NCBI GenBank assembly: GCA_963842085.1
Contig: CAWJET010000002.1
Location: forward strand, 416,001 to 480,000
DNA: 64,000 nt
Reading direction: 5' to 3'
Source: an uncultured delta proteobacterium
GTDB taxonomy: Bacteria > Desulfobacterota > Binatia > Binatales > Binataceae
Shown: positions 1 through 64,000 of the stretch, in pieces
How positions within the stretch are numbered: the stretch's first letter is position 1
Layout: each line of letters opens with the position of its first letter
The notes under the pieces: generated by a model
Seen by the model: only the letters and a program-made list of their open reading frames with translations
The model's database searches: none
What the model was told of the DNA's origin: nothing
Translations under genes and position numbers: made by a program

Positions 1-204
1 CTTTCGGACGTTCACTGAGTCGATACGCAGCATAGGTGATGAGGCCCGTGGTGCGATCGGCTACACCTCTTGGCGGTGTTTAAGTCTCTGTCGCGTGAAA
101 TTGGATGGCCCATTGCTTGCTGCAAGAAGACGTGAAGATCGAAACAGGCTATGTTCGGGAGTGGCTGGACGAATAATGCGAGACGAAATCGGAGAGTGGG
201 GAAG

Positions 205-789
205 ATGATTCGCGAACTAAATTCCTACCATGCGGAAGGCCGTGAAAGCCTTCGAGAAATGCTGACCCGGCTCCAGAAGGAAACCTATCAGAGAATAGAA
301 GAGCTCCGACGAGATCAGCAGCAGGAGGCCGATTCAGAGCCGGCCGACGTGGAGGATTCGGCGCGTACAAGCGAAGAGATCGAAACTCATGCAGGACTAA
401 TCGCGCGCGCGGAAGAGAAACTCAGGTACCTCGATGAAGCGGTCACACGCCTTGATGCCGGCAAGTACGGCCGATGCCTCAAATGCAAAGACCTGATTCC
501 GATCGAGCGTCTGATGGCGATTCCCTTCGCATCGTACTGTGTCGACTGCCAGCAACAACTCCATCGCGCGAGGGGCGGCTGGGGCGAAGGAACGACGATT
601 GCGCCGTTCGATCAGCAATGGACCCTGCCTGAAGAAATGGAGGCCCCGACGGAACGCCAATATCAGACCACCGATCCCGAAGAACAGTTGACGATTTCTG
701 CGCGTGAACCACTCGCATCGGGCGAGCCTGAGAACCAGGCGAAGCGCAAGTCGTCGCGGAATAAGCGGACCCCCGAGCGCAAGAGATAG
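205..789 (+). CDS. TraR/DksA family C4-type zinc-finger regulator with C-terminal extension
   Basis: Coiled-coil with DxxDxA (DVEDSA), then YGRCLKCKDLIPIERLMAIPFASYCVDCQ. Start at 205 preferred (SD-like GGAG/GGGG upstream); the ORF track starts at 151. Confidence 0.85.
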   Translation: MIRELNSYHAEGRESLREMLTRLQKETYQRIEELRRDQQQEADSEPADVEDSARTSEEIETHAGLIARAEEKLRYLDEAVTRLDAGKYGRCLKCKDLIPIERLMAIPFASYCVDCQQQLHRARGGWGEGTTIAPFDQQWTLPEEMEAPTERQYQTTDPEEQLTISAREPLASGEPENQAKRKSSRNKRTPERKR

Positions 790-898
790 GCCCAGCATTT
801 CATCCCGATGATGGAAGTGGGGGCGAGGGCGTTCTGTTGCTGTCGCTATTTCACTCTAGTGTTGCTCAGCGGAGCCGCACGTCGCGGGCCTGATATTC

Positions 899-970
899 TG
901 CCCCGGCCGGGAATCGAACCCGGACCTGAGGTTCCGGAGACCTCCGTGATGTCCTTTTCACTACCGGGGC
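899..970 (-). tRNA. tRNA-Arg(CCG)
   Basis: Reverse complement GCCCCGG...CCGGGGCA acceptor stem, anticodon arm GAGGT-CTCCGGA-ACCTC, T-arm GGTTCGATTCC, A20 in D-loop. CCA not encoded. Confidence 0.95.
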
Positions 971-1068
971 GACGGATGCGGCAAAAGACAGAACTATATG
1001 AGCAACAGGCGGCGGACAAGGCGAGCGATCGTTGATCGCTGCGTCGCGCACGCGCCAACATTGTCGCG

Positions 1069-1869
1069 ATGACCGCGAGCGATATTTCCGATTCCGCGCG
1101 GCTTCTGCGCGAGCAATACAAGGACGGCTCCAACCTCTCGGCTCGCATCCGGCTCCATCAGCGCTTCAGCACCAATCGCTACGGGCTGATGCGCTGGATG
1201 TTCGATCGGGTTCGGCTTCCTGAAAACGCGAATGTGCTCGAGCTCGGCTGCGGCACCGGCATATTGTGGCGCAGCTCGGTGCAGGTTCCCGACGGCTGGC
1301 GCGTGAATTTGACCGATATGTCGGGCGGGATGCTGCGCGAAACGCGCGCCAATCTCGCGCGGCTGGGCCGTTCGTTCGCCTACATGCAGGCCGACGCGCA
1401 GGCGCTACCGTTTCGCGACGAATCGTTCGACGCGGTGATCGCGAATCACATGCTCTATCACGTGCGCGATATTCCGGCCGCGCTGGCCGAAGCTCGGCGC
1501 GTGCTAAAGCCCGGGGGTTTCTGCTACGCGGCGACGATGGGACACGCGAACATGCGCGAGCTGGACGATCTCGCGGCGCGCCTTTTCTCGCTCCCGCGAT
1601 TGACGGAATCGGCTGCGCGGTTTGGCCTCGAGAGTGGCGAGGTCTACATGCGCCGCACCTTCAGCGAGGTCAAGCTCGAACGCTACCCCGATTCGCTGGT
1701 CGTAACCGAAGCCGTGCCGCTGATGGACTACATCTGCTCGATGCGCGTGCGGAGCCGCGTCACCGACGAACAGATTGCGGCACTGCGCACGCACATCGAA
1801 AACGAAATCGCGGCGCGCGGCGAACTTCGAATCACCAAGGATTCGGGGATGTTCATCGCGCGGCGCTAG
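1069..1869 (+). CDS. Class I SAM-dependent methyltransferase
   Basis: VLELGCGTG motif I, ADAQALPF, FDAVIANHMLYHV, RVLKPGG. Confidence 0.9.
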   Translation: MTASDISDSARLLREQYKDGSNLSARIRLHQRFSTNRYGLMRWMFDRVRLPENANVLELGCGTGILWRSSVQVPDGWRVNLTDMSGGMLRETRANLARLGRSFAYMQADAQALPFRDESFDAVIANHMLYHVRDIPAALAEARRVLKPGGFCYAATMGHANMRELDDLAARLFSLPRLTESAARFGLESGEVYMRRTFSEVKLERYPDSLVVTEAVPLMDYICSMRVRSRVTDEQIAALRTHIENEIAARGELRITKDSGMFIARR

Positions 1870-2727
1870 TCAGTACAGAATCGACGGGATGAACGGGAAG
1901 CGCGGTTCGTTGTAGAGGCCGACGGTCATCAGCGTCATCTGCTGCATCAGGCGCAGGCCTTTACCGTAGCACCATCGCAGCAAGTCACCGTTGCGCGACG
2001 GGATCAGGGGGCCGCAGCCGAGAAATTCCGGCGCCGCCGAAATCAGCGCTTTGAGTTCTTCATTCGATTCGCCGACCGCATGGCCTGCGTATCCGATCGC
2101 GGTCGCATAGCCGGTGATGCGGCCGAGATGCTCGACGACGTTCGCCGTCCGAGCCGCGATGCCGTCGCGCAATTCGCGGCCGCGATCGTGTCCATGCACC
2201 GCGAAGTGGAGCCGGTTACATGCGGCGAGATCGGCGTCGGTGGCGGCGCGAACCTTGTAGCCGGGGATCGATTCGTTGATCGGCGGCCCGACCATCACAG
2301 ACAGCGGCTCGCGGATTTCGAAGCCGAGCTTGGCGTAGAGGCTGAAGGATCGATTGTGATAGGCCGACTGCACCAGCCGGATGCCGGGGTACCGATTGGC
2401 GGCGGCGCGATCGAGCAGGTGCTGCATCATTACGCGGCCGGCGCCGCTGTTCTGCACGTCGGGATCGACGCTAATCGGACCGACGCCGGTGATCGGCGCG
2501 CGCTCATCGAGGAAGTTGCTGCCGGCGATGCGTCCGTTGAGCTCGGTGACGATTCCATAGAAGCCGGGGTTGGAAATCATGCCGCCGATCATGCCGGTGG
2601 CGGCGGCGACGTCGGGAAACTCGTGCGGGAAGTTGTACTGGTCGGCGACGGCGCAGAACGCGCGGTGGCAAATCTCGCCGCAGATCTCGATATCTTCGCG
2701 ATTGGCGCGTCGAATCTGTACGTCCAT
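1870..2727 (-). CDS. GNAT family N-acetyltransferase (tandem-type)
   Basis: VDPDVQNSGAGR acetyl-CoA motif A, SLYAKLGF motif. Confidence 0.8.
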   Translation of the reverse strand: MDVQIRRANREDIEICGEICHRAFCAVADQYNFPHEFPDVAAATGMIGGMISNPGFYGIVTELNGRIAGSNFLDERAPITGVGPISVDPDVQNSGAGRVMMQHLLDRAAANRYPGIRLVQSAYHNRSFSLYAKLGFEIREPLSVMVGPPINESIPGYKVRAATDADLAACNRLHFAVHGHDRGRELRDGIAARTANVVEHLGRITGYATAIGYAGHAVGESNEELKALISAAPEFLGCGPLIPSRNGDLLRWCYGKGLRLMQQMTLMTVGLYNEPRFPFIPSILY

Positions 2728-2757
2728 TGGGCATCCTCCCAGAATCGAGTTGGACTT

Positions 2758-3591
2758 CTATGCGGAGGCCTTGGTCTCGCGCAACATCTCGGCGTGGCGG
2801 CGGTCGGCCTCGGGCCGGGTCTGTGCGATCGTTTCGACCAGCTCGTTGTGGAGCCGCCCGTTGGTCGCCACGATATTCGCGCCGCCAAGGTCGAGCTCGG
2901 AGCCGTCCATGTTGGACGCGCGCCCGCGTGCTTCCTCGACGATCAATGCGCCCGCCGCCACGTCCCAGGGGCGAAGCCCGAATTCCCAGAATCCGTCGGT
3001 GCGGCCGGCTGCGACGTAGGCGAGGTCGAGCGCGGCTGACCCTGTTCGCCGCACGCCTTGTGAGCGCATCACGAGCTCTTCCCAAAAGCACAGGTAGAAG
3101 CGCCGGCGCTCGCGCCGGTCGTACGCGAATCCGGTGCAGAGCAGGGCGGAGCAGAGGTTCGGTGTCGCGCTCACGTGAATCGGCTTGCCGTTGAGGCGCG
3201 CGCCCTGTCCGCGATGGGCGATGAACGTTTCTTTTTTGAGCGCGTCGAAGACCACGCCGAACTGCACGCGGCCGCGCCGCTCGTACGCGATCGACACACA
3301 GAATTGCGGATAGCCGTGCGCGAAGTTGGTGGTGCCGTCGAGCGGGTCGATGATCCATCGATGGTCGCTTTGATGCACGCTGGCGCCGCTTTCCTCGGCA
3401 AGGATCGCGTGGGTCGGAAATGCGCGATGGATCACTTCGATGATCGCCGCTTCCGATTCGCGGTCGGCTTCGGTCACGAGATCGATCGAGTTCGACTTGC
3501 GGTTGATGGTTATGCGGCTGAGCCGTTTGAGATGGATTCTGCCGGCGGCACGCGCAGCGCGGAGCGCAACCTGTTCGATTTCATTGATCAC
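2758..3591 (-). CDS. suhB: Inositol monophosphatase family protein
   Basis: DLVTEAD, ILAEE, WIIDPLDGTTNF, GSAALDL, WDVAAG signatures. Confidence 0.92.
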   Translation of the reverse strand: MINEIEQVALRAARAAGRIHLKRLSRITINRKSNSIDLVTEADRESEAAIIEVIHRAFPTHAILAEESGASVHQSDHRWIIDPLDGTTNFAHGYPQFCVSIAYERRGRVQFGVVFDALKKETFIAHRGQGARLNGKPIHVSATPNLCSALLCTGFAYDRRERRRFYLCFWEELVMRSQGVRRTGSAALDLAYVAAGRTDGFWEFGLRPWDVAAGALIVEEARGRASNMDGSELDLGGANIVATNGRLHNELVETIAQTRPEADRRHAEMLRETKASA

Positions 3592-3682
3592 GATTCAGGA
3601 AACTATTACTCGGGGGGAGAGTCGTCCAGCGCCGAGCGCAGATCAATCGACAATCGACGCGGCTCGACCCCATCTCGCCGTC

Positions 3683-4861
3683 TTACCAGCGCGGCGTCTC
3701 GGCCAGGCCGATGCCGAGCGCGACCTTGCCGAGCAGCTCGCGTGCGCGCGCGTTGGACAGGGGATGATTGGGGCCGGCGCGGACGTCGCGGTAGTAGCGC
3801 TCCATCGGAAATTTTTTCAGCATCCCGTGCGCGCCGACCACCTCCATGCAGTAATCGACCGCGCGGATCGCGTTGTTGGTCGCGACATATTTCGGCATCA
3901 CGACGCGCGCCAGTCCCGCTTCGCCCTTGAATGAATCGCGTTCGCGAAGGTAGTCGCGGGCGACGCCCAGATAGAGCGCGCGCGATTGCGCGATCAGTGC
4001 TTCGGCCTCGGCGATGGCGAATTGAATGCCGGGAAGATATTTGATCGTGCGCGGCTGCGTGAGCGGTTTCAGGCGGCCGGCAAACTCCTTGGCGAACTTC
4101 AGCGCCGCGATCGCCACGCCGGTGTAGGTCGCGGCGACGGAAATGCCGAACCATGCGAACAGCGAAATCGCCTGGTCGTTGACCGGGCCGATAGGCCGCG
4201 ACTCGGCCATCGCGATCGCCGGCACGCGGACGTCTTTGATCACCAGGTCGTGGCTGGCAGTCGCCCGCATCCCCATCGCGTCCCAGGTCTCGACCAGCTC
4301 GAAGCCGGGAGTGCCGCGCGGCACGACGAAGGTGGCCGAGGCGGGCGGATTCGAGCCCTCGATCGTCGCCATCACCATGAACAGATCGATCACGGGCGAG
4401 AGGCTGGTGAAGGTTTTGCGGCCGTTGAGAACGTAGGTCTCGCCGTCGCGGCGCGCGCGGGTCGCAAAGTAGCCCCAATCGCCGCCGGTCTCGGGTTCGC
4501 TGATGCCGCCGCCGAGGATTTGGTGGCCGCGCCCGATTACGTCGAAGAACAATTCCTCCTGCGGGCGGCCGGTGGCGCGCTCGACCATGCTGCCGATGCC
4601 GAACAGGTGCATGTTGATTGCGATCGTGGTCGCGGCGCAGCCCTGCGCGAGCTGCTCCTGGCAGAGCGCAAAATCCTCGAGGTCGGCGCCGAGCCCGCCG
4701 AATCTTTCGGGAACGACGAGCGCGGTGTATCCAGCCGCCTTCATTTTGTCGACGTTTTCGACCGGGAATGAATTGGCGCGGTCGTGTTCGCCGGCGCGCG
4801 TGGCAAAGTCGGCTGCCAGCTCCGCCGCGAGCGGCACAAGTTTATTGCTTCGATCAGACAT
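3683..4861 (-). CDS. Acyl-CoA dehydrogenase family flavoprotein
   Basis: ISEPETG, LNGRKTFTS, WDAMGMRATASHD, MERYYRDVR. Confidence 0.9.
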   Translation of the reverse strand: MSDRSNKLVPLAAELAADFATRAGEHDRANSFPVENVDKMKAAGYTALVVPERFGGLGADLEDFALCQEQLAQGCAATTIAINMHLFGIGSMVERATGRPQEELFFDVIGRGHQILGGGISEPETGGDWGYFATRARRDGETYVLNGRKTFTSLSPVIDLFMVMATIEGSNPPASATFVVPRGTPGFELVETWDAMGMRATASHDLVIKDVRVPAIAMAESRPIGPVNDQAISLFAWFGISVAATYTGVAIAALKFAKEFAGRLKPLTQPRTIKYLPGIQFAIAEAEALIAQSRALYLGVARDYLRERDSFKGEAGLARVVMPKYVATNNAIRAVDYCMEVVGAHGMLKKFPMERYYRDVRAGPNHPLSNARARELLGKVALGIGLAETPRW

Positions 4862-4937
4862 CAGATGGACTCCGCATCGAAAATTGCACGGGCAAACAGT
4901 GCCATGAAAGAGGCGCGCGAAGAAACCAGCGAAAAGA

Positions 4938-6356
4938 CTACTTGCCGGCCGGAGTATCGGCGGGAGCGTCAGCCGACACGGGGGTTGGTTGCGCCATCAT
5001 GAGGCGCTGTGCGTACGGCATGATCGTCGTGAAGAGATCGACCTGCGAGTCGAGCGATTTGCCGAGTCCGCTCAGCAGGCCCATCATGCGGCCGACCAAC
5101 AGCACGTCGGCGGGAACTTCGACCACGGGGTTGGCGCGAATCGCGCGCGGAAGCTCTTCCGAGAACTGCTCGACCAGGTCCTTGTCGGCGTAAGCCTTCT
5201 TCGACTTGAGCGTGCTGCCGAGGAACAAGTCGGAGAGCGCCAGCAGTGTGTCGGGATTGCCGTTGCGGGTGCGAAAGCCCAGCTCTTTGAACGCGGCGAT
5301 GATGCCGTCGCGATTAGAACTAAGGATCGAAAACGTCAGCCGCACGATGCCGTCGCGGAACGTGGGCGGGAAATCCTTGGCCAGGCCGAAATCGAGCAGC
5401 ACGATTTTGGGGCCGGGCTGAACGAGGATGTTGCCGGGATGGGGATCGGCGTGGAAAAACCCGTCGCGCAGGACCTGGTCGCAGAAAATCTCGATCAGCT
5501 TCTGCGCGACGGCGTGTTTGTTGATGCCTGCCCGCTCGAGCGCGTCGATGTCGGTGACCTTGATCCCCTCGAGCAGTTCCATCGTAAGCACGCGCCGCGT
5601 GGTGAACTCGCGATAGACCTCAGGAACGATCACGGCGGGATCCGTGGCGAAGTTGCGACGCATCGTGGCGGAGTTGTCGGCCTCGTGAATGAAATCCAAC
5701 TCCATCGGGATGTACTTGAGCGCCTCACGCATCAGGATCCGATAGTCGAGGTCGCGCTCGAGCTTCGCGAGCCAGTAGAGCACCAGGGTCAAGTTGCGCA
5801 GATCGGCGCGCACGATGCCGTCGATTCCGGGGTACTGCACCTTCACCGCGCATCGACGGCCGTCGTGCAGGCGCGCCCGATGCACCTGCGCGAGCGATGC
5901 CGACGCCAGCGGCGCGGCGTCGAACTCGGCGTAAACGGCCTCGAGCGGGCGGCGGAGTTCGCGCTCGATCTGTTCGCGGATCATCGCAAAGGGCCGCGGC
6001 GGGACGCGATCGTGCAAGCCGGACAGCGTCGATACCCACTCATCGGGAAGCACGTCGGCGCGAGTCGCGATAAACTGGCATGCCTTGATCAGCAAACCTT
6101 CGAGCCGGATCGCAGTGCGGTTGAGGGCTTGCGCGGCGCGAAGATCCTGGCGGCGATAGAGCTCGGCTTTGTCGAGATCGCTAATGTAGCGCGTCCAGAG
6201 TTGGGTGCTTTTGTAGCCCGCGTACACGTACACCGCGAGCCAAACCACGTTCGAAAAACGCCACGCGCGGGTGGCGAGTCCAGGCTCGGGTACGTCGGCG
6301 GGAAAATCGAAGCTGCGGTCGAGGCTCAGGTTGCTCATGCGAAGAGTTCGTATCAT
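4938..6356 (-). CDS. ABC1/AarF/UbiB family atypical kinase
   Basis: ASASLAQVH, AVKVQYPGI, ELDFIHEA, FFHADPHPGN, LDFG. Start could be 6338. Confidence 0.92.
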   Translation of the reverse strand: MIRTLRMSNLSLDRSFDFPADVPEPGLATRAWRFSNVVWLAVYVYAGYKSTQLWTRYISDLDKAELYRRQDLRAAQALNRTAIRLEGLLIKACQFIATRADVLPDEWVSTLSGLHDRVPPRPFAMIREQIERELRRPLEAVYAEFDAAPLASASLAQVHRARLHDGRRCAVKVQYPGIDGIVRADLRNLTLVLYWLAKLERDLDYRILMREALKYIPMELDFIHEADNSATMRRNFATDPAVIVPEVYREFTTRRVLTMELLEGIKVTDIDALERAGINKHAVAQKLIEIFCDQVLRDGFFHADPHPGNILVQPGPKIVLLDFGLAKDFPPTFRDGIVRLTFSILSSNRDGIIAAFKELGFRTRNGNPDTLLALSDLFLGSTLKSKKAYADKDLVEQFSEELPRAIRANPVVEVPADVLLVGRMMGLLSGLGKSLDSQVDLFTTIMPYAQRLMMAQPTPVSADAPADTPAGK

Positions 6357-6421
6357 TAAATGCTACGTTATACGTGCGACTCTGAGAACCAGACGGCCTG
6401 TTTTAGCCTCAGTGAAGGCGC

Positions 6422-6451
6422 TTGACTAATCGCCGGTCGGTCGACTAATCT
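6422..6451 (+). promoter_or_regulatory. Putative sigma70 promoter
   Basis: TTGACT (6422-6427), 18-nt spacer, TAATCT (6446-6451). Confidence 0.5.
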
Positions 6452-6457
6452 AACGCC

Positions 6458-6582
6458 ATGAAGCCGAGTTGTAATGTACGTCGAGTCCCCAATTCAATGA
6501 AGGTCCTCCTGAATTGAGACGGACATTGATACTTGGCTCTAAAAAGCCCCGGGCGCTTGCGAGCCCCGGGGCTTTTGCTTTT
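6458..6582 (+). ncRNA. Candidate structured small RNA or attenuator leader
   Basis: Long irregular hairpin 6462-6538 (pairs 6462-6469/6531-6538, 6473-6482/6518-6527, 6490-6496/6510-6516) between a promoter and a terminator. Not recognised as a known family. Confidence 0.5.
6542..6582 (+). terminator. Intrinsic terminator, possibly bidirectional
   Basis: AAAAGCCCCGGG / CCCGGGGCTTTT perfect 12-bp stem followed by GCTTTT. Confidence 0.8.
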
Positions 6583-6611
6583 CGCGCAGCAGACTGGGTG
6601 GGGAAATTTCG

Positions 6612-7865
6612 GTGGATATCGCACGGCCGCATGCTCCGACGATTCGCGACATCACTCGCCGGTACTACACGGTGTGGGGACTGTACTCGTTCGCCGGCGG
6701 ATTTCTGTTCGGCGTCTATCCTATCTTCCTGCGCTCGCGCGGGCTCGACCAGTTTCAGATAAACAGCGTACTGGCGACGTACTTCGTCGTGCTGTTTCTG
6801 ACCGACGTGCCCACCGGTGCGTTCGCCGACCTGCTCGGCCGGCGCCGCTCCTACGTGCTGGGCGCGGCGCTGCGGGTCTGCGCGTTCATCCTGTATTTCG
6901 TGGCGCATCATTATTACGTGTTCCTGATCGCCGAGAGCATCGACGGTATCGGCACGACCTTCGGCAATGGCGCGATTGACGCGTGGGGCGTCGACGCGCT
7001 CGACGACGCCGGCTACGACGGGCTCAAGGACCGGCTGTTCTCGCGCATCTCGCAACTGACGACGATTGGCTTTATGGGCTCGGCGATGATCGGCGCGTAC
7101 GTGGCCGACGTCAACATCGCATGGCCGTGGCTGCTCGGCGCAGGCGGCTACGTCGTCGCCGGCACGGTCGGCGCGTCGCTGATGCACGACGAGCGCGCGC
7201 GCACCACGACAGTAGGAATCGCGACGATTCCGCGCAAAGTCGCAGCGCACGTCGGCAATGGCATCCGCGCCGGACTGGCCGCGTATACCGTCCTCATGCT
7301 GAGTGTCGCGAACGCGATCACCGTTGCCGCATGGGCGCCGTACTGGATCTCATGGCCGATAATGTTCAACGAGAGCCTGGCGGTCGGCGTGTGGATTATC
7401 GGATGGATCTATTGCGGGCTGTCTGCCGCGCGACTGGTCGGTGCGGAGATAAGCGCCCGTCTTCAGGGCGACGAAACGCAGCGCGCCGCGCGCGTGAGCA
7501 TGCTGGTTATCGGCGCGAGCGCGATGCTGTTCCTGGCGGGGTTGTTCGGGGGGCGGCCGGTGGTCTCGCTCGCGATGCTGTTCGTGATGAACCTGTTCAC
7601 GGGCGCGATGATGCCGCTGGTGCAGAGCTGGTTCAACGAGCAGATCGAATCCGGCAATCGCGCGACGCTGCTGTCGTTCAACTCGACGTTCCAGACGATG
7701 GGCGGTGCGGTCGGCCTGCTGTTTGCCGGACGAATCGTGGACACCGCGGGCATCCCGTTCGAATGGCAAATCGCGGGGCTGATCTCGGTGTGCGCGGCGC
7801 CGGTCTATTGGGCGACGCGTCGGCGCGAGAGCGCGGAAGTCGCGCTGGCAGGTTCCGCGAAGTAA
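6612..7865 (+). CDS. MFS transporter
   Basis: About 12 hydrophobic segments, motif A-like GAFADLLGRRR. Confidence 0.9.
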   Translation: MDIARPHAPTIRDITRRYYTVWGLYSFAGGFLFGVYPIFLRSRGLDQFQINSVLATYFVVLFLTDVPTGAFADLLGRRRSYVLGAALRVCAFILYFVAHHYYVFLIAESIDGIGTTFGNGAIDAWGVDALDDAGYDGLKDRLFSRISQLTTIGFMGSAMIGAYVADVNIAWPWLLGAGGYVVAGTVGASLMHDERARTTTVGIATIPRKVAAHVGNGIRAGLAAYTVLMLSVANAITVAAWAPYWISWPIMFNESLAVGVWIIGWIYCGLSAARLVGAEISARLQGDETQRAARVSMLVIGASAMLFLAGLFGGRPVVSLAMLFVMNLFTGAMMPLVQSWFNEQIESGNRATLLSFNSTFQTMGGAVGLLFAGRIVDTAGIPFEWQIAGLISVCAAPVYWATRRRESAEVALAGSAK

Positions 7866-7898
7866 CCGGTCGAGCCGTGAAGCGGAGGCAACTCGACT

Positions 7899-9215
7899 AT
7901 GGGTAGAAGAAGGTTTTATCTGGCAACCGTCGCGGTTGTCTTCATCGCTTCGGTGACTGCTGGAGCCGACACGCCGCCGAAAGCTGGCGACACCGTCACT
8001 GCACTGCATTGCGGGCACCTTATCGATACTCAGGCCGGCAAGCTCCTTGGTGAGACGACTGTCGTGGTCGAGGACAAGCGCATCCGCGATGTGGTTTCGG
8101 GGCACCAGGTGCCGGCCGGCGCTGCGGAAATCGACCTGGCCGCACAAACCTGCATGCCGGGACTAATCGACAGCCATACGCATCTAACGTTCGAAACGAG
8201 CCCGACCTTCTATACCGACGAGTTCCGTTGGAACACCGCCGACTTTGCGATCCGCTCGACGGTGTACGCGCAACGCACCCTGCTGGCCGGCTTCACGACG
8301 GTGCGCAATGTCGGTGATGGAAACAACGAGTCGATCGCGCTGCGCAACGCGATCAATGCTGGCGTCGTGCCGGGACCGCGAATCTTTACCGCGGGCATGA
8401 TGATCGGCTCGACCGGTGGCCACGCCGATCCAACTGACGGTTATCGCGCAGACCTCGCCGGAGACCCTGGTTCCAAAGACGGCATCATCAACAGCCCAGC
8501 GGATGCCTGGAAGGCGGTACGCCAGCACTATAAGGACGGCGTAGACCTCATCAAGATTATGCCCTCCGGCGGAGTACTGGACGAAAGTAGCAGTGTCGAC
8601 AACCCACAGCTCACCCTCGAGGAGATCACGGCTGTGGTTGCCGCCGCGCACGACTACGGTTTCACGGTGGCCGCGCACGCACATGGCGCCGAAGCCATCC
8701 GCCGAGCGGTTCTCGGCGGCGTCGATTCGATCGAACACGGCACCTTTATGAACGACGCGGACATAGCACTGATGAAGAAGCACGGCACCTGGTACGTTCC
8801 GACTATAATCGCCGGCGAATTCGTCACGGAAAAGGCCAAAGTGCCTGGCTATTATCCGCCAGAAGTCGCCGCAAAGGCTGCGACGGTGGGTCCTATCATT
8901 CAAGCTACGGCAGGCAAGGCCTACAAGGCCGGCGTGAAGATCGCCTTCGGCACCGACGCTTCTGTGTATCCACACGGCGAGAACGCGAAAGAGTTCGGCT
9001 ACATGGTCAAAGTCGGTATGCCGCCGATGTACGCTATCCAGGCCGCGACTATGCACGCAGCTGAGTTGCTCAAGCACGACAAGGATCTCGGCAGCGTCAC
9101 GGCGGGCAAGTTCGCCAATGTCGTCGCGGTGCCGGGGAACCCGCTCGACGACATCACTCTGATGACCAAGGTGAGTTTTGTGATGAAGGAAGGTGTCGTC
9201 TACAAACGGCCATAA
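7899..9215 (+). CDS. Secreted metal-dependent amidohydrolase (Xaa-Pro dipeptidase-like)
   Basis: Signal peptide, PGLIDSHTH, DLIKIM, AAHAHG, SIEHG, FGTD. Confidence 0.9.
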   Translation: MGRRRFYLATVAVVFIASVTAGADTPPKAGDTVTALHCGHLIDTQAGKLLGETTVVVEDKRIRDVVSGHQVPAGAAEIDLAAQTCMPGLIDSHTHLTFETSPTFYTDEFRWNTADFAIRSTVYAQRTLLAGFTTVRNVGDGNNESIALRNAINAGVVPGPRIFTAGMMIGSTGGHADPTDGYRADLAGDPGSKDGIINSPADAWKAVRQHYKDGVDLIKIMPSGGVLDESSSVDNPQLTLEEITAVVAAAHDYGFTVAAHAHGAEAIRRAVLGGVDSIEHGTFMNDADIALMKKHGTWYVPTIIAGEFVTEKAKVPGYYPPEVAAKAATVGPIIQATAGKAYKAGVKIAFGTDASVYPHGENAKEFGYMVKVGMPPMYAIQAATMHAAELLKHDKDLGSVTAGKFANVVAVPGNPLDDITLMTKVSFVMKEGVVYKRP

Positions 9216-9311
9216 CTGCACTCCGGCGCGAAGGCCGCGGACGTCGCGCTGGCAGGCACCGCGAAGTGAGGTGCTCATCGCGACCGGCGCGAGCGACGCG
9301 CGGGACTCGTC

Positions 9312-9545
9312 TGTCATCCTGACGATGCGAGCAACGCGAGCTGAGGAAGGACCTCGGACAGCGGCGCATACGCGCCGCCGGTCCCGGTTCAGCAATCGCG
9401 AAGCGCTCCTTTGGCTTTTTCCGTCGCGAAAGCGTTCAGCATTCTTATTGGATGCAGCGAGTCAAAACCGGTACCGGCTTCGCTGGCGCGAAGCTGTCCG
9501 AGATCCTTCCCTGCGCTCCCGTTGCTAGCTTCGGTCAGGATGACA
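9312..9545. repeat. REP/MITE-like element with about 50-bp imperfect terminal inverted repeats (TGTCATCCTGA type)
   Basis: 9312-9362 tgtcatcctgac...gaaggacctcggacagc is the approximate reverse complement of 9493-9545 gctgtccgagatccttc...gtcaggatgaca. Confidence 0.8.
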
Positions 9546-9649
9546 AATAATCCAATGCTGACCGCCTACTAGCGGCGTGGGCGGGGGTCCGTTAAAACTT
9601 ATAGCTCGCGCAATTGGCGGACGCGTATCGTCGCCAGCGCAAGAGCAAA

Positions 9650-10858
9650 ATGGATTTCCCACGAATCAAGCGCCTGCCACCCTACGTCTTCAACGCGATC
9701 GGAGATTTGTGCCAAAAGGCGCGGCGCGCCGGCGAGGACATAATCGATTTCGGGATGGGAAATCCCGACGAGGCGACCCCGCCGCATATCGTGGCGAAGC
9801 TCATCGAGGCGGCCGCCAAGAACGCCAACCATCGCTACTCGGTCTCGCGCGGCGTGTACAAGCTGCGGCTGGCGATCTGCGACTGGTACAAGCGGCGCTA
9901 CGGCGTCGAGCTGGATCCCGATTCGGAAGCGATCGTCACGATTGGATCGAAGGAAGGCATCGCGCACCTGGCGCTGGCGATTCTCGACCAGGGTGACGTG
10001 GTGCTCGCACCGACGCCGACCTACCCGATTCATCAGTACGGATGCATCATTGCGGGCGCGCAGGTGCAGGGCGTGCCGATTCGGCGCGGCGAGGAATTTT
10101 TCGACGAATTGATGGCGACGGTGAATCGATGCTGGCCGCGGCCGAAGTTCCTCATCATGAACTTCCCGCATAACCCGACCACCGCGACCGTCGACTTGCA
10201 CTTCATGAATCGGGTGGTCGAGTTCGCGCGCGAGAACGACATCATGGTCGCGCAGGATTTCGCATACGCGGACCTGTGCTTCGACGGCTACAAGGCGCCG
10301 TCGATGATGCAGGTGGCGGGCGCGAAAGATATCGGCGTCGAGTTCTTCACCCTGTCGAAGAGTTACAACATGCCGGGCTGGCGGGTGGGATTCGCAGTCG
10401 GCAATCGCGAGATGATCGCGGCGCTGGCGCGGCTGAAATCGTACTTCGACTACGGGATGTTTGCGCCGGTGCAGGTCGCGGCGATCGCGGCGCTCAACGG
10501 ACCGCAGGAGTGCGTCGGCGAGATCAACGCGACTTACAGGCGGCGGCGCGACGTGCTGGTCGACGGACTCAACCGCGCCGGATGGCCGGTCGAGAAGCCA
10601 AAGGCGACGATGTTCGTGTGGGCGCCGATTCCGGAGCCGTTCCGCGCGATGGGTTCGCTGGAGTTCGCCAAGTTTCTGCTCGCCGAGGCCAAGGTCGCGG
10701 TTTCGCCGGGAGTCGGCTTCGGCCAGGACGGTGACGGCTTCGTGCGCTTCGCGCTAATCGAGAACGAGCATCGCACGCGCCAGGCGCTTCGCGGAATTCG
10801 TCACGCGCTGCGGGCCGGCCACGCCGAAATTCCCGCGAGCGCGGCCAGCGGCTCCTGA
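9650..10858 (+). CDS. Class I/II PLP aminotransferase (AlaC / LL-DAP aminotransferase-like)
   Basis: [42 protein letters not shown]. Confidence 0.9.
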
Positions 10859-10886
10859 GCGCAATCGCAAAAGAGTCGGGGACAAA

Positions 10887-12194
10887 TTGAAACCGGTACG
10901 GATTGCCCTGCTCGGATGCGGTACCGTCGGCGGCGGCGTGGTGAAACTGCTGCTGCGCAACCCCGACAAATACCAACGGATTCTTGGCGCGCCGCTCGAG
11001 CTGGCGGCCGTAGCGGATCGAAGCCTCAGGCCCGACGACGTGCCCGGACTGCCGGCGAAGCTGATCACGCGCGACGCGGCTGCGGTGGTAACGCGTCCCA
11101 ACATCGATATTGTGGTCGAGTTGTTCGGCGGTCACGAACCGGCGCGCGCATTGATCATGAAGGCGCTCGCCGCAGGCAAGGACGTCGTTACCGGCAACAA
11201 GGCTTTGCTCGCGGAACATGGCGGCGAGATTTTTCGGTTGGCCGCCAAGCGCGGCCTGGCGGTCGGCTTCGAGGCCAGCGTCGGCGGCGGCGTGCCGATC
11301 ATCCGCACGCTGCGCGAGGCGCTGGCGGGAGATCGCCAGCGCGCGGTTTACGGAATCGTCAACGGCACCTGCAATTCCATCCTCACCACGATGTCGGAGA
11401 ACGGCGTCGAGTTCAGCGCCGCGCTGGCCGACGCGCAGGCCAAGGGCCTGGCTGAGGCGAATCCGGCCGTCGATGTCGAGGGGCATGACTCGGCGCACAA
11501 GCTTTGCCTGCTGGTGACGCTGGCGTTTGGCGTGCTGGTGAAACCGGCGCAGATTTATACCGAAGGGATAACCCGAATCACGCAGGCGGATATCGCGTAC
11601 GCGCGCGAACTCGGCTACGCCATCAAGCTGCTGGCGATCGGCAAAGACGACGACGGCGCAATCGAGGCGCGGGTGCATCCGACGATGATCCCGCAGCGCC
11701 ATATGCTGGCGGGAGTCGGCGGCGCGTTCAACGCGATCTATATCCACGGCGACGCGCTTGGCGCGACAATGTATTCGGGGCTCGGCGCAGGCGAGATGCC
11801 GTCGGCGACGGCGGTGATGGCCGATATACTGGAAATCGCGCGGCATCGCATGGCCGAAGGCTCGGCGCGAACGCACGCGTTCGGTTTTCCGATTCACCTG
11901 ATGAAGAGCGCCAGTGTCAAGCCGATGGACGCCGTGGTATGCGAGTATTATCTGCGGTTCATGGCGCGGGACAGGCCTGGGGTGCTCGGCGCAATCGCGT
12001 CGGTGCTGGGCAAACATGGGCTGTCGATCGCGTCGGTGATCCAGAAGGATCGCGGGACGGCGCGGACGGTGCCGGTTATTATGCGGACGCATGACGCGCC
12101 CGAACGCAGCCTGCAACGCGCGCTGGCGGAGATTCGAAGGAAGAAAATCGTGCAGTCGGCCCCCGCATTTATCCGGATCGAGGAGAGGCTTTAG
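10887..12194 (+). CDS. hom: Homoserine dehydrogenase with ACT domain
   Basis: [38 protein letters not shown] motif. Confidence 0.95.
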
Positions 12195-12196
12195 CG

Positions 12197-13300
12197 ATGG
12201 CGTCGGACTCGAAGAGCGGATCCAAACAGCAACGGTTGTCTTACTGGCCGGGACTCATCGAGCACTACCGGCGCTTCCTGCCGGTGACGGATTCGACGCC
12301 GGTTGTGACGCTTAACGAGGGCAACACGCCGCTTATCGAGGTACCCGCAATCGCGGACCGGCTCGGGCTAAATATCAAGGTTTACTTTAAGTTCGAAGGC
12401 GCCAACCCGACCGGTTCATTCAAGGATCGCGGCATGACCGTGGCGATCTCGAAGGCGCTGGGCGAGGGCGCTCGCGCCGTAATATGCGCCTCGACCGGCA
12501 ACACGGCGGCGTCCGCGGCGGCGTACGCGGGACGCGCCGGGCTGAAGGCGTTCGTGCTGATTCCCAAGGGCGCGGTCGCGCTTGGCAAGCTGTCGCAAAG
12601 CGTGATGCATGGCGCGCGCGTGCTCGAGGTGATCGGCAACTTCGACATCTGCCTGAAGGTGGTGCGCGATGTCGCGGAGCGCGACCCGTTGGCGATTCGG
12701 CTGGTCAACAGCGTGAATCCCGATCGAATCGCTGGACAGAAGACCGCGGCGTTCGAGATTTGCGATCAACTTGGCGACGCGCCGACGCATCATTTTCTGC
12801 CGGTCGGCAACGCCGGAAACATCACTGCCTACTGGGCGGGCTACCAGGAATATAAATCGGCGGGGTTGAGTGAGCGGATTCCGAAGATGATGGGCTACCA
12901 GGCGGCAGAGTCGGCGCCGATTGTTGTCGGACATCCGATTGACGATCCGCATACGGTGGCGACCGCGATCAAAATCGGCAATCCCGCGAGCTGGAAGGGC
13001 GCGACCAGCGCGCGCGACGAGTCGGGCGGGATTATCGACATCGTCACGGACTCGGAGATCCTCGCGGCATATCGGCTGATCGCGGCGGGCGGCGTATTCG
13101 CGGAGCCGGCGTCGGCGGCGTCCGTCGCGGGGCTGCTGAAATACGCAGGCGCAGGAATGCTGAAGCCGGGTTCGGTCGTCGTGTGTACGCTCACGGGTCA
13201 CGGCCTGAAGGATCCCGACACCGCGCTGAAAAACCTGAGTAACACTATCGTGGTCGAACCGGACATCGCGAAAGTGCTGAAAATCCTGGAGCGCGAGTAA
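12197..13300 (+). CDS. thrC: Threonine synthase
   Basis: [36 protein letters not shown]. Confidence 0.95.
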
Positions 13301-13320
13301 GCAACGAAGAACGAGGCGCG

Positions 13321-14550
13321 ATGAAGTACGTCATCATACACGGCGACGGGATGGCGGATTGGGCGTGCGAGGAACTCGGCGGTAAGACGCCGCTGGCGGC
13401 GGCGCACAAGCCCAACATGGACTTGCTCGCGACGCGCGGGACGCTCGGGATGGTCGCGACGATTCCCAAGGGCATGCCGTCGGGCAGCGACGTCGGCACG
13501 ATGACGATGCTCGGCTACGACCCGGCGCGGTATCACACCGGGCGCGCGCCGATCGAAGCAGCCAGCCAGGGAATCGAGATGGGACCGCGCGACGTGGTGT
13601 TTCGCATGAATCTCGTGTCGCTGAAGCCGGGCGACGGCGGCGCGATGATCATGAACGACTTCACGTCGGGCCATATTACGAGCGAGGAAGCCGCGCAGAT
13701 CGTCGCGGACCTGCGCAAGGAACTGGCGGGCGACGGTATCGAGTTTTTCAACGGCGTCAGCTATCGGCATCTTATGATGTGGCGCGGCGGCGTGGCGACG
13801 ACGCATCTCACGCCGCCGCACGACATCACCGGCAAGCCCGTCGAGGAGCATCTGCCCAAGGGCGCAGGCGCGGATTTGCTGCGCGACATGACGCGGCGGT
13901 CGGTGGCGATTTTACGAGAGCATCCGGTGAACAAGGCGCGCCGCGCCGCCGGCAAGACCGAGGCAACTTCGGTGTGGTTCTGGGGACAGGGCACGCGGCC
14001 CGCGGTGCCGACGCTGAAGGAGCGGTTCGGCGTCGAAGGCTCGGTGATCTCGGCCGTCGATCTGGTCAATGGGCTGGGACGGTTGGCCGGACTGGACCTG
14101 ATTAAGGTCCCTGGGGCGACCGGATTTCTCGATACCGACTACGCCGCGAAGGCCCGCTACGGCCTCGAATCGCTCAAGTCGCGCGACTTCCTGCTGCTGC
14201 ATATCGAGGCGCCCGACGAGGCCGGCCACATGGGCCGCGCCGATCTGAAGAAGGAAGCGATCGAGCACATCGACGAGTTGATTATCGGGCCGATGCTCGC
14301 GGGGCTTGAAGGGCTTGGCGACTTCGCGATCCTGCTGATGCCCGATCACGCGACGCCGAGCCAGCTCAAGACTCATTCACCGGAGCCCGTGCCGTTCGCG
14401 CTGATGACGTCGGCGCAGTTCAACTCGGGCGGCGGGGTGTCGCGCCGCTACACCGAAAGCGATGGCGCCGCGACGGGCCTGCTCGTCGGTGACGGCTATC
14501 ACCTGATAGAATCACTGTTCGGGAGCACCTTGAAGAACACATTGAGCTGA
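13321..14550 (+). CDS. apgM: ApgM-type cofactor-independent phosphoglycerate mutase family protein
   Basis: GDGMAD, GSDVG, EAPDEAGH, PDHATP, THSPEPVP. Confidence 0.85.
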   Translation: MKYVIIHGDGMADWACEELGGKTPLAAAHKPNMDLLATRGTLGMVATIPKGMPSGSDVGTMTMLGYDPARYHTGRAPIEAASQGIEMGPRDVVFRMNLVSLKPGDGGAMIMNDFTSGHITSEEAAQIVADLRKELAGDGIEFFNGVSYRHLMMWRGGVATTHLTPPHDITGKPVEEHLPKGAGADLLRDMTRRSVAILREHPVNKARRAAGKTEATSVWFWGQGTRPAVPTLKERFGVEGSVISAVDLVNGLGRLAGLDLIKVPGATGFLDTDYAAKARYGLESLKSRDFLLLHIEAPDEAGHMGRADLKKEAIEHIDELIIGPMLAGLEGLGDFAILLMPDHATPSQLKTHSPEPVPFALMTSAQFNSGGGVSRRYTESDGAATGLLVGDGYHLIESLFGSTLKNTLS

Positions 14551-14565
14551 CCGCGGAGGCCTTGG

Positions 14566-15519
14566 ATGGAACGGAATCTTGCCCTCGAAGTGGTACGCGC
14601 GACGGAAGCCGCGGCGCTGGCGGCGGCGCGTTTCATCGGCAAAGGCGACGAGCGAATGGCGGATCGGGCGGCGTGCGACGCGATGCGCAAGACGCTGAAC
14701 TCGGTCGCGATGGACGGCAAGATAGTCATCGGCGAGGGCCAGGAGGGCGACGCCGAGTTTCTGTACCAGGGCGAAATCGTCGGCACCGGCGCGGGAACGG
14801 AAATCGACGTCGCGCTCGACGCGATTGAAGGTCCGATCATCTGCGCAACCGGCGGGCCAAACGCGCTGTCGTGCGTGGCGCTGGCCGAGCGCGGGCGAAT
14901 CCTGCGATGCCCCGACACCTACATGGACAAGGTCGCGTGCGGGCCGGCGGGGCGCGGCGTGATCGATATCGACCGGTCGCCGACCGACAATCTCAAGGCA
15001 CTTGCCGAAGCCAAGAAAGTTTACGTCGAGGACTTGCGGATCGCGATCCTCGATCGCCCGCGCCATGAAAAGTTGATCAACGAAGTGCGCCGCGCCGGCG
15101 CCGGCATCAAGATGATCTCGGCCGGTGACCTGTCCGCCGCTATCGCAACCACGCGGCCGGAGAGCGAAATCGACATGCTGATCGGCATCGGCGGAGCGCA
15201 TCAGGGCGTGCTGGCCGGCGCCGCGATTCGTTCCGCCGGCGGCGAGATGCAATGCCGGTTCGTGCCGCGCAATTCCGAGGAAGCCGAGGCGTGCCTGGCG
15301 ATGGGGATCATGGACCTCAAGCATCGCTACACGCTGGAGGAGCTGGCGGGAGAGAACGTGATGTTCGCGGCGACGGGCGTGACCACCGGCGACTATTTGC
15401 GCGGCGTACGGTTTTTCTCCGGCGGCGCGAATACCAACAGCGTCGTGATGCGCTCGAAGACGCGCACCATTCGCTTCATCGAGGCGATTCATCATTTCGA
15501 TTTCAAGCCCGAGTACTAA
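14566..15519 (+). CDS. glpX: Class II fructose-1,6-bisphosphatase
   Basis: RATEAAA, VIGEG, YMDK, LDRPRH, FAATGVTTG. Confidence 0.9.
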   Translation: MERNLALEVVRATEAAALAAARFIGKGDERMADRAACDAMRKTLNSVAMDGKIVIGEGQEGDAEFLYQGEIVGTGAGTEIDVALDAIEGPIICATGGPNALSCVALAERGRILRCPDTYMDKVACGPAGRGVIDIDRSPTDNLKALAEAKKVYVEDLRIAILDRPRHEKLINEVRRAGAGIKMISAGDLSAAIATTRPESEIDMLIGIGGAHQGVLAGAAIRSAGGEMQCRFVPRNSEEAEACLAMGIMDLKHRYTLEELAGENVMFAATGVTTGDYLRGVRFFSGGANTNSVVMRSKTRTIRFIEAIHHFDFKPEY

Positions 15520-15545
15520 ACCGGCTTGCAGGAAGGTGGCGGGAA

Positions 15546-15740
15546 ATGTGGCTGCGCGTGACTATGAAAGACAGGCCGTTGATGATTAACGGCGATCAGG
15601 TGTTGAAGATCGTGGAGAGCCCCGGCGGCGCGGAAGGGCGCCGAGGATGCCACGTGTATCTCTCGCTCACCGAGTATGTGGAAGTCGATCAATCCCTGCA
15701 CGAGATGATGATTTCGCTCGGCTTCGAAGAGCGGCAGTAA
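15546..15740 (+). CDS. Small hypothetical protein (64 aa)
   Basis: ATG after GGAAGGTGG; MWLRVTMKDRPLMINGDQVLKIVE...; ends 3 nt before the stop of the convergent gene. Confidence 0.6.
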   Translation: MWLRVTMKDRPLMINGDQVLKIVESPGGAEGRRGCHVYLSLTEYVEVDQSLHEMMISLGFEERQ

Positions 15741-15743
15741 TCG

Positions 15744-16199
15744 TTACATCATCTGTAAAGCCTGGCAGGTGCGCGAGTCCGGCTTGAACTTGCCAGCCAG
15801 ACACGACAGCTTGGCCGCGTCGATCAGTGCTGGCTCGTCCCATTTCGTAGGCCACGAACCGGTGTTGACGGCGCCGCACGCCTGATGGTTGCCCATCGCG
15901 CACCACGCGCTCAGCTCACTGTGGAGCACGGCGAGCTGCTGGCATGCGTCCTGTTTGCCGGCGTTGCAGGCGGGCGTTTCGGTCTCGAGCGGCGTCGTGG
16001 ATTCCATCAGGACCCTGGTGTCGCTCACCTGTTGCACGATGACATCGCAGGCGACCTTGTTGCCTTGGTTGCACTTCTCGGTTGCGTCAGCCTGAATCTT
16101 GTTGACAAAGTCCGTCGCCGGCGAGCTGCATCCGGCGGAAACGAGCAGGGTGACTGCGAGCGCGAACAAGCTGGAATGCGTTCTGGACCGGGCGAGCAC
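15744..16199 (-). CDS. Cys-rich lipoprotein with CxxGxxxAC repeats
   Basis: Lipobox LLVSAGC; CNQGNKVAC, CNAGKQDAC, CAMGNHQAC. GTG start at 16199 inferred. Confidence 0.65.
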   Translation of the reverse strand: MLARSRTHSSLFALAVTLLVSAGCSSPATDFVNKIQADATEKCNQGNKVACDVIVQQVSDTRVLMESTTPLETETPACNAGKQDACQQLAVLHSELSAWCAMGNHQACGAVNTGSWPTKWDEPALIDAAKLSCLAGKFKPDSRTCQALQMM

Positions 16200-16251
16200 G
16201 AGCGCATTCTTTCGCCCACGATGAGTCTCACGCAAGCGCTGGCGCGAGCAT

Positions 16252-18405
16252 TTACGGTCCGACCGCGAGGCCGGCAGGTTTCCCCAGGCCCGTGAGCGAC
16301 CCGCTAATCGTCGCGATCGGCTTGGCATCGCCGCTGCTGCCGGGCGCATACACGGTTACGGTATCGACGCCTTCGTTGTCGCTGCCGTCGTTGCTGACGT
16401 AAATCTTTCCATCTGAATCGATACCGATGCCGTGCGGCGAATTCAGTCCGGTATGCGGTCCGGAGATGATCGCCTTTGGCGCAACATCGCCGAACTTGGC
16501 CGCGGCGTAAATCGTGACGGTGTCGTTACTGTTGTTGGTAACGTATATATCGCCGGCGGAATCGAGCGCCATACCAGCTGGCTGATGGAACTGCGTGCGC
16601 TTGTCTTTGGCTTCGTTTGCGATGATCGCTTTCGGCGCAACGTTCCCGTTGGCTGTAGATGGGTACACCGTCACGCTGCCTTTGTTGTCAGGACCTCCGC
16701 TGGCGTTCATTACATAGATGTTGTCCGCGGTATCGAGCGCGAGACCAACGGGATCGTTCAGACCGGTGTTATCAATTGTCTTGGTACCGACGATAGTCGC
16801 AATCGGCGCAACGTTGCCTTTGCTGCCAGCGGGAAAGATGGCTACGCGGCCGTTACTGATGTCACCAGCTCCACGTCCGCCTTGGTCGGCCACGTAGATT
16901 TTGCCATGAGTATCGACTGCGATCGCTTCCGCGAAGGTGAGGCCGGGCTTGTCGCTCACGCCATCGGCGCTGATCGTCGCAATCTCGGCCACATTGGCGT
17001 AGCTCCCCGGCGGGTAGACCGTGATGCTAGCCGATTCCGTGCGTGGGTCTTCCTGGCCGCCTCCGTTCGCCACGTAAATCTGCCCCTTGGAATCAACCGT
17101 TACACTGGATGGACTGGAGATGCTGGTCGGACTCTCGATCGTGACCGAGGGCGCCACGTTGCCGTTGGCGCCGGCGCTGAAGACGCCGATTCTGTTCGAC
17201 GTGTCGGAATTGGTAACGTACATGTTGCCATCGGGATCGACCGCAATCCCGCCAGGGTCAGATATTCCGGTCTTCTTGCCGGCGATGTTCGATATCGGCG
17301 TCAGGCACTGACCTGTGTAACCCTCGGTCGTCGGTGGACCTGTCGGGTGATGCACCACAATTGGTTCCAGGTTCAGGTGATCGCCGGTTCCCTGGTCTTG
17401 CTGAGTAAAGACCGCTACGCCTGCGGTGCCGGTATCGAAATTCCAGCGGGTTGTCACGTACACGTTTCCTTTCGAGTCGAGCGTTATTGCTCCCGGCGTA
17501 TGGATTTTCGCGCAATCGCAGTCGATCGATGCGAATGGAGCGACATTGCCGCTGCTGCCGGGCGCAAAGATCAGGACAGCGGCGCTGGGAGATTGGGGTG
17601 CTCCGGCTGCGCTACTCGAGACAAATAACCTTCCGCTCGAATCGACCGCGACTCCCTCCGGCGCCGACAGCAAGCTGGCGGGACCCGAGATAACGCGGGC
17701 AGGAGCGACGTTGCCATTGCTGCCGGGGGAATACACCGTGATGGTGTCGGGCTTTTCGTCCTGGCTCTGATTGGAGACGTAGATGTAGCCCTGCGAGTCT
17801 AGGGCCAGCGCTTGAGAATAACTCAGCCTCGTCTTCGGGCCGCTGATCCTCGCCATCGGTGCTTCATCGCCGTTGCTACCGGCGCGATAAATCGTGACGC
17901 TCGGCGGATCGGAACTCTGATCGCCAGACAGGATGCCTTCGTTAACGACATAGATGTTACCGGCGGAATCCAGCGCGACACCTTGCGGGATAATGAGTTG
18001 CCCACCGCTAATCGTGAAAATTGGAGCCGGCCTCCTGCCGCCGCTCACTGGATACGCCGTGATTGAGTAGCCGTCCTCCGCTCCACCAGAGTTGGTAACG
18101 TAGAGATTTCCCTCCCAGTAAGCGATGCCGGAGGGCTGGGATAGAAAGGTCCGTGTAAAAAGAGACGGCACGTTGCCGTTGTTCCCAATTGGAAACACAC
18201 TTAGGGAATCGAGCGTTGGATTCGCCACAAAGATAGCGGGAGCGGGCTTGTGGCTGGTCGTCGAAGTAGCGGCCGGCGTTGATTCCTCAGCCTTGGAGGT
18301 GCGACCGCAGATGACGACGAGCACGATCGCGAGCGCGAACAGACAGACGGGGCGCGCTCCGGGTTTCACAGTCACATTGTTTCGCTCGCGATAACTGTTA
18401 CGCAA
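16252..18405 (-). CDS. Secreted NHL-like repeat beta-propeller protein (about 12 repeats)
   Basis: Signal peptide; repeated GNVAP..I.G..T.L..P.G.A.D..G.IYV.N units. Confidence 0.85.
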   Translation of the reverse strand: MRNSYRERNNVTVKPGARPVCLFALAIVLVVICGRTSKAEESTPAATSTTSHKPAPAIFVANPTLDSLSVFPIGNNGNVPSLFTRTFLSQPSGIAYWEGNLYVTNSGGAEDGYSITAYPVSGGRRPAPIFTISGGQLIIPQGVALDSAGNIYVVNEGILSGDQSSDPPSVTIYRAGSNGDEAPMARISGPKTRLSYSQALALDSQGYIYVSNQSQDEKPDTITVYSPGSNGNVAPARVISGPASLLSAPEGVAVDSSGRLFVSSSAAGAPQSPSAAVLIFAPGSSGNVAPFASIDCDCAKIHTPGAITLDSKGNVYVTTRWNFDTGTAGVAVFTQQDQGTGDHLNLEPIVVHHPTGPPTTEGYTGQCLTPISNIAGKKTGISDPGGIAVDPDGNMYVTNSDTSNRIGVFSAGANGNVAPSVTIESPTSISSPSSVTVDSKGQIYVANGGGQEDPRTESASITVYPPGSYANVAEIATISADGVSDKPGLTFAEAIAVDTHGKIYVADQGGRGAGDISNGRVAIFPAGSKGNVAPIATIVGTKTIDNTGLNDPVGLALDTADNIYVMNASGGPDNKGSVTVYPSTANGNVAPKAIIANEAKDKRTQFHQPAGMALDSAGDIYVTNNSNDTVTIYAAAKFGDVAPKAIISGPHTGLNSPHGIGIDSDGKIYVSNDGSDNEGVDTVTVYAPGSSGDAKPIATISGSLTGLGKPAGLAVGP

Positions 18406-18464
18406 GCGCCGGCCTGAAACGCGCGGGGGTTGACACTGAAAGGGATGAGGGCGGAATTTGAAGC

Positions 18465-19244
18465 GTGGATCTCAAAAATATAATTTTCGACAAAGCCGCA
18501 ATTGCGACGCTGACCGTGAACCGGCCGGCTGCGCTCAACGCGTTGAATCGCGAGGTGCTCGAGGAAATGGCGCGCGTCATTCGCGAGGTGCGTCACGACT
18601 CGTCGGTGCGCGTGCTGATCGTCACGGGCGCCGGCGATCGGGCGTTCGTCGCCGGCGCGGACATCGCGGCGATGGCGAAAATGTCAGCGGTTGACGGGCT
18701 CGATTTTTCGCGCCTGGGCCATCGGGTGATGGAAAGTTTCGAGGACCTGCCGATCCCCGTCATCGCCGCGGTCAACGGGTTCGCGCTCGGCGGCGGTCTG
18801 GAGCTTGCGCTCGCATGCGACCTGATCGTCGCCAGCGAAAAAGCGCGTTTCGGTCAGCCCGAGATAAATCTCGGACTAATCCCGGGCTTTGGCGGAACGC
18901 AACGCCTGCCGCATCGAATCGGCCATAACAAGGCGCGCGAGCTGATCATGACGGGCGAGATGTTCGATGCGAAGACCGCGCTGGAACTGGGCCTCGTCAA
19001 CCAGGTCGTGGCGCCCGCCGACCTTGCCGAAACCGCGCGCAAGCTGGCCGAGAAACTCGCAGGCAAATCCGCCGTCGCGCTCCGTCAGGCGAAAGCCGCG
19101 CTGCGGGCCTCGTTCACAATGGAAGAGGGCGCGGGGCTCCGATTCGAGCGGGAGGCGTTCGGCGTGGTCTTCGGCAGCGCGGACCGCGTCGAGGGTACGA
19201 CCGCATTCGTCGAGAAACGCCCGCCGAAGTGGCAGCACAAGTAG
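18465..19244 (+). CDS. Enoyl-CoA hydratase (crotonase)
   Basis: AFVAGADI, NGFALGGGLELAL, QPEINLGLIPGFGGTQRL. Confidence 0.93.
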   Translation: MDLKNIIFDKAAIATLTVNRPAALNALNREVLEEMARVIREVRHDSSVRVLIVTGAGDRAFVAGADIAAMAKMSAVDGLDFSRLGHRVMESFEDLPIPVIAAVNGFALGGGLELALACDLIVASEKARFGQPEINLGLIPGFGGTQRLPHRIGHNKARELIMTGEMFDAKTALELGLVNQVVAPADLAETARKLAEKLAGKSAVALRQAKAALRASFTMEEGAGLRFEREAFGVVFGSADRVEGTTAFVEKRPPKWQHK

Positions 19245-19260
19245 CAGGGGTGACCCCTGC
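19241..19260 (+). repeat. GTAG-type REP-like palindrome
   Basis: GTAGCAGGGGTGACCCCTGC; same core as the palindromes at 48291 and 49185. Confidence 0.6.
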
Positions 19261-19370
19261 TTGACGACTTCCGGCACCTGTGGGAAACTCCGGCCAGAGA
19301 AGAAGACGGCGCCGCCGCACGGGCGGCGTTAGTCATTCTGACCCATCATCGAATCGTTCGGAGGATCTTC

Positions 19371-19811
19371 ATGGCTGAGCAGGCTCAAGCTACTGACACG
19401 GGACCGCGCCCAATCGTTCCATGGCTGAAACTGGCGCCCAAACCCCATCTCGAAGGTATCAAGTGCGCGTGCGGAGCAATCTATCTCGATCCCAAGCGCG
19501 TCGCCTGTTCGAAGTGCGGCGAGACCGACAAGTTCAAGCCGCTGACGCTGTCCGACAAGGGCAAGGTGTACGTGTTCTCGGTCGTGCATCAGTCGTTTCC
19601 GGGAATCAAGACGCCGTATGTGACGGCGATTGTCGATCTGCCCGAGGGTATCAGCGTCCGCGCGAATCTGACGGGTGTCGATCCCGAGCAGGCGCAGAAA
19701 GAACCCAACAAGATTTTCAATCTGCCGGTCGAATTGGTAACCGGCGTTGCGGCCAAGGATCGCGAAGGGCACGACGTAGTGGCTTTTTCGTTCCAGCCGA
19801 GTAAAAATTAG
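19371..19811 (+). CDS. DUF35-type Zn-ribbon/OB-fold protein
   Basis: CACG...CSKC, GKVYVFSVVH, PYVTAIVDLPEG. Confidence 0.88.
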   Translation: MAEQAQATDTGPRPIVPWLKLAPKPHLEGIKCACGAIYLDPKRVACSKCGETDKFKPLTLSDKGKVYVFSVVHQSFPGIKTPYVTAIVDLPEGISVRANLTGVDPEQAQKEPNKIFNLPVELVTGVAAKDREGHDVVAFSFQPSKN

Positions 19812-19889
19812 GCGCCCGGCAAGCGCCAGCGCGGCGAACAACTTTACGACGGACCTGAGCTTTGGGCCGGGCCGCCAGGAGGAATCAAG

Positions 19890-21053
19890 ATGCGAAATGT
19901 TTATGTTCTCGGAACCGGGATGATCAAGTTTGGACGCTATCCCGAGAAGACCGTTCCGGAACTCGGCGGCCAGGCGGCGATCCTCGCGCTCAAGGATGCC
20001 GGAATCGGAATCAAGGACGTTGAGATGTTCGCCTGCGGAAATCTCTACCAGTCCAACGCCATGGTCGGGCAGAGAATCCTGCAGCAAATAGGCCAGACCG
20101 GAATCCCGGTGATCAACGTCGCTAACGCATGCGCCACCGGCTCGACGGCGTTTCGCGAGGCGTACATGTCGGTAGCGGCCGGGATGTACGACATCGCGAT
20201 GGCGGTCGGTGTCGAGCAGATGGGCAAGGCGGGATTGCTCGGCGGCGGCGGCGGCGGCGGCGATCCCGCGTACCTGACCGAGGGCAAGGTCGGCTCGGGC
20301 CTGATGCCCGCCGTGTTCGGCCAGGCGGGCATCGAGCACATGCGCAAGTACGGCACCAAGCTGGAGCACTTCGCGAAGATCTCGGTGAAGTCGCACAAGC
20401 ATGCAACCAAGAATCCGTTCTCGCAGTATCGCAACGAAGTCTCGCTCGAAGACGTGATGAATGCGCGCATGGTCGCCTATCCCAACACCCTTTATATGTG
20501 TTGCCCGACAGGTGACGGCGCGGCGGCGGCGATCCTGGTCAGCGAGGACAAGCTGAAACAGCTCGCCGGCGGACGCAAGCGCGCGAAAGTGGCGGCCTCC
20601 GTGTTGACCTCCGATCCTTGGACCGATCGCGACCTCACGCTGCCCGACGTCAGCACGCTCACGCGGCGCGCGTCGAAGCAGGCCTACGAGAAGGCCGGCA
20701 TCGGGCCCAAGGATATGGCCCTTACCGAATTGCATGACTGCTTCGCCACGGCAGAACTGGTGCATTACGAGAACCTCGGACTGTGCGGCGATGGCGAAGC
20801 CGGCAAGTTCATCGACTCGGGCGGCGGCATGCATCCGAGCCTGGGCGGCCATGACCCGGTCAACGTTTCGGGCGGATTGCTCTCGAAGGGTCATCCTCTC
20901 GGCGCGACCGGCGTCGCGAATATCTGCGAGGTGGTCTGGCACCTGACCCAGGACGATCGCGCGAAAGATCGCCAAGTGCCTAACGCCAAGGCGGGCCAGG
21001 CCCACGTAATCGGGCTGGGTTCCGCCTGCACGATCCACATCCTGACCGTATAA
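19890..21053 (+). CDS. SCP2-type thiolase family protein
   Basis: NACATG, ELHDCF, NVSGGLLSKGHPLGATG. Confidence 0.92.
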   Translation: MRNVYVLGTGMIKFGRYPEKTVPELGGQAAILALKDAGIGIKDVEMFACGNLYQSNAMVGQRILQQIGQTGIPVINVANACATGSTAFREAYMSVAAGMYDIAMAVGVEQMGKAGLLGGGGGGGDPAYLTEGKVGSGLMPAVFGQAGIEHMRKYGTKLEHFAKISVKSHKHATKNPFSQYRNEVSLEDVMNARMVAYPNTLYMCCPTGDGAAAAILVSEDKLKQLAGGRKRAKVAASVLTSDPWTDRDLTLPDVSTLTRRASKQAYEKAGIGPKDMALTELHDCFATAELVHYENLGLCGDGEAGKFIDSGGGMHPSLGGHDPVNVSGGLLSKGHPLGATGVANICEVVWHLTQDDRAKDRQVPNAKAGQAHVIGLGSACTIHILTV

Positions 21054-21087
21054 TTCAGGAACCAACGCCTAATCGGCACTTCGAGAG

Positions 21088-21119
21088 AGGGCCGCCCAAA
21101 CAGGCGGCCCTTTTTCTTT
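21088..21119 (+). terminator. Intrinsic terminator
   Basis: AGGGCCGCC / GGCGGCCCT stem followed by TTTTCTTT. Confidence 0.8.
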
Positions 21120-21167
21120 CCCGGTTGGGCCGATAAATTTGACGGACCGGAAGAACGAACAACCAAA

Positions 21168-22049
21168 ATGGCGAATCAGGAAATATCGACGGCTGAACGA
21201 CTCGGCTACGCGGCGGACGCGCGCGTGCTCATCCTCAATGCGGACGATTTCGGCATGTGCCACGATCAGAACGAAGGCGTCATCACCGGCCTGAAGGCGG
21301 GCGTGTTCACCTCGTCGACGATCCTCGTGACGTGTCCGTGGTTCGAGGAGGCAGCAGAGTTCGCGCGCAATAATCCCGGCGCCGACCTGGGCGTGCATCT
21401 CACGCTTACCGCGGAATGGGACAGCTACAAGTGGGGACCCGTATCGGCACGGCACGCAGTGCCGACGCTCGTCGACGAGCGCGGCTACCTGTGGCAGACC
21501 GTCGCGCAGGTCTACGAGCATGCGCGCCTCGCCGAGGCGGAGGCTGAGCTCCGCGCGCAGATCGAAAAGGCGCTGGCGGCGGGAATCGACGTGACTCATC
21601 TCGATTCGCACATGGGCACCCTGCAACTGCGCGCCGACTATCACGAGATTTACGCGCGCCTGGCCGACGAGTATCGCGTGCCGATCAGGCTGGCGTCGCG
21701 CAGCTGGATGCGCACCGAAGAGATGGGGATGGGCGCGATTCTCGATCAGCTCGACACAGCCGGCGTGGTCACGCCCGATCACCTCGTGTTCAACGGGCCA
21801 GAGTCGGTGGCGGAGACCGAGTCCTACTGGTCGAATCTTATTCGCACGCTGAAGCCGGGGGTGACCGAGATTCTGTGCCATCCGGCGTTCGCGCGCGACG
21901 AACTGAAGAGTTGCGCGCGCGACGCTTTCCAGCGCGAAGCTGATTTCCGCTACTTCACTTCGGACGAAGCGCGCAAACTGCTCGGGGATGAGGGCGTCGA
22001 ACTCGCCGGCTTCCGCAAACTGCGCGACCTGCAGCGCGCCAAGAATTGA
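21168..22049 (+). CDS. YdjC/ChbG family carbohydrate deacetylase
   Basis: NADDFG, GVHLTL, THLDSHMG, EILCHP. Confidence 0.9.
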   Translation: MANQEISTAERLGYAADARVLILNADDFGMCHDQNEGVITGLKAGVFTSSTILVTCPWFEEAAEFARNNPGADLGVHLTLTAEWDSYKWGPVSARHAVPTLVDERGYLWQTVAQVYEHARLAEAEAELRAQIEKALAAGIDVTHLDSHMGTLQLRADYHEIYARLADEYRVPIRLASRSWMRTEEMGMGAILDQLDTAGVVTPDHLVFNGPESVAETESYWSNLIRTLKPGVTEILCHPAFARDELKSCARDAFQREADFRYFTSDEARKLLGDEGVELAGFRKLRDLQRAKN

Positions 22050-22063
22050 ACGCGTGTAACAAG

Positions 22064-23320
22064 GTGGAACTGACACGACTTAGAGGATTTCGAGATATCA
22101 TCGGCGCCGACGCGCGTGCGCTGAGCCTCATCGAGGAGCGGGCGCGCGCGTTGGTCGAGCGCTACTCGATGAAAGAGATCCGCGTTCCGGTGCTGGAGCG
22201 CACCCAACTCTACCTGCGCTCGACCGGCGAAACCTCGGACATCGTCGAAAAGCAGATGTACACGTTCACCGATCGCGACGAAGGCGAAACGGTCGTCGCG
22301 CTCCGGCCCGAAGGTACGCCCGGCGTGGTGCGCGCCTACCTCGAGGCCGGGTTCGATCGCACCGAGCCCGAGCAGAGGCTGTTCTATTCGGGTCCGATGT
22401 TCCGCCGCGAACGTCCGCAGAAGGGCCGCTATCGCCAGTTCTATCAGTTCGGCGTCGAGGTTTTCGGCCGTCCCGACGCAGCCTGCGACGCCGAGTTGCT
22501 GATGATGATCGATGAACTTTGTCGCGGGCTGAAAGTTCCGTTCACGATGGAAATCAATTCGATCGGCGACCAGAAGTGCCGGCCGGCCTTTCGCAGTGCG
22601 CTCGTCGAATGGGGTCGCGCGCACTGGGACCAGCTCTGCGACGACTGCCACAGCCGCATCGACCGTAATCCGCTGCGCCTGCTCGACTGCAAAATTGACG
22701 CGAAGCTCGCGGAGTCGGCGCCCAACAGCCTCGATTACCTGTGCCAGGAATGCCGCGCGCACTTCGACACCGTCAAGGATCTGCTCTCCGCCGCTAACGT
22801 GCGGTTCATCGTCAATCCACGGATGGTGCGGGGCCTGGACTACTACACGCGCACCGCGTTCGAGGTGATGGCGGGGGGGCTCGGCGCCCAGAGCACGGTC
22901 GTGGCGGGCGGGCGCTACGATGGACTGGTCGAGACGATGGGCGGCGCGGCGGTTGCGGGAATCGGTTTTGCGATCGGTGTCGATCGAATGGCGCTGGCTC
23001 TGGAAGCGGCTGGTGTGCTGCCAGCCGTAACCCCCGATGCCGTCGTCATCGCGATGGGACCCGCGGCGATGCGCAAGGCGATCGTCGTCGCACGCGATTT
23101 GCGCGCCCTGGGCTTCAATGTCGAGGTGCTTTCGCCGGAGCGAAAAATGAAGGCGTTGCTCGGACGCGCATCGAAGCTCGGCGCGCGGTTCGCAGTTATC
23201 ATTGGCGAAGACGAATTGTCACGGGGAATCGTGCAACTCCGCGACCTCGAACAAAGCATCCAGCGCGAATATGAGCTTGCGGCTGCGTTTGAGCTGATCG
23301 CGGGAGCTAAACCCAAGTGA
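22064..23320 (+). CDS. hisS: Histidine--tRNA ligase
   Basis: LRPEGT, FRRERPQKGRYRQFYQ, VRGLDYY, GGRYDGL. Confidence 0.97.
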   Translation: MELTRLRGFRDIIGADARALSLIEERARALVERYSMKEIRVPVLERTQLYLRSTGETSDIVEKQMYTFTDRDEGETVVALRPEGTPGVVRAYLEAGFDRTEPEQRLFYSGPMFRRERPQKGRYRQFYQFGVEVFGRPDAACDAELLMMIDELCRGLKVPFTMEINSIGDQKCRPAFRSALVEWGRAHWDQLCDDCHSRIDRNPLRLLDCKIDAKLAESAPNSLDYLCQECRAHFDTVKDLLSAANVRFIVNPRMVRGLDYYTRTAFEVMAGGLGAQSTVVAGGRYDGLVETMGGAAVAGIGFAIGVDRMALALEAAGVLPAVTPDAVVIAMGPAAMRKAIVVARDLRALGFNVEVLSPERKMKALLGRASKLGARFAVIIGEDELSRGIVQLRDLEQSIQREYELAAAFELIAGAKPK

Positions 23321-23386
23321 CTGTTTCTTGCGCCTTCAGGCACAGGTATTCTTCGACCACAAGCGGCCTTCAACTGTGAACAGGTA

Positions 23387-25176
<1,790 letters not shown>

Positions 25177-25180
<4 letters not shown>

Positions 25181-25971
25181 AAGCGGCTTGGGCGAGGGCG
25201 GCGGCGCGGCTGGCGCTGGTGTGCGCGGCGCTCTCGCTGGCGGCGGGATGCACCGCGATCGCGGCGGACGCGGTTAACTCCACTACCGGGGCGGTAAGCG
25301 ACGCAATCAACCAGCGCGACGTGAAGGCGCATGCGGTGCGCTCGATCAAAACCGTCGCCATCAATCGTATCGCTGTGATGCCGCTGGTCGATGCGGCCCC
25401 GGGCGGTGGCGAGCCACTGGCTCCAGGAGCCTCTGAGGCGGTTAGCGCCGAGCTTTACGGCCAGGTCGCGCTGGCCGGTGGATGGGATACGATCCCCGAG
25501 CAGGACGTCGACAATGCGATGCAGAAGATGCCGCCGACCACGCTCGGCAACCTCGATGAAAATGCGCTCAGGCTGGGCCATGACGTGTCGGCCGACGGCG
25601 TAATCTACGGCACGGTCGAGCGTTACAAGGAACGCGTCGGGATGGATTACTCGGCGGCAAGTCCGGCGTCGGTGGCGTTCACGCTCAAGTTCGTCGATCT
25701 GAAGAGCAAGCAAATCGTCTGGACCGCAAAGTTTGCCAAGTCGCAAGCGGCGTTGAGCCAGAATCTTTTCGACCTCGCCAATTTCGTGCAACGTTCCGGA
25801 CGCTGGGTGCGCGCCAATGAAATCGCCCAGGAAGGCGTCAAGGAAGCGGTCGCCGATCTTCACGGCGATCTCAATCTGAGCCAGAACGTCAAGCGCTTCG
25901 AAACCGGCACCTACGGCGAACTCAAGTCCGGGCAGCAGCGCTACAACACGGGGCCCAACGGGATGTATTAG
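25177..25971 (+). CDS. Putative lipoprotein (CsgG/GNA1162-like fold suspected)
   Basis: Lipobox LAAGC; RIAVMPL, ADGVIYGTV; overlaps the aspS stop (ATGA). Confidence 0.7.
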
Positions 25972-25972
25972 G

Positions 25973-27079
25973 CTATTCCCAGGGCGAGTGCGGCTTCATC
26001 TTGAGCGCTTGCGCCACTGCCGGATGCACGATGTGGCCGTCGAAGGTGTTCAGTCCGTGGCGAATAGCCTGGCTGTGCAGCCCGGCTTCGAGAATCCCGC
26101 GATCCGCAATCTCGAGCGCATAGGTCAGCGTCGCATTGGTGAGCGCGTAGGTTGAAGTGTGCGGCACCATCGCCGGCATGTTCGTGACGCAGTAGTGCAC
26201 GACCCCGTTGCGAATGAAGGTTGGTCGCGCGTGCGTGGTCGGCGCGGAGGTCTCCGCGATGCCGCCCTGGTCGATCGATAAATCTACGATCGCCGCGCCG
26301 CGCCGCATCCGCCCAACCATCTTTGCGCTGAGCAGCCGCGGCGTACGCGCGCCCGGGACCAGCACCGCGCCAATCAACAGGTCGCAGTTGGTGACTTCCT
26401 CGTCCAGCGTCGCGCGATTCGACATCACGGTGGTCACGCGCCCGCCCAGCAGGTCGCTTAGATAGCGCAGTCTGGTTGGATTGATATCCAGGATCGTCAC
26501 CTCGGCACCGATGCCGGCCGCCACCCGGCATGCGTTCAGCCCGGAGATTCCCCCGCCGACAACGACGACCTTGCCGGGCCGCACACCCGGCGCTCCGCTG
26601 AGCAGCACGCCGCGGCCGCCGCTGCGCGCCTGCAGGCACCAGGAGCCGGCCTGGATCGCAAGCCGGCCCGCGACCTCGCTCATCGGCGCGAGCAGCGGCA
26701 GGCTCGAGTCCTCGAGCTGGATCGTTTCGTACCCAACCGCTGTCACGCGCCGGCGAATCAGCTCGCGCGAAAGACGCGAGTCCGCAGCGAGATGAAGATA
26801 GGTAAAAACGATCAAGCCCGGACGCATCAGCGAATATTCCCGCGGTTGCGGTTCCTTGACCTTCAGGATCATCTCGGTGCGGCGCCACACCCCGGCCGCG
26901 CCGGTTACGATCGATGCGCCGGCCTTGCGGTAGTCGCTGTCGGCAAATCCGCTGCCGACGCCGGCGCCGGCCTGGACCACCACACGATGCCCGTGCGTGC
27001 GCAGCGCGGCCACTCCCGCCGGCGTCAACGAGACGCGCCGCTCGTCGGATTTAATTTCGGTGGGAATTCCGACATTCAT
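25973..27079 (-). CDS. ald: Alanine dehydrogenase
   Basis: GIPTEIK..ERRVSLTP, KVKEP, FTYLHLA, LLAPMSEVAG, YCVTNMPA. Confidence 0.96.
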   Translation of the reverse strand: MNVGIPTEIKSDERRVSLTPAGVAALRTHGHRVVVQAGAGVGSGFADSDYRKAGASIVTGAAGVWRRTEMILKVKEPQPREYSLMRPGLIVFTYLHLAADSRLSRELIRRRVTAVGYETIQLEDSSLPLLAPMSEVAGRLAIQAGSWCLQARSGGRGVLLSGAPGVRPGKVVVVGGGISGLNACRVAAGIGAEVTILDINPTRLRYLSDLLGGRVTTVMSNRATLDEEVTNCDLLIGAVLVPGARTPRLLSAKMVGRMRRGAAIVDLSIDQGGIAETSAPTTHARPTFIRNGVVHYCVTNMPAMVPHTSTYALTNATLTYALEIADRGILEAGLHSQAIRHGLNTFDGHIVHPAVAQALKMKPHSPWE

Positions 27080-27360
27080 GCTGATGGGTCCTCCGCCGCT
27101 ACCTGAACAATCTTTTGGTCGCGCCCGGTCTCGACGATACGGCGCGTGCCGAGCCGCTGGCAATCGCGGCCCGACGAGCCCGCTAACGCCATCGACGCGC
27201 GACAGTCAAGAGTCAATCACCTGATCGATGCTGATGATGGTGCGCTCCGGAACTTGACAAGACTAACTCCACCGCGCTTCATGAGCATTGATGTGATCGT
27301 GATCGGGTCTGGCGCGCGGCGGCCGCAAAAAGCGCGACGCTCACGATTTCGGGAGGAGTC

Positions 27361-27750
27361 ATGGAGATCCCGCAGGGGTTCAAATATTCGAAGGAGCATG
27401 AATGGGTCGTGACCGAAGACAGCGTTGCGACCGTTGGAATCACCGATCACGCGCAGGACCAGTTGGGCGAGATCGTTTACATCGAATTGCCTGCAGTCGG
27501 GGACAAGATCAGCAAGGACGACCCGTTCGGCGTGGTCGAGTCGGTCAAGGCGGTCTCGGATATCTACGCGCCCGTCACCGGCACCGTCATCGAGATCAAC
27601 GAAGACCTGCCCGAGAGTCCCGAAACGGTCAACGAAGATCCGTACGGCGATGGGTGGCTGATCAAGGTGAAGATCACCGACATGAGCGACCTCGAAGACC
27701 TGATGGACGCCGACGAATACGCGGAACTGCTCGCGCGCGAGAAGGAATAA
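27361..27750 (+). CDS. gcvH: Glycine cleavage H protein
   Basis: YSKEHEW, GITDHAQDQLG, VESVKAVSD lipoyl-Lys, NEDPYGDGW. Confidence 0.96.
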   Translation: MEIPQGFKYSKEHEWVVTEDSVATVGITDHAQDQLGEIVYIELPAVGDKISKDDPFGVVESVKAVSDIYAPVTGTVIEINEDLPESPETVNEDPYGDGWLIKVKITDMSDLEDLMDADEYAELLAREKE

Positions 27751-27766
27751 TCGCCGCGGCTGCGAT

Positions 27767-29134
27767 TCAGCCCGGCGGTATCGAAGGGGCGCCGGGATCG
27801 GGAGCGCTCGCCGCCGCCACGGCCTTCGACACCGAGATTCTGATTTTGCCGGCGCCCGCGGGAGGATTGATGAATACCATCAGGAACGGCGCGGAGGCCG
27901 ACGGATTCATCGCGAACGCCTTCTGCGGACTCAACCCCTGAGAGAATTCGATTTCGCGCGGCGTCATCTCGCCGAGCATCTTGGCCGAGAGCTCGTTGCC
28001 GCAATAGACGCTCTGGCGGTCGAGTGGATGCGCGCCGTCGCCGATCAGATCGGCGTCGATCTGGACCAGGTGCAGCGGGCGGGTCCCGACGTTTTCCGCA
28101 TTACCGGTTACCACCAACGCGATGTGGCCATCCTTGAGCGTGTAATACTCCGAGCGGACGCCGTGCAGCGCCACCAGCATCGCGGGTACAATTGGCCGCG
28201 CGAAGTAACCGCCGATTCGCGGCGCCTGGCTGAGAATGCGCGCGCTGGCGGCGGGCGCGTCGCAGATGAGCGCGCTCGCACCGAGAAAGACTGCCGCAAT
28301 GAAGAAAAACATCGCGAGAAAGAATCCCGACGCATGAGTCCCGCCGGCTGCCGCCGTATCGACCCTGTCGTCACCGGCCTGACCCAGTTGGAATCCCGCG
28401 GCTTTCGCCCGCGGTGCGAATCGAGGCGCCGGAGCGCGCAGCGGCGCAGCTACACGGGGCACCGGAGTGGCCGCCGGGGGCGGAGCGGGTTCCGGCTCAT
28501 CGATCAACCTCGGCGCCTGGCGAAGCGGTGCGGATTCGAACTCAGCCGCCGTATCGCCCACCTGCCATCCGCCGTCGTCGGGCTCGAGGCGCTCGACGAG
28601 CTCGCGCTCCGGCGCCGCGTCGGCGATTTCAGCGCGTTCGTCGCTGAAATCGAATCTCAGGTTTTCTCCAGTGTCAGCTTTCTGCTCGCGATCGCCGAAG
28701 GTGCGGTCGAGCGGATCGTCGGCCTTCGGTTCGTTCCGTTCGTTTTCGGATCGAGCCTGGGGCTGTTGCGGCGGCGGCTCGGGTATGCTGCGCTCGATGG
28801 ACTCGTGTTGCTCCGCGGCCGAGGGTTGGGCGCGAAGTTCCGGTTCGGCCGCGATCGTGGGCCGCGGCTCCGCGCTGTGCTCGCGTTTGACTACGTCGCT
28901 TTCGACCGGCGACTTGAGCGCGCCCGGACGCGGGCGCGCCGCGCGGATTGTGCGCAGCGGCGGCGATTCGCTCTCGGTGGCTGGTGGAGCCGGTTTGCGC
29001 ACTCTGGCTGGAACCGGGGCGGCGTTGAACACGTGGCCGCATCGCGAGCACTTGAAGGTCGGTGTATCGTCGGGCAGGACCCGCTCATCGATCCGGTAAC
29101 GGGTGTGGCAACTGGTGCATTGAATTTCGATCAT
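27767..29134 (-). CDS. MJ0042-type zinc-ribbon membrane protein with DUF3426-like C-terminus
   Basis: CTSCHTRY...CSRCGHVF, Pro/Glu-rich linker, one TM segment, periplasmic domain. Confidence 0.8.
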   Translation of the reverse strand: MIEIQCTSCHTRYRIDERVLPDDTPTFKCSRCGHVFNAAPVPARVRKPAPPATESESPPLRTIRAARPRPGALKSPVESDVVKREHSAEPRPTIAAEPELRAQPSAAEQHESIERSIPEPPPQQPQARSENERNEPKADDPLDRTFGDREQKADTGENLRFDFSDERAEIADAAPERELVERLEPDDGGWQVGDTAAEFESAPLRQAPRLIDEPEPAPPPAATPVPRVAAPLRAPAPRFAPRAKAAGFQLGQAGDDRVDTAAAGGTHASGFFLAMFFFIAAVFLGASALICDAPAASARILSQAPRIGGYFARPIVPAMLVALHGVRSEYYTLKDGHIALVVTGNAENVGTRPLHLVQIDADLIGDGAHPLDRQSVYCGNELSAKMLGEMTPREIEFSQGLSPQKAFAMNPSASAPFLMVFINPPAGAGKIRISVSKAVAAASAPDPGAPSIPPG

Positions 29135-29244
29135 TCCCCCACCTCACATCCCACCCAAAAAATTATCACACGGCAAAGGGTCGCGCATCTTTGGTGCGCG
29201 CCGCGCCAAATCCTTCCGACGCCGGTTCCACGGAGCGTCATTCA

Positions 29245-30369
29245 ATGCGAATAGCGATTCTCGCGCGCCGTTTCGATAGCGCCGGCGGCGGCACCGAGCG
29301 CGATCTGATCGTTACGGCGCAGTGCCTGCGCGCGGCGGGGCATCAAATTACGATTTTCGCTGACGAGCTCCGCGGCGCGACCGGCGACTGGGACGTTCGT
29401 TGCGTCGGCGTGGGCCCAAGGCTGGGACGCGCGCTGTCCCTGATGCGATTCGCATGGACTGCGGCGCCCGCGGCGCGCCGCGCGGGAGCCGACCTGGTGC
29501 TGAGCTTCGCCCGATGCGTTGGTGCGGACGTGATTCGCTCCGGCGGCGGCGCGCATGCCAGTTACCTCCGCGCGGCGCGAAAATGGCGCGGCGCGGTCGG
29601 CGCGTCCGCGATGCGCCTCAGCCCGTATCATCAGGTGCAGATGCTCGTCGAGCGCCAGGCCTTCCGCAGTCCCGGGCTCAGGCGCGCGGTCGCGGTGTCG
29701 AATTTCGTTCGCGACGATCTGATCCGGGAATTCGGCCTCGCGCCCGAAAAAACGATCACGATTTACAACGGCGTCGATCTCGACCGCTTCCGGCCCGCGT
29801 CCGATCCGTCGGAGCGCGCGGCTATCCGCCGGAAGTTTGTCGTTCCGGCCGGCGCGCGTGTAATCGCTTTCGTCGGCAACGGCTTCGCGCGCAAGGGGCT
29901 GGGATTTCTCCTCGAAGCATGGCCGTTGGTCGCCGGCGGCGCGTTTCTGCTGGTGGTTGGCGCGGATAGACAGACCGACAAATTCGCGCGCCGGGCAAAT
30001 GCTCTCAATGTTGGCGCCCGAGTAGTCTTCACGGGTCCGCAACCCGACGTTGCGGCGATCTTCCACGCGGCGGACGCTTTTGCGATGCCGTCGCTGTTCG
30101 AGCCGTTCGGCAACGTCGTGATGGAAGCGATGGCGAGTGGATTGCCCGCGATGACCAGCGCATTCTCGGGTGTTGCGGAGTTGCTCCCGCCCTCGATGCG
30201 TGGGTTTCGAGTCGAGAACCCCGACGATGTGGGCGAGGTCGCGCTTCGTCTCGGCGCCTTGTTCGACGCACCTGCAAGTCTTGGCCGCGAGGCCCGCGCG
30301 ACGGCCGAGAAATTCACCTGGACACGCTATGCAGAAGAATTGAACGCGCTGCTTGAATCAATAGGCTAG
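29245..30369 (+). CDS. Glycosyltransferase family 4 (WaaG/RfaG-like)
   Basis: GGTER, IYNGVD, FARKGL, EPFGNVVMEAMASG. Confidence 0.9.
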   Translation: MRIAILARRFDSAGGGTERDLIVTAQCLRAAGHQITIFADELRGATGDWDVRCVGVGPRLGRALSLMRFAWTAAPAARRAGADLVLSFARCVGADVIRSGGGAHASYLRAARKWRGAVGASAMRLSPYHQVQMLVERQAFRSPGLRRAVAVSNFVRDDLIREFGLAPEKTITIYNGVDLDRFRPASDPSERAAIRRKFVVPAGARVIAFVGNGFARKGLGFLLEAWPLVAGGAFLLVVGADRQTDKFARRANALNVGARVVFTGPQPDVAAIFHAADAFAMPSLFEPFGNVVMEAMASGLPAMTSAFSGVAELLPPSMRGFRVENPDDVGEVALRLGALFDAPASLGREARATAEKFTWTRYAEELNALLESIG

Positions 30370-30385
30370 GGCGCGCGGCGCGCTT

Positions 30386-31231
30386 CTAGCCGCCGAGACC
30401 GTCCAACATTCCGCGCGCGATTGCGAGCCTGCGTTCCTCGCGCGCGATTCGCGGCAGGCCGGCGCGCGTAAGCTGCGCGATTCGGAGCCGCGCCAGCGCG
30501 ATCGCATTTTTTATAATCACGTCGGCAGTGGAATGCTTCTCGTGCAGCATCCGGCACCGCCCGCGCTCGCGCGCAATCCTGATGAATCGTTCGCGATTCG
30601 CGCGCGCGGCATCCACTTCGTGATAGACGAGCGCCCTTGGCGCGTATCCGATTCGAAAGCCCGCACGACGCAACCGCTGCGACATCTCGGTTTCCTCCTC
30701 ATGCCCGCCGGCGCCCGGACCAAGGCGCTCGTCGAACGGCCCGACTTGCCGCAGCGCGTCCGCGCGAAAAGCCATATTCGCGCCAAGCACTCCTCGCACC
30801 TCGACTACTTGGTCGCCGTGGTCGGCGATCGGCAGGTCCAGGTACGCGGCCATCGGCCCGATTTTTTTTTCGGGATCTTCGGCCGGAAGGATTCGCCCCT
30901 TCATCGCGGCGAACTCGCGATGGGCGTCAAAGAACTGCTCGACCGCTGCCAGATAGCCCGGCGCCACGACAAGATCGTCGTCGAGGAAAACCAGGATTTC
31001 GCCGTTCGCATCGGCGATGGCGCGATTCTGAATGCGGCATTTCCCCGCGCGAGGTTCGTGCAGATGCTTGAGCGGCGCGCCTTCGAGCGTAAGCTGCATC
31101 GGGGCCGGCGTGCCATTCTCGGCGATGATTATCTCGCGCGCGCCGGTTGCGAGTTCGGGCGCCAGGCTCGCCACCAGCCGCCGAAGCGAGTCGGCCCGGT
31201 TGTGAGTCGCGACGATGACGGACGTCTTCAA
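30386..31231 (-). CDS. Glycosyltransferase family 2
   Basis: SVIVATHNR, FLDDD, GANMAFR, FDERLG. Confidence 0.9.
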   Translation of the reverse strand: MKTSVIVATHNRADSLRRLVASLAPELATGAREIIIAENGTPAPMQLTLEGAPLKHLHEPRAGKCRIQNRAIADANGEILVFLDDDLVVAPGYLAAVEQFFDAHREFAAMKGRILPAEDPEKKIGPMAAYLDLPIADHGDQVVEVRGVLGANMAFRADALRQVGPFDERLGPGAGGHEEETEMSQRLRRAGFRIGYAPRALVYHEVDAARANRERFIRIARERGRCRMLHEKHSTADVIIKNAIALARLRIAQLTRAGLPRIAREERRLAIARGMLDGLGG

Positions 31232-31929
31232 TGCTCTTCGACTTTGCGAAATCGCATGATGATGTTTTCATCCATCAGCAGGCTGGCGCTGGTCATGAAG
31301 CCGAGCAACTCGCGATTGATTTTGCGTTGCGCCGGATCTTTCACGCGCCCATATAGCATCCACGAAAAGCCCGCGATCAGCGGCCACAAGATCGGCGCAA
31401 AGATTCGCGAGCGTAACTTGCGCCGGCTGCGCCCGAGCGCGTCCATCCGCAATCCCGCGCCCCACGCGATCCAATGCAGGTCGTTGAGGCCCATCACGTG
31501 CCAGTTGCGGCCGTCCGCGACCCGGTAGCGGTACGCCAGCGGCGCGCGCCGTCCCTTGTAGTAGCCGCTCAGCAGGTAATGTATTCGCGAGCTGACGTTC
31601 AGGCGATTGGGCGTCGTGACAATCGCGACCGCGCCGGGCCGCAGCACGCGCGCTATCTCTTCGAGCGCTTGCGGGACGTCGGCGAGATGCTCGATCACTT
31701 CGAGCATCATCACCAGGTCGAAGCGCGCCGGCCGAAACGGGAGATCGTGATTGAGGTTGACCGCAACCCAGCCGGGCTTGCGGGTCCGATACTCGGTCGA
31801 TATGACGCGCCATCCGCGCTCCGCAAGGAGACGGCTCGAAAGGCCGTCGCCCGCGCTCAAGTCCAGCGCAAGCGACGACGGCCCCGGCGCCGGCGCAAGC
31901 GCGATCGCGCCGCGAACCCGTTCACTCAT
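31228..31929 (-). CDS. SAM-dependent methyltransferase
   Basis: LDLSAGDG, EVIEHL, RVLRPG, TTPN. Confidence 0.85.
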   Translation of the reverse strand: MSERVRGAIALAPAPGPSSLALDLSAGDGLSSRLLAERGWRVISTEYRTRKPGWVAVNLNHDLPFRPARFDLVMMLEVIEHLADVPQALEEIARVLRPGAVAIVTTPNRLNVSSRIHYLLSGYYKGRRAPLAYRYRVADGRNWHVMGLNDLHWIAWGAGLRMDALGRSRRKLRSRIFAPILWPLIAGFSWMLYGRVKDPAQRKINRELLGFMTSASLLMDENIIMRFRKVEEH

Positions 31930-31938
31930 CGTAACCGG

Positions 31939-31997
31939 AGATTGTGTTTCAATAGCGCCGCGCGCTCAAGCCAGCCGCGAGAGGATCGGAAACCCGT
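31939..31997. repeat. 59-bp direct repeat, copy 1 (contains minus-strand promoter TTGAGC-N17-CACAAT)
   Basis: 55/59 identical to 34936-34994. Confidence 0.9.
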
Positions 31998-32190
31998 GCA
32001 CGGCGCCGATGCGGTGAGCTGGATATGCGATGCCGATGCTGTGGCGTGTTCAGGTTTCAAAACGTGTGTGACTCGCTCGGCATTGACGCGGAGCGATTGC
32101 GCGCGGCTGACCGAGCAACGACGGGCGGCGTGAGCCGAACAACGCCGGTCGTTTCCTCAATCGACGGCGTGAAAAAAATCTAAAGTCTTA

Positions 32191-32316
32191 TTACTGCCAA
32201 ATCGAATCCAGCGCGGGCCAGATATGATAGGCAAAGCCATACATCAACGTCGTGAGAAACCAGCCTGCGGCAAATCCGATATAGAGACCTTCTGCGAACG
32301 TATGATTCTTCATCAT
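32191..32316 (-). CDS. Putative 41-aa single-TM microprotein
   Basis: MMKNHTFAEGLYIGFAAGWFLTTLMYGFAYHIWPALDSIWQ with AGGTGA SD-like site; not in the ORF track. Confidence 0.5.
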   Translation of the reverse strand: MMKNHTFAEGLYIGFAAGWFLTTLMYGFAYHIWPALDSIWQ

Positions 32317-32343
32317 GAATACTCACCTACTTCGTCGACGCTT

Positions 32344-32583
32344 TTACCGCGCTCCGCTTCTCCTTGGTTGATTGCGCTGCCTTCTTTTTCGCCGCCACGC
32401 CCGCGCAGGTTTCTCTACCGCGGATGCCTTGCGCACTTCAATCGACGATCCCCCAAGCTGCCGCTGCCAGCCTGCCGCGTCGGACCAGAATTTCCGAACC
32501 TTGAGGATTTCGCCCTTGCGCACGACGTAATAGACTTTGCCTTCTTTCGCAACCGGATGTTCGGTCTTTTCGATTTTTTTCAT
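32344..32583 (-). CDS. Small basic hypothetical protein (79 aa)
   Basis: GGAGG SD upstream of the ATG; Lys/Arg-rich. Confidence 0.55.
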   Translation of the reverse strand: MKKIEKTEHPVAKEGKVYYVVRKGEILKVRKFWSDAAGWQRQLGGSSIEVRKASAVEKPARAWRRKRRQRNQPRRSGAR

Positions 32584-32819
32584 CGCTCGTCCTCCGAGGT
32601 TCGTCGCGCTTGCTCGATGAAGATCACCAGCGCAGTCAGGGTATTGCGGACGGTGTAGCAGCGTTCGGCGCTCGCCTAGAGTAGTAACTGGAGCACTCAG
32701 TGGCTAATCGAAGCGGTGCCGAATGGCTATTGGGGCGAGCGGCGCCGAGGATCGAATTGTGAACAGCGCAACCTTGGATATTTCCGGCGCGCCCGCTTCG
32801 AGTGTAGAATCTCAGCGCA

Positions 32820-33461
32820 ATGAGCCTAATCTGTCCCAGATGCCGTACCACGATTCCTTTGAGGCCAAAGAGAGGCCAAGGCCATGTCTTTACCGCGCGT
32901 GGTGTCGCGATCCACGGAAACGTGGATTACGACAAGGGAGAAGCTCACATGGGTGACGCTCCATTCAAAGCTTACTATCCGTTGTTTGGAGAGACTTACG
33001 GGGTCGCGCTCTGTGACGAATGCAGTAATGAGTATGTGGTCATTATCTCCGGCCCTCCGAGGATCGTCTGGCCGCTACCGGGGGTAGAAGTCCCAAAACA
33101 GATTCCAGGAGAAGTGAGTCGTCCGCTGATAGAAGCGAAAAAGGCGCACGGCGTCAGCGCTGAAACGGCCGCTCTACTTGCGGCTCGTACGGCATTAGTC
33201 CGGATGCAAAGACAGCAAAAGATCTCCAAGATTGATGACCTGATAGAGCAAGGAGTAATCACCCCTGTGCTAGCGGGCCAGGCGCATGAAGTGAGATTAT
33301 GGGCGAACGCGACCGGACACGAAGATTTGACAACGGATCCCTCTGGCGACGACGTTGAGCATCTGATCGCATACATCGACCTGTTGTTTGAAACGATCTA
33401 TGTCCACCCGGAAAGGCTCGCTGCACTTAAGAAGAAACGGGGCAAAATGAAAGGCGAATAG
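32820..33461 (+). CDS. Zn-ribbon plus DUF4145-like (HEPN-related) protein
   Basis: CPRC...CDEC, then AALLAARTAL...KIDDL...AHEVRLWANATGH; lower GC than its flanks. Confidence 0.75.
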   Translation: MSLICPRCRTTIPLRPKRGQGHVFTARGVAIHGNVDYDKGEAHMGDAPFKAYYPLFGETYGVALCDECSNEYVVIISGPPRIVWPLPGVEVPKQIPGEVSRPLIEAKKAHGVSAETAALLAARTALVRMQRQQKISKIDDLIEQGVITPVLAGQAHEVRLWANATGHEDLTTDPSGDDVEHLIAYIDLLFETIYVHPERLAALKKKRGKMKGE

Positions 33462-33626
33462 ACCCTCCCATCGCCGAGAAGGTTGACGGCGCGGGCCGTC
33501 ACTCGCTTTTCTAAATTCAGTCACTCATTGTCAAATTAAGTCAGTACCCGAAAGGTCCGTTCACTTGTGACAACGTACCAGGTTGTAGTATTCCTGCGTC
33601 TGGAGTTGTTAACTCGTAGGGGGATC

Positions 33627-34213
33627 ATGAGAAGACTCGCCGTCTATACCGTTGCAGTTTGCTCTTTGATTGGCACTTCATGCGCCACGATGCTGAAGGG
33701 TACCAAGGACGAAATCACCGTAGTTTCGGATCCGGCCGGCGCCCAGGTGACCGCCAACGAAACTCAGGAGGGACCGACTCCTGTCTCGTTCACCGTCCCT
33801 CGAAACAGGATCTCAACATCACGGTTTCGAAGGCAGGCTACCAGCCGCAAGATCTGCAAGATCCGGTCAGCTTTCGCTGGGGCTATGAGGCTTGGGCGTT
33901 CCTCGCCTACATAATCCCGATGGTTGTTGATTTGTCGGACGGCGCGGCCTGGGGTCATGACCACCTGACGTTGACTGCGCATCTTGAACCAAACACCCAA
34001 CCGACTTCCGCCGCAGGAGGAACGCCACCGGCTGCGAGCGCTGCCTCCGAGACCCAGGTGTCGCCTCTCGCAGCCCCTTCGCCGGCTCCACAGATCGAAA
34101 GTAGTGCTGGTGCGCCTGTTCCGTCGCCTGCCGCAGCTTCATCGGCCTCCGCCGCGAGGCAACCTGCGGCCAGCGAGGCACCATCGTCGCACGTGCCTTC
34201 CTTGCCTGAATAA
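33627..34213 (+). pseudogene. PEGA-like domain lipoprotein split by a frameshift near 33800
   Basis: Lipobox IGTSC and SDPAGAQVT...TPVSFTVP in one frame continue as SKQDLNITVSKAGYQP in another; one extra C in gtccctcg restores the frame. Confidence 0.7.
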
Positions 34214-34273
34214 CGCGGCGGAGAGTGTACATCTCAGTCCGTCGAACCTCCGCCACATCGAACTGTGCACGCT

Positions 34274-34331
34274 GCACTGCCAAATCGTCATCGAGCGCGA
34301 GCGTGGTCGCGGGCTTTGAGATCAGCGATCG
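34274..34331. repeat. About 57-bp direct repeat, copy A
   Basis: First 30 nt identical to 34752-34781, about 4 differences overall. Confidence 0.85.
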
Positions 34332-34389
34332 GCGGGAGGGCCCCTTAACCAATTCATTCTGCGCTCAAATTAACCAAGGAGGAGAAAAA

Positions 34390-34701
34390 GTGATCAAGAC
34401 GATCAGAGCGAGAGCGATCTGCACGCGGTGCAAAATGATGCTCGTCGATCCGAGCGATGCAGAGAACCTAACGCATGGCATTCGCGGCGCAATGATCCTC
34501 GATCCGAACGACGAAAAGGACCGAACGCACCGCACCCGAAAAGACGGCACGCCGTGCGGTGGTCCCATCGCGATGTCGCAGTCGCGCCCCAAGACGCCAC
34601 TGGAGGAACGGATCGATCGCGTGGTCGAAAAGCAGATGGAGCGACGCACGCTCGAAAAGCTGACGCTCGACAAATCTCTCGCAGGGAGGACTAGAAAATG
34701 A
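34390..34701 (+). CDS. Hypothetical 103-aa protein with possible Zn site (CTRC...H...C)
   Basis: Strong SD AAGGAGG before the GTG; flanked by the 57-bp repeats. Confidence 0.6.
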   Translation: MIKTIRARAICTRCKMMLVDPSDAENLTHGIRGAMILDPNDEKDRTHRTRKDGTPCGGPIAMSQSRPKTPLEERIDRVVEKQMERRTLEKLTLDKSLAGRTRK

Positions 34702-34751
34702 AACTCGCACTCACTCAACAGAAACGTCGCGAACCATCCCGCGCCCGCCCG

Positions 34752-34808
34752 GCACTGCCAAATCGTCATCGAGCGCGAGCGGGATCGCGGGCTTGAGGTC
34801 AGCGATCG
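34752..34808. repeat. About 57-bp direct repeat, copy B
   Basis: Matches 34274-34331. Confidence 0.85.
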
Positions 34809-34935
34809 CCCCGCGCGCCGTTGATCGCAACGAAATCGCAATCTGTGTGGCGCAGCACCTCGCCACACAATGTCCGAGATTATCTAGTCAACTCAGTTGG
34901 TTAGCGAACCATGCAGAAACTCGCGATAAAAACGC

Positions 34936-34994
34936 AGATTGTGTTTCAATAGCGCCGCGCGCTCAACCCAGCCGCGTGAAGATCGAAAACCCGT
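34936..34994. repeat. 59-bp direct repeat, copy 2
   Basis: 55/59 identical to 31939-31997. Confidence 0.9.
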
Positions 34995-35044
34995 CTTGAA
35001 TTGGAATCATCAGCCGGTTAGACCCTATACTCTTGCCCTCGCCC

Positions 35045-35130
35045 GCGAGAGTGGCGGAATGGCAGACGCGCAAGGCTCAGGACCTTGTGAGCGCAAGCTC
35101 GTAGGGGTTCAAGTCCCCTCTCTCGCACCA
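35045..35130 (+). tRNA. tRNA-Leu(CAG)
   Basis: GCGAGAG...CTCTCGCACCA, anticodon arm CAAGG-CTCAGGA-CCTTG, long variable arm, GTTCAAGTC. Confidence 0.97.
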
Positions 35131-35162
35131 ATTTTAATCGTGCGGTGCGGTCGCGTTGCGGC

Positions 35163-35414
35163 TCAATAGGGCGCAGGAACCGCGTCAGAGGCCTTGTTGC
35201 CCGACGTTTCCGGACCATGGCATTTTGCGACGTCCGCTTCGCTGGCGCCGATGGCAGACGCTATTTCAGCATCGGAGCGGCCGGATTCCGCCTGCAGCTT
35301 TACCACGTTGCAGTCGACGTGATCTGTGGAGATCGAGCTGCAGCCCGCCACTCCGGCAACAAGCAACGTTCCAAGCGCGGCAGCCATAGTCAGTTTGCGA
35401 AACGCGTGAGCCAT
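35163..35414 (-). CDS. Small lipoprotein (83 aa)
   Basis: Lipobox VAGC, SD GGAGGGG, two further Cys. Confidence 0.7.
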   Translation of the reverse strand: MAHAFRKLTMAAALGTLLVAGVAGCSSISTDHVDCNVVKLQAESGRSDAEIASAIGASEADVAKCHGPETSGNKASDAVPAPY

Positions 35415-35539
35415 CGAAATATCCCCTCCGGAGTCGAATACGGCCCGTCCCCCGCCACGAGCATGCGCACGATATTATTAACCGGCTCGATTTTACAAGC
35501 TGTAGATCGAACGGACGCCCTGCCGAAAGCCGATCGTGC

Positions 35540-35568
35540 TTGAGAGGCGACCGGCGGGACAATATGAT
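35540..35568 (+). promoter_or_regulatory. Putative sigma70 promoter of valS
   Basis: TTGAGA-N17-TATGAT. Confidence 0.6.
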
Positions 35569-35614
35569 TTGAGCGAAGGGCGCGCCGCGCCCTTTTTTCG
35601 ACGGAGCGACTGCG

Positions 35615-38290
35615 GTGGATTTGCCCAAAACATTCGATTCCAAGTCCGCTGAAGAACGATGGTTTCAAAAGTGGATTGACCTCGGCTACTTCAAAGCCGA
35701 TCCCGCGCGCCCGGGCAAAGTCTTCTCGGTCGTGATTCCGCCGCCCAACGTCACCGGCCAGCTCCATCTCGGCCATGCGCTCAACGTCTCGCTGCAGGAC
35801 ATCATCGTGCGCACGCGCCGGATGCAGGGTTACAACACGCTGTGGCTGCCCGGCACCGATCACGCGGGAATCGCGACGCAGAACGCGGTCGAGAAGGATC
35901 TCGCGAAGGAAGGCAAGGACCGCCATCTGCTCGGCCGCGACGCGTTCGTCGCTCGCGTCTGGGAGTGGCGCGAGACCTACGGCGACCGCATCCTGCACCA
36001 GTTGCGCCGGCTGGGCGCGTCATGCGACTGGAGCCGCGAGCGCTTCACGCTGGACCCCGGCCTTTCGCGCGCTGTTACCAAAGTTTTTGTCGATCTCTAC
36101 AACAAGGGTCTCATCTATCGCGCCAACCGGCTGATCAACTGGTGCCCGCGATGCGAAACGGCGCTGTCCGATCTCGAAGTCGATCACAAAGACGTGCAGG
36201 GGAGTCTCTGGTACATCCGCTACCCGCTCGCCGACGGATCCGGCGCAATCACGATCGCGACGACGCGGCCGGAGACCATGCTTGGCGACACGGGTGTTGG
36301 TGTGAACCCGGATGACGATCGCTACAGATCGTTGGTTGTTGAAGATGGGCGGCCGGTTCGTAAGATTATTCGTCTGCCGTTGCTTGGTCGTGAGATTCCG
36401 CTCTTTGGGAACGAATTTGTGGATCGCAGGTTTGGAACAGGCGCCTTGAAAGTCACGCCTGCACACGACCCTCTCGATTTTAGGCTCGGCCAAATGGAGA
36501 AACTCGAATTCATTTCGATTTTCGACGGCACCGCGCATATCAACGAAAACGGCGGCGCGTATCGCGGGCTGTCGCGCGAGGATGCGCGCAAGCAAATCGT
36601 CAAGGACCTCGAAAAGGCCGGCCTGCTCGAAAAGATCGAGCCGCATTCGCACGCGGTCGGCGTGTGCTCGCGATGCGACACCGTCGTCGAGCCGATGCTC
36701 TCCGAGCAGTGGTTCCTGCGGATGCGCGAGATGGCCGATCGCGCGATCGAGGCCGTGCGCAAGGGTGACACGACCTTCCATCCGAGGTTCTGGGAGAACA
36801 CGTTTTTCAACTGGCTCGAGAACATCCACGACTGGTGTATCTCGCGCCAGCTATGGTGGGGCCATCGCATTCCCGCCTACCGATGCGTGCGATGTGACCA
36901 CCTGATCGTCGCAGCGGAGCGCCCCTCGCGATGCCCCGAGTGCGACGGCTCCGACATCATCCAGGACGACGACGTGCTGGACACCTGGTTCAGCTCGGGC
37001 CTGTGGCCGATGTCCACGCTCGGCTGGCCGGAGTACACGCCCGACTTCGAGCGCTACTACCCGACCAGCCTGCTGCTGACGGGATTCGACATCATTTTTT
37101 TCTGGGTCGCGCGCATGATGATGTTCGGGCTCGAGGTAACGGACAAGGTGCCGTTCAGGGACGTGTACATCACGCCGTTGGTGCGCGACGAACTCGGCAA
37201 GAAGATGACCAAGTCGAAGGGCAACGTCGTTGACCCGCTCGATTTGATGGACCAGTACGGCGCCGACGCGGTGCGCTTTACGCTCGCGCAGTTGGCCGCG
37301 CAAGGCCGTGACGTAATCCTGTCGCAGGACAGGTTCGCCGCAGCGCGCGCATTCGCAAACAAAATCTGGAACGCCGCGCGCTTCGTGATGATGAATCTCG
37401 ATGGCGCGCCGCAACCCATCCCGAAAGTAGAAGTCGCGAAGCTGGGCTTGGCCGAGCGATGGATTCTGTCGCGGCTCGACGACACGATTCGCGATGTCAC
37501 CCGCTCGATCGACGCTTACGAATTCAACGTCGCGGCGATGAAGCTGTACCAGTTCATCTGGCACGAGTTCTGCGACTGGTACATCGAGCTGTCCAAGGAG
37601 CCGCTCAAGGCCGGCGGAGAACGGCAGGCTGCGGCGCGCTGGGTGCTGGTGAACGTATTCGACAAGATGCTGCGCCTGCTGCATCCGTTCATGCCGTTCG
37701 TCTCGGAAGAAATCTGGCAGGTGATTCGCCTGTATCTCGACGAGCCGAATCTCGCCGCGCATCTGCCGATTGCGAAGTATCCAGAGCCGTCGGCAACGAA
37801 TCCGCTGTCACCGGCGGAAGAGCTCGCGATGAATCACTGCATCGAGGCGACCGAAGCGATCAACTCGCTGCGCTCGCTGCTCGGCTGGCATCCAAGCCAG
37901 CGCGTGGACGGTGTGATCATGCAACGCGGGCCTCTTGACGAAACTTATATGTGGATCAAGTACGCCAAGGTCTTGGGTAAACTAGGGAATGTTGAGAAGG
38001 AGCCAAATTCGCGACAGCGGATCGTCCTCATCAACCTACCTTGGGCAGATATAGGAATTAGAGTACCTCCTGAATTCGACTACCAACGGACAAGGCAGAA
38101 GCTTCAGAAGGATCTCGCAGACGTTTTGAAACACGCGACACAACATGAAGCGCGACTCAACGATTCACAATTCATGCAGAAGGCCGACGCCGAGACTGTA
38201 GAAAATGTCAGCGCGCGCTTTAAGGAGCTACAGGCTCAACGCGTCCTACTGCAACGACAGATCCAACAATTGGATGCGGCAGTGGACTAG
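35615..38290 (+). CDS. valS: Valine--tRNA ligase
   Basis: PPPNVTGQLHLGH, DHAGIATQ, WCISRQLWWGH, DVLDTWFSS, KMTKS. Confidence 0.97.
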   Translation: MDLPKTFDSKSAEERWFQKWIDLGYFKADPARPGKVFSVVIPPPNVTGQLHLGHALNVSLQDIIVRTRRMQGYNTLWLPGTDHAGIATQNAVEKDLAKEGKDRHLLGRDAFVARVWEWRETYGDRILHQLRRLGASCDWSRERFTLDPGLSRAVTKVFVDLYNKGLIYRANRLINWCPRCETALSDLEVDHKDVQGSLWYIRYPLADGSGAITIATTRPETMLGDTGVGVNPDDDRYRSLVVEDGRPVRKIIRLPLLGREIPLFGNEFVDRRFGTGALKVTPAHDPLDFRLGQMEKLEFISIFDGTAHINENGGAYRGLSREDARKQIVKDLEKAGLLEKIEPHSHAVGVCSRCDTVVEPMLSEQWFLRMREMADRAIEAVRKGDTTFHPRFWENTFFNWLENIHDWCISRQLWWGHRIPAYRCVRCDHLIVAAERPSRCPECDGSDIIQDDDVLDTWFSSGLWPMSTLGWPEYTPDFERYYPTSLLLTGFDIIFFWVARMMMFGLEVTDKVPFRDVYITPLVRDELGKKMTKSKGNVVDPLDLMDQYGADAVRFTLAQLAAQGRDVILSQDRFAAARAFANKIWNAARFVMMNLDGAPQPIPKVEVAKLGLAERWILSRLDDTIRDVTRSIDAYEFNVAAMKLYQFIWHEFCDWYIELSKEPLKAGGERQAAARWVLVNVFDKMLRLLHPFMPFVSEEIWQVIRLYLDEPNLAAHLPIAKYPEPSATNPLSPAEELAMNHCIEATEAINSLRSLLGWHPSQRVDGVIMQRGPLDETYMWIKYAKVLGKLGNVEKEPNSRQRIVLINLPWADIGIRVPPEFDYQRTRQKLQKDLADVLKHATQHEARLNDSQFMQKADAETVENVSARFKELQAQRVLLQRQIQQLDAAVD

Positions 38291-39138
38291 TGGAACTGTT
38301 CAAGCAATTCGATCCCACCGATCTCATCAAGCGCGCGCTCGCTGAGGACGTGGGGCAGGGCGATATCACCACCGCCGCGACTGTTGTCCCCGGCGCGATG
38401 GGGCGCGCGAGGATCATCGTTAAGGAACCGCGGATGATTCTCGCCGGCGGCATCCTGATTGAGCCCGTGATGCGTCAGACAGGCGCCGAGCCTCGAATGC
38501 TCAAGCTCGCGCCTGAAGGGGCTGAGCTGAAGGCGGGCGATGTGCTCGCGGAGGTCGAGGGCAAGCTCGCGGGACTGCTGATCGGCGAACGCACCGCGCT
38601 CAACTTCGTGCAATTGCTCTCAGGAATCGCGACCACGACGCGCGCATTCGTCGATGCCATAGCGGGCACGCGTGCGAAGATCATCGACACGCGCAAGACG
38701 CATCCCGGCTTGCGCGTCGTCGAGAAGTACGCGGTCCGCGTCGGCGGCGGGCACAACCATCGCCTGGGCCTCGACAGCGGCGTGCTGATCAAGGAAAACC
38801 ACATCGCGGCGGCGGGCACGGTGACGAAAGCGATCGAAGGCGCGCGCCGGGTCGCACCGCATACGCTCAAAATCGAAATTGAGTGCGAGACGCTCGCGCA
38901 AGTTGAAGAAGCACTTAAAGCCGGCGCCGATGCGATCCTGCTCGACAACATGACGCTCGGCAATATCCGCAAAGCGCGCGCGTTGGCCGGATCAAAAGTT
39001 CAGCTCGAGGTTTCCGGCGGCGTGACGCTCGAGACCGTTCGCGCAATCGCCGAGGCGGGCGTCGATCTGATCTCCGTCGGCGCGCTGACGCATTCAGCGC
39101 GCTTCCTCGACATCAGCATGAGAATCGACGCGGTCTGA
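38290..39138 (+). CDS. nadC: Nicotinate-nucleotide diphosphorylase (carboxylating)
   Basis: EDVGQGDITT, DTRKT, HRLGL, LLDN, SVGALTHS. Confidence 0.96.
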   Translation: MELFKQFDPTDLIKRALAEDVGQGDITTAATVVPGAMGRARIIVKEPRMILAGGILIEPVMRQTGAEPRMLKLAPEGAELKAGDVLAEVEGKLAGLLIGERTALNFVQLLSGIATTTRAFVDAIAGTRAKIIDTRKTHPGLRVVEKYAVRVGGGHNHRLGLDSGVLIKENHIAAAGTVTKAIEGARRVAPHTLKIEIECETLAQVEEALKAGADAILLDNMTLGNIRKARALAGSKVQLEVSGGVTLETVRAIAEAGVDLISVGALTHSARFLDISMRIDAV

Positions 39139-39193
39139 TTGGCGGGCGCCGCCGCGCGCCCGACCCAACGCCTGGGCGGATTCACTGAAAAAA

Positions 39194-39991
39194 ATGCCTC
39201 AGAATCCATATCTTGCTATCGAACGAGGCGCGCCCGGCCGCATCGGCTGGCGAATCCATTATTTCGACGAGCTCGACTCCACCCAGGAAGCCGCGCGCCC
39301 GCTGGCCGCCAGCGGCGCCGACCAGGGCACCGTGGTAATCGCCGAGCGACAGACCGCCGGCCGGGGCAGGATGGGCCGCACGTGGCATTCGCCGTCCGGC
39401 GTCAACCTGTACACGACGATAATCCTCCGCCCGCCGATTCCGCTCGCCGACGTCCCGCGCATGAGCCTGGTCGCCGGCGTCGCTGCGGCCGAGGCGCTTG
39501 AGCGCGAGGCGCCGGGTATCGTCGCGCTCAAATGGCCCAACGACGTATGGCTGCGCGGACGCAAGGCCGGCGGCATAATCGCCGAGGCGGTCACCGACGC
39601 TCGACAGAATCTCGACTGCGTGCTGCTCGGCATCGGCATCAACGTAAATCTCGCCGCCGACGACATCCCGCCCGACCTGCGCGACAGGGCGACCTCGATG
39701 CGTATCGCGACCGGCCACGCGTGCGACCGGATTGCCATCGCGGATTCGCTTTTTAATCTGCTCGACTCCCGCTATATGGAAACCCTGACGCGCGGCTTCG
39801 AGTCGATTCGCCCCGCGTGGGAACGCTTCTCCGCTCTGACCGGCAAGCGCATCGCGATCGCGGACGGCGGGCGGCGTCAGTCGGGAGTGGTGAAGGGAAT
39901 CGACGGGACCGGTGCACTGCTGCTAGACATCGGAGACCGGGTCGAGCGAATCGTCGCGGGTGAGGTGAGCGTGGAGGGCGCGTACGAGTAG
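39194..39991 (+). CDS. birA: Biotin--[acetyl-CoA-carboxylase] ligase (no HTH)
   Basis: QTAGRGRMGRTWHSP, KWPND, KAGGI, GIGIN. Confidence 0.93.
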   Translation: MPQNPYLAIERGAPGRIGWRIHYFDELDSTQEAARPLAASGADQGTVVIAERQTAGRGRMGRTWHSPSGVNLYTTIILRPPIPLADVPRMSLVAGVAAAEALEREAPGIVALKWPNDVWLRGRKAGGIIAEAVTDARQNLDCVLLGIGINVNLAADDIPPDLRDRATSMRIATGHACDRIAIADSLFNLLDSRYMETLTRGFESIRPAWERFSALTGKRIAIADGGRRQSGVVKGIDGTGALLLDIGDRVERIVAGEVSVEGAYE

Positions 39992-40084
39992 GCTTATGTG
40001 ATTAGCGCGAAATAACTGCATCGCTCGGGGCGTGGCGCTCTGAAATCGGCGCTGTCCCGGCGCGCAGGTTGAGAGGTAAGCTCC

Positions 40085-42202
40085 ATGGCAGTGGAGGAAA
40101 TCGGACGGCTTAGAACTATCGCAATCGTGGGCCAGGGCGGGACCGGCAAGACCCAGGCCGCGGACGCGATGCTCTTTACGGCGGGTGCGGCGCCACGACT
40201 GGGGCGGCCCGACGACGGCTCGGCGGCGATGGACTTCGAGCCGGAAGAAACCAGGCATCACATTTCGATTAGTTCCTCGTTCAATCATCTCAACTGGAAA
40301 AAGACCGAAGTAATTTTCGCCGACACCCCCGGCTACACCGCCTTCCTGCCCGAGACGATCACCACGCTGCGTGCGGTCGACGGCGTCGTCATGCTGATAA
40401 GTCCGGGCGCAGACACCAAGATCGAATCCGAAAAAATCTGGGCCGCGACCGCCGATCTCAAACTGCCGCGAATCGCCTTCGTGTCGCGGCTCGATCGCGA
40501 GCGCACCAGCTTCGACGCCGCGATGAAGGACCTCGAAAAGGTGCTCGGCGCGCGCGCGGTCGCGCTGACGATCCCGATTGGCGAGGAGCTGGGCTTCAAG
40601 GGCGTCGTCGATGTGCTCGCGATGAAGGCGCTCACTTACGCCGACACCAGCGGCAAATCCAGGGAAGAGGAATTATCGGCTGAGCTGAAGACACGCGCGG
40701 AAGCGGCGCGCACGGCGCTGTTCGAAGCGGTCGCCGAGACCGACGACACGCTGCTCGAAAAATATCTCGACCAGGGCACTCTCGACGACGCCGAAGTTCG
40801 CACCGCCCTGCACGCGGCCGTCGTCGAGCGCAAAATCACGCCCGTCTTCTGCGGCTCGGGCGCGAAAAATATCGGCATCGGGCCGCTGCTCGACGCCGTG
40901 ACGACCTTTTTGCCGGCGCCCAACGAACGCCCGCCGGTCGAATGCCAGAATCCCGCCACCGGCGAGCCCGTAAGCCGTCCGGCAGATCCGACTGCGCCGT
41001 TCGCCGCGCTGGTCTTCAAGACGATAATCGATCCGTTCGCCGGCAAGCTCTCGATCTTCCGCATCGTTTCGGGCCGCGCGCAAAGCGATGCGGGCGTGCT
41101 CAACTCGACCAGGGAATCGAAGGAACGCTTCGGCCAGTTGCTGCGGCTCGAAGGCAAGAAGCAAGCGCCGATTGCCGGCGCAATCGCCGGCGAAATCGTC
41201 GCCGTCGCCAAGCTCAAGGACACCACCACCGGCGACACGCTATGCGACGAGAAAGCGCCGGTGCTCGTGATGCCGCCGCTCACGCGTCCGGCCGGTGTGA
41301 TGTCGTTCGCAATTCGTCCCAAGAGCAAGGGCGATGAGGAGAAGGCGTCGTCCGCGCTGCAAAAGCTGATCGAGGAGGACCTCGCGCTCGAGATGCATCG
41401 CGATCCGCAGACCCACGACATCATTTTGTCCGGCACCGGCCAGATGCATATCGAAATCACGGTCGAGAAGCTGCGCCGCAAATTCAACGTCGACGTCGAG
41501 CTTCAGGCGCCCAAGGTCCCTTACAAGGAAACCATCAAGGGACGCGCCGAAGCGCAGGGCAAGTACAAGCGCCAGTCCGGCGGTCGCGGGCAATACGGCG
41601 ATTGCTGGCTCAAGATCGAGCCGATGCCGCGCGGCAAGGGCTTCGAGTTCGTCGACAATATCGTCGGCGGCGTGATCCCGCGCAACTTCATACCGTCGGT
41701 CGAAAAAGGCGTGCGCAACACGCTGGTCGAAGGATTCCTGGCCGGCTATCCGATGGTCGACGTCAGGGTCACCGTATTCGACGGCAGCTATCACGACGTC
41801 GACTCGTCGGATATGGCGTTTCAAATCGCGGCCTCGATGGGCTTCAAGGCGGCGCTAGAAAAAGCCAGACCGATCATCCTCGAACCGATCGTCGCGCTCG
41901 AAGTTGCGTGTCCCGATGAATGCATGGGCGACGTGATCGGCGACCTCAACTCGCGCCGCGGCAAAGTGCTCGGGATGGACAGCAAGGGCAACGGCCAGGT
42001 GATCAAGGCGCAGGTGCCGATGGCAGAGGTGCTGAAGTATGCGCCCGACCTGCGCTCAATTACGTCGGGCCGCGGTTCCTTCGAGCAACACTTTTCGCAC
42101 TATGAAGAGGCGCCGGCTCCAGTCGCTGAAAAGATCATCAAGGAGACGCTCGCCGCGCGCGAGGCCGCCGGCGCCAAATCGCACGCCCACGCCCACGCCT
42201 AG
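40085..42202 (+). CDS. Elongation factor G paralog (EF-G2-like)
   Basis: Five-domain EF-G layout, QSGGRGQYG, DGSYHDVDSS; divergent G motifs GQGGTGKT, DTPGY, SRLD. Confidence 0.9.
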   Translation: MAVEEIGRLRTIAIVGQGGTGKTQAADAMLFTAGAAPRLGRPDDGSAAMDFEPEETRHHISISSSFNHLNWKKTEVIFADTPGYTAFLPETITTLRAVDGVVMLISPGADTKIESEKIWAATADLKLPRIAFVSRLDRERTSFDAAMKDLEKVLGARAVALTIPIGEELGFKGVVDVLAMKALTYADTSGKSREEELSAELKTRAEAARTALFEAVAETDDTLLEKYLDQGTLDDAEVRTALHAAVVERKITPVFCGSGAKNIGIGPLLDAVTTFLPAPNERPPVECQNPATGEPVSRPADPTAPFAALVFKTIIDPFAGKLSIFRIVSGRAQSDAGVLNSTRESKERFGQLLRLEGKKQAPIAGAIAGEIVAVAKLKDTTTGDTLCDEKAPVLVMPPLTRPAGVMSFAIRPKSKGDEEKASSALQKLIEEDLALEMHRDPQTHDIILSGTGQMHIEITVEKLRRKFNVDVELQAPKVPYKETIKGRAEAQGKYKRQSGGRGQYGDCWLKIEPMPRGKGFEFVDNIVGGVIPRNFIPSVEKGVRNTLVEGFLAGYPMVDVRVTVFDGSYHDVDSSDMAFQIAASMGFKAALEKARPIILEPIVALEVACPDECMGDVIGDLNSRRGKVLGMDSKGNGQVIKAQVPMAEVLKYAPDLRSITSGRGSFEQHFSHYEEAPAPVAEKIIKETLAAREAAGAKSHAHAHA

Positions 42203-42279
42203 AGCGCGGGGCAGGGCAGGGCGGCCTTGTATTGCAAGGGCCGCCCGTCTTGTACAATCGGTGCGGTGGCAGCTAGCCG

Positions 42280-42492
42280 ATGGCGCCGATAGGAAAGAGC
42301 CTGGTCTTCGCCGGTATCGCGATTGCGGTCGTGGGACTGGCGCTGTGGGGATTGTCGTCGGTGCCGTACGTCGGCAGGCTGCCGGGCGACATCTACGTCC
42401 GCCGCGGCAACTTCACCTTCTATTTTCCGCTCGCGACCTGCATTCTTGTAAGCATCATTGCGACTATACTGTTCTCGCTGACGAGGCATTGA
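42280..42492 (+). CDS. DUF2905-like small membrane protein
   Basis: GRLPGDI...NFTFYFPLATCIL. Confidence 0.85.
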   Translation: MAPIGKSLVFAGIAIAVVGLALWGLSSVPYVGRLPGDIYVRRGNFTFYFPLATCILVSIIATILFSLTRH

Positions 42493-42496
42493 CGAA

Positions 42497-44725
42497 TTGG
42501 CAACGGAAAAATCCGCAAGCCTGCATCGGCTCGCAGAGCGCAAGCGGCGCCGCCGCGAGCTGATCGCCGTCGGTGTGGCCGGCGCGACTCTGGTCGCATT
42601 CGTGCTCGCCCAGACCGAGTTGCCGCCGCTCACGCGTCACACCTCGCTGGCTTCGAACCTGGCGGTCATCTCGCTCTTCAACCTGAGCTTTTTGCTGCTC
42701 GGCTTGATGCTGTTCCTGGTCGGACGCAACCTGGCCAAGGTCATCTTCGAGCGCCGCCGCGGATTGATCGGCTCCAAATTCCAGGTCCGGCTGGTGGCGG
42801 GATTCATCGCGGTCGCCCTGATCCCGAGCGCGTTCCTGCTGTACGTGTCGGGCGTGTTTCTGCACGCCGACATCAATAGCTGGTTCAATCCCGAGTACCA
42901 GCAGATTCTCGATGACTCGCTCGAGATCGCGAGGACCTATTATCTGAATTCGGCCAACAACGCGTCGCATTTCGCGCGCGTGCTGGCAGAGGAGATCTCG
43001 GCGCGCGGCCTGCTCGCGCCGCAAAAGCGCGACGATCTCAAGGCGTTCATCAATCAGCGCCAGGAGGAATACAACCTCGGCACCATCGAGGTGTTCTCCG
43101 CCGATCGCAAGCTGCTGCTGATCGACCTCAGTCCCAAGACGCCCACCGGCATCGGCGCGTCGCCCGATTCGCCGATCATCTCGCAAACGCTGAAGGGACA
43201 GGCCCTCACGCGCACCGACCGCCTCGGCAACGCCGACGTAATCCGCGGCTCCGCGCCGATTTACGTCTCGAGCGAGACCGACAACGTGCTCGGCGCCGTG
43301 CTGGTCGACTACTATCTCCCGCAGAGCCTGGCGACGCGCGCGACCAACATTTCGCGCGTATCCGAGGACTACTTCCAACTCCGAATCCTGCGCCAGCCCA
43401 TCATGAACAGTTACCTGCTGACGCTGGTGCTGATCGGGCTGGTGGTGGTGACGCTGGCGAGCTGGTTCGGCATATTTCTTTCGCGCGGAATCACCGGCCC
43501 GATCAAGCTGCTCGCGCGCGGCACGCAGGCGATCGCGGGCGGCGACCTCCATTACCGCATCCCCGCCGTGGGCGACGACGAGCTCGGCCAGCTGGTCGAT
43601 TCCTTCAACCAGATGACCGCCGATCTGCGCGCTTCCGCCGCTGAGCTCGAGCGCCGGCGCCATTACACCGAGACCCTGCTGCGCAATGTGTCGGCGGGCG
43701 TCGTCGGGCTGGACCACGACGGCGTCGTCACCACCATCAATCCGTGCGCCGAGCGGCTGCTCGATCTGAGCGCCGCCGCCGTCATCGGCCGCAACTACCA
43801 GGGCGCGTTCCCGCCCGCGCTGGCCCGCGTGCTCGACGACATATTCGCTTTCGCCACGCGCCCGCGCGAAGCCCGCTCGACCGTCAAGCTCGAAGTCGCG
43901 AGCGGCGAGACCGAGCTGATGATGACCGCGAGCCCGCTGGGCGACACTCCCGGCGAACCCGCCGGAACCGTGCTGTTCTTCGAGGACGTCAGCCAGATTG
44001 CGAAGGTCGAGCGGATGGAGGCGTGGCGCGAAGTTGCGCGCCGCATCGCGCACGAGATCAAGAATCCGCTGACCCCGATTCAGCTTTCGGCCGAACGGCT
44101 CCGGCGCCAGCTCGGCGCGCGCCCGGGTATCGAGTCCACGCTGGTCGAGGAATGCACGCGCACGATTATCGGCGAAGTCGAGGACCTCAAGCGGCTGGTG
44201 AATGAGTTTTCGGCGTTCGCGCGGATGCCGCATCTGAATCCGGTTCCGGGCGACATCAACGCGCTCGCCGGCGAGACCGTCGCGAATTTCCGCGAGGCGA
44301 ATCCCAGGGTCGAGTTTGCGCTCGCGCTCGACCCCGCGATCCCGCTGATTCCGATCGATCGCGACGCGCTGAAACGCGCGCTGGTCAACCTGCTCGACAA
44401 CGCGGTCGCCGCCGTGACCGCCATCAATCATAACGGCGCCGGCCCCAGGATCGAGGTGCGTAGCTATCGGCGCCCCGACAACTCGCTCGTAACCCTCGAA
44501 GTCGCGGACAACGGCCCGGGCATCGATCCGCGCCTGCGCACCCGCATCTTCGAGCCGTACTATTCGGGCAAAAAGGGCGGTACCGGACTCGGCCTCGCGA
44601 TCGTCTCCGCGGTCGTAACCGACCATCACGGCTTCGTCCGCGTAACCGACAACCCGCCGCGCGGAAGTAGATTTGTGCTAGAATTTCCTATAAAACACCT
44701 ACAATTCGCAAAGGCAACCGGCTGA
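42497..44725 (+). CDS. NtrY-type sensor histidine kinase (TM-periplasmic-HAMP-PAS-HisKA-HATPase)
   Basis: AWREVARRIAHEIKNPLTPIQL H-box, NLLDNA, DNGPGI, GTGLGL. Confidence 0.93.
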   Translation: MATEKSASLHRLAERKRRRRELIAVGVAGATLVAFVLAQTELPPLTRHTSLASNLAVISLFNLSFLLLGLMLFLVGRNLAKVIFERRRGLIGSKFQVRLVAGFIAVALIPSAFLLYVSGVFLHADINSWFNPEYQQILDDSLEIARTYYLNSANNASHFARVLAEEISARGLLAPQKRDDLKAFINQRQEEYNLGTIEVFSADRKLLLIDLSPKTPTGIGASPDSPIISQTLKGQALTRTDRLGNADVIRGSAPIYVSSETDNVLGAVLVDYYLPQSLATRATNISRVSEDYFQLRILRQPIMNSYLLTLVLIGLVVVTLASWFGIFLSRGITGPIKLLARGTQAIAGGDLHYRIPAVGDDELGQLVDSFNQMTADLRASAAELERRRHYTETLLRNVSAGVVGLDHDGVVTTINPCAERLLDLSAAAVIGRNYQGAFPPALARVLDDIFAFATRPREARSTVKLEVASGETELMMTASPLGDTPGEPAGTVLFFEDVSQIAKVERMEAWREVARRIAHEIKNPLTPIQLSAERLRRQLGARPGIESTLVEECTRTIIGEVEDLKRLVNEFSAFARMPHLNPVPGDINALAGETVANFREANPRVEFALALDPAIPLIPIDRDALKRALVNLLDNAVAAVTAINHNGAGPRIEVRSYRRPDNSLVTLEVADNGPGIDPRLRTRIFEPYYSGKKGGTGLGLAIVSAVVTDHHGFVRVTDNPPRGSRFVLEFPIKHLQFAKATG

Positions 44726-44776
44726 TGCGATTCTTGCCGCGCCGCGACGAAGCGCGCTCCCCGGAGAAAATTTGAC

Positions 44777-46054
44777 GTGAACGAGACCGTGCTGGTGGTG
44801 GATGACGAGGAGCGGATTCGGTCGTCTTTGCGTGGAATCTTGAGCGATGAAGGCTTTCGCGTCGTCGAGACCGGCGACGCCCCGGGCGTGATGGACCTGA
44901 TTGCGCGCGAGAGTCCCGCCCTCGTTCTGCTCGACGTCTGGATGCCCGAAATGGACGGCATCGAGTTGCTGCGGCGAATCAAGTTCGAGCAGCCCCAGGT
45001 CCCGGTCATCATGATTTCCGGCCACGCCAATATCCAGAGCGCGGTCGCTGCCACCAAGCTCGGCGCCGCCGATTTCATTCAGAAGCCGTTCTCGGTCAGC
45101 GGATTGCTCGCGTCGATCGCGCGGGCGCTCGAGGGCGACTCCGCCGGTCCTGATCCATCCAGCGCGCGCGGCATGAGCGCCGAGGTCCGCGCTGCCGGCC
45201 GCAAGGCAATCCGCGCCGGCGCGATTCCGCAGCGCACCGTCGCGCGCTCGATCGTGACCGGCGGGCAGGGGCTTCACACCGGCCTCAAGACCGGCGTCAT
45301 CCTCCATCCCGCGCCCGCAGGATTTGGAATCGTGTTCACCTCGCTCGCCGACGAGACTTCCATTCCGGTCCGCTTCGAGAACGTCACCGACACCGGCTAC
45401 AACACCACCCTCGCCAGCGGCGGCCGCTCGGTCCGCACCGTCGAGCACCTGCTGTCTGCGCTCCACGCCTTCGGCATCACCAACCTCCTCGTCAAGACCG
45501 ACGACGAAGTACCCGCGCTCGACGGTTCGGCGCTTGAGTTTTGCAAACAGATTGCCGAAGCCGGGCTCACCACGCAGGACGCAACCGTCGAACCGATCAA
45601 ACTTACCCACCAGCTCGTGATCGGCGATGAAGGCGAGGGCCGCGAGTTTATCAAGGCCGAGCCCGCCGACCACCTGATCATTGATTACACGCTCGACTAC
45701 CCCAAACCGATCGGCATCCAGCAACTGCACTTCGAGCTGACTTCGCCCGACGCCTACACCCGCGAAATTGCGCCGGCGCGCACCTTTGGCTTCGTTTGGG
45801 AGTTTCGCAAGCTCGCCGAGCTCGGCCTCGGCAGCGGCGCGCGCATCGACAACGCCATCTTGGTCGACGACGACAAGGTCGTGAACACCACGCTGCGCTT
45901 CCCCGACGAATTCGCGCGCCACAAGGTCCTCGATCTGATCGGCGACCTCTACCTGCTCGGCCGTCCGCTGCATGCGCACATCACCGCGTCGAAGACCGGC
46001 CACTCCGACAACCTGGCCCTGGTCAAGGCAATCCACGCGTCGCTCCAAAGCTGA
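44777..46054 (+). CDS. lpxC: Receiver domain fused to UDP-3-O-acyl-GlcNAc deacetylase (REC-LpxC)
   Basis: REC aa 1-119 (DD9-10, D53, S81, K103-P104); LpxC from aa 152: QRT..GQGLHTG, TVEHLLSAL, DGSA, ARTFGF, HKVLDLIGDL, KTGH. Confidence 0.93.
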   Translation: MNETVLVVDDEERIRSSLRGILSDEGFRVVETGDAPGVMDLIARESPALVLLDVWMPEMDGIELLRRIKFEQPQVPVIMISGHANIQSAVAATKLGAADFIQKPFSVSGLLASIARALEGDSAGPDPSSARGMSAEVRAAGRKAIRAGAIPQRTVARSIVTGGQGLHTGLKTGVILHPAPAGFGIVFTSLADETSIPVRFENVTDTGYNTTLASGGRSVRTVEHLLSALHAFGITNLLVKTDDEVPALDGSALEFCKQIAEAGLTTQDATVEPIKLTHQLVIGDEGEGREFIKAEPADHLIIDYTLDYPKPIGIQQLHFELTSPDAYTREIAPARTFGFVWEFRKLAELGLGSGARIDNAILVDDDKVVNTTLRFPDEFARHKVLDLIGDLYLLGRPLHAHITASKTGHSDNLALVKAIHASLQS

Positions 46055-46077
46055 ACGGTTTGTCTTTCTCGCTTGTT

Positions 46078-46113
46078 CCCCTTCCCACATGCGAAGGGGT
46101 TAGGGGTTAGGTT
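46078..46113. repeat. REP-like element (CCCCTTC...GAAGGGG-TTAGGGGTTAGG)
   Basis: Short hairpin plus TTAGGGG tail; related to GGGAGAGGTTAGGTGAGGG near 61825. Confidence 0.55.
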
Positions 46114-46160
46114 AATCGAGGCGCGCGCAGTTCCCTCAGTCCTGACGGCTTAAACTCGAC

Positions 46161-46892
46161 ATGGATCTCAGAGGAAAAGTCGCGTTGGTAACCGGCGCAA
46201 GCCGCCGCGTCGGACGCGCCATCGCGCTGAAATTCGCCGGCCACGGCGCCACGGTCGCAGTTCACTATCATGGCTCGCACGCCGAGGCGGACGCAGTCGT
46301 CGCCGAGATCGCGCGCAAGCGTGGCAAGGCTCGGGCATTTTGCGCCAACCTTGAGCGCGTCGGTGAGATTGAGGCGATGGTCGCCGGCGTGCTCGACGCG
46401 TTCGGCCGAATCGACATCCTCGTCAATTCCGCTTCGGTCTTCGCGCGCACGCCGCTCGCCGAACTCACCGAGCGCGACTGGGACGCGAACCTCGATACCA
46501 ACCTGAAGGCGCCGTTTTTTCTGTCGAAGTTCGCGGGCGCAGCGATGCGCCGGCAGGGCGCGGGCAAAATCGTCAACCTCGGCGATTGGGCCGGGCTGCG
46601 TCCGTACAAGGACTACCTGCCGTACTCAGTGTCCAAGAGCGGCCTGATAGGCTTGACCAAGGCGCTCGCCAAAGAACTGGCGCCCGAAGTGCAGGTCAAC
46701 TGCATAGCGCTGGGCATGGTGATGCCGCCCGAAAGCTATACCAGGGAAGAAGTGGAGCGCCTCGTCAATCGCACGCTAACCAAAAAAATGGGCTCCGCCG
46801 AAGACGTCGCCCGCGCCGTGATCTTCTTCTGCGAAACAGACTTCGCCACCGGCGCAACCCTCGAACTGGAAGGCGGTCGCCTGCTCGTTTAG
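46161..46892 (+). CDS. SDR oxidoreductase (pteridine reductase/FolM-like)
   Basis: TGASRRVG, LVNSASVF, YSVSK. Confidence 0.88.
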   Translation: MDLRGKVALVTGASRRVGRAIALKFAGHGATVAVHYHGSHAEADAVVAEIARKRGKARAFCANLERVGEIEAMVAGVLDAFGRIDILVNSASVFARTPLAELTERDWDANLDTNLKAPFFLSKFAGAAMRRQGAGKIVNLGDWAGLRPYKDYLPYSVSKSGLIGLTKALAKELAPEVQVNCIALGMVMPPESYTREEVERLVNRTLTKKMGSAEDVARAVIFFCETDFATGATLELEGGRLLV

Positions 46893-47932
46893 CTCTTCTC
46901 CGTCGGCGCCTTCTTGAACTCGATCTTCGCGCTCTTCGCAATTTTCTTGAGCAGCGCCTTTACGACCGTGTCTTCGTTCTCGTCGAGCAAAAACATCGCA
47001 ATCTTCGCCTTCACTTCCGACAGGGGCGAGATCGTCTCGCCGCGCCGCGAAAGCACCTTGATAAAGCTGAAGCCGAGATTCGACTCGACGATTTGCGTCA
47101 GCTGCCCGACCGGCGTCGCGAACACCAGCTTGTCCACCACCGGCGGCAACTGCCCGGGCCGAAAGTAACCGAGGTTGCCCCCCTTCGCCGCCGATTCCGC
47201 GTCCTCGGAGTTCTGCTTGGCGAGCGCCGCGAAGTCCTTGCTCTTGAGCGCCTCCTTGTACAGCTTGATGATTTTTTCGCTCGCCGCCTTCTTCTGCGCG
47301 TCGGTCGGGTTGGGCGGGAGCTTCACCGCGATGTGCGCGATTTCCGCCTCGCCGGGATCCTTGACGAACAGGTCGCGATGCTCGTCGTAGTATTGCTGGA
47401 TCTGCGCGTCGGTGGGCTGCACGTGATGCGCCCGGAATTCGTCGTCGAGCATTTTCTCGATCACCATCGACCCGCGCACCGCGTTCATCAGTTGCGCATC
47501 CGGAGCGCCGGTCGTCGCGACGGTCTGGCCGCCCGCGCCGGCAATCTGGAACTCGCGCGCACGCTGCGCCACTTCGGGGTCGGAGACCGTGATCTTGCGC
47601 TTCTCGGCCTCCTGCAGCAGCAATTGCCGGTTGATTAGATTTTCGCTCGCGTCGCGAAACACCGCCCTCGATTCTTCGGTGCTGGTCGCGTTGATCATCC
47701 GCGCTTCGGTCTTCGCATAGTCGGTTATCTCCGCCGCGGTGATCGGAGCGCCGTTGACCGTCACCACCACCGGATCTTTCGGATTGGGTTTGACCAGCGG
47801 GAGGATTCCGAGGAAGCGTTGTTGCCAGTCGAGTCCCGCCTCACCAAGTTGCGCGCAGACTGGATACGCGGTTGCAACCGCGACAGCAATCGCGACAATC
47901 AAACCGGCGAGCGGCGTTCGGCTAATGCGCAT
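46889..47932 (-). CDS. SurA/PrsA-like parvulin peptidyl-prolyl isomerase
   Basis: Signal peptide, VNGAPIT, HIAV, FAALAKQNSED...GGNLGYF; start at 47932 inferred. Confidence 0.88.
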   Translation of the reverse strand: MRISRTPLAGLIVAIAVAVATAYPVCAQLGEAGLDWQQRFLGILPLVKPNPKDPVVVTVNGAPITAAEITDYAKTEARMINATSTEESRAVFRDASENLINRQLLLQEAEKRKITVSDPEVAQRAREFQIAGAGGQTVATTGAPDAQLMNAVRGSMVIEKMLDDEFRAHHVQPTDAQIQQYYDEHRDLFVKDPGEAEIAHIAVKLPPNPTDAQKKAASEKIIKLYKEALKSKDFAALAKQNSEDAESAAKGGNLGYFRPGQLPPVVDKLVFATPVGQLTQIVESNLGFSFIKVLSRRGETISPLSEVKAKIAMFLLDENEDTVVKALLKKIAKSAKIEFKKAPTEKS

Positions 47933-48052
47933 CAATTCAAAACCCCCAATCGGTCTGCGTGCGGCGCCCCGCACGATGAACCCACGGCGTATACTCGGAT
48001 GCGATTCGGCGTCAAGGGGGTCGCCTCGATGCGGGCGGCTGGGAGATTTGCG

Positions 48053-48238
48053 ATGGCGCAACTGCGCACCGTGAGCATGGTCTTCGCGATAGTCGCGAGC
48101 GTAGTCGCGATTGTCGCCGGCTTCATCCTGTTTTTTGTGATCGAGCAGCCGTTCCTGGCGTCGATTTTTCTCGCCTCCGCGCTAATCGCTATCGGATGCT
48201 TCGTGCTCACGGGCATCGCCGCCTACTTCGGTCCCTGA
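48053..48238 (+). CDS. Small two-TM membrane protein (61 aa)
   Basis: GGGAG SD, two hydrophobic helices. Confidence 0.6.
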   Translation: MAQLRTVSMVFAIVASVVAIVAGFILFFVIEQPFLASIFLASALIAIGCFVLTGIAAYFGP

Positions 48239-48290
48239 ACTAGCCTCGCAACTTGTTCTAACAGGGACGAAGTCCCGCATCTTTTCTTGG

Positions 48291-48348
48291 TACTGGGTGC
48301 AGGGGTCACCCCTGCCCAGGGAAGCGTGAAACCCACGGTGGGTTTCAC
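48291..48348. repeat. Composite double-hairpin REP-like repeat, copy 1
   Basis: 56/58 identical to 49185-49242; GCAGGGGTCACCCCTGC and GTGAAACCC..GGGTTTCAC hairpins. Confidence 0.9.
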
Positions 48349-48354
48349 ATTCAA

Positions 48355-49131
48355 TTAAGTGTATTCCCCCCTGCTGCCACGCGGCACGAGTGCCGGCGCG
48401 TACGCCGTTCTGCACGGCGGCCCCGGCGCGAAGTAGTGCACGACTTCCGGCGTGTTGCTGCGCATGAAGATCAAGCTCGACGACCGCGTCCCATAGTTCT
48501 CCAGATGCAGGCACAGCGCATTCGGCCGTCCCGTGCGCGAATCGAGCTGCGTATTATGGTCGGCCAGCAACGCCCCCAGCTCTGCGCGCTGCCCCACGGG
48601 GTCGCGCTGGAAATCCGCACGATTCCCAAGCTCCGCGAACTTGCCATACGACGCGCTTATCTTGGGACACTCGAAATCGTTCACGTCGAGATTGGACAGC
48701 AGATGCAGCCCGGGCTTCAGCGCGACCACCTCGATCAAAGCGCCGCGATTATACGCGACGAACGCCTCGGTCCGCGAGACCATCAGCAGATTGAATGGAT
48801 TGTAGTCCGACCCACGCTCGCGCGCCGCGAACTCCGCCGCCTCCGCCGCCGTCCGGCGCCGAAGCGCATCGAGGCATAGCAACCCGCGCGACCGCGCATT
48901 CGGATTGGCGCCGTTCTCCGCGCGCCGATTTAGCAGCCCCGCCACAATTCCATGCTCGCTGATGCCAAGCCACGTCCCGCCCGCCTTCAGGTCCTTGCCG
49001 CCAACCACGTGCGGCTCCTCGAGCAGGGTAGTAGGGTCAACCGCCGGCCGCTCGAGAAACTCATCACGATTGGCCGCAATCACCACCGGACAGTCGCGCG
49101 TCGCCTGAAAGTAAATCGCCAGCGTGCACAT
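48355..49131 (-). CDS. NRDE/TANGO2 family protein
   Basis: MCT start, AANRDEF, GGTWLG, SRGLL, YGTRSS. Confidence 0.92.
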   Translation of the reverse strand: MCTLAIYFQATRDCPVVIAANRDEFLERPAVDPTTLLEEPHVVGGKDLKAGGTWLGISEHGIVAGLLNRRAENGANPNARSRGLLCLDALRRRTAAEAAEFAARERGSDYNPFNLLMVSRTEAFVAYNRGALIEVVALKPGLHLLSNLDVNDFECPKISASYGKFAELGNRADFQRDPVGQRAELGALLADHNTQLDSRTGRPNALCLHLENYGTRSSSLIFMRSNTPEVVHYFAPGPPCRTAYAPALVPRGSRGEYT

Positions 49132-49184
49132 CCATACAAAGTTGGCAGCCCGCCGCCCCCCCGCACAAGCCCCACATTTCTTAT

Positions 49185-49245
49185 TACTGGGTGCAGGGGT
49201 CACCCCTGCCCAAGGAAGCGTGAAACCCACGGCGGGTTTCACTAC
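49185..49245. repeat. Composite double-hairpin REP-like repeat, copy 2 (GTAG-initiated on minus strand)
   Basis: Matches 48291-48348; minus strand reads GTAGTGAAACCCGCCGTGGGTTTCAC. Confidence 0.9.
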
Positions 49246-49284
49246 GATGAAGTGTGTTCGTGTTTTGTTCTCCTGAACTAAAAA

Positions 49285-49300
49285 CGTTTCACGTGAAACA
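49285..49300. promoter_or_regulatory. parS-like palindrome
   Basis: CGTTTCACGTGAAACA, 15/16 match to TGTTTCACGTGAAACA. Confidence 0.7.
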
Positions 49301-49409
49301 TTTTTGTGAAAACCTCAACAACAGAGCACCAAATTCGACCACCTGCCACGAATTCGACTGCCATTTGCGCGCGCGTCCCTCAACGAAACGATTTTGATAG
49401 AATCGATGC

Positions 49410-50633
49410 GTGAGAGCAGGCAGCGAAAGGCGATTCGACGTGATTGTCATCGGCGCGGGCGTCGTCGGCAGCTCGGTTGCTCTCGGCTTGGCCGAGCGCG
49501 GGCTCAAAACGCTCGCCGTCGACATCGATCTCAGCGGACGCCTCAGCTCCAGCGAGAAGAACGCCGGCGGCGTGCGCGCCACCTGGTGGCAGCGGGTCAA
49601 TATCGCGCTCTGCCGCGCGTCCATCGAATACTACGAGCGCGTGCGCGACGAAGTCGGCTTTCGCCAGAAGGGTTACCTCTGGCTCTACGACCAGGACACG
49701 TTCGCACGCGCCGTCGAGCATATCCCGCTCCAGCGCGAACTCGGCCATCGGATCGAGGCGCTGACTCCAGCCGAGGTAAATCGCCGCATGCCCGAGATCG
49801 ACAAGCTCGACGGGATTGCAGGCGCCACGTTCTCGCCCGCCGACGGGCTTATCAACCCGAACCTGCTCAAGGAGCACTATCGCGCCCGCGCGCTGAAACT
49901 CGGCGCTCAGTTTCTCGATCGCACCTACGTCGTCGCGCTCGACGCGGCTGCATCGGGCGCGCGCGTCCAATGCTGGCAGTCCGACGAGCCGCACACCGAC
50001 GAAGGCCTCGTCCGCATGATGACGCAGGACGGCCCCGGTGAAGCCGAGACCGGCCGCGTCTTCGAGCTGACAGCAGACGCGATCGTAGTCGCCGGCGGTG
50101 CATGGTCGCCGAGTGCGATGAAGCTGCTCCGGCTGCGCAACTGGACGCAACCGATTCGCCGCCAGGTCTGTATCGTGGACAATCGCGTCACGAATCTCGC
50201 GAACTACGGCATGATCGTCGACACCTCCGGCGTGTATTTCCACCACGAAGGCGCGCATATCCTGGCTGGATACTCGCCGCCCGACGAGCCGCCCGGTTAT
50301 CATTTCAACTACGACGGTGAACCGTTTTTCCTGAACGAGATTTGGCCGCGGATGTTCGCGCGGATGTCCTCGATGGAACGCCTGCGCCACGTCACCGGAT
50401 GGGCCGGACTGTACGAAGTCAGTTCCGACCGCAGCGCGATTGTCGGCCGCGCCGCGCCACACGTCTACGAGGCGCACTCATTCAGCGGCCGCGGCGTGAT
50501 GCAATCCTACGGGGCAGGGCAGGCGCTCGCCGAGCTAATCGCCGACGGCCACTACACCAACTTCGACGCCTCGGCACTGTCGCGCGATCGCTTCGATCGC
50601 GGCGAGCAAGTCTTCGAGGAACTCCATATCTGA
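49410..50633 (+). CDS. DAO / sarcosine oxidase beta-like FAD oxidoreductase
   Basis: IGAGVVG, SEKNAGGVR, WAGLYEVSSD, FSGRGVM. Confidence 0.88.
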   Translation: MRAGSERRFDVIVIGAGVVGSSVALGLAERGLKTLAVDIDLSGRLSSSEKNAGGVRATWWQRVNIALCRASIEYYERVRDEVGFRQKGYLWLYDQDTFARAVEHIPLQRELGHRIEALTPAEVNRRMPEIDKLDGIAGATFSPADGLINPNLLKEHYRARALKLGAQFLDRTYVVALDAAASGARVQCWQSDEPHTDEGLVRMMTQDGPGEAETGRVFELTADAIVVAGGAWSPSAMKLLRLRNWTQPIRRQVCIVDNRVTNLANYGMIVDTSGVYFHHEGAHILAGYSPPDEPPGYHFNYDGEPFFLNEIWPRMFARMSSMERLRHVTGWAGLYEVSSDRSAIVGRAAPHVYEAHSFSGRGVMQSYGAGQALAELIADGHYTNFDASALSRDRFDRGEQVFEELHI

Positions 50634-50749
50634 ACTGACTGCCGAATGGGTGGCGGTCTACCGTGGGTTTCCTCGCCTTAACTTGGCGTGATATTTAATC
50701 TAATCCGCGCGGGGCTTGCCCCTTCGGCTTCCGCTGTCGAGGAGGATGG

Positions 50750-51709
50750 ATGTTTTCATCGATCGAGGACGTAATCGAGCGATTCGCCAAAAGCAATTAT
50801 ATCGCCAGCCGGCGAATCGCGACCGTCATCTACCTGGCAAGCGAGCTGCGCAAACCCATCCTGGTCGAAGGCCCCGCCGGCGTCGGCAAGACCGACCTGG
50901 CCAAGGTGCTCGCCGCCTCGCTGGGCTTCGAGATGATCCGCCTACAGTGTTACGAAGGCCTCGACGAGGGCAAGGCGCTCTACGAATGGGAGTACGCCAA
51001 GCAGCTCCTCTACACGCAGATTCTCAAGGACAAGATCAGCGAGGTGCTGGTCGGCGCAAAAGGCTTGACCGAGGCGGTCGATCGAATCGCCGCGCAGGAC
51101 GAAGTATTTTTCTCCGAGCGCTTCGTGCTGCCGCGCCCGCTGCTCAAAGCGATTTCCAGCGAACAGCCGTCGGTCCTGCTGATCGACGAGATCGACAAGG
51201 CCGACGCCGAGTTCGAGGCCTTCCTGCTCGAATTGCTGTCCGATTTCCAGGTGACCGTGCCCGAGCTCGGCACGCTCAAGGCCAAGCACATCCCGCTGGT
51301 CGTGCTGACCTCGAACAACGCGCGCGAAATGTCCGACGCGCTTAAGCGCCGATGCCTGCATCTCTACATCGACTTTCCCGATCGTGCGCAGGAACTCGCG
51401 ATCGTCAAGCTCAAGGTGCCCGAGGCCGCCGACAAGCTCGCCCAGGAAGTCGTCACCGTCGTGCAATCGCTGCGCAAGCTCGACCTCAAGAAAACGCCGG
51501 GCATCAGCGAGACGCTCGATTGGGTCAAGGCGCTGACTCTGCTCAACGTGACCAGCCTCGACCAGGAACTGGTCACCGAGACGCTCGACACGATCGTCAA
51601 ATACGAAGGCGACGTGCGCAAGGCGCAGGAAGAACTCAAGGATTACGTGCGCCGCGTGCGCGCGCGCCGCGGCACCGAAGCCGGCAGCGACAAGGACCTG
51701 CTCAATTGA
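50750..51709 (+). CDS. MoxR family AAA+ ATPase (CoxD-like)
   Basis: GPAGVGKT, LQCYEG, LLIDEIDK, DALKRRC. Confidence 0.92.
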   Translation: MFSSIEDVIERFAKSNYIASRRIATVIYLASELRKPILVEGPAGVGKTDLAKVLAASLGFEMIRLQCYEGLDEGKALYEWEYAKQLLYTQILKDKISEVLVGAKGLTEAVDRIAAQDEVFFSERFVLPRPLLKAISSEQPSVLLIDEIDKADAEFEAFLLELLSDFQVTVPELGTLKAKHIPLVVLTSNNAREMSDALKRRCLHLYIDFPDRAQELAIVKLKVPEAADKLAQEVVTVVQSLRKLDLKKTPGISETLDWVKALTLLNVTSLDQELVTETLDTIVKYEGDVRKAQEELKDYVRRVRARRGTEAGSDKDLLN

Positions 51710-51755
51710 CCGCGAGAAAGTCTGAACGAGAAGCAGGGTAGGGCACCACGACACC

Positions 51756-53168
51756 ATGCAAGAGAAGCTCGTAGAATTCGCGAACCTGCTGCGCGAGAAC
51801 GGCGTGCGCGTCTCGCTGGCGGAGACGCTCGACGCGTTCAGCGCTTGCGAAGTCACGGGCCTGAACGAGCGCGACGCGTTCCGCGCCGCGCTGCGCGCCA
51901 CGATGGTCAAGCGGGCCAGCGAATTGCCGACCTTCGAAGAACTGTTCGATATCTACTTCTCGGGCCTCGGCGAAATCATCAAGCAGGCCAGCCAGGCCGT
52001 GCAGAACGCGCTCTCGATGTCCGATCAGGAGTTTCAGAAATTCCTCGATCAGATCGAGAAGATGCTCAAGCAAGAGGGCAAGAACCTTTCCGAGCTCGCC
52101 AAGCAACTGCTGCAGAACAACTCGGGCGAGATGGAGCGCAAGATCCGCGACGCCGCGCGCGCCGTCAAGCTGCAGGGCATCGAGCGCACGATCGAGGAGA
52201 ACTACTTCGCGCGCGCGCTCGCCCGCCAGCTCGGGCTGGACAAGATCGAAGCCGAGATCAAGGAACTGCGCGAGCAGCTCGAGAAGATGGATATCGGCTC
52301 CGAGCTGAAAGCAAAGATGGAAGAGTACCTCGAGCGCCGGCTCAAGGCGCTCGACGACATCATCCGCCGCTACGTCCGGATGGAGCGCGAGAAGCGCGAC
52401 ATCAAGCAGAAGGAAGATCAGCGGCTCAACCAAATCGGCGAGAAGAGTTTCTACTACCTGACCGAAGAAGAACTGCGGAAAATGAACGAGGCGGTGACGC
52501 GCCTCGCGCAGCGCCTGAAGAACGTCATCACCGTGCGCCGCAAGCGCTCGAAGAAGGGCCGCTTCGACATCAAGCGCACGCTGCGCCAGAACCTCGAGTA
52601 CGGCGGGGTGCCGTTCAAGCTCCGCTTCGAGAAGCGCAAGAAGGAAAAGCCGCAGGTCGTAATCCTGTGCGACGTTTCGGATTCGGTGCGCAACGCGTCG
52701 CGCTTCATGCTGCAGTTCGTGTATTCGCTGCAGGATCTCTACTCGCGCGTGCGCAGTTTCATCTTCGTCGCCGATATCGGCGAAGTGACCGAGTGCTTTC
52801 GCAACAACGACGCCAAGGAAGCGCTCGACGTTGCGCTCAAGGGCGATATAATCAACGTGTATGCCCACTCGAATTTCGGCTACGCGTTCCGCAACTTCGT
52901 GACCGATCACATCGGCTCGGTCAACAAGCGCACCACTGTGATCGTGCTCGGCGACGCGCGCAACAATTACAATCTGCCGCACGATTGGTGCTTGCGTGAA
53001 ATCCGCCAGCGCGCCAAAAAAGTGATCTGGCTTAATCCTGAGAGCCGCAACACGTGGGGCTTCGGCGACAGCGAAATGGATCGCTACGCCCCGCACTGCG
53101 ACCTGGTGGAAGAGTGCCGCAATCTCAACCAGCTTTATCGGGTGGTCGATCGCTTGGTCGCCGGCTGA
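51756..53168 (+). CDS. VWA domain protein (CoxE-like)
   Basis: LRENGVRVS, DIKRTLRQN, CDVSDS MIDAS, GDARNN, WLNPE. Confidence 0.9.
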   Translation: MQEKLVEFANLLRENGVRVSLAETLDAFSACEVTGLNERDAFRAALRATMVKRASELPTFEELFDIYFSGLGEIIKQASQAVQNALSMSDQEFQKFLDQIEKMLKQEGKNLSELAKQLLQNNSGEMERKIRDAARAVKLQGIERTIEENYFARALARQLGLDKIEAEIKELREQLEKMDIGSELKAKMEEYLERRLKALDDIIRRYVRMEREKRDIKQKEDQRLNQIGEKSFYYLTEEELRKMNEAVTRLAQRLKNVITVRRKRSKKGRFDIKRTLRQNLEYGGVPFKLRFEKRKKEKPQVVILCDVSDSVRNASRFMLQFVYSLQDLYSRVRSFIFVADIGEVTECFRNNDAKEALDVALKGDIINVYAHSNFGYAFRNFVTDHIGSVNKRTTVIVLGDARNNYNLPHDWCLREIRQRAKKVIWLNPESRNTWGFGDSEMDRYAPHCDLVEECRNLNQLYRVVDRLVAG

Positions 53169-53308
53169 CGGACTCGATCCGCGCGGCTGCGCAGCTTGTT
53201 CGGTTGACCACACGGCGTCTTTGGGCCAAGATAGTTTCACCAGGTGATGAGCACGGTTTTCACTCGAATTCGCGTGCGCTTGAAGAAAAACGGTTGAAGA
53301 GCCCGTCT

Positions 53309-53842
53309 ATGGCTGGTCACAGGGAAGACTTCATTTTGATGATCGTAGGCGGGATCACGCTCGACCCGTCCACCAAGATGCCGATCGTCGTGCTCAAGGA
53401 TCCCGACAACAAGCTCAACCTGCATATCTGGATCGGTCCGCTCGAGGCGACCGCGATGGCCACCGAGCTCGAAGGGATCAAACCGCAGCGCCCGATGACG
53501 CACGACCTGCTGCGCAACCTGATGACCGAGTTTGGCGCGACGGTCGAGTCGGCCGAGATTACCGAGTTGCGCGAGAACACGTACTTCGCACGGATCCAGG
53601 TCAAGACGCGCGACGGCAAGGCGCTCGAAATAGATTCACGGCCGAGCGACGCGATCGCGCTGGCGTTGCGCACCAAGTCGCCGATCTACGTCGCCAAGAA
53701 AGTGCTCGAAGCGAGCAGCGAGCTCCACGAATCCCAGGGCGAACCGCAGACTTCGGATCAGAACCTCGCCGGCGTGTCGCGCGACAAATGGTCCGAGATC
53801 CTCGAGCGGATGTCGCCCGAGGATTTCAAATACAAGATGTAA
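53309..53842 (+). CDS. Bifunctional nuclease family (DUF151) protein
   Basis: IWIGPLEA, RPMTHDL, DSRPSDAIALALR. Confidence 0.92.
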   Translation: MAGHREDFILMIVGGITLDPSTKMPIVVLKDPDNKLNLHIWIGPLEATAMATELEGIKPQRPMTHDLLRNLMTEFGATVESAEITELRENTYFARIQVKTRDGKALEIDSRPSDAIALALRTKSPIYVAKKVLEASSELHESQGEPQTSDQNLAGVSRDKWSEILERMSPEDFKYKM

Positions 53843-53900
53843 GGCGCGTGCGCGCTAGTTCCTCTGGTCCTCTGCCGGGCGGCGCCCGCTGGAGCATTCG

Positions 53901-54638
53901 ATGCCGCCGACTACTCATCGCCGCAAACTGACTCAAAAAGAACTCAGGGCGCCCGACGAGTTCACGACGCTGGTCGAGAACGCGCGCGACTTCTTCGTCA
54001 ACAACCTCACCCAGGTGATTGTCTCGACCGCGGTCGTCGTGCTTGCCGGCGCGATCGTGATTGGCGTGTACTACTACGAGCGCCATCGCGACAACCTTGC
54101 GGCGGCCCGATTCTACGATGCGATCACCGCGCTCAACGCCGGACACAACAAGGCCGCCGAGACGCAGTTCAAGCAGCTCGCCGAGCAAGAGCCCGGGCGG
54201 CGGCTGGGACAGCTGGCGCGTTTCTACCTGGCGAGCGCCTACATTGCCGACGGCGACCTGCCGGACGCGCGCGATTCGCTGGTCGCGTTTCTGGCCGAGG
54301 AGCGCGACCCGTTGTTCCGCAGCCTGGCGCTGTCCAACCTCGCGGTGGTTTACGAGCGAATGTCGGACTGGAAGAAAGCGGCCGGCGCTTATCAGCAGGC
54401 GGCTGCCGATCCGGGGCCGGAGCAGGCGAGGGCAGAACTGGGTGCGGCGCGGATGCTGGCGAAGGCGGGCGACAAGCAGGGCGCGATCGCGGCCTATCGC
54501 GGCTTCCTCGCCGCCCATCCGTACGCGCAGCAGCGCCAGGACGTAATGGAATCGTTGGCGCTGCTCGGCGCACCGGCCGAGATTGCGCCGCCGTCGTCAG
54601 CCGCAGCGGCCGGCCCGCAGCCCGTCGTCATTCATTAG
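53901..54638 (+). CDS. YfgM-like membrane-anchored TPR protein
   Basis: KELRAPDEF, one TM segment, TPR-like helices. Confidence 0.8.
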   Translation: MPPTTHRRKLTQKELRAPDEFTTLVENARDFFVNNLTQVIVSTAVVVLAGAIVIGVYYYERHRDNLAAARFYDAITALNAGHNKAAETQFKQLAEQEPGRRLGQLARFYLASAYIADGDLPDARDSLVAFLAEERDPLFRSLALSNLAVVYERMSDWKKAAGAYQQAAADPGPEQARAELGAARMLAKAGDKQGAIAAYRGFLAAHPYAQQRQDVMESLALLGAPAEIAPPSSAAAAGPQPVVIH

Positions 54639-55641
54639 TCGCCGACGCCGACGCCGACGGCGACTTCGCGGCGAGTTCCGAGTTAATCACGAAGTCCAGA
54701 ATTTTTCCGTCGGGCAGCCCCACTACCGGTATCCCGTTGACGAAGAAGGTTGGCGTCGACGAGACTCGAATCGAGTTGCCGTCCAATTGATCCTGCTTCA
54801 CGCGAGCCTCGGTCTGCGGACTGTCCATGCACGCCTTCAGTGAAGGCTGGTCGAGCTTCTGCGCCTTCGCCAGCTTGTCCACATTGTCCTGCAGGTTCTT
54901 GGCGTTGATCGTTCCCTGGTTGGAGTAGAAGTAGCGCGCGAAGTCCCAGAACGCGGCCGGGTTCTGCAGCCGCGCGCACTCGGCCGCTTCCGCGGCCTTC
55001 ATCGCCCACGGATGCACGTTGAGCGGGTAATTTTTGAAAATCAGCTTCACCTTGCCCTTGTAAGTCGTGTTGACCAGGGTCTCGAGCACGCTGAACGCGT
55101 GTGCGCAGAACGGGCATTCGAAGTCGGCAAATTCCACGATCGTCACCGGGGCGTCCGGCGGTCCCTGCATCGGCCGATCGTTCAGGCTAACGGCGCCCAT
55201 GTTGACCCGTCCCCAGGGCTCTGTGCTGGTGTCGATATACTGTCCGATGATCGCCTTGCTCTCGTCCTTGTCGAAAAAGATTGTGGTAACGACTCTCTGA
55301 CCCGCTTCATTGCCCACGATCAGCTGGCGCGCGAGCAGTCCGTCGATTGGCGTCTTGAATGCGGGTCCGAGCTTGATCAGGTCGGCACTGGGAATCTTGA
55401 AGTGCTTCTGCAGATAGGACCTGAGCGCCGCGTCCTTCGCGGGATCCGTGGCAACCGCCGCCGCCATGGCAGGGGAGGCCCCTTCCGCGTCCTGGGCGAG
55501 GGCCAAGCCACCTGTGCTCAACAGCATCGCGCCAACGAGCGCGCAAATGCCCGCTATCTTTTTACCGTAGGAGAACTTCGCATAAGAAGTATTATGTAAA
55601 CTACGAAGTGGTATCGAAAATCGAAAAAGGCCTGAAATCAT
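54628..55641 (-). CDS. DsbA/thioredoxin-fold periplasmic protein
   Basis: GPPDAPVTIVEFADFECPFC, STPTFFVNG; GGAG SD before the ATG at 55641. Confidence 0.9.
   Translation of the reverse strand: MISGLFRFSIPLRSLHNTSYAKFSYGKKIAGICALVGAMLLSTGGLALAQDAEGASPAMAAAVATDPAKDAALRSYLQKHFKIPSADLIKLGPAFKTPIDGLLARQLIVGNEAGQRVVTTIFFDKDESKAIIGQYIDTSTEPWGRVNMGAVSLNDRPMQGPPDAPVTIVEFADFECPFCAHAFSVLETLVNTTYKGKVKLIFKNYPLNVHPWAMKAAEAAECARLQNPAAFWDFARYFYSNQGTINAKNLQDNVDKLAKAQKLDQPSLKACMDSPQTEARVKQDQLDGNSIRVSSTPTFFVNGIPVVGLPDGKILDFVINSELAAKSPSASASATNE
55575..55602. other. XerCD dif-like recombination site
   Basis: ACTTCGCATAA-GAAGTA-TTATGTAAACT, 11-6-11 layout; GGGNAGGG octamers converge on it. Confidence 0.85.
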
Positions 55642-55735
55642 TAACTCTCCATGCTCCCCGGTTCGAGTATTTTATCCGCTTCAGATAACGTGATGCTCTT
55701 CGGTGATGAAGAAGGCGAAGTCGGCACAGTTCTAG

Positions 55736-56380
55736 CTAATCGCGACGGCTCCGTACAGCGCCCGGTTCCTTGCCGGGTTTCGTTGTCGCCGGCTCGCGGC
55801 CCAGCGCGCGCAACGCCCGGCGCGCCACGAAATTGCGCGGCGCGAGCTTCAGCGCTTCCTCGTAGTACGCAACCGCATTCGGCGCGCGCTCCAAAGCCGC
55901 CGCGCATTGTCCCATCGCAACGAGGAGTTCGACGCCGCCGGCGCCGAACTCGCGCGCGCGTTTGAGCGCGGCGAACGCGTCGGCGAATTTTTCCTGCTCG
56001 GCGAGTGCCAGGCCGAGTCGCAAAATCGCCTCCGCGTTAAGCGGGTCGAGTTCGAGCGCGTCGCGATACATCGACAGCGCCGCGCGCTTCGCGCCCTTCT
56101 GGTACAGGTCGCGCGCCGCGGCGGCCATCCGCGCACCCTCCTCGGCCCATCCGCGCGATTCGACGTCGACCGCTATCTCGCCGTGCGAGACTTCCACCTT
56201 GACGAGCTTGAGCTTGTCGCCCAGGTATTCGCGGATCCGATCGAGCACGGCGTCGGCGTTGGTTTCCGGCGACTCGAGAAATGCGAGACCCACGGGATCG
56301 CCGACGTGATCGATCCGCCGGATGACGACCGAGCGCCGCACGCGGGTCGTTCTCGCCGCCTGCCTGTCAGACGCGCTCAT
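55736..56380 (-). CDS. TPR repeat protein
   Basis: ALELDPLNAEA, ALKLAPRNF TPR motifs. Confidence 0.8.
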   Translation of the reverse strand: MSASDRQAARTTRVRRSVVIRRIDHVGDPVGLAFLESPETNADAVLDRIREYLGDKLKLVKVEVSHGEIAVDVESRGWAEEGARMAAAARDLYQKGAKRAALSMYRDALELDPLNAEAILRLGLALAEQEKFADAFAALKRAREFGAGGVELLVAMGQCAAALERAPNAVAYYEEALKLAPRNFVARRALRALGREPATTKPGKEPGAVRSRRD

Positions 56381-57527
56381 TGGGATCGAAAAGTTTGCGG
56401 TACTCGTCGAGCGCGAAGCGGTCGGTCATCCCTGCGATGTAGTCCGCCACCGCCCGCGAGATCGGCTCGCCGTATCGTTCCGCACGCGCGACGACGTGCT
56501 CGGGCATCTGGCGCGGCTCGGTCATGTAGGTCTGGAACAGCGCCGCCAGCACCCTGCCCGCTTTCTCGGTCATCCGGCTGACGCGGTAGTGCCGATACAA
56601 TCGCTCGCGCATCACTTGCTTGATTTCGCCGACCTTCGCGCCGGTCGCGGGGCTGAACGACGCCAGCGCCCTACCCGCCTTGCGCACGTCCTCGACGCTG
56701 TGGACCCTGTTATGCTCCAGCTCGGCGGCGAGATTGGTCATCAGGTCGGTGGACATCGCGTCGATCATCCTGATGACCGTCTGGTAGCGGAGCACGCGCA
56801 TCTCGGCGGCCGGAGACGCGTCGCGCGCCGCTGCCGCTGATTCCCTAAACAGCGCAGACGCATTGAGCTCCTCGACCGTCAGCATCTGCGCCTTCAGCCC
56901 GTCGTCAACGTCGTGCGCCAGGTAGGCGATCTCGTCCGCCAGATCGACGATTTGCGCTTCCAAGCAAGGATACGTGCTCGTGTCGAACTCCTGCGCGGCC
57001 GGACGATCCTGAAAATGCGAGTGCTTGACGATTCCCTCGCGCACCTCGAAGCTCAGATTGAGTCCGCGAAAGTTCGGGTAGCGAATCTCGATCCAGTCCA
57101 CCGTGCGCAGGCTCTGCGCGTTGTGATCGAAGCCGCCGTACGGCGTCATCAGCTCGTTGAGCACTTTCTCGCCGGCGTGGCCGAAAGGGGTATGCCCCAG
57201 GTCGTGCGCGAGCGCCACCGCCTCCGCAAGCTCCTCGTTGAGGCCGAGCGCCCGCGCGACGGTGCGCGCGATTTGTGCGGCTTCGAGCGTATGCGTCAGG
57301 CGAGTGCGGTAGTAATCGCCCTCGTGATTGACGAAAACCTGGGTCTTGTATTCGAGGCGTCGAAACGCAGCCGAGTGGATAACGCGATCGCGATCGCGCT
57401 GAAAGACGGTGCGAATCCGATGCTCGGGTTCGGGAAACCGCCGCCCGCGACTGGCCCGCGACGCCATCGCATACGGCGCCAGCGTGCGCGCCTCTATTTC
57501 TTCGAGCTCCTGCCTCGTCCGCAGCAT
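56367..57527 (-). CDS. dgt: Deoxyguanosinetriphosphate triphosphohydrolase
   Basis: FQRDRDR, KTQVF, RTRLTHT, HDLGHTPFGH, DYIAGMTD. Confidence 0.95.
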   Translation of the reverse strand: MLRTRQELEEIEARTLAPYAMASRASRGRRFPEPEHRIRTVFQRDRDRVIHSAAFRRLEYKTQVFVNHEGDYYRTRLTHTLEAAQIARTVARALGLNEELAEAVALAHDLGHTPFGHAGEKVLNELMTPYGGFDHNAQSLRTVDWIEIRYPNFRGLNLSFEVREGIVKHSHFQDRPAAQEFDTSTYPCLEAQIVDLADEIAYLAHDVDDGLKAQMLTVEELNASALFRESAAAARDASPAAEMRVLRYQTVIRMIDAMSTDLMTNLAAELEHNRVHSVEDVRKAGRALASFSPATGAKVGEIKQVMRERLYRHYRVSRMTEKAGRVLAALFQTYMTEPRQMPEHVVARAERYGEPISRAVADYIAGMTDRFALDEYRKLFDPNERV

Positions 57528-57671
57528 CGCGGCCCTATCCAGCGGTTGCGCTCACATCCGAGATGCTACCACGCTATCGCCGGCTCTCGAAGCGCCTCGG
57601 TCGACTGCGGTCAACATGGTGTAGTCTTAAGCGCGATGCGGGGATTCTATAATTGCACTGGTTTTGTTGAC

Positions 57672-58367
57672 GTGCGTCGCCTTCGGACCCATGACGCCAT
57701 CGGGCGGATTGCCTTGATGCTCGCGGCGAGCGCGCTGTTCGCCGCCTGCGCGACGTCGCGTCCAGACCAGCTACCGCCGCCCGCGCCGCCCGTCCCGGTG
57801 CCGCAGCCAACGCCGACGCCGCAGGTGGTCGGGATGGCGTCGTGGTACGGCCCGGGATTCCACGGCCGCAAGGACGCGTCGGGCAGGTACTACGACCAGG
57901 AGGATCTCACCGCGGCCTCGATCGCGTTTCCATTGGGCAGCCGCGTGATGGTCACCAATCTCGACAACGGGCGCTCGGTCGAAGTGACGATTACCGACCG
58001 CGGACCGTTCAAGAAGGGGCGCAAGATCGATCTGTCGCACAAAGCGGCGGGCATGATCGGGATGCTCGACAATGGCACCGCGCGCGTTCGCATCGCGCTC
58101 ATCAGCAAGCCGCCGGGAACTCGCGACGTGGGCGCGCCGCTGCGCTACTGGGTTCAGGTGGGTTCTTTCTCGGAGCAGCAGAACGCCGAGCAAGTGCGGA
58201 AAAAGTTGGCCGCGTACTATGCCGACGTTCACATCGAGCAGCTTGATGCTGACCACCACCGCTATTACCGTGTACGCATGGGCGCTTTCGCAACGCGCTC
58301 CGCCGCCGAGGCGCGCGCATCCGACTCCGCCAGATTTGGACTTCCAATCGTGATCGTCACCGAATGA
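57672..58367 (+). CDS. rlpA: RlpA septal lytic transglycosylase with SPOR domain
   Basis: Lipobox FAAC, ASWYG, ITDRGPF, IDLS, VQVGSF...YRVRMG; start uncertain (57636-57717). Confidence 0.88.
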   Translation: MRRLRTHDAIGRIALMLAASALFAACATSRPDQLPPPAPPVPVPQPTPTPQVVGMASWYGPGFHGRKDASGRYYDQEDLTAASIAFPLGSRVMVTNLDNGRSVEVTITDRGPFKKGRKIDLSHKAAGMIGMLDNGTARVRIALISKPPGTRDVGAPLRYWVQVGSFSEQQNAEQVRKKLAAYYADVHIEQLDADHHRYYRVRMGAFATRSAAEARASDSARFGLPIVIVTE

Positions 58368-59701
58368 CCAGCCGCACCATCTTCGCACGACGGCTCTGGT
58401 GGCAAATCTGCGCTGTCGCCGCCCTGGTACTGCTCGGTGGATGCGCCTACTCGCTGGTCAACGGCGACCGGATCAACCCGCAACAGGCGGCAAAGATCGA
58501 GGCCGGCATCCAGGACATCCGCCAGCTTCGCTTCAAGCAGCCGGTGCCGCTCGTCGTCAAGACCCCGGACCAGGCCGAGGCTATGATGGAGGCCGAGCTG
58601 ATGCGCGACTACACCGATAACCAGCTCGAGGTTGACACCGTCGCCGGCGCGCTCACCGGTCTCTATCCGACGGGGCTCGATCTCAAGGCGGCGTCGCTCA
58701 AGCTGCTCAAGAGCCAGGTCGCGGGCTTTTACGATCCGCATGGCAAGGAAATGGTACTGGTCGAGGGTGGCGCCGATCTTGGTCTCTGGAACAGCGCCGC
58801 GCAATTCATGATTCAGCGCGACGTCGTCGGCGAGATGCTGCTCGCGCACGAGCTGACGCACGCCCTTCAGGATCAGAACTTCGACCTCGAATCGAGCCTC
58901 GACAAGGTGAAGGACGACGACGATCGCGGGCTGGCGCTCAAGTCGGTCGCGGAAGGCGACGCGACCATCGCCGGATTCGCGTACGCGGTCGGCCGCATGG
59001 ACGACAGCACGGCGGACGCGCTCGCCGACAATCTCAAGCAGCTCCCGCAGGCTCTGGCAGCCGAAGCGCCTAACACGCCCGAAGGCCTCAGCGCGCCGCT
59101 CCTGTTCCAGTATTCCGACGGTGTCCGCTTCGTCGCCGAGGCTTACCACCGCGGTGGATGGCCTGCGGTTGACGCGCTCTATCGCCACCCTCCGCAGTCC
59201 AGCCACCAGATTCTGCATCCCGCGCTCTACTTCGACAACAGCGCGCCTCAGCCGCGCATCGAGCTCGCCGGCTACGACCGAATCATGCGCGGATGGAAAA
59301 AAGCCGACGATGACACTTACGGCGAACTGCTCATCCGCGTGATCCTGGAGCGCAATCTCGGCAAACAGTCCACCGAACTCGGCCTCGCCTCGCGATGGAC
59401 CGCGGATCGCATGATCATCCTGCAGCAGAGCCGCGGGGTGAATGTGATCTGGATGCTCGCGTTTAGCGACCAGCAAACCGCCAGCCACTTTGCCGTCGTG
59501 TATCAGACCCTGCTCGATCGCCTGCTCGGCGACTCCACTCCGCATCGCATCGATACCCGTTCGAACGCGGTGCTGGTCGTCATCGGACAGGGCGCGGATT
59601 ATTTCGACACGCTCGCGCCCGCCATCTGGAACGCAAGCACGATCGAATCCGGCGGCGTTACCGCGCGCATCGAGCCGTCCGCCAATTCATTGATTCAATA
59701 G
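58364..59701 (+). CDS. Lipoprotein with gluzincin-like metallopeptidase motif
   Basis: Lipobox LGGC, AGFYDP, HELTHALQDQ, EGDA. Confidence 0.8.
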   Translation: MTSRTIFARRLWWQICAVAALVLLGGCAYSLVNGDRINPQQAAKIEAGIQDIRQLRFKQPVPLVVKTPDQAEAMMEAELMRDYTDNQLEVDTVAGALTGLYPTGLDLKAASLKLLKSQVAGFYDPHGKEMVLVEGGADLGLWNSAAQFMIQRDVVGEMLLAHELTHALQDQNFDLESSLDKVKDDDDRGLALKSVAEGDATIAGFAYAVGRMDDSTADALADNLKQLPQALAAEAPNTPEGLSAPLLFQYSDGVRFVAEAYHRGGWPAVDALYRHPPQSSHQILHPALYFDNSAPQPRIELAGYDRIMRGWKKADDDTYGELLIRVILERNLGKQSTELGLASRWTADRMIILQQSRGVNVIWMLAFSDQQTASHFAVVYQTLLDRLLGDSTPHRIDTRSNAVLVVIGQGADYFDTLAPAIWNASTIESGGVTARIEPSANSLIQ

Positions 59702-59710
59702 GGCGGCGCC

Positions 59711-61879
59711 CTACCCTACATCGCCGAGACTGAAACCGAGCGCCAGCATTTTACGCACCGCCGCGCGCGCTCCCTCCGATTCCCGGCTGGCCAACGACGG
59801 ATCGCGCGCGATCCACTCGTCCGCCAGCTTGCGCGCGCGTTCGATCGAGCGATGGTCGCGAATCAGATGCACGAACCGCAGCGGCAGCGCCCCGGTCTGG
59901 CGCGCGCCGAGCAAGTCGCCCGGACCGCGCAACCGCAGATCGGCCTCCGCGACTTCCGCGCCGGTTGTGCGATCGCGCATGACGGCCAGGCGCTCCTGCG
60001 CGGCACTGTCCGCGGTGCTCGACGCCACCAGGCAGCAGCGCGAGGGTTTCTCACCGCGCCCGACCCTGCCGCGCAGTTGATGCAATTGCGCAAGCCCATA
60101 GCGCTCTGCTGCGACCACCACAATTATCGTCGCCTCCGGCACGTCGATTCCGACTTCGACCACGGTAGTGCAGACCAGCACGTCGAGCGCGCCGTCGCGA
60201 AATTCGCGCATTGCGCGATCTTTTTCCGCCGCGCCCATCCTGCCGTGCATCGTGCCGATTCTTGCGCCGCGCAATGCCCCCCGCTTGAGGCGCGCCGCCG
60301 TGGCGGACACCGACCTGGCTTCGTCTTCGTCGCCGTCGATGAACGGCACGACGTAGTACGCGCGCCCGCCGCTATCGATCTCGGCGCGCACGATGTCGTG
60401 CACGCGCGGGATGTCGTCCTCGGTGTAAATCTCGGTCGCGATCGGCGTGCGCCCTGCCGGCAGCTCGTCGAGAAACGAGACGTCGAGGTTCGCGAACAGG
60501 CTCATCGCCAGACTTCTCGGAATCGGCGTTGCCGTCATCATCAGCAGATTCGCCCTCGGCCCCAAGGCCTTCATCTTTGCGCGATCGAAAACGCCGAATC
60601 GATGCTGCTCGTCGATCACGCCGAGCGCGAGTCCGCGCATTCGCACCCGCTCCTGTATCAGCGCATGCGTTCCGAACACCGCCCCGATTTCCCCGCTCGC
60701 AAGCCCCCGCAAGATCTGGTTGCGCGCCGCACCCGTCACGCTGCCGGTGAGTAGCGCGTGCCTTGCTCCAAGCGGCCCGCACGCGCGCGCGAATCCTCTA
60801 TAGTGCTGCTCAGCGAGCAGCTCCGTCGGCGCCATCATCGCCGCCTGATATCCACATTCGATTGCGCGAATCATCGCCCAGAACGCGACAATCGTCTTGC
60901 CGCTGCCCACGTCGCCCATCAGCATCCGGTTCATCTGGTTAGGCTGCGCGAGATCGGCGCCGATTTCTTCAATCGCGCGCGATTGCGATCCGGTCAGCGC
61001 AAAGGGCAGCTCATCGGTCATCCGTGCGCTAAGGCTTTGTGAGCCATCGAGCGCGATTCCAGCGCGGCGCGTGCTGCGCAGGCGTTCAATCGACAGTGCC
61101 AGCTCGAACGCGAACAATTCATCGAAGGCGAGCGCAAGATGACCGCGCGATTCGCCGTTCACCAATGCGTCGAAGTCGGCGTCGGGCGGCGGATCGTGAA
61201 GGTACCGCAACGCCTGGGGAACCGACGGTATCTCGCCGCGCAATCTTTCCGGCAATGCGCCCTGAATCGTATCGCTCACCTGGGCCAGCGCGCGCGCCAC
61301 CAAACTCGCGAACAGGCGCTGCCCGACAATTGAAGGCAAACGGTAAACCGGTCGAATCGCCTTGGGCTCACCGTCCGACAGCCGATGGACCTCCGGCTGC
61401 ACGAGCTCGATTCCGCCATCGGCCCCTGCCGCAACTCGCCCGCGGACCAATACGCGCTCGCCGCCTGGAAGATAACCGCGCATGTAAGCAGGCAGGTTGA
61501 ACCACACAACCCGGAGCCGCCGGCCGCCAGCGTCAAGCCATCCCGAAGCGAGCCGCCGCCACCGCGAGCCGCGCATGGGCCGCTCGGAAATCCTGCCCAG
61601 GGCGCCTTCCACGACGACGACGCTCCCAATGCGCAGATCTTTCGCTGACGAGCGCTCGCGCCAATCCTGGTAACGCACGGGCAAATGGAACACGAGATCA
61701 GCTGCACTGGCGATCCCGCGCGCTTGCAGAGCCGCCGCCCGCTTTGGCCCAATACCCGCCATCGCAGCAACCGGGCTGTCAATCCCGATCGCCCCGCCAT
61801 CCGATCCCGCGCCGATTACTTTACGGGAGAGGTTAGGTGAGGGTTCCGGGCTCATCGATGTGGAGCGTTGCCCTTCCAA
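59711..61879 (-). CDS. recG: ATP-dependent DNA helicase RecG
   Basis: GDVGSGKT, DEQHRFG, TATPIPR, QLHQLRGRVGRG, DLRLRGPG. Confidence 0.96.
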   Translation of the reverse strand: MEGQRSTSMSPEPSPNLSRKVIGAGSDGGAIGIDSPVAAMAGIGPKRAAALQARGIASAADLVFHLPVRYQDWRERSSAKDLRIGSVVVVEGALGRISERPMRGSRWRRLASGWLDAGGRRLRVVWFNLPAYMRGYLPGGERVLVRGRVAAGADGGIELVQPEVHRLSDGEPKAIRPVYRLPSIVGQRLFASLVARALAQVSDTIQGALPERLRGEIPSVPQALRYLHDPPPDADFDALVNGESRGHLALAFDELFAFELALSIERLRSTRRAGIALDGSQSLSARMTDELPFALTGSQSRAIEEIGADLAQPNQMNRMLMGDVGSGKTIVAFWAMIRAIECGYQAAMMAPTELLAEQHYRGFARACGPLGARHALLTGSVTGAARNQILRGLASGEIGAVFGTHALIQERVRMRGLALGVIDEQHRFGVFDRAKMKALGPRANLLMMTATPIPRSLAMSLFANLDVSFLDELPAGRTPIATEIYTEDDIPRVHDIVRAEIDSGGRAYYVVPFIDGDEDEARSVSATAARLKRGALRGARIGTMHGRMGAAEKDRAMREFRDGALDVLVCTTVVEVGIDVPEATIIVVVAAERYGLAQLHQLRGRVGRGEKPSRCCLVASSTADSAAQERLAVMRDRTTGAEVAEADLRLRGPGDLLGARQTGALPLRFVHLIRDHRSIERARKLADEWIARDPSLASRESEGARAAVRKMLALGFSLGDVG

Positions 61880-61976
61880 ATGACCTCTCTTCGGCCGAAA
61901 GTCCTACCCTCTCCCCGGACAAGAAGAGATTAAGAGCCGGTGAAGTTGAGTGAATGCTCCGCGCGTGTGGGGGCCG

Positions 61977-64000
61977 CTACTCCCGATGATAATCCTGCAG
62001 CGCGCGCACCTCGAACGGTTGATGCTTCAGCGCGTAGATTCCCTCGACGGCAGCCTTCGCACCCGCCATCGTCGTGAAGTACGGCAGCCGAAGCTCCAGC
62101 GCCGTGCGCCGAATCGAGAACGAATCTTTCGTGCCGCTCGCGTCCGGCGTGTTGACGACCATCGCGACCCGCCCGTCCTTCATCGCGTCCACTATATGCG
62201 GGCTGCCTTCGAGCACCTTGTTGACGCGCTCGCACCTGAGCCCGAGATTTCGAATGTGAGTCGCGGTCCCGCGCGTCGCGATCAGCTCGAATCCCATCGC
62301 AACCAGCCCGCGCGCTATCGGCTCGAGGTAGCGCTTGTCTTCATCGCGGACGCTGATGAACACCAGCCCGGCGTCCGGCAGATTCGATGACGCCGCCAGC
62401 TCGGCCTTTGCAAACGCCATCGCAAAAGTCCTGTCGATGCCCATCACCTCGCCGGTCGATTTCATCTCCGGTCCCAGGATTGTGTCGACGCCCGGGAATC
62501 GCCCGAACGGAAACACCGACTCCTTGACCGCGACATGCGCCGGCACGCGCTCGGTCGTAAACCCGAGCTCGCTGAGCTTCTTCCCCGCCATTACAGTCGC
62601 CGCGTACTTGGCCAGCGGCACTCCGATCGCCTTGCTCACGAACGGAACCGTGCGCGACGCGCGTGGATTCACTTCCAGGATATAAACCTCGCCGCCATAA
62701 ATTGCGTACTGAATGTTAATCAGCCCGATCACGCCGAGTTCGCGCGCCAGCATCCTGGTCTGCGCGATCAGCTCCTGCTGCAGCGCGGCGCTCAGCGTCG
62801 TCGGCGGAAGCGCGCACGCGCTGTCACCCGAATGGATTCCGGCGTGCTCGACGTGCTCCATTATTCCGCCGACCACGACTGTGTCGCCGTCGGCGATCGC
62901 GTCCACATCGACTTCGATCGCGCCCTGCAGGTAGCGATCGATCAACAGCGGATGCCGCTCGGAGGCTTGCAGAGCCTGCGTCACGTATCGGCGCAGCTCC
63001 TCCTCGTTGGGAATCACTTCCATCGCGCGCCCGCCCAGCACGTACGACGGACGGATCAGCACTGGGTACCCAACCTTCGCCGCTCCCGCCACTGCGTCTT
63101 CGAGCCCGCGCGCGAGCACACCCTCGGGCTGCCTGAGCCCGAGTCGCGCGACCATCGCGTTAAATCGCTCGCGATCCTCCGCGCGATCGATCGCATCGGG
63201 ACTCGTCCCCAGTATCGGCACGCCCGCACGCGCCAGCGGCACCGCGAGCTTCAGCGGCGTCTGCCCGCCGAACTGCACGATCACGCCGACCGGCCGCTCG
63301 CGCTCGGCAATCGCCATCACGTCCTCGAACGTCAGCGGCTCGAAGTACAGGCGATCCGAGATGTCGTAATCGGTCGATACCGTCTCCGGGTTGCAGTTCA
63401 CCATGATCGTTTCGAAGCCGGCGTCCTTGAGCGCGATGCTCGCGTGGACGCAGCAGTAGTCGAACTCGATCCCCTGCCCTATCCGGTTCGGGCCGCCGCC
63501 CAGTATGATCACTTTCTTGCGTGCGGTCGGCGGCGCCTCGTCCTCTCCCTCGTAAGTCGAGTAGAGGTAAGGCGTGAACGCTTCGAACTCCGCGCCACAG
63601 GTGTCCACTGATTTGAAAACCGGTGTCACTCCCGCCTCGCGCCGCGCCGACGCCACGGCAGGTTCATCGATCCCGCGCAGCTCCGCGATTCGTCGATCGG
63701 AAAATCCCATCGGCTTGAACTCGCGGAAGTACGCCGTGCCAAGCGGCTCGCGCGCGACGCGCTTTTCCTCCTCGACCAGCTTTGCGACCGCGTCGATAAA
63801 CCACCGATCGATTTTGCTCAGCGCGTAAACTTCCGCCGGCGTGATCCCCAGCCGCAACGCGTCCGCCAGATGGTACAGCCGATGGCTGCTCGCGGTTGCA
63901 ACCTGCGCGCGAATCCGCGCCGCGTGAGCGCTCGACGGCTCTGCGAGCCCGCTCTCAAGCCCATGCGATCCGATTTCGAGCGAGCGCAGCGCCTTCTGCA
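61977..64000 (-). CDS. carB: Carbamoyl-phosphate synthase large chain (partial; start lies beyond the window)
   Basis: GGPNRIGQGIEFDY, NCNPETVSTD, RPSYVLGG, HSGDS, EVNPRASRT, MGS domain. Confidence 0.97.
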   Translation of the reverse strand, partial: QKALRSLEIGSHGLESGLAEPSSAHAARIRAQVATASSHRLYHLADALRLGITPAEVYALSKIDRWFIDAVAKLVEEEKRVAREPLGTAYFREFKPMGFSDRRIAELRGIDEPAVASARREAGVTPVFKSVDTCGAEFEAFTPYLYSTYEGEDEAPPTARKKVIILGGGPNRIGQGIEFDYCCVHASIALKDAGFETIMVNCNPETVSTDYDISDRLYFEPLTFEDVMAIAERERPVGVIVQFGGQTPLKLAVPLARAGVPILGTSPDAIDRAEDRERFNAMVARLGLRQPEGVLARGLEDAVAGAAKVGYPVLIRPSYVLGGRAMEVIPNEEELRRYVTQALQASERHPLLIDRYLQGAIEVDVDAIADGDTVVVGGIMEHVEHAGIHSGDSACALPPTTLSAALQQELIAQTRMLARELGVIGLINIQYAIYGGEVYILEVNPRASRTVPFVSKAIGVPLAKYAATVMAGKKLSELGFTTERVPAHVAVKESVFPFGRFPGVDTILGPEMKSTGEVMGIDRTFAMAFAKAELAASSNLPDAGLVFISVRDEDKRYLEPIARGLVAMGFELIATRGTATHIRNLGLRCERVNKVLEGSPHIVDAMKDGRVAMVVNTPDASGTKDSFSIRRTALELRLPYFTTMAGAKAAVEGIYALKHQPFEVRALQDYHRE

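Follow-up and report, generated by a model that had tools for sequence, protein, structure and literature searches.

LpxC is the enzyme that commits the cell to lipid A synthesis, and the control of its activity and of LPS flux outside enterobacteria is a largely open field. In D. vulgaris, the sigma54 regulator DVU2934 controls a single target, lpxC (PMC3333781, Rajeev et al. 2011). In alphaproteobacteria NtrYX affects lpxC transcription, and in R. sphaeroides and C. crescentus it influences both the lpxC transcript and the level of LPS (PMC7240162, PMC12444477). A 2025 review on how lipid A is regulated (PMC12444477) lists only transcriptional effects of NtrYX, which are not LpxC-specific, and makes no mention of a receiver, a response regulator or a fusion. 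No published description of a REC-LpxC fusion was found in the literature; one further paper (PMC3162934) was checked and proved irrelevant. Response regulators such as CheB, PleD/WspR (REC-GGDEF) and RpfG (REC-HD-GYP) resemble the protein described below in that a receiver at the N terminus is followed by a flexible linker and a catalytic domain at the C terminus, but the output domain in our case is, judging from its sequence, a zinc amidase with a biosynthetic role in an essential pathway. LpxC is also known in a bifunctional protein with FabZ, a part that the present protein lacks.

We analysed a 64,000-nucleotide stretch of DNA (the window) from a host described as a soil bacterium. Like the DVU2931 (kinase)/DVU2934/lpxC (DVU2917) system of D. 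vulgaris, to which it is likened here by the published description, the window holds a kinase and an NtrC/NtrX-family receiver dedicated to lpxC; unlike that system, in which sigma54 control is transcriptional, its protein has no AAA+ or DNA-binding parts and the receiver is joined to the enzyme itself. The initial annotation had described a DUF2905-like gene, an NtrY-type kinase gene and then a single 425-aa ORF, an order that was confirmed by the ORFs and by Pfam:

42280..42492, + strand: DUF2905 small membrane protein (PF11146, 1.1e-23), which opens the gene cluster
42497..44725, + strand: NtrY-type sensor histidine kinase, 742 aa (Pfam)
44726..44776, + strand: 51-nt spacer between kinase and fusion, with GGAG at 44763-44766, 10 nt 5' of the GTG start
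44777..46054, + strand: REC-LpxC fusion gene, 425 aa, the sole lpxC of the genome
44789..45118, + strand: receiver domain, residues 5-114 (PF00072, 3e-31), with the D53 codon at 44933-44935
45119..45229, + strand: linker, residues 115-151, variable and predicted to be disordered (alignment of 26 homologues, pLDDT)
45230..46036, + strand: LpxC deacetylase domain, residues 152-420 (PF03331, 1.3e-83; TIGR00325, 242 bits)

The frame at 44777-46054 is uninterrupted, with no stop or frameshift, as had been noted at the outset, and the start of LpxC at nt 45230 given there can be retained because the Pfam LpxC match begins at residue 152 and extends to residue 420. No terminator-like site was found in the spacer between kinase and REC-LpxC (44726-44776), no sigma70-like promoter in 42000-46400 of the window and no sigma54-like -24/-12 element (at least 8/10) on the + strand in 39000-46200, the last being a weak negative. 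The neighbouring genes encode an SDR, a SurA-like PPIase and an EF-G paralogue. At three loci of relatives (L041, L017 and L090), a DUF2905 match also lies 5' of an NtrY-like kinase.

The receiver scores 108.3 bits against the Response_reg profile (cut-off 30.2) and carries the acidic pocket D9/D10, the phospho-acceptor D53 and the switch residues S81 and K103. The LpxC part reaches 242.1 bits with the equivalog-level model TIGR00325 (lpxC; cut-off 187.25) and covers profile positions 1-267 of the 268 of PF03331. It contains the motifs TVEHLL, HKVLD and KTGH, and E223/H224, H382/K383/D386 and H409, the putative zinc-binding and catalytic residues, align with the motifs of solved LpxCs (we take the corresponding E. 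coli residues to be E78/H79, H238/D242 and H265). The intact receiver and complete LpxC that had been read from the letters are therefore borne out by Pfam and alignment.

The best NCBIfam response-regulator model for the receiver is NtrX, and its best solved relatives are 4d6x and 5m7n, which we take to be Brucella NtrX. Nevertheless, against the 600-bit cut-off of the NtrX equivalog (NF051870) the window protein reaches only 125.6 bits, from the REC part, AAA+ and HTH being absent; the free regulators and triple fusions of relatives described below, for which NtrX is also the best model, likewise stay below the cut-off (258-351 and 491-520 bits). The window protein is a descendant of an NtrX-like protein and not itself a member of NtrX. 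It has no AAA+, GAFTGA or Walker B and does not belong to the sigma54 enhancer-binding proteins, and its match to the bifunctional LpxC/FabZ model (NF009667; 203.4 bits vs a cut-off of 465) involves the LpxC part only.

E223/H224, H382/K383/D386, D390 and H409 are at least 97% conserved among 69 LpxC domains. In an alignment of 26 REC-LpxC proteins, which are 31-92% identical, D10, D53, S81, K103, E223, H224, H382, K383, D386, D390 and H409 are invariant, as are P104 and W55 of the receiver; the phospho-acceptor, switch and LpxC catalytic residues are likewise invariant in a second set (n = 28). Neither the length nor the sequence of the linker is conserved across the 26 homologues, and Met133 within it is not conserved in relatives. 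This pattern bears on whether the receiver could be a relic that no longer regulates anything, the protein being simply a long LpxC. Of the modules of the ancestral protein, AAA+ and HTH have decayed or been deleted (see below), and AAA+ decay in the same lineage shows that loss of function in part of the protein can occur. However, a leftover would hardly be expected to keep six receiver positions (D10, D53, S81, K103, P104 and W55) unchanged down to 31% identity and in records titled as several phyla, where the linker is free to vary, and the REC Pfam scores of the fusions are on a level with those of free regulators (99.9 to 111.5 and 107 to 116.7 bits, respectively); we consider such an explanation improbable.

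Another question is whether the fusion is real or results from an assembly artefact or a private frameshift joining two genes. Contigs from three of four soil runs (two studies) bridge positions 45082-45289 with 0 differences and no indels, although one bridging run may be the source sample of the genome; the stretch 45130-45230, for which the initial annotation had asked for spanning reads, lies within this interval. Absence of the fusion from relatives, which would have counted against it, was not observed either: among the matches listed, all 120 best homologues have both Pfam domains. The architecture recurs in hundreds of homologues. Of 201 genomes sampled from the phylum, about 48 have a fused form (46 verified by domain mapping), which occurs in about 20 of its families, and in the genome collection both domains were found at 32 of 80 loci. 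Records of REC-LpxC carry the titles Binatia, Thermodesulfobacteriota, Acidobacteriota and Nitrospirota. The bridging contigs and the architecture shared with relatives rule out an artefact or a private frameshift, which can be regarded as refuted. Still longer candidates, kinase-REC-LpxC fusions in open frames of 1000-1400 aa in three relatives, were rejected, as these frames are merely open across the kinase gene, which uses another frame.

The genome, which is 100% complete, has no lpxC other than the REC-LpxC gene; this answers a point raised when the locus was first annotated, and the fusion was also the sole LpxC in all five other fused genomes tested. The lipid A (Raetz) pathway of the host is represented by LpxA (two matches), LpxB and LpxK.

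The kinase has, all above the Pfam cut-offs and in this order, NtrY_N (27.9 bits vs 23.2), HAMP, PAS, HisKA and HATPase_c, with the H-box ARRIAHEIKNPLTP in HisKA. It is therefore of the NtrY type and shares its domain order, as its neighbour shares the best REC model, with NtrY/NtrX of Alpha- and Betaproteobacteria. It is 35-45% identical, over nearly the full length, to the kinases that stand beside both fused and unfused regulators in relatives. A kinase lies directly 5' of the fusion at 7 of 33 REC-LpxC loci and at 5 of 13 triple-fusion loci; the remaining 26 REC-LpxC loci are without an adjacent kinase. In each of five genomes with such an orphan fusion, one NtrY-like kinase is encoded elsewhere with no receiver beside it, which suggests that the two are partners.

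These data also allow the receiver to be viewed as a phosphate sink or feedback reporter attached to a constitutive LpxC, the output of the kinase being another regulator, or the substrate occupancy of LpxC feeding back on REC phosphorylation. At least 10 further REC-AAA+-HTH regulators are encoded in the host genome, so the kinase may have other partners, and many fusions are orphans. On the other hand, the kinases of the five orphan-fusion genomes have no adjacent receiver to serve, in five of five genomes the orthologue of the fused REC is the regulator that belongs to the kinase, and a sink has no need of a covalent link, kept across phyla, to the sole LpxC. We give this possibility little credence.

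Where does the fusion come from? Three architectural states were found. In state (a), a separate lpxC is followed by an NtrY-like kinase and then by a sigma54 activator with the architecture REC-AAA+-HTH; in state (b), present in sister families, the protein is an end-to-end REC-AAA+-(HTH remnant)-LpxC fusion (triple fusion) whose AAA+ lacks GAFTGA and the Walker B Glu; state (c) is the REC-LpxC of the window. The gene order lpxC (often with DUF4390 next), kinase, REC-AAA+ regulator was seen in all six unfused clusters examined, these being the loci with a first-pass kinase match beside a separate lpxC, and in three of the six lpxC is preceded, at a distance of 67-78 nt, by a sigma54-like -24/-12 element. 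Each of the four free regulators scanned has a full Sigma54_activat domain (2e-71 to 3e-73) and HTH_8. The free regulators of relatives have GAFTGA, unlike true NtrX, which is not known to have it. The initial annotation had placed the fusion in the regulator's usual position, and a response regulator indeed stands there in unfused relatives; moreover, the best genome-wide match of the window REC is the regulator near lpxC in five of five unfused genomes (118-127 bits, with the next match at 89 or less).

The triple fusions are colinear with the free regulators: Walker A is kept in 8/8, and GAFTGA and the Walker B Glu are both lost in 8/8. Their LpxC begins about 10 residues past the HTH remnant, which was recognised by alignment to free regulators, the Pfam matches of the 70-aa segment between AAA lid and LpxC in three triple fusions being sub-threshold (HTH_8 0.046, HTH_28 0.035, HTH_5 0.15). 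No AAA+/HTH remnant was found in the linkers of the 33 REC-LpxC loci with an HMM from 13 triple-fusion middle regions, whose matches (full E 0.005 or worse) correspond to the flanking REC helix and LpxC start included by construction. In the LpxC tree (a quick IQ-TREE search with SH-aLRT support), fused LpxCs form one clade, separated from plain LpxC domains by a branch with SH-aLRT 100; one and several losses of AAA+ are not separated by this quick tree.

The intermediates, the single fused clade and the REC best match in five of five genomes largely support the early idea that an ancestral ntrY-ntrX-lpxC cluster collapsed, but not the gene order that it assumed: in unfused clusters lpxC lies 5' of the kinase and not after the regulator, so a rearrangement was required for the fusion to arise. 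An NtrX-like sigma54 activator of lpxC transcription would have been fused end-to-end to LpxC, and the dead AAA+ and HTH parts would have been deleted later, leaving REC-linker-LpxC. Separate genes, the full-length fusion with a decaying AAA+ and the minimal REC-LpxC document a way in which control can pass from a gene to its product. By eye only, the post-REC segments of two f18 proteins resemble the helical linker of the free regulators.

Our main reading, to which we assign a probability of roughly 0.6, is that the kinase and REC-LpxC form a two-component pair with the LpxC enzyme as output, phosphotransfer and its effect on LpxC being inferred. The NtrY-type kinase, which probably senses an envelope-related signal, would phosphorylate D53 of the receiver, and phosphorylated REC would alter LpxC in a direction that likewise has to be deduced; activation is favoured by comparison with the ancestor, an activator. 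Mechanistically, REC might act through CheB-like occlusion, a model that serves as an analogy only, or through its own dimerisation.

Structure prediction is relevant to these routes. AlphaFold gave a pTM of 0.83 for the window protein, which, compared with the rough estimate of ~0.63 expected for independent REC and LpxC domains, would imply that REC docks on LpxC in this protein; the pTM of the Desulfopila orthologue was only 0.69, and a conserved REC:LpxC interface is therefore not established. A predicted complex of the separate REC and LpxC domains, run without controls, scored 0.01, a value that carries no verdict on docking. The linker (about 35 aa) is predicted to be disordered (pLDDT below 50 at residues 121-145), and as its length and sequence vary widely, it shows no sign of coupling the domains rigidly. 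Of the LpxC positions, 12 are fixed in the fused clade but not in plain LpxCs (e.g. K240, a position that holds E in 91% of the plain ones), and these hint at a putative co-adapted surface, although lineage drift could also produce such a pattern.

The receiver might instead control the amount or location of LpxC and not its catalysis, acting as a phospho-dependent degron or adaptor site, or as a membrane or kinase tether, in place of FtsH/LapB-type proteolysis. LpxC of E. coli and Pseudomonas is controlled mainly via protein level (PMC3333781, PMC12444477). FtsH/LapB-controlled LpxC is the same enzyme at the same lipid A control point, and no LapB equivalog was found in the host genome (best match 34.6 bits vs a cut-off of 363). 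A long, variable, disordered linker is also more in keeping with a tethered module than with an allosteric relay, and the predicted REC:LpxC interface is not consistent between the two AlphaFold models. Against this, no protease or adaptor gene was found among the neighbours at the REC-LpxC locus, and the 12 fused-clade positions hint, with the reservation about drift, at a co-adapted surface. We regard control of amount or location as rather unlikely.

Returning to the two-component pair with LpxC as its output, a dedicated sensor kinase wired to the cell's sole LpxC represents a testable candidate for a post-translational switch, and the data suggest a direct phosphorylation switch on outer-membrane synthesis that was undescribed before. 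A broader proposal, which we advance tentatively and at somewhat less than even odds, is a regulatory short-circuit in which the transcription factor of lpxC was joined to the very protein encoded by its target gene, so that an NtrY-type envelope sensor would switch LpxC directly via D53; this would be a widespread alternative to FtsH/LapB-type control and the first response regulator with an essential envelope-biosynthesis enzyme as output. A REC-LpxC gene (L123) is also present in the genome record titled isolate Desulfopila sp. IMCC35006, and the idea may thus be testable in a cultured organism too.

In the window, three consecutive genes on the plus strand encode a DUF2905 protein, a histidine kinase and a 425-aa open reading frame in which a receiver (REC) is joined to LpxC:

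42280-42492, plus strand, DUF2905 gene, 70 aa
42497-44725, plus strand, histidine kinase, 742 aa (Pfam NtrY_N, HAMP, PAS, HisKA and HATPase_c)
44777-46054, plus strand, REC-LpxC ORF, 425 aa (Pfam Response_reg and LpxC)

The NtrY_N match of the kinase scored 27.9 bits (Pfam cut-off 23.2). A gap of 51 nt separates the kinase from the fusion, which starts at a GTG preceded by GGAG 10 nt upstream, and no terminator-like site was found in this gap. Pfam assigned residues 5-114 to Response_reg (3e-31) and residues 152-420 to LpxC (1.3e-83, profile positions 1-267 of 268). The protein passed the NCBIfam lpxC equivalog (242 bits, cut-off 187), and the best response-regulator model for its N-terminus was NtrX, matched over the receiver part only (125.6 bits, cut-off 600). 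The frame runs without a stop or frameshift, and all the REC and LpxC residues named in the initial annotation are present. In an alignment of 26 REC-LpxC proteins with 31-92% identity to the window protein, D10, D53, W55, S81, K103 and P104 of the receiver and E223, H224, H382, K383, D386, D390 and H409 of LpxC were invariant; the linker showed no constraint on length or sequence, and Met133 within it, already doubted as a start, was unconserved. The identical invariant set emerged from another alignment, of 28 sequences led by a Desulfopila protein. Solved LpxC structures aligned to residues 147-420 with the same motifs, and for the receiver the best-matching structures were 4d6x and 5m7n, which we take to be Brucella NtrX.

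An important question is whether this fusion could be an artifact of assembly. Seven soil-metagenome runs from two studies contain at least 70% of the sampled words, and contigs from three of the four runs examined span positions 45082-45289 across the linker with 0 differences; one of the runs possibly represents the source sample. Neither indels nor joints were reported across this interval in the contigs of the examined runs. Both Pfam domains were found in 120/120 of the best homologues listed (73-93% identity), and those that carry a name are labelled Candidatus Binatus or Binataceae. The REC-LpxC fusion is real and conserved. It also provides the only LpxC match in its genome (two contigs, 4.93 Mb in total, completeness 100), a point that the initial annotation had asked to have checked, and the fusion was the sole LpxC in all five further fused genomes tested (three triple, two double). 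LpxA (two matches), LpxB and LpxK were found elsewhere in the genome, and the best genome match to LapB reached 34.6 bits, below the model cut-off of 363. The lpxA, lpxB and lpxK genes share a stretch of 14 kb on the other contig (G000:C1:2919776-2933750), far from lpxC, so lpxC has left this lipid A cluster for the site of the kinase.

The best match reached E 1e-70 or better in 48 of the 201 sampled genomes of the phylum, of which 46 were fetched and domain-mapped (G158 and G074 were left out). The 69 loci examined, a non-random set of fused genes, best-scoring plain lpxC genes and plain genes with a nearby kinase match, comprised 33 REC-LpxC (window included), 13 REC-AAA+-LpxC ("triple fusions") and 23 plain LpxC. 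Among the top 150 matches in a library of 1.84 billion representative proteins, ~20 were full-length REC-LpxC clusters (412-461 aa) and ~20 were proteins matched in two stretches (650-736 aa). In a collection of species-representative genomes, both REC and LpxC were matched in 32 of the 80 loci returned. Titles of such records include Binataceae, Deltaproteobacteria, Syntrophobacter, Syntrophobacteraceae, Thermodesulfovibrionia, Holophagae, Holophagales, Thermoanaerobaculia, Aminicenantes, Terriglobia, Desulfocapsaceae and Desulfopila sp. IMCC35006; the Desulfopila gene (L123:2977-4326) carries both Pfam domains. G199, a 5.9 Mb genome with contamination 5, shows a fused LpxC alongside a plain one (G199:C52:6919-7719 and G199:C232:4649-5467); these may be true paralogues or the product of a contaminated bin. 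Families f55, f39 and f36 have the fusion in some genomes and plain LpxC in others (e.g., G068, G136 and G197 versus G103), which hints at lpxC replacement or horizontal transfer.

Three states of the system were distinguished. In the first, the genes are separate and follow the order lpxC, NtrY-like kinase, REC-AAA+ regulator in 6/6 fetched loci, those in which a separate lpxC had a neighboring kinase match in the first pass. Each of the four free regulators scanned combines a complete Sigma54_activat domain (2e-71 to 3e-73) with an AAA lid and HTH_8. In all three unfused loci checked, lpxC and the NtrY-like kinase are separated by a DUF4390 gene (2e-35 to 6e-44):

L082:1335-1895, DUF4390 gene
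L085:7286-7861, minus strand, DUF4390 gene
L086:1366-1938, DUF4390 gene

In the window, by contrast, DUF2905 precedes the kinase, and both small proteins may be accessory sensor parts. A sigma54-like -24/-12 element (8/10 or better) was located 67-78 nt upstream of lpxC in three of the six loci; as background, locus sequences of 12.7-19 kb contained 1-4 such matches over both strands. According to Rajeev et al. 2011 (PMC3333781), lpxC is the single target of regulator DVU2934 in D. vulgaris, and the orthologous operon of S. fumaroxidans lies directly downstream of lpxC; this control is consistent with the separate clusters and their sigma54-like elements.

In the second state, proteins of 720-795 aa contain Response_reg, a weak partial Sigma54_activat (1e-20 to 1e-28), AAA_lid_14 and LpxC. 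Among at least 120 homologues listed for one of them, LpxC, Sigma54_activat and the lid were present in 120/120 and Response_reg in 117/120. When eight triple fusions were aligned with the four free regulators, they were colinear throughout. Walker A is retained in all eight fusions, whereas GAFTGA (4/4 free regulators, 0/8 fusions) is lost and the Glu of the Walker B Asp-Glu pair, present in 4/4 free regulators, is missing in 8/8. A Fis-type HTH remnant aligns in six of the eight, the exceptions being two f60 proteins, and the LpxC N-terminus (QRTL/QKTL) starts ~10 residues past the remnant. NtrX was the best NCBIfam model for free regulators (491-520 bits) and triple fusions (258-351 bits), all below the cut-off of 600. 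Judged from these alignments, the triple fusion arose when a complete NtrX-like regulator was joined end to end to a complete LpxC, after which the sigma54-activator functions decayed.

The third state is REC-LpxC, the form found in the window. A quick maximum-likelihood tree built from 69 LpxC domains divides the 46 fused from the 23 plain sequences by a branch of SH-aLRT 100. The two architectures are intermixed among the fused sequences; REC-LpxC takes four changes on the free tree, but strongly supported branches force only one. We read REC-LpxC as a probable triple fusion minus AAA+-HTH, lost once or several times. The direction of loss is argued not from the tree but from colinearity and from parsimony, which favors losing domains over inserting them in order; no AAA+ or HTH remnant was detectable in REC-LpxC linkers. 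In 5/5 unfused genomes, the top genome-wide match of the window receiver was the regulator encoded next to the lpxC-linked kinase (118-127 bits, 49-54% identity; next match at most 89 bits). The origin initially proposed, collapse of an ntrY-ntrX-lpxC cluster, is partly supported: the colinear intermediates and the receiver match favor it, but in unfused clusters lpxC precedes the kinase, so fusion also required rearrangement.

In the window locus, a dedicated kinase accompanies a protein whose receiver and LpxC, the only LpxC of the genome, are both intact. Phosphorylation of D53, the predicted phospho-acceptor, would alter LpxC output, and we assign a probability of roughly 60% to a phosphorylation switch acting on LpxC activity. 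The main rival, in which the receiver controls the stability or location of LpxC, is considered less likely. AlphaFold modelled both domains of the window protein well (mean pLDDT 86.3), with residues 121-145 of the linker disordered. Set against our estimate of ~0.63 for independent domains, the pTM of 0.83 may reflect a defined REC:LpxC arrangement, but the Desulfopila orthologue reached only 0.69. Twelve LpxC positions fixed in the fused clade are rare in plain LpxCs (e.g., K240, which is E in 91% of plain sequences) and may represent a co-adapted surface or lineage drift.

A kinase lies directly upstream in 7/33 REC-LpxC loci (the window's class and G162) and in 5/13 triple-fusion loci, counts in which several of the remaining loci end at contig ends. 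All five genomes examined that have an orphan REC-LpxC encode a single NtrY-like kinase elsewhere with no adjoining receiver, and DUF2905 stands before one of these kinases, as it does in the window. In the Desulfopila record, a hemerythrin-PilZ protein (L123:1849-2661) is encoded shortly before the orphan REC-LpxC gene, and an HD-GYP regulator is also encoded in the D. vulgaris lpxC-regulating operon; a c-di-GMP connection to lipid A control may be recurrent.

Response regulators with enzymatic output are a known kind (CheB, PleD, RpfG). Literature searches found no published description of a receiver-LpxC or NtrX-LpxC fusion, and databases name these proteins just LpxC, sometimes NtrX. Transcriptional NtrYX-lpxC links are reported in PMC3333781, PMC7240162 and PMC12444477; the last of these, a JBC review from 2025 on how lipid A is regulated, does not use the terms "receiver", "response regulator" or "fusion".

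Directly upstream of the cluster is an EF-G paralogue of 705 aa with all five EF-G domains (40085-42202, plus strand). On the other side, the fusion is flanked by a short-chain dehydrogenase (46161-46892, plus strand), convergent with a SurA-like periplasmic PPIase (SurA_N and Rotamase; 46889-48061, minus strand). SurA-type chaperones serve outer-membrane biogenesis, which gives the neighborhood an envelope theme. An open frame of 721 aa on the strand opposite the kinase (42464-44629, minus strand) and similar ones nearby were rejected as genes since open frames are expected at 62-70% GC, and open frames of 1000-1400 aa in relatives reflect the same effect. Farther downstream, a bacterial protein of the TANGO2 family is encoded at 48355-49242 on the minus strand (PF05742, 2.2e-36).
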